From: Isurus oxyrinchus
Lineage: Eukaryota
Length of the DNA: 64,000 nt
Assembly (NCBI GenBank): GCA_026770705.1
Contig: JANJGN010000005.1
Location: 184,016,001 to 184,080,000, forward strand
Direction of reading: 5' to 3'
Shown: positions 1 through 64,000 of the stretch, in pieces
Layout: every line of letters begins with the position of its first letter
How positions within the stretch are numbered: the first letter of the stretch is position 1
Translations under genes and position numbers: made by a program
Notes under the pieces: generated by a model
Told to the model about the DNA's origin: nothing
Databases searched by the model: none
The model's input: only the letters and a program-made list of their open reading frames with translations

Positions 1-49
1 CATTATCTCCTTTTTATTGTAATCTGTCCCAGTTTATAAAGCCCAAAAT

Positions 50-495
50 GCTATTGGCTTTTTACATGGTTTTTATCTGTCTGGTCAGTAATGAAACATG
101 AATGCGAAGCTTGGAGGGTTGGGAAAGAGGGAGAAAAGAAAATCAACAGCTTCGAAATATGGTGCTTAAGAAGCATCCTAAGGTAAGCTGGGTGAAGAAA
201 AGAACTAAAGAAGAAGTAATACTGGAATAAGGCTATCAAGAGAACTGAAATAATATCAAAAGATGACAAATGGAGTTCTTTGGGCATATTAACCGTGCAG
301 AAGGATTTGAGCCTAATCACCACTGGAAGGGTTAATGGAAGAAGAGCATGAGGTCGACAGCAAAGGAAGCAGCTCAACAACATTAAAGTCTGCTTTAACC
401 AGAACTCCAACAACCAGGGCATCCACTGATACAATGATCAGAAGGTTTAGAAGACCATGGTTGACAATGCCACTTGGCATGGCACGCAGACAACG
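50..495 (+). mobile_element. RTE-clade LINE 3' fragment (decayed RT C-terminus)
   Basis: Plus frame from 91 reads MKHECEAWRVGKEGEKKINSFEIWCLRSILR*, resembling the RTE motif YGCESW...IDAFELWCWRRLLR; later ITTGRVNGRR; stops and frameshifts present. Confidence 0.75.
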
Positions 496-499
496 ATGA

Positions 500-655
500 T
501 CTGTGTTCACTGGCACTTTCAGGGAATTATGTATTTGAATCTCGAGGGCTCTCTGTCCTTTCACATCTTTCAAAGTATGTTCATTGAATTTACATTCCCA
601 CGATAGCTTTTTTCTCCCAAATATATGACCATAACATTTATCAACATTCAAAATT
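500..655 (-). mobile_element. CR1 LINE fragment
   Basis: Minus-strand translation LNVDKC..HIFGRK...VKGQRALEIQIHNSLKV resembles the CR1 RT C-terminal FNVDKC/HFGRKN/ERDLGVQIHNSLK region. Confidence 0.6.
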
Positions 656-659
656 AACT

Positions 660-1140
660 TAGGAAGAATATATTGGCCTTGGAGGTTATGCAGCGTAGAT
701 TTACCAGAATGATACATGGGCTCCAAGGTTCAAACTACAAAAATTTTTTTACACAAACTGGGGTTGCATTCCCTGGCATTTAGATGGCTAAGGGGCGATT
801 TGATTAAAGTTTTCAAGCTATTAAAGATAGAGAGAGAGCAACAATTTCCATTAGTTGGGGAGTCTAGGACTAGGGCACATAACTAAAAAGTAGAACCAGA
901 TACTTCAGGAGCGAAACTACTTCCACAAACACTTCCATAGGCAAAGGGTAGTTGAGGTTTGGAATTCTCTTCCACAAGCATTAATGTTGGGTCGATTGTT
1001 AATTTCAAATCTGAAACTGATAGATTTCTGCTAAGTAAAAGGGTATTGACAGATACAGGACTAAGGTGGGCATATGGAGTCAGGTCGCAGATCAGCAATG
1101 ATGTGGCTTGAGGAGCTAAATCTGCCGCCTGTGTGCCCTC
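660..1140 (+). mobile_element. CR1 LINE 3' end
   Basis: aggaagaatatattggccttggagg...gatttaccagaatgata (RKDILALE..QRRFTRMIP-like), followed by a CR1-type 3' UTR (agatcagcaatga...gaggagctaaat). Confidence 0.8.
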
Positions 1141-4100
1141 CACTTACCAGACTGCTTTCCTGGAGTCCATAGCCTTAAATGTTATTTCTATTCTGGTGGT
1201 TGTGCTTATATAGATTCACTAATTAAGTGTTAATTGAAATTATGTTTTTAGAAATAATTCTGCTCATTTTTACTTTCAATTGTACAATAAGCCACAGTGG
1301 GGAGAAAGAATAATTTGTGACAGGCTTCAGTGATTCCTCCTTTCAGCTTCCTTGCACAACCAGAAATAGTTTTTCTTTAAATTACTCATGATCATAATTT
1401 TAACTACATTGCCCTTTCATACAGACTGAGCAACTTGTTTTTGTCCAACTGATTTAAGGTGCTGTTGATCATAGTTAATTTTAAAATTTCCAGCAGCCCA
1501 CACTGTAGCTATTTTTCCTGTTCATTTTTGAATGCATCACAGTCAATAAAACCCGTGAGGGAGGGAAAGCATCACAACTGGATTTCTCTTACTCCTTTCT
1601 AGCCGTTCTCGTCAGACCTTACGGCACTGTAAAATGGGAAATAAACACAAATGTTTCCCTTAATTATAGAAACAATCAAAATTGCACCTAAACATTTGTG
1701 AAGAATTCGAACATTCCTAAGGCTTGCCTTTCTCTTCCCCCTGAGAACTAAGATTCTATAGACGACAGCAAACTGATTTATCAGCTGCACTCAACGTAAC
1801 ACAACTGAGGCAAATATCTTACAATTTCCACAGCTTCTGCTAATACGTGGTTTATGCTTGAATTATCGAGAAAAATGGGTTTTGGGATTAAAAAGAAGAA
1901 AAATTAAGCCAGGGAAGCAGAGCACGTTTCAAAGACCAGATCTCTTTGGGTTCACAATGGCAGTCTAAGTTTCAGGCCTCACTGCGGATCAGATGAAGTC
2001 ATTATTCATTCAGTCAAGGAAAAAAGACTCAATTACCTCAACCTAAAGATGCTATCAATGAATGCAAAGTGCATATTTTGCTCTATTCATCTAAATCCCA
2101 TTAAAAGTGAAAGGAATGATTTAATCTGGCCGTCTAAAGTTGGTCTTTTTTTGTAATAAAATAAAGAATCACTGTCTCACAATATGCATAACTACTGACT
2201 GAGACTGTTCCCCCTGCATCATAAACAGCGGAAAAAACTGTGAAACTCTATACAGAAAATTCAGCAAAGAATACTACTGTTCCCTTGGAAAAAGTCACGG
2301 CTCCAATGAACTGCCACCTCATAAATATGGTAAGTTCTGCTCTATTACAACAAAGAAAAACAATTCTTGGTCAATAAGTGTTGCATAACATTTTCCTTTT
2401 CCCACACAGTGTAACCATCACTTTCAATCTACACGCTACGAAAACATCTGATTTGTAATTGGTTCATCAAAAGCAAGAAAGAATTGAACACAAAAAGTAA
2501 ATGGAGGCTTCCATGACAAGCCATACTCATGTCAGCACTTAATTAATAGGCAACAATGATAATCTGACAAAAATACAGTAAAACACCATATTAAATAAAA
2601 TAAAAACAAAACTGCCTGTAAACAAAACGTACTGTATACACAATAATCCATGTTAATGTAGCACTAATTACATTTGTACAACACTGGCTACCATTTCCTG
2701 AAACCCTGGCTGTAATCAGATACACTGTAGTGCATGGGAAAACGCAAAGTTAAAAGGACACTAGGTTTATTGCACTACATTAACTTTTTGCTTAGAGTTT
2801 CAGCTTGACATTTTACATTTGGGCAGACCAATTAATGAAACACTGATAGCAATACTTATTGCCCAGAGACTGGACACTTTTTTATTTTGTGTCTCAACAT
2901 TAAATTTTAATGCCAGAAGTAAATTCAATTTCGTAATCTTATCTAAAACCAGTATCATAATTAATTCTGAGCAATAAATGTTGCAAACTTGAACACAAAC
3001 TTTGTGCAACTCTAGTACTTTAGGTTCTGGTATATCTGTATCTATTTTCCCTAAAATTGTAAATCATACCATCAATTTGCATAAAATTGAAGCAACATAT
3101 TATGCATATATGCTACTATTGCACCTGTCACTCCACAAATTCTATTGTTCAAGGGTTCTCAGCCAAGCATCTTTCTCTAGCTAGTGACACAAAAAGGTGA
3201 TGCCTTTTTTATATTAAAAAAAGGAGAAAAAAGCTCAAATTCACAGATGAGGTGGGGGAAAGAGATATTAAGTTAGGCTAGACAAAAACTTTACACTTTT
3301 GGAACTGGGTTCAACTGAAGCAAACCAAAGACAGATAGGATGAAAGTCTATTCCTTAATGGCAATAAATTAAGTTTGAGCAGTTTCAATCTCATTACAAG
3401 CCCACAACACAAAGTCATTTTCTTATAGTCTAAAAATGGGTCCATTCCAATGTTACCATTCTTCACTTTGATGACTAAATTTGCAGTTATCTGTTTATTA
3501 AACCTCTAAATGGGATTAGCTGGAATGTCAGTTTTACATTCCCCCCATCCAAACATTTGCTCTCTTTTGATGTAAATCGGTTAGGGTCTAAAACCAGCTT
3601 TGCTCCCAAACAATCAACTTCCCCAACGGACAAGTTAGGTTAAAATTGGCTCCTTTATCTTGAGTAGTACAGTGGGTCTGGTGCACACATCTCTTTCAGT
3701 ATCTCCTAGAAGTAAAATGGTGAGGGTGATAAATTTCTACATCAGCTAGTGTACCATCTTGAAGCACTCAGGATGAGGCTTCATAATAAATTGAATTTTG
3801 CACGCTCCAAAATGAGAATGCACATCACTACATTATACTGTATAATCAGGTTCTGAACAAAAGTAATAATCCCACACACACCCTCAAGCTAGCAATGGTC
3901 TTCCACAATATATCCTTTCCTTATCGATTACTATGGTGTGAATTGCGGTTTCTCATTTTATTGAAATCTATACATGCCTTCAAATCAATGTTACCAGATT
4001 AAATGAACAATTACATTGTTAGCTGGTCAAGGATGAGGACTAAACAAAAGACAAAAACCTACTTGATGCATCTATCATGTATTACAGTCCTACTATATTA

Positions 4101-7028
4101 ACCCTCGGAGATTACATGAAACACAAGATGCTATTGTACCCCTCAGTAAAGAGCCTAGTGACACCTTCAGAAAACCCCCCAAAATAATGCATGCAAACCT
4201 GAAATGCCTGAATCACTTATTCTGCTAATTTTCTACTGCCTGGAAAATTATAAATTCCAAGATGTATTTACTAAACCACCCAGTAGCATAGAGCCATGGC
4301 AAATCATATGAAAATGCAAGCTCTCTAATTCCAAGGTCTATGTTAGTCACAGGTGCAGCCACCTTAAAGCTGAAGTTTTGATTTTCTTCATGTAGCTTTA
4401 AACAAAAATACCATGACAATACACGCACACCTCTACTTCTTGCATATCTTAATAGTGAAGTCAAACACTGCTCTGGCTTCAAAAAGAAAACAGTACGCTT
4501 CAGTTTGTGTTTCACCGTGGTTGCCTGCAACATTTACCACAAAGTTTCTGAGCGACAGTCTGGCTAATTGTAATTGAAGATTGGTAATTCTGAACTGGAA
4601 GAGAGAGTCATAACAACCTGACATTTGTAGCTGACCCCATAAAACTTTTCTTTATGCATTTATAACTGGTTTAAAATTGTAGGCCAATCATAAAAATTAC
4701 ATATCACAGTATCTTAAGTATTGCGTTCACACTGTGCACTTCCTCTCATAGCTGCAAAAATTCACTCATAGTTTAGAAGGTAAAGTGAATTTTTAAAAAT
4801 TCCTAACATTTCTTTTAATAATCTATCCCATATTGTAAACTAATAATAGTTTCTTGTTTATTTCCTACTATTAGTCCTTTTGTCAACTAATTTAAGACAA
4901 CGCTTTAAAAAGGTCAATTTATTATTATGCATTCATTGACTTAAAAACTAGTTTAATTTCAACGTTGTGGTGTTATTTTGGTATACATTACTCTTGCTCC
5001 TATGAAACATTTGATGATTGATTTCATACTTAATGGCTTGTAAGAAATCTTAACATTTGGACTTATGGGAAAAGTTGCACAGATTGACAGATAAAGTAAA
5101 AAGGTCTGTATTAATTTCCAAATAAAGAAATGCATGGAGTGGTATTTCACTATGATTATACTCCAAAGTACCAATTACTACACATCAGAAACTATAGCGG
5201 GTGACACTCTACAATAAAGGAAATAATTTCCAGTTGGAGAGACAGAAACTGCTAATATGCAGGGTTCGAGTCTACAAGAATCTCTGCAAAAGGAAGTAGC
5301 TAATAAGGTTTAATGATGCATGTCAGGAAGCCACAATATGTAGGGAAACACAGCTGGCTTCATTTTGTAAACTCTTCTGTATACACATCTTTCCAGTTCT
5401 CAATTGTCAGCTGTGCAAGTGCCACTGGGGACAATTTAAATCATAAATCAGGATAGTCCTCAGTTTCTTGAAATTAGGGCCAAAACACATTAATACAATG
5501 CATATATGACCTTAAAACTGCTGCCTTGCTGAAATTTATCAGGCATACATAATTGAGCAATTCATATGCTTGTGTAAAAAAATAACTTTTAAGGAAAATT
5601 ACATTCCTTAACTTGCTTCCTGAGAACAATGTCCAAAACCCTGTGTTCCAGACGAAACCAAGAACTGATATCAACATTGCTTCTGTGGCAGAGATTTTAA
5701 ATTTTAAACTTGTGTCTTAACCTTCTTTAAAAGAAAACCAGTACATGTAAGCAAGCTGATAAATTACTCATTTCAGTAACAAACACAATATCAAAGTATT
5801 GTGGTGAACGCAATGTGCAGGTGACAGTAATTAGCTGCAGATGACAGAAGTACTCTGAATTCATACCAGATGGCGGTTAAGGGTCAGTGGAAAGTAGCAA
5901 ACCCACCACAAGGAAACTGTTGTAATGTACAATAACTATCAAACTTCCAAGCACTCAAAAACAAATTAGTTATTCTACCACAGGAAGAAAACAACATGGC
6001 TATAACATTAAACTGCAATAAACTGGCACAACTGCAGTCACTCCATTCAAATCAGTTTAAATAATTTAACGAGTATAGATTGAAATACAAAAATTCTGTA
6101 GGAAACTAAACTGCTGCTGTAAATATAACAGATAATTAGATGACAAGATTATATTAATTCAAACCATGCAACTGCAATATTTAAAAGGTTCCCTATATAA
6201 GTATAAGATTTTGTTGGGGGCTATTAACCTATATCATACTGAATAACCCACTTATAACCCAGATTGTTTTATTCATTTTTAAAAGGAAGAGGGCAATCAG
6301 CAGTTTCTTGATTTGAGTGAAATATTCCACCCACTGTTATTTATAAAAGGGTGAGAACATTCAAAAAACATGGTGTAAAAACTGTCAGCTGATGCAACTA
6401 AAAATAGGATTGAAAAGGTTAAATTGCAATTAAAACTTAAAAAAAATTTATTAAAGATGCAATATGAAGTGTAGAAATTCACCAAGTCTGCACACCAGCT
6501 GCAAACAAGCAACAGTTTTCTTCATTATGAGCAATTTGGTCCTAATCTCCAAAGCTATTTGCGCATATTTCTTTTAAGTTTAATGTGTAACGGTGGTCAA
6601 GATTCAATACTATGTGCATTTTTCTATAAATGAGTTCAGCTTCACATAGAAGATGCAATCAAATAAAGCGTTACAGAAAAAGGTGTTCTAGCATTATGTC
6701 AAATGTTAATTGGAAACATAAATCCTTTTATGGGCTCTGCCAATGGCTGATAGGTCAAATGCATTATCTAGTGCAATACCAAAATATGCAGATTAGGAAG
6801 CTATCTCGTCAGATCATTAGCCCGTAATTAACCAATAGAAAAGGCACTGGTTAGAGGTCTACAAGTGACCTTGGCAGCCTTGAAATGACATTAGAGTCAT
6901 GAGCTAGAAGAATCAAAATCGGCCACATTTACCCCTTGATAACTGTCCGCTGACTGCTGCTCGTGTAAATTTCAAAGTGTGTGGTTATGTCACCCTGACA
7001 GTCACAGATCCTACCAGCACTCATTCCT

Positions 7029-7154
7029 GGGCCGGGAGTTTCTGACCCTGCCAAGGTGGGTTTCCCCATGGTGGATGAGGCAAGCCATGCAAATCTATGA
7101 ATTTGGCAGGACCAGAAGATCCGGTGGGTGGGAGGGGCCAGAAAATCCCACCCC
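7029..7154. mobile_element. Small GC-rich MITE (possibly PIF/Harbinger-type)
   Basis: Left end gggccgggagtttctgaccctgcc versus reverse complement of right end gggtgggattttctggcccctccc; followed by taa. Confidence 0.55.
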
Positions 7155-7443
7155 TAAACTCATCATGATCGGCAAACCATATTAGAACCATATCCAAGCA
7201 CAAATTAACAGCTTAAGTGGAGATGACAATAAATGGAGAGTGTGGAAATTTGCTCAGCAGGTGGAGAGAACTGTCGTCGTTGTATTTTTAATCGGTATAC
7301 TAGAGAAGCTGAGGGATAAAATTGTATGCTAAAGTTTTTTGTGCAAAACATCACTATTTTGGCTCAGGCATTCGCATCTAAAGTGGCCTTTTAGTGAAAT
7401 CAACAGAATCATTTTCCTGGACAATGATGATTAAATGAGAAAA

Positions 7444-8380
7444 TAATTTTGAAAAATTAGTCTGCGATGCTGGCAGAATTCAGTTGGCTTTTTTCTCAAG
7501 GCTGATATTCAGCAATATTGCTGCACTGAAATGCAAGATGAATAATCATTGCCAGATGATATTTACTCAAGTATTGCAAATTGAATTATTCTATACAGAG
7601 GTTAAATATGGAACTAGTTCTTGAAACCTGAATTGCAAGTATAAAGGAAGTAGATATTGAAGTTCTAGACAGTCCACGACTTCTCCAAGCTTAAAATTGT
7701 GCTTCAAATCTCCAACTGCACTAGCTGATTTTTTGCCTTTTTTAAAAATAATCTGATCTTGTAATCTCACTATTTCTATTTTTCCCAAGACTACTGTCAT
7801 CAGTGTAAATGGAGACCAAAGAAACAAGTTTATTACATTCCTGATAATCTGTTTAAGAAGCAATGTACTAGAATTTACATCAGTTTTAGTCTCCATATTT
7901 AAGAAAGGACATACTTGCATTAGAGGTGGTACAGCGAAGGTTCACTAGGTTTGTTCCTGGGATGAGAGGGTTGTCCAATGATGAGAGCTGAGCAAATTGG
8001 GCCTATGCTCTCCAGAGTTTAGAAGGATGTGTGGTCATCTCACTGAAACCTACAAGATTCTGAAGGGGTTTGACAAGGTAGACACAGAAGTTATTTCCCT
8101 GGCTGGGGAATCTAAAACACCGGGGGGAACAATCTCAGGATCGGGGGCCATCTTTTAGGTTTGAGATGAGGAGAAACTTCTTCACACAAAGGATTGTGAA
8201 ACTTTGGAATTCTCTACTCCAGAGGGTTGTGAATGTTCCATTGTTGAATATATTGAGTAAATATCATCTGACAATGATTATTCATTTTGCATTTCAGTGG
8301 CAGCAATGCTGCTGAATATTCATCTTAAGAAAAAAGCCAACTGAATTCTGCTAACATCGTAGACTAATTTTTCAAAATTA
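7444..8380. repeat. Local inverted duplication; arms 7444-7570 and 8253-8380
   Basis: taattttgaaaaattagtctgcgatg...gatgatatttactcaa is the diverged reverse complement of ttgagtaaatatcatc...agactaatttttcaaaatta. Confidence 0.9.
7890..8252 (+). mobile_element. CR1 LINE ORF2 C-terminal fragment
   Basis: ctccatatttaagaaaggacatacttgcattagagg...aaggttcactagg...gagatgaggagaaacttcttcacaca. Confidence 0.85.
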
Positions 8381-8960
8381 AGGATGTTATGCTTGAGTTA
8401 TACAGGGGATTGGTGAGACCACATCTCAAATAGTGTGCGCAGTTTTGATCTACTTATTTAAGGAAGGATGTAAACGCATTAGAGGCGGTTCAGGGGAGGT
8501 TTACTAGATTGATAACTGGAATGAGTGGGCTGTCTTATGAGGAAAGGTTAGACAGACTGGGCTTGTTTCCACTGGAGTTTAGAAGAGTGAGGGGTAACTT
8601 GGTTGAAGTATATAAGTTCCTGAACGGTATTGAGAAGGCAGGTGTGGAAAGGATGTTTCCTCTTGTGAATGAGTCCAGAACTAGGGAGCACAGTTTTAAA
8701 ATTAGGGGTTGGCCTTTTAGCACAGAGATGAGAAGACTTTGGAACAATCTGCCTCAGAAGGTGATGCCGGCGGGGGTCAGTAAATATTTTCGAGGCAGAG
8801 GTAGACAGATTCTTTTTAGGCAAGGGAATCAAAGGTTATCGGAGGTAGATGGGAATGTGGAATTCGAAACACAAACTGGTCAGACATGGTCTTAATGAAT
8901 GGCAGAACAGTATCAAGGGGCTGAATGGCCTACTTCTGCTCTTATTTTGTAAGTTCGTAT
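8381..8960 (+). mobile_element. CR1 LINE 3' end
   Basis: ORF 8509..8895 (GLSYEERLDRLGLFPLEFRRVRGNLVEVYK) is typical CR1 ORF2 tail; 3' UTR ggctgaatggcctacttctgctc. Confidence 0.9.
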
Positions 8961-9109
8961 GAAAGACTTTTTCTCTCAGGGAATCATTGGATATGGGGAG
9001 AAATGGGGGCCCAAGACCTAATAATATCCCAGAAAATCAGCTTTAGTAAGATGAAATACTAAGGAAAATGTTTACATGTGCAAAATTATTGTAGTTGTAT
9101 GATGAATTC

Positions 9110-9580
9110 AACAAGAGACTTACCAGAATGGTTCCAGGGTTCAGGCTTTTAATTACAAGACTAAGTTGGAAAGCCTGGAGTTGTTCTCCTTGGAGCAAAG
9201 GAGATTGATAGGAGATTTGATAGGGGTGAGCAAAATTATGAGGGGCTTAGATAAGGTAGATATGGAAAAACTCTTCCCATTAGCTGATGATACAAGGATT
9301 AGAGCGCACAGATTTAAGATTTTGGCCAAGAGATGAAGGGGGGGGGAATGAGGAAGAACTGTTTTACGTAGTGAGCAATAATGACCTGGAACACTCTGCC
9401 CTCGAGGGTGGTGGATGCAGAAATAATCAATGATTTCAAAAGGAAATTGGATGGACACTTGAAGGAAATAAACTTGGAGGGTCATTGGGGCCAAGAGAAG
9501 TGTGGGACTTACTGGATTGCTCCATGGCGAGCAGGCATGGACATGATAGGCTGAATGGCCTCCTTCTGTGCCGTAAATCC
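9110..9580 (+). mobile_element. CR1 LINE 3' end
   Basis: ttgttctccttggagcaaaggagattgataggagatttgata...; 3' UTR ggctgaatggcctccttctgtgccgtaa. Confidence 0.85.
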
Positions 9581-11849
9581 TTTCATTATATATGGAAAGT
9601 ATAAGCTAGGACATTTTAACCTATTAAACCTTCTGCGAAAAATATTGCTTAAAACCTTTCCTTTCCCACAGTGAATGCACTATGAAGATGAATTATTTTA
9701 CAACTTATGCTACATCCTCACATAAATCCCTCAGTTCCCATAGGCATCATGCCTCCTGTAAGTGTAAGCTGTTATCCTGATAAGTTTGTGCACATTTGGA
9801 TATATTATTTTCCTCTTTCACATTAAGGATTTCCAGTATTCTCAAATGTGGTAAAATGAAATTATAGAAATACATAAGCTCAAACACTTAGCTCGTCATT
9901 TTTTAGTACATACCTAAAGACATTGTTACATCTGCAGATTTGCTACAAAAAACTTGGCTATTATAACCCTGGAAAGGCTGAACTCATCCACTACCATAAC
10001 AATTAATAAAACAAGTTATGCTCTTTGTAACATAGTGGTCATATTTTGATGAATGCACACATTGAAAGGTTCCTTTGAAGGATATTGTGATATCAATTTA
10101 GAATTGGAGCAGTGCTGTTCAATGAACTTGAGTGTAATTGCATAGCACTGCATGAAATACTGAACTCATTAACATTTTGAGCTCATATTTTGTATTAACA
10201 AAACATTTTATTTCGAGTTAGTCTTGTTGCTCCAGTTCCAGAATGGGAGGGGGGGGGGGCAAACAAAGAATTTAGGGATTAAGCTTTTATTTTGTTGCAT
10301 TACATACATGTATAGCACATTTGAATTACCCTACAATTTTTAAGAATGGCAACATCACTACTGTATTTAACAAAAAGGGGTAATATGCCAGAACAGTTAA
10401 GGTCACTGTTTATTTCAGTCTCCACACTGGAACTGATGCTAACCAAAATGGATGGCCTTATTCTTTCAAATGACAATTTATTCCTAAAGTTTTCCAAATT
10501 TCTTGAGGCTTTTTTTTTTTGTGTGTACATATGTATATCATCAATTTGTTCAAACAGGATCATACATAATATTACTAAGGTCAAGTGCTCCATCCACTGA
10601 GTTTGAATGAGTGGAGAGCCTGGTCCTTTTTCCTTTACGAAGCAACATTCCTGCTTCTTTTCAAATGCAACAGTAACAACTGACAGTAAGGCTCATCAAT
10701 TGCATGTATACCGACTACATTTGACATAAAACCAAAACGTTTTCCAGTTATGTGTGGACTAAAATCCAATATGTTGGACAGCAGCTTAATTCAAATCTTC
10801 AAAAGCATTCTGACACCTATGATTTGACACCTACTTACTGAATCAACTGAAAATCACGATTCTTCAAGTTTACTGAGGCATGCAATTAATTGAAATTTTG
10901 AATAATAATAAAACCATCTTTTTTGAGAAGGAATAATCTTGATTAAGGTAACGGTATACAAAAATCAAAGATCTTCACTGTCATTAGTCAAACCAGCCAT
11001 CACAAATTTCACTGAAACAATCTTGCTTTCAAAAGCAACATTCTTATTGCTGAATAAAGACATAACATTACATTTGGCAAATTTAAAAGATTCAATTTCC
11101 TGAGGTAACATACAATAAATTGACTAGATTTAACTGCAGGCACGTACAATAAAGTTGAAAATTGAGAATTTGCATCCTGGGGTAGATATGGAAGCCTTAA
11201 TCACTGGATACATCTGCTAGATACAGACAATAGTGGTATGTAAGACAAGGATCAGGTAGATTGCTTTCATACCAGTTTTATGTTAATATTTTTATATTAG
11301 TATTATTTACTGGATTAACTTTAGACACATGCTCCCATATCATTTCCAAATAACATGAAGCTGCTAACGAAATGCTACCCTCACCTAATGACAAACAAAC
11401 ATACTTATCCAGCAGAAAAAGTCAGAAAATATTGGGGCAGCAGAAATTCCCAATGTGGCCTATTAAGTCAGTAAAGCAAACACGCAGTCCTTGGTCAATG
11501 AAGACTCAAACAGTTGGAAGGGTGGGGGGTGGCGGAAGGCTGGCAGCCTTTGAAAAGCCTTTGCACCATTCCAGTTCACCATTTTTCTGCCATCAACATA
11601 TAGTAAAATGATACTTTGAGAGTTTCTAATATTGATTCCAAAGGGCCACAATAAAGAGAGGGAATGCAAACCACCGAGCAAAATAAAAGGTGATGGCAAA
11701 CAGCAGCCAAAAATGAGTAAAACTCAAAAAAAAAAAGGCTTGAAAGGGAAACAATCTTTTGGTATCTTGAGCCCATTTCTACCAATGAACAACACTAATA
11801 AGATATGAGAATGGAAATCAACCCTCAAAGCCACACACAAACTGCAACA

Positions 11850-13310
11850 GAGGGGAGAGATTTTTTTTCCTCTGTTGATGGGATGTTCATCAACCATCAT
11901 CAATATTAATCGTCTCTAGGTACCCAGTTGTGATGGTGACAGGTCTCCTCCTTGAATCACCGCAACTCTTGTATTGTTGTTGCTCCCACATTGGGAATTT
12001 AAGGATTTTGACACAGTGAAAAGGAAATAATGGTAATATTTCTTTAAGTCAGCATGGCACGAGGCTTGGAGTGGAATCTGGTGGTGGTATCATCTCATGA
12101 TCTTGTTGGTCTGGTCTTTCCTTGTGGTAGAGGTTGCATGGACTGGGAAGTGCTATTAAAGTAAGCTTGGCAGTTGAAGTTGTGGATCTCAAATACAGCA
12201 ACCACAGTGCAATAGTGATAGAGGGAGGGCATTTAGTCTCATGTTACAAGTGTCAATCAAGTAGGCTGCTGCTGTTTTGGATTGGTTGGATCTTTTTGAG
12301 TGTTGTTGAGGTTGCACTCTTCAAGGGCTGGGCAGGGGGAGCAACGAGTCCTGATTTAATCCTTCTAGATATGGGAGGGTTTTTTTCCCCACGACGTCAG
12401 GAACTAAGCTATTTGTTGCAGATCATCCAGCCTCGGCCCTCGACTTGTAGCCATATCGTTATATGGTTGATCCAGTTCAGCTTCAGTCCCATGATGCTGC
12501 TGATGGTCGAGGATTCAATGCAGGTCAAGGAGGTGTGTTCTGGCTTTCTCTTGTTCAAATGATCATTGTTTGGCACTTGTGACATGAATGTTTACTGTCA
12601 CATGTCAGCCTAAGCCTGGATACTGTTTAGGTTCTGATGTATTCTGGTCTGAACTGCGCCATGATTGTAGCTGAACATTCACTCATCACCAAATCACCCA
12701 ACTTCTAATCTTATAATGGCAGAAAGGTTATTGATGAAGCAGGTGAGGTTGGTTGTACAAAACAGACTTCCCTGAAGAACCTCTGAATCTATTAACCTCC
12801 AATGACTATCACAATCTACTCCTCTATATAACATATGACTCCAGTTACTGGAAGGTATATCACGGGGTCTCCATTGAACTCAATTTTGCCAGGGTTTTCT
12901 GGCTCTGTATTCAATTGTACAAGGCCTTCATTTCAATTACTTGTGTCTCTATTCTGTCATTTAACTCCTTCACCATGTTTGCATGCTGGAGTAGAGTGAT
13001 GCTGGCACAACCGAATTGCAGCATGAACAAGCAGATGATTTCTGACTAAATATTGCTTCTGACACTGTGGGTGACTATTTCCACAGCATTGATGATTTGG
13101 AGGAGGCTGAAAGGGTTGTAATGAGTGATTAGATTTGTCTCGCTTTTTGCTCAGTGAGCACGTGAGAAGTTTTCTACATTATTAGATAGATGCCAATGTC
13201 ATAACTTATTGGAATAACTTGGCTTGGGGTCACCTAGTTCTGATGCATAGGTCTTTAACACTACAGCTTCTATTGTATCCACTACATCCACCACACTCAA
13301 TCACTTAATG
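11850..13310 (-). mobile_element. Decayed LINE (CR1/L2 group), reverse orientation
   Basis: Shares sequence with 29145-29600 and with the plus-strand tail at 51940-52230 (tggttgatccagttcagcttc versus gaaactgaaatggaccagcca); no intact ORF. Confidence 0.65.
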
Positions 13311-13553
13311 TTTTGTGGAACTCCACAGCCTCGTCCCTCTCCATCTCTGCAACATACTCCATCCCTACAACACAGATGCCTGCACTTTTTCAATCCAGGG
13401 CTCTTATGCAACTCCTATTTTAATTGCTTTATTTAATTTCTGGCTGTGCTTTCAGTTGCCTAGGTTCTAAAAGTCTGAAATCCCCGTCCTAAATCTCTCT
13501 GCACCTTCTACCTCCCTTCTTCAAGGGCCTCCTTAAAAGCTAGCTCTGACCAA

Positions 13554-14650
13554 ATCACAAGGGGTCTGAACAGAGTAGATAGGGAGAAATTGTTCCCTTT
13601 TGCAGAAGGGATCAAAACCAGATGACAATGATTTAAGGTGATTGGCAAAGAAGTTATGGCAACATGAGGAAAAGTTGTTTTTCTTATGCAGCGAGTGGTT
13701 AGGATCTGGGATGCATTGCCTGAGAATGTGGTGGAGGCAGATTCAATCATGGCCTCAAAAGGGAATTGGATATTTATCTGAAGAGAACAAATTTGCAGCG
13801 TAATGAGACAGTCTTTCTGTAAAGCTGAGTTATTTAAAAAAGTCCCCGAGGGAAATTTTAAACAACTCTCATAACCTATATTTTTAAGTGGTATGTTTGA
13901 GATGCAACTCTAAATTCAGGAATCAGGCCACCAGTTTGAGAGGTTTTATATTAAACTAAATGAAAAATTTTATTAATTTACACAAGTTAAATATATACAC
14001 ATGGCTACAAATTACTATTATAACTTTTAACAACTTCCCCAAACTAATCTCCATTAAGGCAACAGCAACGCATAGGTTTAACCAGACACCATGCAAAGCA
14101 TTTTCAACTTAAAAATTCAAAACGAGGTTCCTTTCAATTTGGTTCCTGCTTAGTTACTTCGATCTTACATCGTCTCTGCCCCGCACACACAAAACTGCTT
14201 TCCTTATACCTAGCACCACTCATTGAATGTAAATTCTCACTGTACCACCAGTCTCTTCTAACAATAAGATCCCTTCCATAGTACCAATTTTATTAGTAAT
14301 ATAAACATATTGTTTGGTCTCTGCTAGCTAGGTGCCAGATTTCACTCGCCTTCTCGAATGCTATTTTCAAGAAATGCAAATGCACTCCTCCTCTCTTACA
14401 TCTCAAAGCTGGTACACATCAAAGCACCCAGACTAGCTGGCTTTAATCCAATTAAGACACACCCACAGAGTAAACCTCTATTTTAAAAAGAAAAATATTT
14501 TCCAATAAAATATACATTAATAGTTTCATGACAAGAGCTATAGAGAAAAGCAAGGAATGGGGCTAGGTGAGTTGTTCTCGCAGAGGGCATCATGGACATG
14601 ATGGGCCTAATAGCCTCCCCTTTTGTGTTGTGCCCATTCTTTGATTCGAT
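13554..14650 (+). mobile_element. CR1 3' end nested in the L2 tail, itself split into 13554-13800 and 14534-14650
   Basis: gggagaaattgttccctttt...gtggtggaggcagattcaatc...aatttgcag, then agagctatagagaaaagc...gatgggcctaatagcctccc. Confidence 0.8.
13799..14533 (-). mobile_element. Probable solo LTR inserted in the CR1 3' UTR
   Basis: About 735-bp insertion cleanly splitting a CR1; right end tcatgaca, left end (c)gtaatga; no ORF; TSD imperfect (agcg/agag). Orientation is tentative. Confidence 0.6.
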
Positions 14651-16479
14651 TAAGCTATTTGTATTCTATCCCAATATTGCATGCGGCTCAGTGTCAAATT
14701 TTGTTTGATAACGCTCCTGGGAAGTGCCCTGGGACGTTTGACTATATTAAAGATGCTACATAAATTGCAAGCTGTTGCTGTTATAGTTGTTGATGATCCA
14801 TGATGAGTGACTTGCTCCCACTCCTTCAATAATATCAATCTGACTGGTCACTTGGAGATGTTCAAGTATGGTCCAGTGGCTATGCTGCCTTCTATCCCAT
14901 TGACTTTTGTGCAGTAACCTCCCACGGAGTATGGCTAATGTTAGAAATTCAGAATTCAGCTGTATGTGGGTGGTGGAGAAGAACTCATATCTCACCACTC
15001 TATGATGCTACGTTATGATGTTCTGTTGTACTGCCTCCTTTCCTATTTATATCAAGGTAACTCCATTTGAAAAAGAAATCGCACCTATGCCACAAGTAAA
15101 ATTTTCAATTCATTTTCTCATAGAATAACCATACTAACAGCAATGAGATTATTATCATGAAGGTAAGTTGAAAATACAATACTCAACTGAAGAGAATAAT
15201 TTCTTACAGCTCTAACTGAACTTGATGCATAACACTATTGATATAATAGCTCTCAAGATAACTAAATTTCTATTTTGTGATTTGCTTATAGGCTTATTTT
15301 CTCACTACATGGTTAGTACTCAGTCAGAAACAACACACAATAACTGAATTTTGCTGTCTGATGGACACATGGTAACAATGCCCTGTAGGAGGCAGTCAGG
15401 ATTTGTCAGTAAACTCTAATTGCTCACCTTTTTAAAAATTCAACCGTTAAGAAGGTATGCAGCAATTTAAATAAAACAATGCTTTAACACCACACTGTAG
15501 TAGGTACTACAGGTCTGATCAAAACACATTAAATATTCAATAAAAGCATGTTATTTTTAAAAACAAGTTGCCAAAAAACAAGACAAGAACACATCCAATC
15601 CATATGCAGGATTAGCCAGCTGCATGTAAAATGTCACACTGCATAGTTTAAAAAAAGCATCCATCCCTGTTGGTTAATTAAGGTCTGAAACTGACCTTTA
15701 TCAACGGTAAGCACAACTTTATCTAACAAGGTGAAGTTTAAGAAATTTGAGTAAATTAAAAAAAACATTGTATTTAGTATTGAAACCTGTAACTGTGCAA
15801 AATAAAAGGCAATAAACATATAATTCAGCAAATGCACACAGATAGCCCCTTCAAGTTACAAGAGAATAAAAGATCTGCATCAAATCTTTTTAAAATAATC
15901 TTTCTCAAAACATGTTAAAAGGTATTTTTAATTGAGTATTTTTAACACAATGCTTTATGTATTATTTTAAAAAGGTTAACAATGCTTTATCTTAAGGGCA
16001 GTGATAGCCGCCAGCAGTTTACATAATTATATACCATGCACACATTTATTTCAAGCGTGCTGCCAAATGTGTGCCTCCAAATTCAACACTGAACTACAGA
16101 AACTTCTATTTTATTAAATTTTAATTTCAGCCTTCCAGGACTGCTAACCACTAAATTAGTAAAATTTTAGGCACTAATGTTTTAATAAACTGCAAACCTC
16201 AAGGAAAACAGCTTTTGGTTTAGTTTCCAATTTCCTCGTCACATAACCATTAATGCATGTGCAAAGTCACCAGAAAGAATCCAATTGTAACAGACTGCTC
16301 TAACCAACAGAAATGTAAATGCTCTCATACAAGATTTTAAAAAAAGGAACATATCAATGGTCTCAGAGTATGCCAAGCTGTTATACCAGGATGGATATAT
16401 TTCATTATGTACCATTTAAACACGGTTTCCCTCACTACCAAATTCACCTTTCGCCCTGGCAATAGTATGAGATTAAGCT

Positions 16480-16990
16480 AGTCAACATTAACATTGGTGT
16501 CACATACAATCCTGAGATGAGCTTCTGGCCTCAAATTCGTGCCATCACTAAGGCCGCCCCTATCACCCCTAGCAGTCATCAGCTCCCAGTCGAGAAACCT
16601 CTTGATTTTAAAATTCTCATTCCTGTATTCAAATCCCTCCATGGCTTTGCCCCTCCCTATCTCTAAAATCTCCTGCAGCCCATAACCATGATAGCGGCAC
16701 TCCTCTAATTCTGACCTCTTGTACTTTTCCAATTATAACTGTTCCATCATTGGTGGCCATGCCTTCAGTTGCTTAGGTTCTGGAATTCCCTCCATACACC
16801 TCTCTCATCTTTCTAATTCAGTCTTCTCCTTCAAGACGCTCTTTCAAACTGCCTTTTTGACCAAGTTTTTGATCATCTGCCCCTTCATTGGCTTGATGTT
16901 ATACTTGGTTTTATAATACTCCGATGAAGCATCTTGGGACATTTCATTTTGTTAAAAGGTACTATATATGTTGAGGTTGTTGCTGTTAGG
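16480..16990 (+). mobile_element. L2-type LINE 3' end
   Basis: cccctatcaccc...gattttaaaattctcattcctgtattcaaatccctccatggc...ttaaaaggtactatatatgttgaggttgttgctg. Confidence 0.8.
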
Positions 16991-19932
16991 TTTTCGCAGA
17001 AGATTTTCACTCCAATTTCTTCCACACTTTATAAGCAAGTGTACTCTCTAGCGATAGCTTAGCAAAAGACAAATTTATCCATAATGAAAAGACTGTCAAT
17101 TTGAATCTGTTTTCAAAACTAACTACCTTTGATAATTAGTCAGAAAATCTGACATTACATGTGGCAATACAATACATGGAAAAATGAAGGTGTTATTTAT
17201 GTTGCTTTCTTGCAGCAATGCAGGTTTTGTCTGCATCAGCAAACTGCCCGGCCACTATAAGTCATTATATCACAAATGGATTTTTAAAAAAAGAGTTTAT
17301 GATGTTGTTACACATAGTACCACTTCCTCCACAAGGTAAGTCTTTCAAATTTAAACCAGTTCCATTAACCCTGATTCAGTTTCTTGTGGAGTAGATAACC
17401 AGCAAAAGGCCAAATTTTGAAACCTTTTAGTTTACTCTGATGCATCACCTTTACCACTGAATGCAGAAGCTTTTAATATTAGAAAAGAGCTGACTGATCC
17501 TCTAACTTAGAAAAAATGATCTGGGTAGCAGAAGGCTCATGAACAGCATTCTATGTATGTATTTAAGTTCACAAACATACACACAGAAGTCTGGATTAGA
17601 ATGGGGTGGAAACAGGCAATTTAACTCCACACTGGCCACAAAAAAAAAATCAATAAATGATAATATTGTCAAACTGCACTACTGTCAATATTTGAAAATC
17701 AAGTTAATTCTGAAAGCAATTAGATCAAAAGTGCAATAGAGTGGGAATTCTAGATGCAAGGGTTGGTTGGTTTTCATGCTTGATGCTCAGACACTCCTAT
17801 AGTTGCAGAGTTAACCCTCTGATGACTACTACAAAAATTGACACCAAATATAAAAAACAGCAAGTTTCAGACTTGGTGTTGAAAGTCTGAGTTTAATTTT
17901 TCTAAATAAAAAAATACAAATTAATAAATACTCTTCAGTTATTTACATAAGTTTAGATGTATTGTTGGATAATGAAATGTTTTATGGAAGCCAGGAAGAG
18001 AACTCAATATTCTCAGGGCTAATACAATGGCATTGACAAGCATATATGTTCCTGTGAGAGTAAAATCAGTGTCACTTTAAAGCAAGTACAGTACAAGAGT
18101 AAATCACCAAGTCACAATTCAATAAGTAAACGCTGCCAGCATTTTAATATTGCAACACTTGCAAATCACAACTATCATATTTTTAATTGATATAAATACT
18201 TATTGTTTCTGAACAGTGACCTACTGTTAGGGCTAATCTCAGTAAGGACATTACCGAGCATTGAATGGTCAGCATGCTTGAATAATAATGCTCACTTTAT
18301 TCAACACTGTATGTGGTAACACTGTGGTATTCAACACTGTATGTACGTCTGATGTAAACAGCTAAAATTCTGCTGCCTAGCAAAGCTTATGTAGGGTTTA
18401 CCAGGAGTAGCACTTTGCTAATTGGCACAAACGGCTTTATTTTAAAAAGCAGCATACACTCTAAATATATTAGGGTTACTCGTGGATTATTTTAACTTCA
18501 TGCCACAATTATACTTGTTAAAATAATAACCATGCAGATCCTTGTAATGCAAGGCGAATTTTGAAGGAAAATGATATTGTTCAGAACTAACAATGCTTGT
18601 CTGAAGGGAAACATAATGATACATCCCATTATTATTCACACAATGACTCAGAGCACCTACCTCTGTGTCAGAGACAGTTGAAAGCATCTTTTTATTAGAA
18701 AAACAAATCAATATGCTCTAGGGCTTACAATAACTGCTGCAGGCAATTTGTATTATCACTCCTTTCACAGGGATCCACGCTTAGAATAACTTATGACAAT
18801 TAATACTATGAAACAACTGATTGTCACAAGTGATGAGTTGTAGTGCCTTTTTTGATAAGCTCAATCAAGTGAATTTCCATCAAGTATGCTACATCATTTC
18901 CACTTGTGGGTAAATACAATTGCATTAGACATGATAAAATATAGCCTTTACATAAATGTGGGTGCTAGCATCATTCATAAAATATTAACTGTAATCAAGA
19001 TCTATAACTTACTTCCTGAAAATGCACAAAGTGATGAACATTGAGAAACTTAAAAAGAACTAGATTTTAGGTGCCCTCAGTCTGGCTTTGGGTTTTCAAT
19101 TTACCATACAAGGATGCACTGAATGTTTTTCAGAAGATAAAGCAGAATTGCACCACTTTATACAAAGCAAAAAACTTTTTTTAACCTTTTTAATGTAGAG
19201 AAGAGCATGTCAGTACAATAACAGGCAACTACCCAAACAATAAATGAAAACAATACAATTAAGTGAATTCAGAACAGGAGTACAGTAAAAGCAATAGCAA
19301 TATTGATGCCAAAGGTCCTTAAAGCCATCACTGCAGCTGGTTAAGAATCTTACCCAATTGAAATGCATTTTATAGATTAAGTGCACAAACCATTTTGATC
19401 AATTATGTTAAGCTGGGTCACTTTTAAGTAAATTCCATTAATTTTTGTGCATTCCTAAATCATTCTTGCCTGAAAGCAAGAACAAAAAAAAGTCACCAAG
19501 AGAACAACAGAAGATGGTAGCCAGCAGCAAAAGACAAAAAAAACATGCCTTTTAAAATTTCAAATTTGATTCATCCCTGTTCCTCTTAGGTCAATATAAT
19601 TTACTCATCAAGAATCTGTTTGGTATTCACAAGTTATCATCTTGTTATGCCTTAACATGTTTGACATTGCACTCGATTTGTGAAGTGGTTGCTGTCTCAA
19701 GGCAAATTATGCATTTGGAAACTTGATTTCTGAGCTGCAACAATTTGTGCACAAAAAAGATAAAGTAAATATCTGCAAAACTAACTTGTCAAAATAAACA
19801 AGAAATAGGGATGAGAGAGAAAAATTGCCTGGCACAATATTGAAACACTCGAACAGACAAATTTAAATAACTAGATTTTACAAATGCAATGAAAAAAGAA
19901 TAAAACTTGTTTAAAACTATACTAGAACTTAC

Positions 19933-20009
19933 TTTATTTTTGGGATTGGAAGTATTCATTACACTGCGAGTTTCTTTTCCAGTATAAATGACCACCCCTA
20001 TCACAGTAC
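19933..20009 (-). CDS. ATP9B: ATP9B internal coding exon (77 nt, phase 1-0): (G)[25 protein letters not shown]
   Basis: ttttgcag|GTACTG...AATAAA|gtaagt; lies within ORF 19789..20028; [10 protein letters not shown] is a P4-ATPase motif and the residues are ATP9B-type. Confidence 0.96.
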
Positions 20010-21829
20010 CTGCAAAAAAAAGTGACAATAAAACTTAATATTTATGAACCAAAGAACTGTTGCCAAGTTTCACTGGTAAAGAGTCTGACTTGACAAAATT
20101 ATGTATCATGTTATGCAATGGCTTGTATTGCAAAATAATGGGACATATCATATCAATATATAGAATCCACAGCCAGAAAATTCATGCTAAATTTTGGAGC
20201 TTGACTTTAGAACAGTCGCAGAAAAGGATTCAATATATCTGAAAACTGAAAAAAATGCAAATTAAAAAAATCATTTCCAGAATGGAAAGCTGTGACACTT
20301 AACAGGGGTTGATTGATCAATAACCACATCTTATTCATCAATGGCCACATCTTACTCATCACCATCATTTCAGCTGAATTTCCACGATACTTTCCAAGTA
20401 ATTATTTTTAAAGATCAGTATTATTAGAGTGCACATCCAAAAGCACATCGAAAGAGCTCATTTAAAAAATATATTTTTGGAGCCTTCTAGGGCACAGATA
20501 GAAAAAAAAGTAAGATTCAGTGAATCACGTTTGGCAGTTAGGAAGGCGAGAGGAATTAGCAAACAACTCATTAAAGGTACTAAATTACGGTAGAGACAGA
20601 CCAGCATCACAATGAATGTTGTTAACAATTCAGAATTTCAACCTTCCGACATTAACAAGCTATGAAACACACCAGCGTCTCTGACCTTTACTTGCCCTCT
20701 CAACACTAAATATAATAGTGTGGAGCATACCAAGGCACATATTATTGTACATTACTTTAAAAATTGGTACTCAAAAAAGATTAGAAAAAATGTACATTTT
20801 ATTGTTTCATCTACCAATTAAGAAAAATCTGTCAGGAGCATTCTGCAGCTGTACTACAAAAATCACTTAATTTTTGTCATTTGGCCTGGTATGCTTTCAT
20901 ATGCATGATACTCAGAGGGTTAATTTTCTTCTGGCACAGAATGTCTGGAAAAATGTCTTAATGTACTGAGAATTTGTGAATTTCCCTGTGGTTGATAGTT
21001 ACAGACAAAATCCTGTTTAGACACGCAGTCACTACATATCGAGGTCAATCTGTGGGTCAAGGTCAGGCTAGGGAAGAGTGCTTAGGGAATTGCATGGGGA
21101 ACACCTCAAAACCTTCAGCTCCTATTGCCGCTGCACCGACAATTACAGAGGAGACAGACCACAAATCAATACTGTGGAGGATCACTAACACCAGACTGAT
21201 GTAAGTATATGAGGGTTCAATGCACAGTGGAAAAATAAGATGCAATAAATCCAGACGATAAGTGTCCCATTAGTATTTTTATTAGTTGATGCAATTTCTG
21301 AAAGGTTTATTAATAAGGCATAAGTGGTATATTGATACAAGAACGTCCCTGCTGGATATTACAAAGCAAACCTCAAGTATAATATAGCAATGTAAATGGA
21401 AAATGCATTCATCTGGCATTTGTTTCAACTAATGGGTTGTAATAAACCATCTTAGTCTGTTACTGCTTCCCCAACAGAGGGAAAAATGCCAATTCCCCTA
21501 TTCCAATTATTTAAAATTGGGGTGGAGCTCTGCTCTATGCATTAGGTCATTAACTCACTCAAAAAATACTTGTAAATAGACTTGCTTATGGAAAAAAGTG
21601 CCTGCACATTACGGTAAAGATTTCCTACGAGGAAAAATTAATGCAATGAAAAGCTGCATTGAACTGAGCTTCATTGCAATCAAATTTTGCAGTTATCTAA
21701 AAATAAATGGTTTAAGCGATTACAACATGCCTACGCCCACTCAAATGCTTGTTATTTTGATTACAGGCTACCACCACTACCGAGAGAGAATTTGGTACAA
21801 TGCTAGCCATGCAAACGTAGATATTATAC

Positions 21830-22410
21830 TGGATTACATTTCTGAGGATCACCTCTATAAGACTGCCCATTACTACCCCTTTTTCAACTCATCTCCTGCT
21901 GAAAGCCTCATCCTTGTCTTTGCAACCTCTAGGCTTGACTATTCTCCAATGCTCTCTTTACTAACTACCCACTTGGCATCCTCCCTAAACTTGAACTCAT
22001 CCAAAACCATGTTCACCATATCTTAACATGTGCCAAGTTCTGTTTAGCCCTCACCCCTGTGCTCACCTACACTGGCTCCCAGTGCAAGAACCTCTCAATA
22101 CTAAAACTCTCATCCTTGTTTTTAAATCTTTCCTTCACCTTCATCTCTGTAACCTCCTCCAGCCATATGACCCTCAGATTTCAGAGTTCTTCCGAATCTG
22201 GCCTCAGCCTCCTTGGCCCCAAGCTCTGTAATTTCGCCCCCCACCCCCGCCAAAACCTCGCTACCTTTTTCTATACTAGTTGAAACCAACATCAAACAAA
22301 ACTTTTCTCACCTGTACCAATATCTCAAGCTTTGTTAGTTAATACTTCTATGAAATGCCTTGGGATATTTTAACATAGCTAAAGATGCTATATAAATTCA
22401 AGTTGTCATT
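21830..22410 (+). mobile_element. L2-type LINE 3' end
   Basis: ORFs 21598..22026 (AESLILVFATSRLDYS) and 22028..22231 (LHWLPV) carry L2 RT C-terminal motifs; tail gatgctatataaattcaagttg. Confidence 0.85.
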
Positions 22411-22859
22411 TTTATGGATTGAACAAAATAATAGAATTATTTATGCAGATATGAACTAAATGGTATGTTAATCTGTGATAGCTAAAAATGCATGGTACAA
22501 CTGGATTCAAACAGCTGGAAATTTAGAAGAAATCCAATCTAAAGCTTTATGGTAAATAAATGCCTTTTGGGCATCACTTAAAATATTACAGCTCTACTGA
22601 GTGCACCATCTGCAAATAACTTGTGAATAAATGTGAGGATGTATTGGGCAACAGGACTAGAAAATCTTTCAAAGAAGTCTTACAGTCAACACTTTAGAGC
22701 CAGGAGTTAAACCCCGTAGTTAATGTTTTATCTGTCCTACATTCCTTTTATTTACATTTGTGTTTAAACGCAATGCACCGACTGTGAAGTACGGGTGCTT
22801 CCATTTAACGACTGGTATTTAACTTTATTCTTTATTACAGAACCCACCCCCAGATTATT

Positions 22860-23470
22860 AGGATTCCTTCAGACTTCATATTCTCTCTGTCACAAAGACT
22901 GCCCACTCCCACTTATGTAATATTCCCTTTTTCCACACTGACCTCATCTATCTGCTGCTGAAACTCACATCCAGACTCAAATATTCCAATGCTCTTCTTG
23001 CTAGCCTCCCATCTTCCACCCTCCATAACCTTGGGCACATCCAAACTTCTGCAGCCTATATCCTAATTCACACCAAGTTCTGTTCACCCATCATCCTTTT
23101 GGCTGCTGATCTACATTGATTCCTGGTCTTAATTTTTTAAAAAAAAAACCTTAGCTTAGTGTTCAAAATTCCTCCACAGGTTCATCATTCTCCATCTCTG
23201 TAACCTCCCTTAGCCTTACAACTCAGAAGTCTGCCAACTCCGGGTTCTTGTGCATCTGTCATTTACTTTGCTGGTCACGTCTTCAGAGTATCAGTCATGA
23301 GCTTTGGGATTCTCTCCTTAAAAACACTGCTCAATTTCCCTCTTTGACCTAGCATTTGGTCACGTATCCTAACATCTCCTCCTTTGACTCTCCTCAATTT
23401 CTCTCCGATTCCACTCCTGTGAAGCACTTTAAGATGTTTAACTATGCTAAACAAACTAAATAAATACTGT
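22860..23470 (+). mobile_element. L2-type LINE 3' end
   Basis: atattccaatgctcttcttgctagcctccc...gctgatctacattgattcctgg...ccactcctgtgaagcactt. Confidence 0.8.
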
Positions 23471-24494
23471 ACACGTAACTGTAGGATTCATACAGGCCAA
23501 ATATTTCAGTTAGACAAGAAACCTGTATTCAAGCTGCACCAAAAGGCAAATACTTGCCAGCAGAGCAGAAATATCCAAACAGTATCAACTTCATTCTTCT
23601 GGGGGCATTTTAATTGAAATTAAGACAGACATATTTCCACATTCGCAACTATACATCATAAGAAGGGAAAAACTCAATGGCTGCATACAAAGTATATGAA
23701 AATCATGTGAGGTCTCAATCTTGCACCAAAAGATGTCTGATGAGGTTAGGCTTCAAATCTATTTCACTGGCCAGGACAAACTGATCTACAAGTAGAAGAA
23801 TACTGCAGATGGGCATGCATGGAACATGCTTCAAGATAAGGTTTAGGAGATGTAAATAGTCAAATACTCCAGGAATACTGCAGAAGGGAAAGTTCAGAAA
23901 CTGACCCTGATGAATTTCTTCCTTTAAATGCTGCACACTATATCATCAGAGGTTTTCCTAACGGTCTTGGGCGACAAGGGCTGAAGTTTAAATGCTGCAG
24001 TGCACATAGATCTTTTAACAATACATTTTATTTGCAATGCACAAACTGCATTACTCTGAGAGGCGATATAATGTTCTTGCCATAACCAGAAACAAATCAG
24101 AATTTATCAAGGTATTAGTAAAACTAGCATCTTTTTACTTTGTGACTTTTATACTCTTTAAGCTGTTAGAAAAAAATCAGAATTGCATTGAATTAATTTT
24201 GTTTCAAGTCTTTTTAAGGTCACTTTACAAAAATATTCAACTCAGTTACCAAATTTAGTTCTCGAAATACATGCAATTGTGTTAAAAAATTTAAAATGAT
24301 TCTCCGTCAACCAATACTAAAAGCAACAGGATAGGCTTAATAGAAAATTACATAACCTGATGCTTAACTATCTCCAAATGACTTTCAAATAAAATCTTAC
24401 ATTCATTTTGGTTTAAAAGAAATGCTATAAACTTCAAAGGGTTACATACTTAATGTCAAGTCATTATCTACGAGTAACCAAATAACATACTCAC

Positions 24495-24570
24495 CAGAAG
24501 CTACTACTGTGCTGGCCCAAAGTGTGTTTTCTGTACTCAGACTTTCATGGATGAAAGGATCACTATCTTC
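24495..24570 (-). CDS. ATP9B: ATP9B internal coding exon (76 nt, phase 0-1): [25 protein letters not shown](G)
   Basis: ttgcag|GAAGAT...TCTG|gtgagt; continues the frame of the 81-nt exon; P4-ATPase actuator-domain ESLSxENTLWA motif. Confidence 0.95.
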
Positions 24571-24789
24571 CTGCAATTAATTAAATGCAAAAATATTTTG
24601 CATTTGTGCAATAAAAAAGGGCAGTGTTAATATAAAACAATGATTTACCAGTAATGCTTACAACTGCAAAACAAGGTCAACAGGCTTTATTCTAGGGTGA
24701 TTAATCTTCAAATCAGATTACAATAGGCTGTGCAATTTTTTTGCCTTACTGTAAAGGGTCAGAGAAACAATTGCAAGAGGAGTTTTTTT

Positions 24790-25180
24790 GCAATGGGATT
24801 CCTTCTCTTTCTCTGCAAATTTTCTTCCCTTGCCCCTATAGGCATCAGTTACTTGCTGGTGTGCAGTTCCATAAGTAACTTAATCACTTCATCAAGTGAC
24901 CATTGGTCAACAACGGTATCTACCATGTGGGAATCACCTGTTGATCTCGATCCTATGCTCATCCCTTATCCAGCAGGGCTCATTAAATCATATGCAAAAG
25001 TCGGAAACTAGGTTAGATCTTCCTCTCTGTAACCCAAGGCACCAAGGCCAATTATAGTTTTGGCATCACTGCTTGTGGCTGAGATCAACTATCTTTGTGC
25101 AGCTGAAAGATTAATTCTAGGACACCTCTGGTCTCTACAGCTCAAATACACACCGAATTAAAGAGTCAGTGGAGCTAAAC
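24790..25180 (-). mobile_element. Ancient tRNA-derived SINE (LF-SINE-like), degenerate
   Basis: Reverse complement contains agttgatctcagcc...ctataattggcct...gggttacagag, matching the plus-strand copy at 56390-56530 (ttagctgatctcagcc...aactagcctcccaagttagg). Confidence 0.5.
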
Positions 25181-26009
25181 TTAATGTTACTTCAAAAGAA
25201 GCTCTTTCCTAATGCTTTCTGCATAACCATATTAAAGCAACATTAAGATCATAATCATGCTAATTTAATGTTGTTTGAGAAACACCACAGTTAGCTCCTG
25301 GAATATACAAAGAATTAGTTAAAAGGGATGCAACAGCCAAAAGCTTTAATTAGCTTAGGATGCACTATCCATAACATAGCCTGTGCATTAATATACATCA
25401 GTGACCAGCCAATAGGTTTTCAGTCACAAAAGTAACATGGGACAAAACTGTTATATCTTCGATTTCTGTTTTCATCATCACTATTTTGCTATTTGGTCAA
25501 TGTCACACACATTAGCAGACGTCATGTTTCATAATAACGTAATAACAATTGCTGTTAGTAGGTAAATGCAATTGGGTGGAACTTTCTGCACAAAGCACCA
25601 GCGTTTCTGCCACCCATGAAGGACACTTTCAGCCCCATGATGTTCAGCTATTCAGACTCCTCAGAAATAAGTATTTTCTTGAAACTGCAAGTCAAAAACT
25701 AGCACAATAAGTAGATGATCATGTAAACTGAAGCAGTTCAAATATCCCCCACACGAGAGTTTGACCAGCCTGACGTGAAAAATATATATTTTATATAATG
25801 TGTATACATTTCAACGACAACTGCCTATAAAATTTCACAAATGATTTTTGCTGCAGTTCTTATAGTAGCTGTTAATCATAGTTTCACAAAAATACAATTA
25901 GATAAGATCAAAAGATTGATTCTCACAACTCGCTCATTTCAGAATGCGCCTGTTTTTGGATATCACCTGTTCATTCCATCAACTGAGGCAATGCTATTGT
26001 AATATGTAT

Positions 26010-26600
26010 TGGGTCAAATTTTCAGTGGGGGAACTCCATGCTATTCCTTCAATGGGAGTCCTTCGCTAAAACGTAACTTTTCCATTTCAGGCAGGGTTGC
26101 CCCCCCCCCCCCCCCACGCCGGCTCGGGGGTCAGATCCGGCCCGTTGCACTTCTTCATCAGGCTCGCAGGAAGATTTTCAAAGCCCTGCCCCATCCCTGT
26201 GTGCTGCACTCTTAGCCACCCACCGCCATGTTCTGATGCCCGAGCCTCAGCCGCAGTCACCATAGGCCCAGGCTGTGGAGAGAGAGCAAGGCCAAAGATG
26301 CAGGAGCAGGAGCGGAGGGCATGAATGGGAAACTGCCAGCTCTCGATCAGGTGATGAATTGTGAATAACCCAGGGCAAGGGAGAAAGGGAGCAGGGCACC
26401 CGGATTCATCGGTTGCTCAGTCCCCTCCCAGCTCCACTGGCGTCAGCACCACGGCAGGGGCTCAGTGCTTGCAGACTGAGGAAGAGGCCCAGGCTCCAGG
26501 CCCAGGTGCAGCCTTGGACTGGGAGTTGGCCAGAGACTTGAGTTGTTGGGTCACTGCCCTAGGTTGGTTTGGGGGTGAGACAGAGCGGGAAAGGAGAGGG
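26010..26600. mobile_element. GC-rich insertion, likely a DNA-transposon remnant
   Basis: Abrupt GC/CpG-rich island starting gggtcaaattttcag with a long C run; right terminus not resolved; overlapping ORFs show no recognisable domain. Confidence 0.4.
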
Positions 26601-27299
26601 AGAGACAGAGTGACACAGACAGACAGAGAGGGAATGGGAAAGGAAAGCCAGCAAAAAGTTGAGCTGAATTTCAGGGGTGCTGTGATTGAGACACAGCAGC
26701 TGTGCTACGCATTAAGTAAAAGCAAATTCAGTCATTGTATTAAAGCAGTGGGTGAGTTGAACGTTTCTGTATTCTCTCTTAAAAAAAGTTTTTTTTTTTA
26801 ATGTGTATGGGGTCCATGACTGATTTTGTCTATGTGCAAGTGGAGTGGCCCTTGATAAGGGAAAGGTTCCCACCCCTGATTTAAGAGAAACATGATACTG
26901 ACTATGGTTGGATTCTACTGCATTTTTGGATTTAACAACTAATTCACTGTGAATCAGCACCCATTCTGTAGCCAAGAATACTACCACTGGAGGCTGCACT
27001 CAATTAGAAACGATATCAGTAGATGGCAGACCAGAAGCCAAATTTAAATATTAGGTCAATTTGTGGTTGGGGGGGGGGGAAACGGGTTATGTAGGGTCTG
27101 GCCACCCTCCTGGGCTTCACTTTGGTGTTGGAGTCACTAAACACAGGGCAACTGACACACTAAAAGTTGTGAACTTGCTTATTTTTCTCATCTAATCTTA
27201 GAGTAGAGGAATGGCTCTGACCAGAGTTGGGTCCAAAGAATTATATTTCCTTTAATTAATTTTCAAAGCGTAGGTGTGACTGGCAAGGAGAGCATTTTA

Positions 27300-29140
27300 C
27301 ACAGGATTATGTAGGATATATGGTACAGAGACAGGCCATTTGGTTCAACCAGTCTATGTTGGAATTTATGCTCCACTCTAGCCTCCTCTCATCTGTTCCC
27401 ATCTAATTCTACCGTTGTAACCATCAACATTCTCCCTGATATGTTCTTCTAGTTTCCCCTTAAATGCATCTATACTTTAACCACTTCCTCTGGTAGCAAG
27501 TTCCACATTCTTACCACTCTCTGGTTAAAATAAGTTTCTTCTGAATTCCCCATTGGATTTCTTGGTGACTATCTTAGGTTGATGGCCCCTAGTTATACTC
27601 TTCCACACAAAAGGAAACATTCTCTCTGTATCTACTCTACCAGAACCTTCAGCAAAATTAAATAAGGGCACTCCTCAGCATTTTTTTTTAAAACAAGAGT
27701 CTCAACCTGTCAATCTTTTCTTAATACACACATCCAAGCATTTCTGGTATCATCCTTGCAAACCTTCTCTGCACCCTCTCCAATGCGTCTATATCCTTTT
27801 TATAATCTGGCGACCAGAACTGAAAGTGTCGCCTAAGGTTCTTTTCAGCTTTAGATAACTTCCCTACTTTCCAAAAGCCTGAGTGCTTGGTTTGCTTTTT
27901 TATGACCTTGCTAACTTGTGGCGCAACCTTCAGTGATTAGAGCATTTGTACTCCAAGATCCCTTTGTTCTTCTGCCCCACCCAGGCTTGCAAGTAATGTA
28001 GCCTCCTTATTCTTCCTAACAAAACATTTCACATTTATCTGTGGTGAACTTCATTTGCCAATTACATGCCCATTCTACAAGATCCTTAATGTCCTTCCAT
28101 AGTTTGTTGATCCATCTCAGCATTGACTATCCTCTCAATTTGGTGTCATCCTTAAATTTAGAAATTGGGTTTTCAATTCCATATCATTAATGTAAATTCT
28201 GATCACTGATCCTTGTGCTACACCTCTTCCCAAGTTCAGCCACTTTGAATAACTACTCTTTACTCCCACTGTCTGCCTTTTGCCTTGAAGCCAGCTAGCA
28301 ACCCATTCTACCGCTTGTCCCCTGACTTAGCATTCTCCAACCTTATTCATTAGTCTATCATGAAGCACCTTATTGAAGAACTTCTGGAAATCCAGTTAAA
28401 GTACATCTACTACAATACTATTGTCTAATTTCTGTTACCTCCTCAAAAAATTCAATAAGGTTAGTCGAGCAAGATTTTCTCTTTTGAAATCCATGCTGAT
28501 TCTTCACTGAAGGTGGGCAAAGGTAATGCTTTTGCCCGTTAGTCTGTTTGTAAACAATATCTCTCAAAAACTAATGGACGGATTTCAATGAAACTTGGTA
28601 CATAGGGTATGGCCCAAGGAAGAGCTGATTAGTTTTTGGTGAAGATATGGATGCAGATCCAGATCTTGGAATATCTTAAAGTATCTGTAAACACTGAAAG
28701 ATACAATAAATTGACATTTTTTAAAACAATGCTGTGGGTTGTTTTATTTAGAATGCTGTAGATTGTTTTGGCTATTGCAATGGGGTTTGTCACAGCTGTC
28801 AAGACGTGTGCAGAGTTTTCAGTGCAGGTTGTTGGACGTGGATTGGCTTGAAGGCTTCCAAGTAAGATGTAAGCTTGGAATAAAAATATTTCTTTTTTCA
28901 ACTTTGCAGTTACAGAGCATCAACCAAACAGGGAAAAGCTTCAAGAAAGAACTATGTAATTGTGATAATGTTGAGTTAATATAACGTGGAGGTATGTGCT
29001 CCTCGTGCCCACTTCGCTTGTTATATTTCAAATTTCTAAATGTTCTTCTATTCTCTCCTTTAGTAAGGATTCCATTTTTTTCCCCCTACCACTAATGTTA
29101 AGCTGACTACTCCATAATTCCCTGGATATGCTCTGTCTTA
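27300..29140 (-). mobile_element. CR1 LINE, reverse orientation, split by an insertion at 28500-29022
   Basis: 3' UTR acagagacaggccatttggttcaacc; antisense RT motifs tggtgtcatcc (DDT), cttctggaaatccagttaaagtacatc, aaatccatgctg. Confidence 0.85.
28500..29022 (+). mobile_element. Non-autonomous Helentron-associated (HINE/DINE-1-like) element
   Basis: Core tctgtttgtaaacaatatctctcaaaaactaatggacggatttcaatgaaacttgg...tttttggtgaagat..gatccagatc and 3' end gtggaggtatgtgctc...cttgtt resemble fish HINEs; subterminal inverted matches gaaggtgggca/tgcccacttc; TT at both ends. Confidence 0.7.
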
Positions 29141-30139
29141 AATATACTTATTGCCATCACTCATTGTCCTTGAGGAAGTTATGCTGGGCCGCCTTCTTGA
29201 ACCACTGCAGTCCATATCGCAAACGTACTTCCACAGTAAATTTAAATGGATAGTTCCAGGAATTTGACTGTACAACAGTGTAGGGACAACAATAGATGCC
29301 CAAGTTAAGGTGGTGTGTGATTTAGGGGTGGTGGTGTTTGGATGCACCTGCTGCTCTTATCCTTCTAATACCAGAGATTGAAAGGTCATTGATGAAGCAG
29401 CTGTAGATAGTTAGACTGAAGTCACTGCCCTTAGGAAGTCCTGAGGATGTCCTGGGACTGAGGTGATTAGCTTCCAATGACCATAACCATCTTCCTTTGT
29501 GCTAGATGTAACTGCAGCCATTGGACAGTTTTGACCCGATGTCCAGTGAATTCAGTTTTACTAGAGCTCCTTGGTGCCATATTTGATCAAAAGCTGTCAT
29601 TGTAAGACTAAATGGTGGCATGCTCCAGCAGTCGCCGAGGAATTAACCTAGGTTTGGTTTCACCAAGGTAGAGTGCAAACAGGTTACAGCTGAGGAAAAG
29701 CACAATGGAAAAATGTGCAAAAACTCGAGTAAATTACAAAAACAAGTTCAAACTTACGAAGCCTTTAAGAAAACATGCTGCCTGGAAACTCAAAAATGAC
29801 ACAAATATTTTAACACCATTTGACAGGAAATAGAAATCAACGAATCGTAGTTCAAATCAGGTCACAGGAAATATCTATTGCCAATAAGGGTGATGTTGCT
29901 TTAGGGGAGGAGTGGGTTTAGAAATAGGGCCACACACTAGAATTAGGCCTTGTGAATAAGCAAAGAGGGTGGGGGTGATAATTCTTTAAAGGGTACCTAT
30001 CATCCCAAATCATTTTCAGCCTTGAAAAAATAGCCTTAAGGTTAATCTTTGATTGCCATAAACTCTATTCCCAAGCCATTGATTTAATTCTCCTAGCTAA
30101 CCAGTGTTTCAGGCTAAACTAGACTATTCCCAACATTGC

Positions 30140-30670
30140 CATCCTATCTGACTACATTGAGCTTTGACTCCACACTGTCACAAATACCGCCTAATTCCAC
30201 CTCCATAATATAACCCATTTCTGCCTCTGTTTCAACTTAACTGCCACTGAAGCCTCATCCATTCTTTTGTTATCCCCAGGTGCAGCTATTCCAATGCTTT
30301 CCCAGTTAGCCTCCCACCTTCACCTTTAATTGAAGCTCATTCAAAACTCTGCCACACATATAGTAACTTGGACTAAGACCCACTCACCCATCACCCTTGC
30401 TCCCTGACCTACACTGGCTCCCAATCCAGCAATGTACCAACTTAAACATTCGCTTTCTCATGCTCAAATCCCTCTGTGGCCTCCCCTATCTCTGTAACCA
30501 CCTCCAACCCCACAATCAGCTGAGAACTCTACATTCCTCCAATTTATACATCTTGTGCATCCTCAGCTTCCTTCCCCCACCGCTGGCAGTCATGTCTTCC
30601 ATTGGTTGGGCACTAAACTTCTGTTTTTCTCTCTCCTCCTTCAAGATACTCTAAATCCTGCCTCTAATCA
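30140..30670 (+). mobile_element. L2-type LINE 3' fragment
   Basis: ORF 30397..30654 LPDLHWLPIQQ; gaagcctcatccattcttttgtta...gctattccaatgc. Confidence 0.8.
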
Positions 30671-31994
30671 AACCAGTTCTCCAGTCACACACATTTTTGA
30701 CATAGCATTCTCAGTTTCTACCATAATCTAAGGGGTTGACAACATGGTTTTTGATGCCAGCACAAGGCTTGTGCGTTAAGGTTTGGGAAATACACATTCT
30801 GGAGCTGCAATCTTTTCAGTCCCAGTGTGTAGGGAGCCCATAGCATTATTACCTTGTGTCATTAGCACATTGAGCCTTTGCAACAGTCTTTGCAAAGAGC
30901 CTTTACACAAAGTTCATTAAAGGCCCACTACTATGTGTATTAGGACAATGCACATAATGCATCTAGTGCATGTAATGGCACTCCAAACGCCGAGTGCCTA
31001 TTTGAAACACATGCTTCAAGAGAGGTCAATCCATAAGTTAGAAGGCACCCATTGCTTTGTGGCACTACCCTGCTAACACAAGACTTCCTGCAGCATGGCC
31101 TGCAATGTATGAATCAGAAGATTCTTTTTTTAAAAAAAAACTACAGTCAAATGTTTTCACAATGGCTGATATCCAATAATGCATCACTTCAACCAGTGAG
31201 CTTTTTTCAGCATGTCATGCACTGGAAGTGCTGTCTAAATATTTAAATTGGCTGACCTCATTATGGAGTGAGATCAGTTTGTACCCACAGAGCACCAGAT
31301 ACGTCAGGATTGCACTAAGCGCATTTCAATCCAGATTTGCTGAAGTAACGTTGCAGTATTGATCATAAAGTCAAGCACTCTAGATTAGCAATGGCTGATA
31401 TTTTGGAACTGCTTGATTTCTTAATAGTGTGTAATGCACTCAACATACATTTAAAGCTGGATAAAATCACAACTAAACCTTTGCAACACAACTCAAAATC
31501 CTCTGAAAAAGTGTACAAGTAATTTATATATTTTCACAGTGCACAGGATGTTTGTTTTATTACATTATTCTTTTTAAATTACTCACATATGCACAAGTAG
31601 GACTGTGACTATGAATATAAATAAATGTGCATAGAAACCTCCTACGCTTGTAGTGATTTAAGATATATGATCTAAAACACTTCCAGTCAATTGCCAATCA
31701 TACAAAAATCAAAAGTATGCAGTGGTAGTGAAGTGAATATACTTCAGTTTACATCCACACACTTGTCTTAATGGTCAAGTTTTGCCAGTTCCCTGCATGC
31801 CACCAGATTAATTGTCACGAGGTATTCCATTTCAGAAAGTAGTTTGGCAAGAATTCCATCTCACTTTCTAAATTAAAAATGTATCTCACTTGAGTGGTGC
31901 TTCCTAATAGTTTATCATAAATCAATACAAATTGACAACTATCCAGAGTATTTCTGGCCAGGCTGTCTCATTCTAGTGGATGCAGAGAGCCATT

Positions 31995-32200
31995 AAAAAT
32001 ATGACTGAGACATAAGGCAGGAGTAGGCCATTTGACCCCACGAGCCTGCTCCGCCATTTAACCAGGTCATGGCTGATCTGATTGTGGCCTTAAGCCCACT
32101 TTCCTGCTTGCACCACCCACCCCGCCACTCATAACCCTCGACTCCCTTGTAGATCATAAACCTGCATAACTTAAATATATTCCAGCCTCCATCTCCAGAC
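31995..32200 (-). mobile_element. CR1 3' UTR fragment
   Basis: gcaggagtaggccatttgaccccacgagcctgctccgccattt...atggctgatctgattgtggcc. Confidence 0.85.
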
Positions 32201-32329
32201 ACCAAGGTGAAAGACCATGGGTAAAGGCTCATACTGCAGGATATTACGAAGATTTTTAAAAAAGGTAGTTTAGAAGACAGGATAAATCAAGAAACAGTGG
32301 TTAGTTGACATAAATCTCACATTTTAAAA

Positions 32330-32550
32330 GCCTGCAGATTGGAGGAAGGGAAGTCTTATCACCACAAGCTGTGCTTGAAGCAAATAGTAGAGATTTATTT
32401 CAGGGAAGCTAGATAATTATATGAAGGAGAAGGGAATAGAGTTATACCAATAAGAGTGAGATGAGAAAGGCTGGGAGGAACAAGAGTGGATGGACTGGTT
32501 GGAACAAATGGCCTGTTTTGTGCTGTATTTTCTATATAATTCTATGTAAA
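32330..32550 (+). mobile_element. CR1 3' UTR fragment
   Basis: gggaagctagataattatatgaaggagaagggaataga...aaatggcctgttttgtgctgtatttt. Confidence 0.7.
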
Positions 32551-34089
32551 AAGTTAAAGATGAAGGAATTGAATTGGAGTTTTGAGATCCCGCAAAAGTG
32601 AGTTAGAGGAGGAGATAGTGTAATGAGTCTCAATTTCAACACAGTAGGAAGGAGGAAGTTTGCATAAGTAGTATATTATATATGGAGCTAAGAACAAAAG
32701 AAGCAAGTTCAATGGCTATAGCATGAAATTAGGGAAAATGTTCAACACATGGAAGCTAGACCTGCTTCTTTCAAGAAATATGAAAGTAAGATATTGCTTC
32801 ATTGAAGGCAAAAAATATATTTATGGTACTACTCTTAAAATCTAGCACCTAAACACTGGGCTATTCACAGGAACTGCACATCAGGTTCCTGCCACTTCTA
32901 TGCCTTAAACACTAAACAAAAGCACAAGTGCCAAATGACCCTTCCTCTGCTTGGCAGTCTTTAGCGATTAGATCTGATGAATTCAGGTTAGATGCCCTAC
33001 AACAGGGTTGAAGAACACTAACAATTCGTATTTGAAAGAAACTGACAGCTGACAGCACTGGTTAGACTCTCTTCCGTAAATGGAATTATTTCCACTAAAC
33101 TAGATTCTTTAATGATTTAAAGGACGATATTCAAATTTTGAGAGTCCACACAGAGTACTGAAGAGAAGATATAGCACCAGGTACTGAACCTTTCAGTACA
33201 GCATTGAGGGTCAGGATTAATATCTAGGATGTCAAAAGCACACTCAGTTTACTATAGATAGACTAACAATATGCACCATCTAAGCTGGTCTTTTCTGGCC
33301 ACACACACAACACAGTGAATGGCCCAAGGTAGCAACTCTTTCATTAACAAAATAGAGTTACTGCTCTCAGAAAACAAAATTTTAATTCAGTATTTAAACA
33401 AAGTCTTTTACAGAGTGGTGAGAAGGGAATTCACATTAAAAACATCCTCCCCTACCACTCCAGATGTTACTACTTTAATATAAGAGCAGTGATAGGAATA
33501 GCAGCTGTTTAAGGGGGTTATAGGGTTAATGCTTGTGCATCTATATTAAGAGAATAGAATGTTAGACAAATAGTTGCATTGGATGCAATAATAGGCAGTG
33601 ATGAGGACACAGTTCGTGTTGGATGATCAAGTAATTGTGCATAGGATAACATATAGAATTACAGATGACACTGGAATAGAAATGGAGTAAAGACTATTCA
33701 CATGATCAAGTTTCACTATGGATTTGCCTTAGTGTGGTTTGTCATAGTGGCAATTCAAAACAATGATGACTGAACAGCATTCTTTCCTGGCTTTTTGTGA
33801 AATATACAACATTAGACACTACATGATATTTAACATTTACAAGTTATGAGAAAGACCCAGATTAAAAAGCTCTCCTTCGTGAACATATTTAGGCACCCCT
33901 CCTCTTTTCATCAATGCGGCGTTTTCCTCCCTACTGTGAAAATTGCAAGACAGCTGGTAGTTGGTGGTAGTGTGATGAAGTAAAGCAAGCTCTTAAACTG
34001 AAAGAATTTAATAACTTACCTTTAAAAAAAAATTTTTTTTGCCCAATGAGTGATGCAGCATAATTCTACTTAAATGTGCTACTTGTTAA

Positions 34090-34300
34090 TGTTATGATAA
34101 TTGTATTGTTATGGTTAAGAATAAGTATTGGTTGATTAAGTATAATGGGCACATATAAATGGGGAGTGCTTGGACATTGGGTTAGTAAGTAGGCAGCAGA
34201 CATATGTAATGTTGTATTCTGTAAATAAATGAACAACCAAGAAAAGGATTTACGTCTAGTTTCATACTTCAGCAGCTGGCTAGGGATCCTTTTATCGCTA
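34090..34300 (+). mobile_element. Possible short solo LTR
   Basis: Starts tgttatga; tataaa at about 34154 followed by aataaa at about 34223; 3' terminus and TSD not resolved. Confidence 0.35.
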
Positions 34301-34364
34301 CGAAAATGTTATAATTGCATTGCATATGATTTTCTTATTGCTATTTGTGAGAATTCACTGGCAC

Positions 34365-34802
34365 TTATGTCAGCACCGGCTCACTGGTCACACTCTCACA
34401 TGACTCTGGAGGCTGTATTTCAACTCTTACTCCTGGGCTTGAGCAGATTCTGGGCTGACACTATGCAGTATGGAGAACCAACTGCACTGCTAGAAGAGCC
34501 GAGGTTTGGAATGAGGAGTTAAGTCCAGGTCTCATCTGGTCTTTCAAGCGCATGTAAAAGGTCCCATTGCACTATGTGAAGAGCAGGGAAGTTCTAATCA
34601 CATCCTGGTCAATATCTATCCTTCAAATAACATCACTGAATTCGGATGATCTGGTCACTTATTGCATTGCTGTTTGAGACACCTTGCAAATTGACTGCTG
34701 TGATTCCCTTCATTACAACAATAATTACATTTCACAATTACTTCATTGGTTGTAAAATGTATTGGGGCACCCTGGGGTAGTGAAAGATGTTGGCTTTCTT
34801 TG
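34365..34802 (+). mobile_element. Near full-length Deu-domain SINE (SacSINE1/AmnSINE1-like)
   Basis: tRNA-like head, Deu core gtaaaaggtcccattgcactat..gaagagcaggg...cctggtcaatatctatccttcaa..aacatcact, and L2-like tail ending ctttcttt. Confidence 0.75.
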
Positions 34803-37210
34803 GGTGCTAATTGACAAGAGAAAACTTAAAAAGTCCAAATATACCCCTCCTAATTCTGATTCCTGCGAATCAGTTATAATATGCATTGATTACGTCTTTG
34901 GTATGTTTCAATGCTGGTAAAACATTTGAGAGAAATGTTCTGGAATTAGAGCTTTTAATATTGAAGACTTGTAAATAAAAATCTATTTTTGAACGTCACA
35001 AAAGATAAAAATTTGAAGTAAAAGATTTTTAAAATTGAGAAAAACTACTACCGCAGTTCCCACAAATCAACTGCTCCCTCTTCTATACCACTTGATTTAC
35101 TCAGCAATTAAAATAGTTATAATTTTTAAAAAAACAAAAGCCTAACCCTGATAACGAAAATGTGTCACTATCCTTCTATGTTCTGTGGCACAAACTTATT
35201 TTATATACAATGAATGTGAATGATTTAAGAGGTTCTACTTAAATATACAAAAAAGAATAATTCTAATGCTCTTGTACTACCTCTAAGGAGATGAAAGCAA
35301 GCATTAGAACTGATTCTAATACATTATACACTTGTTATTACAGACCCTTCATTAAAAAAATCAGAACTTATTTGAGTTTGGAGGGATTGATACCTTGGTG
35401 TCAATTTATAATAAACATAACTGTAAGGTAAAGTTTCATTATTCAGATTAAGTGCAAAGTAAAAACAAAGTAAATTAATGTGATTTAGCCCAAACACAAA
35501 ACAATCTTTAAACTTGGTATCAAGATGTAATTCCAGTTTTAAATCAAATCATGTATTTCACTACAAGTTAAATAAAACATCAATAACTAGTTTGGCTTGT
35601 GAAGTCTGTAAACTGACGCACAGATTTACTGAAGAATTAAGTTAATTCTGAAGAAAATCCAAGGTGAAATCAATTGCAAGCTTTTGCATTTATCTATCAT
35701 CAAAATTACTGTACATTGCTATTGCCTTTTTCTATGTGTAACTTAAATCAGATATTGATTTAACTGAGTCAGGCCCCATTGAAAAATGCAACTAGATTTA
35801 CAAGTATAAAAGAAGTTTCAAGCTGCATATCACTTGTGGTTTGTAACGTACTCACATTAGTTAATTTGGAACAATTTATCAAGAAAATTATTAACTTTTG
35901 TATCAATCACAATAACCAACTGTATTAGAAGTTCTCATTCCAAAACAGTTTCAGAAATACAGTAAAATACACAAAATGGTTATTTCATTAACCGAATGAG
36001 GGCAGTTCTAAAACCAGTCATATTAAACACAAAACTGAGGGTATAATAGTGCCCTGTTTAGTCAGGATTTAAGAATGTGCTTTTGCAATATGAGGTATTC
36101 CTTTCAGTTTAATGTTAATTGTAACACCGAGCCCTGAAACTAGTATTTAAATTAAGTTAATGAAAATACAGTCTTCATAGTTCAAGCACATCAAATAACT
36201 TTCATGTATTGTAATAAGCAACAAGTATTTCCACTCGATGAAGCATCAGCTAACCACAATTGATTGAAATCACATTTCTCAAATGTGAAAGGTAAAATTC
36301 CTTCTAGAATTACTCTCTCATTTAATGGCTAGGTAACAGTGCGCTAACAGATTGCTCATTAAACTCAAGTACAAAGTAATGGGTTTTGTACTTTATTTCC
36401 AGAATAAAGATATGATAGAGTTGGCAATGTCTTACCCTAAGGAGTAATCTGCCGGCTATGCTGTAGCTATCACAATATAAAGTACTATCCAACATTTTTT
36501 TTCAAAGATCTAACATTTTTATCATCTGATATGGAATTGATCTTTACACATTATGTAAACAAAACCTTGGATACAATCAAAAATGGCCTAATAACTTAAA
36601 AACTGAGTCAACCTATCAAAAAAGAAAATACAAATCACACAGAGGATGTAGAAGAATAAATCAGAACAGGAAATGCTGTCTTGCTAAGCCTAGTGTGTGG
36701 CCAAGAATGGAGCCAATAAACAATGATCGCCTTTGTGGTATTGCTTTCTCCGCAGACACGTTTTCAGTCACTGCTAATCCGCTATTAATACAAATTCAAA
36801 ACTGTTGCTGCTTTTACTAGAGATTGGACAGTAATTATTTAGCCGATGACAGTTCATTCATGCTCAACTCTGTAAAGTTACATTAGTTAACTGTTCTCGG
36901 TTTTTATTTTTCTCCTCACTGCAAAAGGTTATTGAAATCCAATCTCAAAAAGAACTTTGCATTGAGCATTAGCATCTGCGAGTTTTCCCAGCAACAGCAG
37001 CTTTTTCTTTACTCCAAAATGCTAAAGGCAAAGTCAATGGCAAAGAAAACACAATATTAGAAAATTAACAGCTGTAACTCTAGTTCCTAAATTTATTGTA
37101 ATGGAATGCTAATTATTTAAAAACAAATATTTAGAATTACACATCATTTATTTTAAGCTTCCGGTTTCTTAAACAAATTATCCATAAAGCTGTAACAGCT
37201 TCCAACTCAC

Positions 37211-37291
37211 CCGTGTGAAGGTCCCTTCAAAACTATGAATGTCCATTTGTGGCTTCTGAGCATAAACATGAGCATTGATTGTAAAAAGATC
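37211..37291 (-). CDS. ATP9B: ATP9B internal coding exon (81 nt, phase 0-0): [27 protein letters not shown]
   Basis: Minus strand reads tttacag|GATCTT...ACACGG|gtgagt. The peptide matches remembered ATP9[28 protein letters not shown]; ATP9A has AEEPNIDIHNFVGTF here. Not in the ORF track. Confidence 0.95.
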
Positions 37292-38639
37292 CTGTAAATT
37301 AAATTAAACAGGGCAGAGAGTCAAAAATGGGGGAAAAAATACTCTATTCAAATGGAGGAAAGGTATAATTGAGGTTCTATTAAAATGTCTTAAGATACTT
37401 ATTTAGAAATGACAATGTTCTTTCTTTCTTAAGTATTAGAAATGTTTAATTTAATGCCAAAAAATATAATTCATGGAGAACAGTGTGGCTTTGTATCAAG
37501 ATTTCTGCATTTTAAAAGTAACAATGAATAATACAGGGCATAAATTCACTTCACAAAGCAGAAATAAAAAAGCGTATTAGAAAGTGTGGAAGTACCTTTA
37601 ACAGAAAACATTTATGTAAGAATTACGGTATTAGCATCAAAGAGGTTTTTGTCTACCTTCTTAAAAATTCTGAAAGTTCTGTCCTACCCTTATGTTTAAC
37701 AAGTTAAGCAATGAATGAACATGTTTAAGCAATTTCTTTTTTTTTGTGAAAAAGTTTGGGAACAGTAATGCGATAACTGACTGCTAAAAACATTGACTTT
37801 TCAAAGTGTAAATAAAACATATCTATAATCACAAGTCAGTGTATTTCAATTAGTTTGCTTTCATATAAAACTAATACATTACCATGGTGAAAGTTGCCAT
37901 TGAAAATTTTACTGTAGCTTATTCATACACCTAAAACGAACAGCAATCCATCCTTTATCGTAACCAGTTAGTTTTGTGTGTCCTTTGATTATATCCTTTT
38001 TAATGAGACTCGATATAAAGGTGATTGCCATTACACAGGGAATCAGGCACAGGTTGCAAATAGTGTGAAAAACAAAACATATGCTTGTCAAAGGAAACAA
38101 AACAGTTTGTGTTCACATCACAGAACTTTTTCCCAAATTCCCAGTCACTTGGCGCACACGTTACACCCAAGGTGATGTAACTATACTTCAATTGGGGAGT
38201 GCAAAAGCCTACATCCCCTTAACAAGCAAGCACAGGAGAGATGATAGATAGGATGCACCCCACCTCAGAAAAAGTTTGGAAATGCATCAAAGTGATCCAC
38301 AGGCGTAGAATACGATGAAGAATTTGAATATGAGTGCCATGCTTCATAATTCAAGGTAGACAAATCTACAGGAATGCAGATTGAAATGAGAAAAAACAAA
38401 CATGCACAGAATAGAGGATTGACCATTAGCAGATCTAGAAAAAGTCAAAGATTTAGCTGATTTGTGGCCATTAATTGAAAATGTCTGTCAAAATGAAGCC
38501 AGTTGCAGTAAAATTGAACAAATACAAGGATACATTTCCAGGGTATCTGAATATTAGTCAGGACAAAAGTTGCAAGTTATTCTAAGATTGAATTGTGTGG
38601 GTAATTTTGAACATTTCAGGTTAATAAGGGCAGTGATGC

Positions 38640-39000
38640 ATTCGAAGGCGTAGAAGGAGCAACAAGGAGAATTTTAGGAGTAACAGCTTTAGTTTACAAA
38701 AGACTTGCAAAGCCAAACTCGTTTTCTTTGAAGAGGATTCAGAAAGAGGTAAAAAAAAAATATCTGGATCTTTAAAATGCTGTAAACAAAAGCAACCTAT
38801 TGGATTTGGCTCATAAGCATTAGAATCAGAAGGCACTGATTGAAAATTTATAGATATCAAGTGAGATTACAAGGAATTGCTTCCCCTTCAGAGTGGTGGG
38901 CTTATGGAACAAACTTACTTCAAAAGGGGGTTGAGCACGTCATAGTAAATTGGGTTCGAGGTTATTAGGGAAAGGAAAAACTCGAGAGCAGGTCAGCAAT
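38640..39000 (+). mobile_element. Highly decayed CR1 3' fragment
   Basis: tttagtttacaaaagac...gaattgcttccccttcagagtggtgggcttatggaac. Confidence 0.45.
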
Positions 39001-39364
39001 GAATTCTGTGGAAGTGAGAATGGATAGATAAATACTCGAGATTTTCCTGGATTACCCTTGATTGTAAAGAATTTTGCCTGAGACTAAACAGATAAAGTAG
39101 AATGTTCCAAGCCTATGCAAGAAACAGGTTTTTCTTTCTCCTTTCCTTGTGTTCATAAACAATTAATATTGCCTATAGCTAAGAACATGCACATGCTTTT
39201 TAAACAAGTAAATGTCTTCGTAAAGTTAGCATAACAGTTTGATTATATTTCAGTTTAAATATTTAGGTCCCATAATAGTTCACTGGATAAATGTACCACA
39301 GTGTGGTAGTGAAGCATACAGACCAGGAATATGCCAGAAACCAAAGAACAGCAGGAAAGCTAAG

Positions 39365-40925
39365 TCAAAAACAGAAAATGCTGGAAACCCTCAGCAGGTC
39401 AGTCAGCATCTGCAGAGAAAAGGGATAAGTTAACGTTTCAGACACAGACCCTTGGTCAGAACTGGAAAATATTACAGATGCGCAACATTCGAAAAGTAAT
39501 AGGACACAGAAGTGGAACAGAAGAAGAGCAGCATAAAGTGATTAGGTAGAAAACAGGTGATGGAGACATCAGGAATGAAATAAAGAAATTGAAGACATTT
39601 ACGAGACACAAAAAGTGTGCAAATTGCTAAAGGTGGTGGGGTGGGATGATTCAAAAGGGGATTTAAAATGTTGGCTAAGCAAGAACCTGCCATACTGCAA
39701 GCACAATCCATTCCTCCGCTATAACCTATCCTACACTGCCAGCTCTTCCTGGCAAACAAAGTGGAGTCATTAGTTAAGGTCTGAAGTTATTGTCAATATT
39801 AAGGCCAGTAGCTGCAAAGTGTCCAATAGAAAAAGGTGTTGTTCCTCAAGATTCATTTGAACAGTGTAGGTCAAAGGCAGAAAGGTTGGAGTGGGAATGA
39901 GACCAGGAAATTGGAGTGGGAATGAGACCAGGAAATTGGAGTGGCAAGCAACAAGGGACCGAGTAAACTTAAGCTGTGTAGTAAACAGCATACTAGCTTA
40001 GAGGAAGTAAACATAAATAGCCATCTTGCACAGAAAAAGTGTGCCTGGTGCCCTGATGGTGGTGCAAGAGGTGGTGAGCTAGTATATTGCTTGCACGTAA
40101 AGTGTCAGAGGAATGGGAGGAGGTAGGGCAGTTTAAGAGTGAACCAAGGTATTGTAGAGGATTTTATTTAGCAGAAGGGAAGAAAGAGAGAAGGTGAAAG
40201 TGGGTGGGATCATGTAAGGTAACAGATCTAGCACATGAAAGTAGCAGCCAGTGGGGTGGAAACCAAGGACAAAGGAAAGTCTTTCACAGTTGCAAATGAA
40301 TGGGTGATTAGGTGTTCCATAAAAGCTCAACCCAGACTCAATTCCTACAGTCTATTTCTAAAAGTTCTGTATCTTCCTATTGGGTATTTGTCAGCCCTCT
40401 GGCCTCAATACTGGTTTTCATAACTTTCAACCTTAACCACAGATCCCAATTTCTCTGCCAGAAAGCACTGGTAGTGTGGAATGAGTGCATCAATGTTTGC
40501 GGTGGGAGAAAGAAGTGGAAAGATAAAGGGGGACAGGCGGTTCCAACAGAACAGCCTGACACCAAACAACTGCGTGTTGGCAGTGGGACCTGTCCCCTTG
40601 ATGTCAATCTGCTTTTTTCTTACTGCTTTGGGTGTTCACACAAACTTAGTGTCTCATAATCATATTTAATTTCTCTCATTATGCCTCCTATTACTCCAGT
40701 TATTATCAGTTCCGCCATTTAACCCTTTTCAACATAGGGACTTTACAGCTCATTGCACGTACCTAGTTGTGTGCTTCCCTATCTTCTTCCCTTTATTTTG
40801 TTCCATCTTACATGTTTTCATCTGTAATATATTCCAGTTCTGACAAAGTGTCAACATTAGTTATGTTACTGTGTCTGCTCTCTTCAGAGGTGCTGACTGT
40901 TTCCAGCATCTTCCATTTTTGATTC
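39365..40925 (-). mobile_element. Penelope-like retroelement remnant with inverted partial terminal repeat
   Basis: Minus ORF 39770..39991 has LVACHSN and LEEQHLFLLDTLQ, resembling the GIY-YIG endonuclease C-terminus (PVACHFN, KLEEQHLIFRLGTLQP); ORF 40133..40330 has ERLSFVLGFHP. Terminal repeat on minus at 39365-39470 and an inverted copy at about 40830-40925. Confidence 0.75.
39886..39944. repeat. 25-bp tandem duplication (about 2.4 copies)
   Basis: ttggagtgggaatgagaccaggaaa twice, then ttggagtgg. Confidence 0.95.
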
Positions 40926-42054
40926 AAGAATACCCTTGGTTTGATTCATGATCACAGACTTTGTTAAAAGCCTCAGTAATGTCCTAATGTGGACATTAGG
41001 CAAGGATAGGGTCAAGCTCAGTTCTGATGCAACCCACAATCAGGTAAACTTGGTACTGATTTTTGAGACATAGTAAGAATGCTAAATTGGGCAGGGGCAA
41101 GGTATAGCGTTACTCCCACCAGAAATACACTTGCCCAACTTACAAACGCTGTTGGTTTCAAGCACAAAATTGAAGCTCTCCACACAACAATCCACAGCTT
41201 CCTTTCCAAATGCATATTAATAGTTCAAGCGTAGGCAGTGATTTCCAAAATGAAGGGGATTACTATCAATGCATGCAGTTTAAAGATTGTACTAACTGAT
41301 GGGTGCAAACAATTTACATTCATTTGTTAGAACCAAATTGTAACAGAAATGGTACATAACTTTCAAAAATCTGCACACCCATGCAGCGATTTCCAACTGA
41401 ATTTCAAAAGTAAGGTGTTAATCTTAGACATCTGCGATATGATGTTTAGTAAAATGAAACTCCTTGATCCTGCAAGATTTCCAGATGCTGGAAATGCTGG
41501 CAATGGAAAATTTATTGACGGAGGCGTACCAGCAATTGCATATGGAAATGTGGGAATTATTTCATGTGACTACAATTTTTTTTTCTCTCAGTAATGGACT
41601 GCAGATAAAATTTCAGCAAGCAGATAACAACATTGCCCACAATCAATAGCCCATGACAATGGAAAATGACCAATGGCAGTAATCCCTTTCTCCCAGCATC
41701 ACTGCAAATAAAAAAAAGTGTGGCAAGAATAAAATAAGAGCAACTACTGAACACCAACTCCAAAATTCACTCCTTTTCAAAAAGGAGAGTTAGTTATGCA
41801 CCAACATTGGAAGTGAATTCCTGGCATCGGTGCTGCTCCAACGAAGTCACTTGCTAAACCACCCAATCTCTTCACATGATTTCAGGCTACAACTCAATCT
41901 GAGCTAGTCTTCTAGTCTGCCAGAGTTGCCAGTCTCATCATTACAAAAACACAATGTCAACTTCAATCTCTTCCTTCGGTGTCAGCCTTGGCACAGTGGC
42001 AGCACTCCGATTCAGGGGTGAGCGTGTTATCAATAAGCCAAGCCTGACATTTCA

Positions 42055-45000
42055 TAAGATCATCAAAAATAGGAGTAGGTCTTTCAGCCCATCAAGCCTG
42101 CTTCACCATTCAATAAGATCATGGGCTGATCTGATTGTGGCCTTAATTCCACTTTCCTGCATACCACCACCACCGCTTGCCCACACCACCTCCCACACCC
42201 CACGACTGATAACCCTGAATTCCATAGATCAAAAAACTGTCCAGCTCAGCTTTAAATATATTCATGGCCCAGTCTCCACAGCTCTCTTTGGAAGAGAATT
42301 CCAAAGACCAACCTCAAAGAAGAAACTCCTCTCATCTCAGTATTAAACTGTGCCCCCTAGTTCCAGATTTCCCTATGACCCTAAGGCCATAATATGCAGG
42401 AGCAGAAGTAGGCCTTCCGCCCTGAGTCTTCTTCACCATTCAGTTAGATCATGGCTGATCTGATAATTCTCAATTCCACTTTCCTGCCTTTTCCCCATAA
42501 CCCTCGATTCCCTTACTGATTAAAAATCTGTCTATCTTAGCCTTGAATAAACTTAACGACCCAGCCTCTACAGTAAAGAATTCCACAGATTGACTACCTT
42601 GTGAGAGAAGAAATCTTCATCTCTTAAATGGGTGACCTCTTACTCTGAGATTATGCCCTGATCCTAGGCTCTCCCATAAGGGGAAACAACCTCTCAACAT
42701 CTACCCTGTCAAGTCCCCTAAGAATAGTGTTTTTCAATAAGGTCCCCTCTCATTCTTCTGAACTCCAATCAGTACAGGCCCAACCTACTCAAACTCTCCT
42801 CATAAGAAAATCACCCATACTCAGGATCAACCTAGTGAAGCTTCTCTGAACTGCCTCCAATGCCAGTGTATCTTTCCTTACATAAGGGGACCAAAACTGC
42901 TCATGGTATTCTAGGTGTGGTATAACAAGTGCCCTGTATAGTTTTAGCAAGGCTTCCCTATTTTTAAACTGCATTCTCTTTGAAGTAAAGGCCAACATTC
43001 CATTTGCCTTTCCTATTACCTCAACCTGTTTACTAGCTTTTTGTGATTCATGCCCGAGGACACCCAAATCCCTCTGTGCTGCAGCTTTCTGAAGTCTTTC
43101 TCCATTTAAATAATATTCAGCTCCTCTAATCTTCCTGCCAAAGTACATAACCTCATTTCCCACGTTATATTCCATCTGCCAATATCTTGCCCACTCACTT
43201 AACTTGTCTCTATCCCTCTGTAGGCACTCAATGTGAAACTCATTACTTGCCTTCCCACCTATTTTTGTGTCAGCCACAAACTTGGCAATTTCATATTCAC
43301 TTCCCTCATTCAAGTCATTAATTTATACTGTAAATAATTGTGGCCCCATCATTATGAGGGGAAACATCCTTTCAGCACCTACGCTGTCACAACCCGAGTC
43401 CTACATGAGTCAATATCACCTCTCATTCTAAATTCAATAGGGCCAAGCTGCTCAACATTTCCTCATAAGGCAACCCCTTCATCCCAGGAATCAGCATAGT
43501 GAATGTTCTCTGATCAGATCATAAATAGTTGAGGCCAAGCACTGATCCCTACAGCACTCCACTCATCACAGCTCACCAACTTGAAAATGATCCATTTATC
43601 CCGACTCTGTTTCCTGTGAGTTAATCAATTCTCGATCCACGCTAAAATATTACTCCCAAATCCATGAGCACTTAACTTGTGCGGTAATCCTTAATGTGGC
43701 ACCTTATCAAATGCTTTTTAGAAATCCAAATACACTACATCTACTGGTTCCCCTTTATTCACCATGTGCGTAACATCCTCAAAGAATTCTAATAAATTGG
43801 TCAAACACGGTTTTCCTTTCACAAAACCATGCTGACTTTGCCTGATTGCATTATGATTTGCTAAATGTCCTGCTACTATCTCCTTAGTATGGATTCTAGC
43901 ATTTTCCTGATGACCGGTATTAGGCTTACTGCTTTATAGTTTCCTGATTTGTCTCCTTCCTTTCTTGAACAGAGGTGTTACATTTGTGGTTTCCCAACCA
44001 CTGGGACTTTTCCCAGAATGTTGGGAATTTTAGATGATTACAACCAATGCATCCACTACCTCTACAGTCACTTCTTTCCCTAGAATGCAGGGCATCAGGT
44101 CCAGGGACATGTCACTCTTCAGTCCCATTAGTTTCCTTAGTACTTATACTTTAGTGAACGTGATTGTGTTAAGTTCCTCCTTCCCTTTTACCTCCAGTTT
44201 TTCTATTTTTCTTGGTATTTTTCTGTGAAGATGGATACAAAATACTTGCTGAAAGTCATAGCCATTTCCTTGTTTCCCATTATTAATTCACCAGTCTCAT
44301 CCTCTAAGGGATCAACACTCACTTTAGCTACTCTTTTCCTTTTTATACACTCGTAGTTTTTACTGCCTGTCTTACTTATCCTGCTAACTTTCTCTCATCC
44401 TGCAATTTCTCCTTCTATTATTTTTTAGGCATCCTTTGCTGGTTTCTAAAATTTTCCCAATATTCTTGCCTAACACTAACTGTTACATCATTGTACAACT
44501 TTTCTTTTAATTTTATACCATCCTTAACTTCCTTAGCTAGCCTCGGATGGTGCATATTTCTCAAAGTCTTTCTTTCTCAATGGAATATACCTTTGTTGAG
44601 AGTTATGAAATATCTCCTTAAATATCTATTGCTACTGTCATTTTAACCTATTTTTCTATTCCACTTCAGTCAACTCTGTCTACGTATTCTTGGAATTGCT
44701 TTTATTTAAGCTAAAGACACTAGTTTCAGACCTACATTTCTCACTCTCAATGTGACAGAATTTTACATTCAGTTTATGATTGCTCTTATCAAGAGGATCC
44801 TTTACTATAAAGTCATTAATTAATCCTCTTACATATTACCTGGTCAAAAATAGCCCATTCCCTGGTTGGTTGCAGAATGTATTATTCTGAGAAATTATCC
44901 CAAGTACACTCTATGAACTCATCTTTCAAGCTACCTTTGCCAATCTGAATTATTCAATCTATATGAAGATTAAAATCTCTCACAATTATTGCAATATATT

Positions 45001-45600
45001 TTTTACAAACCCTGGTTATTTCTGTCCTACAGTGTAGCTACTGCCAGGGGGCGCATAACTAGTGACTTCTTTCCTTTGCTATTTCATATTTTCACCCAGA
45101 CTGATTCCACATCTTGATCCTCCAAATCAAGATCATTTCTCACTATTGTACTGATCTCAACCTTTATTAGCAGAGTTACCCCACCTCATCTTGCTTTTTT
45201 CTTATCCTTCCAAAATGTCAAATACTCTTGAATATTCAGGTCCCAGTCATAGTCACTTTGCAATCATGCCTCTGTAATGGCTATCATATTGTACTCCTTT
45301 ATTCTATTTGTGCTATTGATTCATCCATTTTGTTACGAATGCTGTGGGCATTCAGATAAAGAGCCTTTAATTCTCTATTTTTACAATTCTTGCAAACTCC
45401 ATCCTTATCTGCTGGTGCAGTCATGTTTGTTTGCTCTCTCTATTCCTCTCACTCTGGTTATCATTATCTGTATTGCTACCCTGCATTACTACCTTGTGTT
45501 TCCTCTTCAACCTTCCATATCTCCCCTCACGTGATCCCTGCCCCCCCACTATTTATTTTAAAGCGCTCTCTACAGTGCCAATGAATACTCGAGCTACGAA
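42055..45600 (-). mobile_element. Long decayed CR1 LINE (3' UTR through RT to endonuclease region) with internal deletion
   Basis: 3' UTR at 42055-42378, resumes at 43353; antisense RT motifs aaatccaaatacactacatctactgg, aaaaccatgctgact; endonuclease-like cacccagactgattccac and gtaatggctatcatat. Confidence 0.85.
42379..43352 (-). mobile_element. Younger 5'-truncated CR1 nested in the older CR1
   Basis: ORF 42789..43313 (AKFVADTKIGG...QRDLGVL...PHLEYHEQFWSPY); own 3' UTR at about 42385-42560; tatga duplicated at 42374-42378 and 43353-43357. Confidence 0.9.
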
Positions 45601-45869
45601 GTGTAACTTTATTAAAATGAAATGTCAACTCATCTCTTACTTCACCTCCAGCATCAGGCAATTTTGATTCCTTGCCAAGCTGTATCTCAATTTTATAATT
45701 CTCATTCCCAGTACTCTTCCATCCTGAGGGCACAATTGCAAACTCAGTAACATTTTTTTTCCACGGCTTTAATTTTATTGATATTGGTAAACAGCCTTCC
45801 TCTTCGATTAAGCAAATAACGTTGATTGACTGCAATGCAATACCAAGGGAGCATTGCATTGTACCATCA

Positions 45870-46150
45870 TAAAGATTAGACTTGAAATTTGAGGCTCCAT
45901 CTGCATATTTGTTCAAGTGGACATTAAGGATCTTATAGCACTAGTCAGAGAAGAGCAGAGATTTGTCCTAATACCCCTGTCCACAGTTCCCACTCAGTTG
46001 CCACTACTGAAACAGACTAACTCATTTATTTCATCGCTGGTTATGCAAAATGGCTGCCAGGATTGCCTTTGGTACAACAGTGTGTATTTCAAAAAATTCA
46101 TTCTGAGAATCATTTTGACAGGTGTGGAGAGGCATGATAAAGATACCATA
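45870..46150 (+). mobile_element. Degenerate Deu-domain SINE
   Basis: gtggacattaaggatcttatagcacta..gaagagcag...aaaatggctgcc parallels 34550-34750. Confidence 0.55.
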
Positions 46151-46489
46151 TCAATCCAAATCCATATCCATCGATCTGCAAGTTTCATCTCTGCCAGATA
46201 TGTCATATCTCTCTACTGTTTGGTTTCCAATAAAGGATTTGATCCTAATGCTCTCTCTTTCATCATGCTCATGATCTTATGTTATTAATCTTGGTATGTA
46301 TCTACCTTTCCTTTCTTGGAAATTTTTCCACATTATCTAGAAGAGTCCTATTACTACTCTTTGTTCCTAGATCAGAGTTGGATAAAGTTATAAAAATTCC
46401 TACTAATTTAAAACATCCATCAGCTTAGAAATCGGGATAATTCATGACCGTGTGTATGGTTTCTCAATAGATTTTTTTTGATACCCTTG

Positions 46490-46822
46490 TTGCCTATATG
46501 CAAACCATCTCTAATCGCTTCCAGCCCTCCAACCCTCCAAGATCTCCGTGCTCCACCAATTCTGGCCTCTTCAGTGTCACTATTTTTAATCACTGCACCA
46601 TTGGCAGGCAACTTTTGAGGCCTTAGGCTCGGGGATTCCGTCCCTAAACCTCTCTACCTCTCCCCTCCTTCTTTATTGTTCCTTATAATCTACCTCTTCG
46701 ACCAGGCTTTTGGTCATTAGACCAAACATCTCATGTGATTCATTGTCAATTTTTTTGATAATGCTGTAAAGCATGTTAGAATGCTTTACTATGTTAAAGG
46801 CACTACATAAATACAAGATGTA
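46490..46822 (+). mobile_element. L2-type LINE tail
   Basis: ccagccctccaaccctccaagatctccgtgctcc...ctatgttaaaggcactacataaatacaag. Confidence 0.8.
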
Positions 46823-47677
46823 TGGTTCCAAATGTTTCTCAATTCACTGCTGTTAATTAAGGCAACAGTTATACACATTTGGACAAAAACAGAATAAGTG
46901 CCTGCAAAAGTAGCAGCATAGCTAGTCATATTTCAATCTAACCCCAGAATTCAATAGTACAATAACTCCTTGAGGACGCTACTTAGGTTTGCTGGACTCC
47001 AGTCTAACTCCAAATTAATACATTCTAATTAGCTCATTGGACTTTTTGGGCATTTCATAAAAATTAAACATTTTTTTAATATCACAAGGTTTATATTTTG
47101 ACCTGTGCTTACAATCATTAAGAATTTAGAATAAATTCTCAACACCCTGGGAGATGTATAGGAAATATGCTGCCTGCTTCTGGGAGTTTTTCTAGATTTA
47201 TGTTGAAGCCTAGTTGAGCTAAAAAGGTCTACTGTAAAGTACCTAGTACAATGAATGCGCTCTGTTGTGGCCCACTGTGATGAGTAAGTTGCTTTGATAA
47301 AGATAGACCTGAGGATTCCTATATCATTTGATGCACAAAGTTTGATGCAAACTAAGGTGGTAATACAAATCTAAATATTATGTAGAGTCCTGGTACTGTA
47401 TCCCATCAGTGCTGAACCTCAGGTAGCTTCTGTGGGGTTCTCAAATCCTACATGGAAGGCATGCAACAGTGAGGTACACAGCTGCTTGCCACCTTTTGCA
47501 AAGTATTTCTTTACTATCATGTGATTTGAGACTTACGAGCCTAGCATAAATCAAAATCTTTTTTACTTCTTTGGGTGCAGACTCACAAACTTATCACCAT
47601 GCTTCAGAGGCTTCAAAACAAGCCGCTTGAGAAATTTGCATAAGTAGTTTCCATTTGCCCAATATGGATGTATACAT

Positions 47678-49010
47678 TGTCATGAAGAGCTGATTACAGC
47701 CACAAATTACTTATGGGCATATTGAACTTTTTAAAGAAAGACATGTGTGTTTTCAAAGAAATACAAGCAAGGGCACTGAGCAAAAGATGGCTGATAATGT
47801 AAAGTGACCACTTTCTGGAAAATCCCTAAGTTGGATTATACACTGATAGACCTGCCCTGAGAGAATATGGAATGTCACACCTGAAAAGGTGTCATGGCCA
47901 TCTTCAGGCAAAGCCACTAAAAAGGGAGATAGGAAAGATGCAAAAGACTGAACTTTAATCTCCTGTGGTTGCAGAGATGAAAGACTAATTATGTCTCAGC
48001 AGTCATCTAAAATCCATCTCTTGCTGATTGATATCTCAATGTGTAAAATGGTCAGAGATCAAAGAAAACAGACTCTGGGCACAAGACCTGTTTTTTTTCC
48101 CCCTTATGGGAATACACAGGGTAGATGGGTTAAAAAGCTAGCTGCAGAGCAGTGCAGTGTGTGCTGGTGTGCTGTGCATATGACAGCAAGAAGACCAACT
48201 ACTCATTCCTGCATAAAAACAAAAAAACTGCAGATGCTGGAAATCCAAAACAAAAACAGAATTACCTGGAAAAACTCAGCAGGTCCGGCAGCATCGGCGG
48301 AGAAGAAAAGAGTTGACGTTTCGAGTCCTCATGACCCTGTCGAAGGGTCATGAGGACTCGAAACGTCAACTCTTTTCTTCTCCGCTGATGCTGCCGGACC
48401 TGCTGAGTTTTTCCAGGTAATTCTGTTTTTGTTTTACTCATTCCTGCAGCTGGAGGCAAAGTCTTTCTCTCTCTTTTGCTGGATGCAAAGTTCGCGGAAG
48501 CCACAATCAAAAAGGTAATAGGACAGCTTCTTCAGTTATCCTTCAAAGCTGTGTCGCCAAACCCACTGTGAAGCTGCCAAGGTCAGCTCTACCCAAATCA
48601 CCCAACTTGACGGCCACAACATTTCACCATCTAGGCCTCACAGGCAAACCAAAGACTGATTTGTGTATCTTTTCAAACTGTTATTTGGACTCTTAACTTC
48701 TCATTTCTGATCTGTGTGTGTTGTGTTTTCATTTTTTTTCTCGGGTGTTTAGCAACTAATAAACTTACTCTTGGACTCAAGAAAGCCTGGTTAAATTGGC
48801 TCCTTCTAAAAAAATAGATATCTTTGGGCTGGGAAAAGGTATCCATGGGGAATGGATCCCTTTTAAATTAACCTTGTTGCGATCAACTGACAGGGTTGCA
48901 TAAAGAAGGGGAACATGCTCATTCCTCCTCACCTGGGAGCATAACAAAATTGGGGACCCGCTCGGGAAGTTAACAAACTGGGGGACCTTGCCACGGGACT
49001 GGTCGTAACA
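47678..49010 (+). mobile_element. Solo LTR (TG...CA) with 4-bp TSD
   Basis: Starts tgtcatga, ends tcgtaaca; flanked by acat (47674-47677) and acgt (49011-49014), differing by one CpG-type transition; aataaa at about 48758. Confidence 0.7.
48214..48435. mobile_element. Young Penelope-like terminal-repeat insertion forming a 92-bp-arm palindrome
   Basis: Arms 48247-48338 and 48344-48435 are reverse complements with one mismatch; TSD actcattcctgca at 48201-48213 and 48436-48448; same family as 39365-39470 and 61803-61905. Confidence 0.9.
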
Positions 49011-50379
49011 ACGTACTCCCCAGAGGAGCACAATCCACTCAACTGAGTTCGGAGAGTTTAGAAGCACCTTAGCAAATGTAAGGTCTAAGGTGCCCAAAGT
49101 GTTCAGAGGGCTATTTTCACATATTATTGGATTCCAGGCTAAAAGAAATAGAACCCTGAAGATTGCTCACTTGAAAGTACTTATCTTTTAAAAAAAAATG
49201 TTCTACTAAAGCAGCAGCTTCTGCACTTCACTGGTCAAGTTCACACACTGTCATTGCCCCAATAAAACTCCTCTAAATTTTGGGAGATGTTAGGAAGTAG
49301 AAAGCATGTTTTGACATCCAGATTTCCAATCAGAGGATATTTTAATATTTTTGAAAACTTGTCACATGTTGTCCCCTACTTAACTCAGGGAGCAATAGTG
49401 ACAGTATGGAGGTGTGAAACACAGCAGTCAGGGGAATGGGTGGAGTCTTTTCACTTAATCTTTACTGGGATAGTTTGAATCTAGATATAAAGCAACTGCT
49501 GGCCTAAAAGAGAGTTCAGGTGCACTTGAAAGCTGTAACATCAACTGTGTTCTGAGCTAAAGGGGTTTGATCATGAAAGTTTTCAATATTTATGCCAGGT
49601 GCCAGGGCTAGAATGGAATCAAGCATCTGAATTTTTAAGATTCACTGAATACACACAAAATTGGTTAATCATCTTTTCATTCATCTATTTTTGGTGCAAA
49701 TGGCAAATGTAATTTTTATACTTGAGTTTACTATACATCAAACACATTACCCTTTATGGGTTCTCCAAAATCACTGCTAGTTGCAATACAATCAGATTCA
49801 TTATACGTCATCTCACTCTTCTGATAAAAACCAGGTTGTATTATTGAGCAATAATAAGTAATTGATCTACGTATAGTTCTGGAATCAAGTCAGTTTACAC
49901 AGAAAAAAACAAGTTCAACATAGTTGCTTCAAGATCTACCCAAATTCTCAAAAAATTGTCTTTTGTTAATCAATATATCTGAACTTTAATTAATTAATTA
50001 ATACATTTTTAATCTGTACGTTTGGCACAACTGGAATTTCCTTTCACCAAGAAAAGGCATAGGAATATAACATCACAATGCATGGTTAACTTTCCCACAA
50101 CTTTTATATCCTTAGTATCAAGGATCAGGGGTGACCTTTAGTGAAATATGTAGTCGGGTAGAAAAAAAAGGATGGGTTTTATTTTTCAATTCAAGGCGTT
50201 AACAGGTTCATTTAAGAAGAAAATAGATATCTGTGGGCAGTCACTTCAAGAAGTGAAGTGCTTTAATATTTGTAGAGGAATAGTATAAAAGAATTTGTTC
50301 AAATGACTTTAGGAAATAGAAGCAAAACTGTAGCTGATTTTTTTCATGCCTTATTAAATTCAAAGATAACATTATTCAA

Positions 50380-50900
50380 AAATTTAGAAAAATGATCTTG
50401 AAGCTTGTAGGTTTATTTGCTTAAGGAGAGGAAGGGAAAGGCCAAATTAGTGTGCAAAGGAAGCTATTCAACAAGATTTATAAAAGCAAAGGCAATAATT
50501 CCAATCCAAGTTTATGAAAGTCAGGTTATAGCCAACAACTTCACAGAAATTCTTTGAGAACATAATAGAATTGATGGATGAGATTAATGTGACTTTCAGA
50601 AAGCAATTGGGATACCTACCAAAAGAGACTTGTGACTGAAGTGAGAGATTTCAGGATAAAGGAGAACATTGTAAACTGAACCACAAACTAGTTACACAAT
50701 ACAAATAGTGATCAATGATGGTGCATTTAAATGGTAACTGTGGCCACCTGTCTTATGTTTTAAGGCTGAAACATCTACTATGCAAAATATTTATAATAGT
50801 AATTATTGAATCAAAATTAGAGTGCATGCATTTGCAATTATAAAATATTCTGAGAAACTTTAAATTAAAAATATGAATGAGACCTACAAAGCTCTGAAAG
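50380..50900 (+). mobile_element. Very decayed CR1 RT fragment
   Basis: aaattctttgagaacataata...gactttcagaaagcaattgg (DFQKAFD-like)...tttcaggataaagg. Confidence 0.45.
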
Positions 50901-51659
50901 AGGATCTAAAATTTTATTTAATGTTAAGGAATAGGACTTGTGCCAAGGGACTGGAGAGAAGGAATTGTGCTCGCAATTTCTAAGAAGGAACGGAGAAGTT
51001 AAATCAATTACTGCGCTGGCCACACATGCATCAAATGGGTGACCAGTGCATAGGTTGGCATACCCAGCGCCTTCAGATCCTTTCCCACTAAAGAGCAACA
51101 GAAGCTCATCAGGGCTACCTAATTTCACCATATTATTGCATTCAACAAAGTACAAGTCACTGATGGCAGCCAAGCAATCTTCCCACCAACAGATTCATGC
51201 TCCTCCTCACCTGTGCACTGACTTATCCAGTGCTACCTCAAGCTCACTAAAAGAACCTGCTAGAATGTATACACAGCGCTGATGCTGGCAAGCAGTGACA
51301 CAAGGGCAGTCTTACTCTGGGCACCTTGCCTATCATTCTTCCAGGCTCACTATAAGAGGAACAGAGGCTAAACACGTGGCAAGAAATATCAGAATCTATC
51401 TTGAAATATATTTTGTGAGGCATGTGTGTGATTATTTATGTGGCAGTATTAAAAAGGTAGGGTGGCACTAACTCCAAGCTTGGAGGTGGCTTGCAGCCTC
51501 ACCTTCTCCTACTCTCTCTCTTGTTTTAGAATGATATCAAGGACAACCTCCTCCAAGGGAATCAAGGGGTTGCATGTTCTGAACCCTTTTCCAGTTTGGA
51601 TTCCAGTGCAATTTTTTTCATGCCAGCAAAGAAGCACTCTTCAGGTATTGCAAGTTGAA

Positions 51660-51782
51660 AATAGGTACAGGAAGAGGCCATTCAGTCCCTCAAGACTTTA
51701 TCACCATTTGATTAGATAATGGCTGATCTGTACCTCAACTTCATTAAGCTGCCTTTGATCATATCCCTCAATACCCTATCCC
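51660..51782 (-). mobile_element. CR1 3' UTR fragment
   Basis: acaggaagaggccattcagtccctcaag...atggctgatctgtacctcaact. Confidence 0.75.
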
Positions 51783-51784
51783 AA

Positions 51785-51936
51785 GAGTCAGCTGTGGCTC
51801 AGTTGATAGCACTCTTGCCTCAGCTAGAAGGTTGTGGGCTCAAGTCCAACTCTGGGACTTGAGCACATATTCTAGGCTAACACTCCAGTGCAGTCCTGAG
51901 GGAGTGCTGCCAGAGGTGCTGTCTTTCAGATGAAAC
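51785..51936 (+). mobile_element. tRNA-derived SINE 5' half (Deu-SINE family) with Pol III A/B boxes
   Basis: A box tggctcagttga, B-box-like gggctcaagtcc, then gggacttgagcac...gagggagtgctgc...gtctttcagatga. Confidence 0.8.
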
Positions 51937-51939
51937 CGA

Positions 51940-52230
51940 AATCAACATACTGGGGTTCACCATTGACCAGAAACTGAAATGGACCAGCCATATAAATACT
52001 ATGGCTACAAAAGCAAGTCAGAAGTTAGAATCCTGTGGTCAGTACCTGTCTTCCTGACTCCCCAAAACTGTCCACCATTTATCAGCACGGTAGATGTACC
52101 AACACCAGGTAGACAGCTGTAGCTCAACAATGTGGCTCCCAACCAATTTCTCAAGGCCCATTTGGGGTGGGCAGCAAATACTGGCCATATCAACAATACT
52201 CACAACTCATGGAAGAATTAAAAAAAAACT
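51940..52230 (+). mobile_element. LINE 3' end (family of 11850-13310 and 29145-29600) with A-rich tail
   Basis: ggggttcaccattgaccagaaactgaaatggaccagccatataaa...gggcagcaaatactggcc...gaattaaaaaaaa. Confidence 0.7.
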
Positions 52231-52993
52231 TCTGTGAGCTTTAATATTTCTTGCAAGTTTTCATAATTTTTCATATCGCCAGGAGTTAGCATCACTAGAA
52301 ATTACACCAGTTAACAGATGGGGTCTTTATTATCTTCTTTTACCTGCCTCTTTTTGTGTTACAAAAGGAGTATACCAACAAAAAAAAGTCTGTTGGCAAA
52401 AAGATCCAAGTGCAACAGTTGACCAAATAGCACAGGTACAACCCTAAAGTTGCAATCTTGGTCACACACAATGAGGGGGAGACCTGGAAAACCAATGAAA
52501 TTATTTAAAATACATTTTTCAAAATATTTTATCTGCAGTTTTGCCCCTTGGCCTGAAAGGATCAAAACTTAATCCATGTAACGAAAATTATGTATTTTAC
52601 AAAGTGATCAAACTTATCTATAAAACTATCTTGTCCCTTCAAATATTTTTATTAATATTTTTACTGAGACCTTAGTCTCTCTCAAAAGTATAGGTTTGCA
52701 GTCGCCATTTTCCCAGATAAATCATTCGGGCCAAGAGTGTTTCCAACCACAAATATGTGCACTAATACCCAGCGCATGGTCAGTAGTCAGGAATTTCCTG
52801 GGAAGAATCAGTGTAATTATCAATGAAAGTGAAATATTTTCTGCTCATGCTGTAACAAGATTAAGAAGGTAGCTGACATATGGGTTTTCAATTTTCAATG
52901 TGGATGCAGAAATTTATAATTTAAAAAGTAGCATGTAGAAGTACTATAAAAAGGTGACAACAAAAAGTAAAGTTCTGCAGGTGGTTAGTGTAT

Positions 52994-53805
52994 TGTGATG
53001 AACCATGTGTTTTTGGGGGGAAAAACGTATATTTTATGTCAGATTAATGGTCCCTTTAAGAACTCTAGAAGATAATTTATTGGAAAAAAACTTGTTCGAG
53101 GAATTGATCACGTGACCAAGCTGCCTGAGAGATAAACAATAGAAAAGCAAAAGGGTAAATAAGAAGGTTATTGCAGGGAACATCTCTTTCAAGCAGTTTA
53201 GTTCAGAACAAGCTACCTGCAGGGAACATCTCTTTCAGCAGAATGCAGCTTAATAATTGAAGGACTCTATTGACAGTGTATTGGATATCTAGCTTAGCCT
53301 AGCTAAGAGAGAATTCCTATAGTCAATACTGCAGAGTTAAAAACATGAGATCCAGGAAAGTTATGATCCAAGGTGCTGCACTTAAGACGCTAATGACATC
53401 TGTGTTGAACTGGGAGTCTACAACTGTTAACAATTGGATGAGATCAGAAGGGAAAACCTTGTTGGAAGTAAGTGTAACAACAAATCTCAATTCTTATATG
53501 AATCCTTGGAACAATATCCCAATACCAAGTGATTAATTTTCTAATTTCTGAATGGGTGAAGAAGGAAATGAATGAATAAGTTCAGGTTAGAGTATAATTA
53601 AGTGTTCACTGTACTTTGAATCTCTTTAGCATAACTTACTATTTAAGAGTGTGCAGGTATTAGTATGCACGTTCTTTGATTTTTGTGTAGTAAAATTCTT
53701 TGGTTTTAAAAATGAACCTTGTGACTTCATTCTTTTGATAAATATCTGCGTTTTCAGATTTCAAAAAAATAAAAACATTACTGATCTCTACCAAGCTCAT
53801 TAATA
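52994..53805 (+). mobile_element. Probable solo LTR
   Basis: Starts tgtgatga, ends cattaata (decayed taaca); flanks gtat/gcat; internal 20-bp direct repeat tgcagggaacatctctttca at 53171 and 53218. Confidence 0.55.
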
Positions 53806-56389
53806 GCATGCAGGGATAACTGGCCTGGTATTTAGGCATAATCCAGTCCCCAATTTAAAAGTGTGATTTCTGTTCCTATTTTTGCTTCAATTATATATAA
53901 ATAAACTGCAAAACTTAAAAAACCTTGGGTAACAAAGTCCATTGGGCCAAGAGTTTGACTCCAATATAAGCTAAGGAAATTGGAGGGTATGGGGAGAGAA
54001 AGCAAACAATGTTCTACAGTGTCACTACTGGTGGGAAGCAATAAACACAGTGTGACAAGTTTAAACAGATAGCTTCCATTAAAAAGGTGGATATAGGAAC
54101 TTTCGAATCAACCTTTCTCAGTAGGAAAAACAATAAAGGAGGCAAACTTTTGTTTGCAGAAATGTTTTTAATATAGTATGGACAGTTATAGATACACTAC
54201 ATTTAATATCATAATAACTTCACTACAAACCATGATTAAAGAACTGCAAGTTATTAAACAATTGCAATGTAAACATTTAAATGCTTTAGTTTAGGACATG
54301 AGAACACCTGCATTACAAACCAATTTACAGACCTCAAAAGCTAGTGTAAGATAGAAGATGCAGCAACTGCAAAAGGGGGAAAAGTTAGGAGAAAATGAAT
54401 TATATGCCCCCCAAAAATGTGTTTCTATAGAAAAAAGTGCATTCCTGTGTTCCTGAAATAATGTATAACATTAGTAGTTCCTATTCTTCCTACTTTGGCC
54501 AAACTCAACTTGACCAAGTGATTATTTTTGTAAAGTTATTACCTGACTACTAAATTTGAAAGTTCTTCTTTCAGACCCACATGAATGGTACACAAGCAAG
54601 GTTGCAACAGACAGATGATTAAAGTAACAAAATACCTTAAACGCTTTAGAAACAAAGGACTTAATTTCATATATAAGACAGTTAAACTTTTCAAATGTAC
54701 TATGTTGTATTTAATTTAAAAGCAATGAGGTTAGGCAGCCAATCAATTAAGCTGCTTTGGCCAAAAGCAGGCTACAGCTATGATTTTGTAATAGTGTAAC
54801 ATTAAACATTCTTTGAAGGACATAAAGCAGCAGTGGCCATTAATTTTTGAGATTGGTCATTTCACTGACAAATCATATTTGCACAACAACTGATGTCTCA
54901 GTAGCCAGGTTCAAAATATATTTTTCCACACTGGTTTACTTGGGTCTACATTACTGTCAAGTTATCAATCTTAGAGGCCATAGTGGTTGCCTAGTTTTAT
55001 AAAAGCACTAAATATAGACCACATTACAATTTTCTGTGGACCAGAATATCATGTAGCACGATAATCACAAAGTTGGCTGGCATGAGCAGAAATGATCATT
55101 CTTAAATGTGATTAACAGAAAATTATCCAATGATATTTAAGTCATTGCTCCTCTTCTACACCAGCCACACCATCATCTTGATTTTGTTTTTCAACCAGTC
55201 AAATCTTGGGGAAGAGGAACTCTAATTAAGACTAGGATGAAATTTTGCACAGTAGAAATATAAATGAGATCAATTGGGCTGATGTAGTAAGAAAGTATAA
55301 CACCAAGTAGAAACACAAGGGAAACTTAGCTTGCATACTTACAAGTTCTAAGGTAAGGTATAAAAGAGAGGAAGGAGCTTTGTGTGGTCCTCAAAAAAAA
55401 CACCAGGACGACTGGTTAAAAAAAGTTTTAAATTTCTGAAAGTAACTCCTTCAAAAAAAATCTGTTCTTATCTTAAACTGTTGGTGATTTGATTTTTTTC
55501 TGGTATTCACACAACATCCATTCATCAAATTCTGTCCTCCACTGCAAGCTTTCATCAGTTGATCAAGAAATAATTCACATGATACAGAAGTACACTAATA
55601 CAGAAGTGGTGTCCTATATCGTCATCCTTCACTTCTTTCCCATCTGTTATCGCCTACAATTGAGATAATCTAGGCCATTATATGAGCTTTGTGTGGGAAC
55701 AACAGCAGTCCCTAACAGCTAAATAATACAGTAGAAAAAGAATACCAGACACCAAAAATAATGACGACACTTTGTATTGTGCAGCAGGCAAAACACAAGC
55801 TTCCTCCTACTTCAATCAAAATAGGCACATGTCTTAGGAGGACAGGGAAGGGATTAAACTAATTTATTAAAATAAAATTGTGTTTTGCCTCTATTTTTCA
55901 TAGTTAACTTTCTTCATATTACAGGAAAGTGCATTAAAAAAAACCATACTTGGCATATTGCAATCCCAATGTAGGGGAGCAGAGTGGGCCTAACAACATT
56001 ATTAGAAGAAAGCATCAGGTTAGAGGGTGCCAAGAACTTCTAGTACCAGGTATGATTGAACCCTAGAAGTCAAATCTCAACTGTTCTTTATCATGTAAGT
56101 TATAATGCAGCAGTTAGAGACTGTTCTTCTTGCGAAAAGGTGATGCAATTAAAAGTGAAATTAATTTATTCAACCAAATGAAACTGTCTTCTATAAGCCC
56201 CAAACCAATGAGGGAAATTGTCCACCTGTTCAGTTAATTTGTGTGGACATTCCTCAAATCATTCTACTTACACTGCACATGATTTCCTTTCACGTTGCCT
56301 ATCTACTCTGCTGGGTGTCTTCCTACATTCAAAGTGTGTCAAGCATGACTGCCAATTTAGTCTTGGACAAGAAAGCACATCAGAGTTCT

Positions 56390-56530
56390 CTTGATGACTT
56401 AGTGGGTCAAGGCGTGTCTGGTCCAGCACAAAAGCATACACAGAAAAATATTCTATGCCTGGTTTTCAGTCTGTTAGCTGATCTCAGCCAGGATATAGAA
56501 GTGTGCCAACTAGCCTCCCAAGTTAGGAAA
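56390..56530 (+). mobile_element. LF-SINE-like head fragment; related body fragments at about 56880-57045 and 57950-58075
   Basis: gacttagtgggtcaa...ttagctgatctcagcc; body motifs cactcaccatttagg..atgaagaatggtcac and gacactcactgtccaggttcaca. Confidence 0.5.
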
Positions 56531-57319
56531 AAGATTTGAGGTTAATTACGATTCTTTGGTACCTAATTGCCAGTTAAATTAATCACAGCTGGAGAAGATA
56601 AGAGAAAGATGGAGAATATAATTTTTACATATATCCATACAAACTGACTGTCTTAAGATACGTCGAGTAAAAAATCAATGGAGTGTTCACAGATCTATCT
56701 TCCACCCACTTAGCAAAGCACAGAAGAACCTCACAACAGTGCAGCCATCGAAAAGTAGTAACTTGCAGCCATTTGTCTGGTTAACTGAATACCAGTAAAC
56801 ATACACAAACTGTGTGCATGTATGCCCATAAAAATATAATGCGCATATTTGTAGGTTCATCTACAATCAGGTTCAGTTTGATACCAGCCATTGGAGAAAC
56901 ACTGGCAGCACTCACCATTTAGGTTTATCTATGAAGAATGGTCACATGATCAAGGAATTAAAGGTCGCCTGGGGTTGATAGCACAGCACACCTGCAGAAG
57001 TCAGTGCCTTCATAACGGAAGGAACAAAAAAAAGGGAGTGGAAAAATGCTGTCTTATATGCCAGGGCCACAGACGTACCACTAACAAGTCTTAAGGAATG
57101 ATGCAGCTCCTTAACCAGCACTGTCTTGCAAGAAAGGAGCACTACTGGGCAACATTCTGCTGGCCTTTAGCATTGAATGTATCTGCATTGACCTAAGGAC
57201 TATTAAACTGATGCCAAAAATGATTACATAGATCAAGAGCGTGTATACAATTCATCATAAAGATGTATTTCCACCTCTGTAACATCACATGTCACTGTTG
57301 CTACCTTAGCTGAGCTGCC

Positions 57320-57775
57320 ACGTAATTTCTCTTCCATGCCCTTTGTTACTTTCAGGCCTGAACATTAAAACGTTCTCCTGCCTGGTATCCAATCCATTTT
57401 CTGAGAGTTTCAGCTAATGCCAAACTCTGCTACCTGTATACTGTCCCATACCAGACTCCTTTAGCAGCTCCAGGTCACCAAGATCTCCAATGTAAAATTC
57501 ACATTCTTGCATCTAAATCATCTCTTGGTCCCACGCGGTCCCATCTTTCTCTCCTCTGGTTCTACAACTCCCAAAAGCACCCCACCTGAAAAATAAAACT
57601 CTGTTCCTCTGACTCCAGCCCTTTGAATGCCTCCCACTTCCTTTGCCCCATAACTAATTGCCGTGCCTTGTTATCTATGCCCCATTATCCCAAATTCTCA
57701 CCCTAAATCTCTGCGCATCTCCACCTCCCTCTCCTCTTTAATGACCCTCCTCTTAGACCAATTTTTTTTGTCATA
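57320..57775 (+). mobile_element. L2-type LINE 3' fragment
   Basis: caaactctgctacctgtatactgtccc...taaaattcacattcttg...ccctaaatctctgcgcatctccacctccctctcctc. Confidence 0.7.
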
Positions 57776-60700
57776 TTTATGTCAAGGACTATAATTGTTC
57801 TACTCAGCTGGTTTTAAGCTGGAATTGCAAAGTAAACATAGGCTCCCATTCTTGTCAGTGATAACTACAGTGCAAGACAAGGTACTGACAGCCCAGCTGC
57901 AGCCTACTGAAGTCGGAGGACTGGTGGATGGCCATAATGGTCATGGAATAGACAAATGAGCAATCCCTGTTGAAAGTGCACATGAAGACAAGGTTAGCCT
58001 GATCCATATGGCCCCCACGATCATTAGTCCACTGACACTCACTGTCCAGGTTCACAAAGTGAAATATAGGGTCAGTACAGGAAATCAAAAAGATTTCTCT
58101 TTTCAATTTTAGCACTTAGATTTTGAGGAAGGTTGTTGTGTCCTTTTCCATTTCAACTGAAGAATTAATGAAATTTGCATACAATTCTAACATTCTTAAT
58201 GTTTCACAACAGGATCTGTTTGTAAATATAGTAAACACTATTGCATTACAGAAACTTGCAAAGGATGTGTTCAAACTCAACTGAAAGCTCAAATACAATA
58301 CATAAGTTTCAATTAATATTGCAGGTACTTATTGAGCCAACAGTAACTTCTACAAATAGTTGCTGTTTTACAGTGGTGGGGACTTAATGATTTATGTTTT
58401 TGTATGGTCATACAGGGCAGGGTGGAGCAGAACAATCCTTGGATGGAAAGAACAGTGTTTAATACAGTACAACATTAACACGAACGAAAATTAGCCAAGC
58501 ATTACACTTCATTTATAATTGTCAGTAATTATTTTAGTTCAGCTCATCCATCCACTGAAGCAAAATATGAAAGGATGTTTCTGCAAATCATGTCCAAAGT
58601 ACCATTTTTCATAACTTTTAAAAAAGGCACCAATCGTGGCTACTTTTCATAAATTGTGCCCTTAATCATAACATGAAGTTCCTGACAAATAAAATGATTC
58701 GGCTCAATGGCAATAATTAAATGTAAATGCCATTGTTTACCACTGCAAGGATTTTTAAAAAAAATTATAAAAATCATGTCAACTCCAATCATTGCAAATT
58801 ATAGTGACCTCAGATACTAGTAATAAATTCACCTGATCACATAAGATGAAGAAAATGTCCTAGACAGGGCATGGTGCCAGAAAATGCACTGCCCTAGAAA
58901 AGACTGCAAAACCACAAGAAATCTAACCTGGATGTTTTAGTACTCACACAGCAGTGATCTTCAATGACTTGTTGAAACTTTAATTCTCTGATCACATTAA
59001 GTGGTTTGGGAAGACAACAAAATCTGAACTATCATCTTTGGCGCTATCATCTCTTGAAGAAAAGCTCTAAAAGTTTGCAGCTTTATTTATTCAGGGTGTC
59101 ACACTGGATTAGGTTGCAATACTCAGATGATGATGATACTGACAGCTAATGTCAACATAAGAATCCACAATCTATTATATCAGATAGATGCAAAAATCAG
59201 AGATGATTGACAGGTACAAACACCATATGTTTCTGTATCTATTATTGGATTACTATCTCATACATAAATACCTCTCATTTTGTATTTACAAGAATATAAC
59301 CACTCCTTCAAGGCACATCAGTCTGAGCTTTAGCAACTTCAAAAGATTTGGTCCATTCGAACTCTGGACTCTCCATGCAAAAAAAAGTTAATCTTCCATC
59401 CTCATAATTAGATATTAACCACAAACGTATTGGTAGAAAACAGCAAAGCAAAATGTACTTTGGGTGCAACTTTGTCAACTTTAAAACAATGTATTACATA
59501 AAGTTGTAGCATTTAGGGCATGCAACTACCTGTGGTATACACATTTACGCTGTTTTGACATTAGCCCAGTAGGTGGCATTACATATACATAAATCGTTTC
59601 AACTGTACTCTTACAGAAGCTGTTCTGGTAACAGGGCTTTTAATTTAATTAAATATTCAAGCTTTACATTTTTTAAACATTTTGCATAAATAGTTATTTT
59701 TGTGAAAATAATTTAGGTAACTAGCAAAGTCTGATAGGACTTATTTTTTTTACAAGAAATGAAGTCAAACTATGCAGCCCTGAGCTTCAAACAGTACAAT
59801 TTTTGTTTGCAAAATATTACTGTTAATACACATGAACAAAGCATTAATGAGTTACTTCCATCAGGAATCCATAACTGAGTAGTCCACAAACTATAACCCA
59901 GGTTTAATTGGGACTGCTGTGTTCCTAACTCATTAATTATGAATTTGTTTTAAAAGAATTGCTAGCTCCTTAGGAACAAACTTGCTTTAAATAACTTTTC
60001 ACACATTCAGGACATTCCAAAGCACTCCATGATATTAACTAATGCTAACCTTATTAACCATGGAATACACAAATAGTTCAAAGTAAAAATATTAACCGTA
60101 TAACATCCTCCATCAGTCAGAGAACTGTGGTACCATGACTCAGTGTACCTCAAATATTTGTAATACTCTATTATATTCTCTGCAGTACAAATGAGGGAGC
60201 TTCCAGACTGGCAAGTTACAAGAACATGTAAATTGCCATCAGAGCTAACCCTTTGACAGTGCAAAACATTTCTGTTTTGGACAAAATTATGAACTAAAAC
60301 GTTTTTATTGACTCCATTCTTTAGTCACCATACTTTGTAACTCCTATTCAAAATTTACTTTGCTGAGGAATAAAGTGTTGAAAGCTAAGAAAAAAAGTAT
60401 CCAAGTACAATAAGACAAAATTTAGGCTTTAAGTAATTACAATAAAGCACAAAATTCAAACTAAGGGCTTAAGACAACATCTTAATCCTTCAAATGCAAC
60501 TCAATTCTAGCTAAAACTTAATTCTATAGGCAATAAACAGGCACCAGTTACATTAGGCAAATTTTGCTTGTCTCAATACAACAACTTCACTTTGTAAATT
60601 GTAATCTGCACCAATTTTAATGTGGGGTCAGTTTACATTTTAATTTCTGCAATTTAGATCATATTTCTCAATAGTTTATAGAAGGAGGTATCTTCTCCTT

Positions 60701-61802
60701 TACTAATGATATTATCTTACAGCAAAAAATGACTAAATGCTCACATCTCCATTTCTTAAGTGGCTCCAATTCAATCCCCATAACTGAAAGCAAACCTATT
60801 AACTTCTTATTCTCCATTTAGAAACTCCGTATTCAATGATGCTGCATTTTCAGATATATGCAGTGCCTTCAAAACTTCATCCTGTAATTGACATTATTTG
60901 CTGATGCTTCCCACAAAAAAACCTAAATGCATGCAAGACATTTAGGTTGTAAGTTACAACTTTAATTATAACACTATTTTGCTGATGTGCCAAACACTCA
61001 AAATTGTAGATTATTAAGTTTACACAGAAGCTCAGTTAATTACGGCTACATTTTTCTGTATCTTCTTCTTGTGTCTTGCAGAATGTATATTCTGCTGAAA
61101 ACACTAATTATGGGTTTTTCACAATTTTATTTTGTAGAGTTAAAAATTATTTGTAATTGATAAATCTTTTTTTTGCACTGCAAAATCTTAGAATCCAGTT
61201 AAGGATGCATATTTACTTTAGTAGCTGAAGATAAATTATCCATTCTTTTTGAATTGAAAAACCAGAAGTAACTTGATTAAACTGAATCAAGTTCGAGGCA
61301 AATCAATTAACTACATTAAATCTGATCCTACTTCAGATATTTTATGTCTCCCTATATTCCTGTCTACTTACAGCACTCTGCCATTAACTCCATATAATTC
61401 TCAAAGGTCGCTAACTTAATTCTGATATAAAAGTTTTCCCAAAATATACAATTAAACACTAGCAAAATTCCAGCTATTTATCAGCAGCTGCATATATTAA
61501 GTGCATTCAGATAGTAATATCAAGTCACACATGAATGGGCATGTTAATGGTTTGCTTGCACTGAGATTCAAGGGAATTCACATCTTGCTTCCACGCTACT
61601 AATCTAGAAAAAATCCATAAAGGAAAACTGCGGAATATTGCATAAGTAGCAATAATCTTAAGCAGCTAAAAAAATGAAATACTTCAACTGTAGAAATGAA
61701 CATCATAGGCATTCGTAATGGTTAAGTTTCCAAGATGGTTACGCTTTGCTCTTTAAAATACAAATGGCAAAGCAGCAAGGATTTAAAGACTTATATAATA
61801 TG

Positions 61803-61905
61803 AACAAAAACAGAAAATACTGGAAAAACTGAATAGGTCTAGCAGCATCTGTGGAGAAAGAAAAAGAGTTAACATTTCTGGTCTGTATGACTCTTCTTCA
61901 GAGCT
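61803..61905 (-). mobile_element. Penelope-like terminal-repeat fragment
   Basis: aaaaacagaaaatactggaaaaactgaataggtctagcagcatctgtggag...gagttaacatttc; same family as the 48.2-kb arms. Confidence 0.8.
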
Positions 61906-63262
61906 TTAGATATTTGTTAGTAGATATTTATCTTTAAATAGTATTCACCCTGCAATTTTATTTAAGATTTTGCAGTAATATAACAGCAACTCCAATTTGC
62001 AAAATATTGATTGGTCACATTATCACACCACAGCTCCCTTCACATACCGCCCAAAACTGCAACTACAGAAGTCTACTTGAAAATAACACTTACAGAAATG
62101 CCCAGAGACATTTTAATTCTTACAAACACAAGATGATTCCATTTTCTAATTGATGTTACTGAGAAACCTGACCTGGAAACTCAGGTGGATCCTGTCACTT
62201 TGATGACTTTTAAGTTTTCATTTTAAATACAATTCTTGGGAAACCAGTGAAAGATTCAAGCCATTAATTCAGGTGCTGTAATTCCCATTGTGCATCCAGT
62301 CATCTATTTGGAATTGCTAACTTTGAAAGTTACTGTACAAATATATAAAAGAGCAGCTGACAGAAGTTTTAAAAAAGCCAGGACTGTATATGTCCTCATT
62401 TGATAATTATGCGTAAAAAGATGGCATTATGTTTATTGTTAATAACAACTGCATGCTACAATTTAAAACACAGGATTGCTTTATAACATGATCTGATGAC
62501 TAAAATAAACAGATAGTCTCTATCCCAAATCTGGTGCTTCTTCACATTTAAAATGAATAGGGGAAGGGGTGGAATGAAATCATTTGTACCCTATTTAGTA
62601 GAGTAGCATTTCCATTATAGCAAAATTGCAATCCAATGCTAGGACAAAAATCAATGGACAGATTTCAGAGTTTTTCCAAAACACAATGTGTTGGAAAAAA
62701 ACATGTCAAACCCTAAACAAAAATAAAGCATCCTTTCTTCAGGAGCTCCATGAATTAGCATGTAACCCCCTATATCCCGAAATTATGGGAGAACATCTGA
62801 TTAGTCACAACCAGCTGACAAGGTAGCTGCACACCTTGAGGAGCAGCATGAAATGCAATAGAGTGTTTTTTTTAATTATACTGGCATATGGAAAGCATTG
62901 CAAAATATGCAAAGTGAATTCTTCAGGTAGTATGTTAAAATTTACTTCTTTAAAGATTGCTGCATAATATGTGAATTCAATATTCCAGATCATAAGCCAA
63001 AATGTAAATTTTCAAAATCTGGTTTTCTACAACTTCATACACACAATAGGCTTCAACGTAATATTGAAATAAAAATAAATATGCCATCTTCATAACAACC
63101 AAACAAGTCATATGTCTTAACAAATCAACTGGTCTGTCACTAAAAGATTTTCCCTAAAAAAATTTAGTGTAAAGGTTAGTGGTACACATTAACATGGCAG
63201 ACATACAAATATTTGTAATTTATACTGTGATGAATGCTGTTGGGATGCCAGGAAGAGAGAAA

Positions 63263-63578
63263 AGTTACAACATTGAAGAATTCTGCTTTCCACTGAAGTG
63301 CCAATGATGCCAGACATATTTATTGGGTGCTACACCAGTATAATGCCAAATTTGTAGCAAGTAAACATTTAAAAATATGCACAAAAAGATTCAAACCGTG
63401 ATCCAAAAGTGACATGCATGACACACAAGTTTTGCACATAATGTAGTGTCACCAACATAAAATGAGACATCATGACCATAGGTTTTTTAACAGAAAAAAA
63501 GCTTGGTGTAGCAACCAATAAATATGTCTGGCATCACTGGCACTTTTGAGGAAACCAGGATTCTTCAATGTTATACCT
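63263..63578. mobile_element. MITE-like element with about 75-bp inverted arms (63263-63337 and 63504-63578)
   Basis: aacattgaagaattctgctttccactgaagtgccaatgatgccagacatatttattgggtgctacacca versus reverse complement of the right arm aacattgaagaatcctggtttcctcaaaagtgccagtgatgccagacatatttattggttgctacacca. Confidence 0.75.
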
Positions 63579-64000
63579 AAAGTGCAACACTAGTAGTAAA
63601 TAGTGAGAAGTGGAATATGTACAAATCTGTATTTATGGTTAACACAAACTCAAAAAAGAGGTTAAAGCAACGGCATCTATAATTATATCAGCCATTATGT
63701 TGAATGATAGCACTCTCAGAAAAGATCAAGTCATTTATTTTGAGCAGAGCTCCACAACAATTTTGTCGGTGTTTTAACTCGGAATAACTTTAGTTCCTGA
63801 TCTGAGCAGTGCCAAGTAGGGAAGCACTGATCAGGAACCGTACATGTACCAGCATGGAGTGGGGAGGTGGGGGGGGGATCGTAAAGGAGATTATAGTGAG
63901 GTAGTCCTCAGCACCTTCTAATAGCTATCTATAGGGTGCATTGGTATATCAAACCAGATGAGTAAAAAGGGTGATACTAGCCCAAAGAAAGAGGGAGTAA

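Follow-up and report, generated by a model that had tools for sequence, protein, structure and literature searches.

The origin of the inverted repeats and tails of Penelope-like elements (PLEs) is described as unresolved in the PLE literature (PMC11167929, PMC8557442, PMC3846280). The inverted-copy layout itself is already published for endonuclease-bearing (EN+) PLEs. The Pen2/Pen2a elements of Adineta vaga (PMC3846280; scheme in the Fig. 2 legend of PMC8557442) show the same head-to-head inverted 5´-truncated copy as the Isurus insertion analyzed here, together with the same 30-40-nt tail on one end only, a target-site duplication (TSD), and TATA/Inr-like motifs in the pLTR. The Poseidon element PAc of Anolis carolinensis cuts and extends both strands, and a dimer is predicted (Frangieh et al. 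2024, PMC11167929); two internal reverse transcriptase (RT) start sites bound its tail, and its ribozyme is dispensable in vitro (PMC11167929). A minimal type-I hammerhead motif has been described (PMC4209133), opposite-strand hammerhead pairs 100-700 bp apart were noted in 2014, and in the non-LTR retrozyme complete type-I hammerheads, one per unit, recur along a head-to-tail tandem array (bioRxiv 10.64898/2026.07.22.740005).

The Isurus insertion lies at 48201..48448 of a stretch of 64,000 nt, here called the window. The best explanation of this locus as a whole, to which we assign a probability of roughly two in three, is a truncated head-to-head insertion of a Neptune-type PLE via two-end priming.

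Results

A palindromic insertion inside a solo LTR

An earlier note, made from the letters of the window, had described a 92-bp near-perfect palindrome with a 5-nt loop, a single mismatch and a 13-14 bp TSD. Arms, loop and mismatch were all confirmed, and the insert (48214-48434, 221 nt) includes a 33-nt tail, extending the left arm, which the note had omitted:

48200-48213: left copy of the TSD, 14 nt, single copy in LTR paralogs
48214-48246, minus strand: PLE "tail", on one side only, 33 nt, element positions ~-33 to 0 (0 = tail end)
48247-48338, minus strand: left arm of the palindrome, 92 nt, PLE sense on minus, 5´ end at element position -124
48337-48343, plus strand: junction, read from the sequence as a 2-nt microhomology (48337-48338) and the 5-nt loop
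48344-48435, plus strand: right arm of the palindrome, 92 nt, PLE sense on plus, tail-less end at ~-33
48435-48448: right copy of the TSD, 14 nt, junction covered by a short-read contig

The sole difference between the arms (48296/48386) is one CpG transition; it had been read as a G-U pair on the plus strand, but the gene lies on the minus strand and the mismatch in the pre-mRNA is A·C. The tail likewise departs from the family majority by one CpG transition. In a shuffle test, the RNA fold of the palindrome (-196.5 kcal/mol, z -28.8) was equaled by none of 200 shuffles, and the pre-mRNA strand also folds as a hairpin (-194 kcal/mol). Read in that orientation, the insert has three splice-like motifs, one of them donor-like and two acceptor-like (minus strand, window 48265 and 48337), enclosed in the hairpin. 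CpGs are retained in a CpG-poor region, as the note had said, the observed/expected ratio being 0.90 for the insert, 0.23 for the whole window, and 0.08 and 0.27 for the flanks.

The target 14-mer is present once in paralogs of the host LTR, where left and right alignments overlap by ~14 nt (for example L044, L046, L056 and L063), indicating that the 14-nt repeat is a true TSD, exact over its length. At the right junction, a short-read contig of single-copy depth from run X1, possibly the assembly's own sample, reads across 48426-48542 without a difference; no listed read or contig record covers the whole palindrome. Flank contigs of related organism B showed 4 differences in 218 nt and 7 in 270 nt, and no junction was bridged among the contigs listed for it. 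A single insertion that became palindromic later, because a longer inverted insertion lost its middle or because the arms were homogenised, or a fold-back artefact of assembly, would be in keeping with the long inverted insertions that exist in the PLE family and with a palindrome that no listed read or contig spans. We regard such an origin as very improbable, however, in view of the exact TSD, the empty site in paralogs, the one-sided tail, the one CpG transition between arms and the contig over the right junction; deletions, moreover, would not cluster at one coordinate.

The surroundings had been described as a solo LTR in an ATP9B intron, and comprise the following features:

47678-48213, plus strand: left part of the host solo LTR, TG start, ~80% to paralogs
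48449-49010, plus strand: right part of the host solo LTR, CA end, from paralog alignment
37211-37291, minus strand: ATP9-type P4-ATPase exon ending the host intron, by exon match
19933-20009 and 24495-24570, minus strand: ATP9-type flippase exons, by exon matches

The assignment as a solo LTR held up, with TG...CA ends, a short TSD and dispersed paralogs without internal genes. Without the insert, the LTR is ~1.1 kb long and shows ~81% identity to paralogs; its TSD copies (47674-47677 and 49011-49014) are alike in three of four bases. The repeat spans 47678-49010 in 29 paralogs, and at least three of four TSD bases were alike in 10 of 27, some ends being misaligned. The right flank gave 4,062 first-look candidates in the genome, and the 40 that were scored had 80-84% identity. 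Just after the LTR end, paralog L047 has what we take to be a primer-binding-site-like stretch, and the LTR 3´ end (window 48941-49010) contains repeated similar G-rich words. PLE hairpins were seen in six of the 29 paralog loci (L041, L042, L048, L057, L059 and L064; 3.5 kb each), two of them inside the LTR and at other positions; hairpin density at these loci is possibly above the genome average. As for the gene, the flanking minus-strand exons place the insertion in an ATP9-type intron; ATP9B, rather than ATP9A, is a candidate assignment. The next ATP9-type exon upstream lies ~4 kb past the window end and the host intron measures ~31 kb; the exons neighbouring it match PDB 9vdk ATPase IIA (ATP9A), with many differences.

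An abundant PLE family, probably Neptune-type

Copies were counted by exact patterns. The arm 31-mer occurred 78,036 times in the genome, a 19-mer 128,994 times and the arm-tail junction 50,835 times, and reversed controls gave 0. Elsewhere in the genome the arm adjoins an RT and GIY-YIG ORF, a neighbourhood on which the earlier note had staked its reading as a Penelope-like terminal repeat plus its inversion, and that reading stands. The source was seen in a tandem array (L031, G000:C1:454000-470400) with at least three head-to-tail units of 3.35 kb, in which an intact ORF of 926 aa (L031:5210-7990) matches RVT_1 (E 7e-8) and GIY-YIG (E 9e-4, below the curated Pfam cut-off) and carries DKG, YIDD, CX4CxxC and CCHH motifs. 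A comparison of this ORF with PDB gave no match. The CX4CxxC linker between RT and EN lies at residues 792-801; since a CX2-5CxxC linker in this place marks Neptune/Nematis and is absent in Penelope/Poseidon (PMC8557442), the family belongs with Neptune/Nematis, and the label Poseidon was ruled out. The family thus has the hallmarks of EN+ PLEs, namely an RT with a C-terminal GIY-YIG bearing CCHH, tandem units forming pLTRs, and an inverted truncated copy with one tail and a TSD. We conclude, with little residual doubt, that the insertion at 48201..48448 is a non-coding, 5´-truncated, head-to-head copy of an autonomous PLE, probably of the Neptune type.

Adjacent 3.35-kb units showed 0 differences in 2,100 nt and arms diverge by 1.6% on average from the family majority, and on this divergence the PLE family is judged young. 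Among 85 scored insertions, 26 had no arm mismatch and 26 had one (median 1). The description of the palindrome as very young therefore applies to the family, and to the insertion relative to its host LTR; within the family its age is typical, one mismatch being the median. Two diagnostic changes, seen in five 100%-identical insertions, define a younger subfamily to which the L031 array belongs.

Other repeats were seen in the window: two relics of related PLE ends, both older and with a single arm (39351-39439 and 61803-61896, 75-77% alike), two further inverted repeat pairs (7444-7570/8253-8380, 128 nt, 90%; 63263-63337/63504-63578, 75 nt, 88%), and decayed LINE-like RT fragments in several frames (7881-9336 and 42400-43933), which we take to be CR1-type by resemblance.

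A hammerhead-like motif at the junction

In the right arm, the 5-nt loop belongs to the core heptamer of a hammerhead-like motif, within a remnant detected by motif scan and family comparison:

48337-48367, plus strand: minimal type-I hammerhead remnant with a non-canonical CUGUCGA core, helix II and GAAACGUC; 5´ strand of helix I lost

The core consensus of minimal type-I hammerheads is CUGANGA. Here the core has U at position 6, and the inverted arm has taken the place of the 5´ strand of helix I; in Rfam, no hammerhead family was among 12 matches, and only generic hairpin matches below the gathering score were returned. The CUGUCGA core was found in 83 of 97 arms, and U at core position 6 (element position -128) in at least 93 of 97, family-wide, and the expanded PLE family may have spread without a working ribozyme. 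The older relic at 61803-61896 has a canonical hammerhead core. With helix I cut and the core on the strand opposite the ATP9-type gene, the motif in the insert is probably inactive. Hammerhead cleavage was rejected as the cause of the truncation point, as none of 30 tail-selected arms starts at the predicted cut, -100.

Rules across two-armed insertions

The annotation covered 95 two-armed insertions. Contig C1 supplied 49 of them from its first 4.4 Mb, 3 lie near the window and 43 were picked by junction, with a duplicate of the window's own site removed; the samples were chosen by exact motifs and draw mainly on the initial 4.4 Mb of one contig. Exactly one arm is tailed in 92 of the 95, including 43 of the 43 chosen by junction only. 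The rule was broken in 3 of 52, and for 69 arms of the contig sample the partner was out of view or absent. The rule-breakers (G000:C1 near 618050, 132000 and 3919200) comprise one tail-less insertion and two double-tailed ones, beside tandem units or without a TSD.

A TSD was found in 77 of the 95 insertions, measuring 13-16 nt in 69 of these 77 (mode 14). The target profile of 32 sites with a 14-nt TSD correlated at 0.72 with its own reverse complement, and at no more than 0.19 when shifted by 1-3 nt. The resulting consensus, AAC|T-N12-A|GTT, is mirror-symmetric and is matched in seven of eight bases at 48201..48448. The half-site match score was 2.19 versus 1.07 of 4, with a motif derived from the same data, so that only the symmetry test counts as evidence. 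Among LTR paralogs, 11 of 23 read by eye have all eight target bases, yet all 29 lack an insertion at that position.

Non-CpG variants common to both arms of an insertion numbered 25, against a mean of 1.05 and a maximum of 7 in 1000 sets of shuffled pairs, although the 25 are not independent, one linked pair being common to five insertions. Seven such variants were found in 18 long-spacer insertions, and at 48201..48448 both arms carry a rare A>G found in 6 arms of the 95 insertions. Private arm differences amounted to 93 non-CpG and 60 CpG; arms that gather private differences argue against homogenisation and leave arm-to-arm conversion weak. Arm lengths correlated (Spearman 0.69; 48 of 52 insertions scored), and the tail-less arm reached further 5´ in 27 cases versus 11, with 10 equal (p 0.014; the same 48 of 52). 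The lengths of two-armed insertions lay between ~160 nt and 4.4 kb; among 48 simple ones, 30 measured at most 300 nt. About half of the junctions bear 1-15 extra bases instead of an overlap.

Arm starts are clustered. Of 30 tail-selected arms, 13 have their start between -111 and -138, whereas the interval from -139 to -184 has none. This pile-up is ~30 nt downstream of a TATA-like box at -167; several arms of the simple-insertion sample end at -140 to -165. Genome counts along the PLE end fell from 128,994 (~-45) through 120,459 (~-115) and 74,613 (~-170) to 45,974 (~-280), a drop that may partly reflect subfamilies caught by different patterns.

Diverse junctions and one-sided tails

Tight hairpins at the palindrome motif occurred at 2,394 sites (control 10), and the locus at 48201..48448 is thus ordinary, one of at least 2,394. 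Hairpin stumps probably number tens of thousands genome-wide; three were present in the 224 kb read. Any dsRNA or cruciform role, as suggested in the earlier note, would concern one hairpin among thousands. The earlier note had proposed a recently active non-autonomous hairpin family, in which the 221-nt palindromic unit would be transcribed or copied as such and mobilised in trans. Three observations could be cited in its favour: 84 sites have the exact 31-nt junction in common, in Adineta, pLTRs are able to act on cargo in cis (PMC3846280), and non-autonomous PLE derivatives exist (PMC8557442; bioRxiv 10.64898/2026.07.22.740005). A self-copying unit would hold one layout, however, and the layouts vary. 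Dozens of other junctions were present among the first 50 hairpins listed, lengths are graded from 160 nt to 4.4 kb, and no TATA-like box (element position -167) is present in the stump. Even among the first 30 of the 84 same-junction sites, each with one tailed arm, the tail lies on the left in 14 and on the right in 16, which indicates that same-junction hairpins arose independently; tail-less ends and variants differ as well. The proposal that hairpins move as a unit is therefore largely refuted for the 30 sites examined, and we consider it highly improbable overall.

Instead, the arms probably arose by priming from two nicked target ends on the same element RNA, with subsequent joining of two short cDNAs. 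Shared variants might otherwise stem from a pair of RNAs with one source locus, or from arm-to-arm conversion. They are explained equally well, as are the correlated arm lengths, if a single cDNA or antisense RNA strand folds onto itself at a short palindrome and serves as its own template, an endonuclease later removing one tail. Short self-complementary words do occur near junctions, self-priming on an antisense template was proposed by Arkhipova et al. 2013 (PMC3846280), and the tail has been ascribed to EN-mediated resolution (PMC8557442). In a fold-back of target-primed cDNA, however, the loop must sit in the tailed arm, which is not so in 14 of 30 same-junction sites, 48201..48448 among them; fold-back of a tailed cDNA cannot make the tailed arm the shorter one, as it is in 27 of 38 insertions; and about half of the junctions have 1-15 extra bases rather than an overlap. 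Self-priming of an antisense strand does not predict a pile-up just after a sense TATA-like box. We thus consider a fold-back origin unlikely, although less so than a mobile hairpin unit or a later-formed palindrome.

Discussion

Priming by both target ends on one RNA would proceed as follows. The RT-endonuclease, probably as a dimer, would nick both strands 14 nt apart, whereupon one target end would begin its cDNA at position 0, where the tail ends, and the other at a point 33 nt inside, resembling the pair of internal start sites in PAc. Both cDNAs would run toward the RNA 5´ end near -137, ~30 nt after the TATA-like box, a start position suggested by the TATA-like motif and the junction pile-up; the dimer is taken over by analogy from PAc, a Poseidon element. 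At 48201..48448, the cDNA ends would have been trimmed to -124 and -131, annealed over 2 nt and filled in. The product, with neither an ORF nor a TATA-like box, would be a dead end. Whether stumps are the default product of element mRNA, with a dimer, symmetric nicks 14 nt apart, starts always at 0 and -33, one RNA and run-off at the transcription start, strikes us as an evenly balanced question. If they are, the genome would hold tens of thousands of natural read-outs settling PLE inverted repeats and one-sided tails, and the load of near-perfect intronic dsRNA hairpins (90-100 bp) that the host would have to tolerate would be large.

The weight of the finding lies in a family-level test of PLE integration, not in ATP9B. 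A young PLE family yields testable rules (one tail per insertion, a symmetric stagger of 14 nt, a template common to both arms, and a predicted RNA start close to the junction edge), and the intact 926-aa ORF is a resource for in vitro work. Among the titles found in the open literature, none concerned this PLE family or a two-primer model for PLEs.

In LINE-1 twin priming, reportedly set out by Ostertag and Kazazian in 2001, the second target strand is said to prime a second cDNA, with a microhomology join and an inversion within the TSD. The two L1 parts reportedly copy different stretches of RNA, whereas the Isurus arms copy the same stretch from starts 33 nt apart. A non-LTR retrozyme was ruled out, as the insert is head-to-head with one partial motif. 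Published pLTR hammerhead motifs have the same core, helix II and palindromic GAAACGUC as the Isurus PLE; they differ in that the Isurus core reads CUGUCGA, and in this copy the motif sits inside the hairpin with helix I cut.

PAc and the Isurus PLE are alike in having two ends ~33 nt apart that bound the tail and lie about equally far from hammerhead helix II, and in showing no sign of ribozyme cleavage setting the ends. In contrast to PAc, the Isurus family has a CX4CxxC linker, a 14-nt-spaced dyad target rather than ATT, and a non-canonical core. Compared with what is reported for Adineta, whose layout it otherwise shares, the Isurus insert lacks any ORF body, its TSD is ~14 nt rather than 8-10 nt, and its copies probably number tens of thousands instead of a handful.
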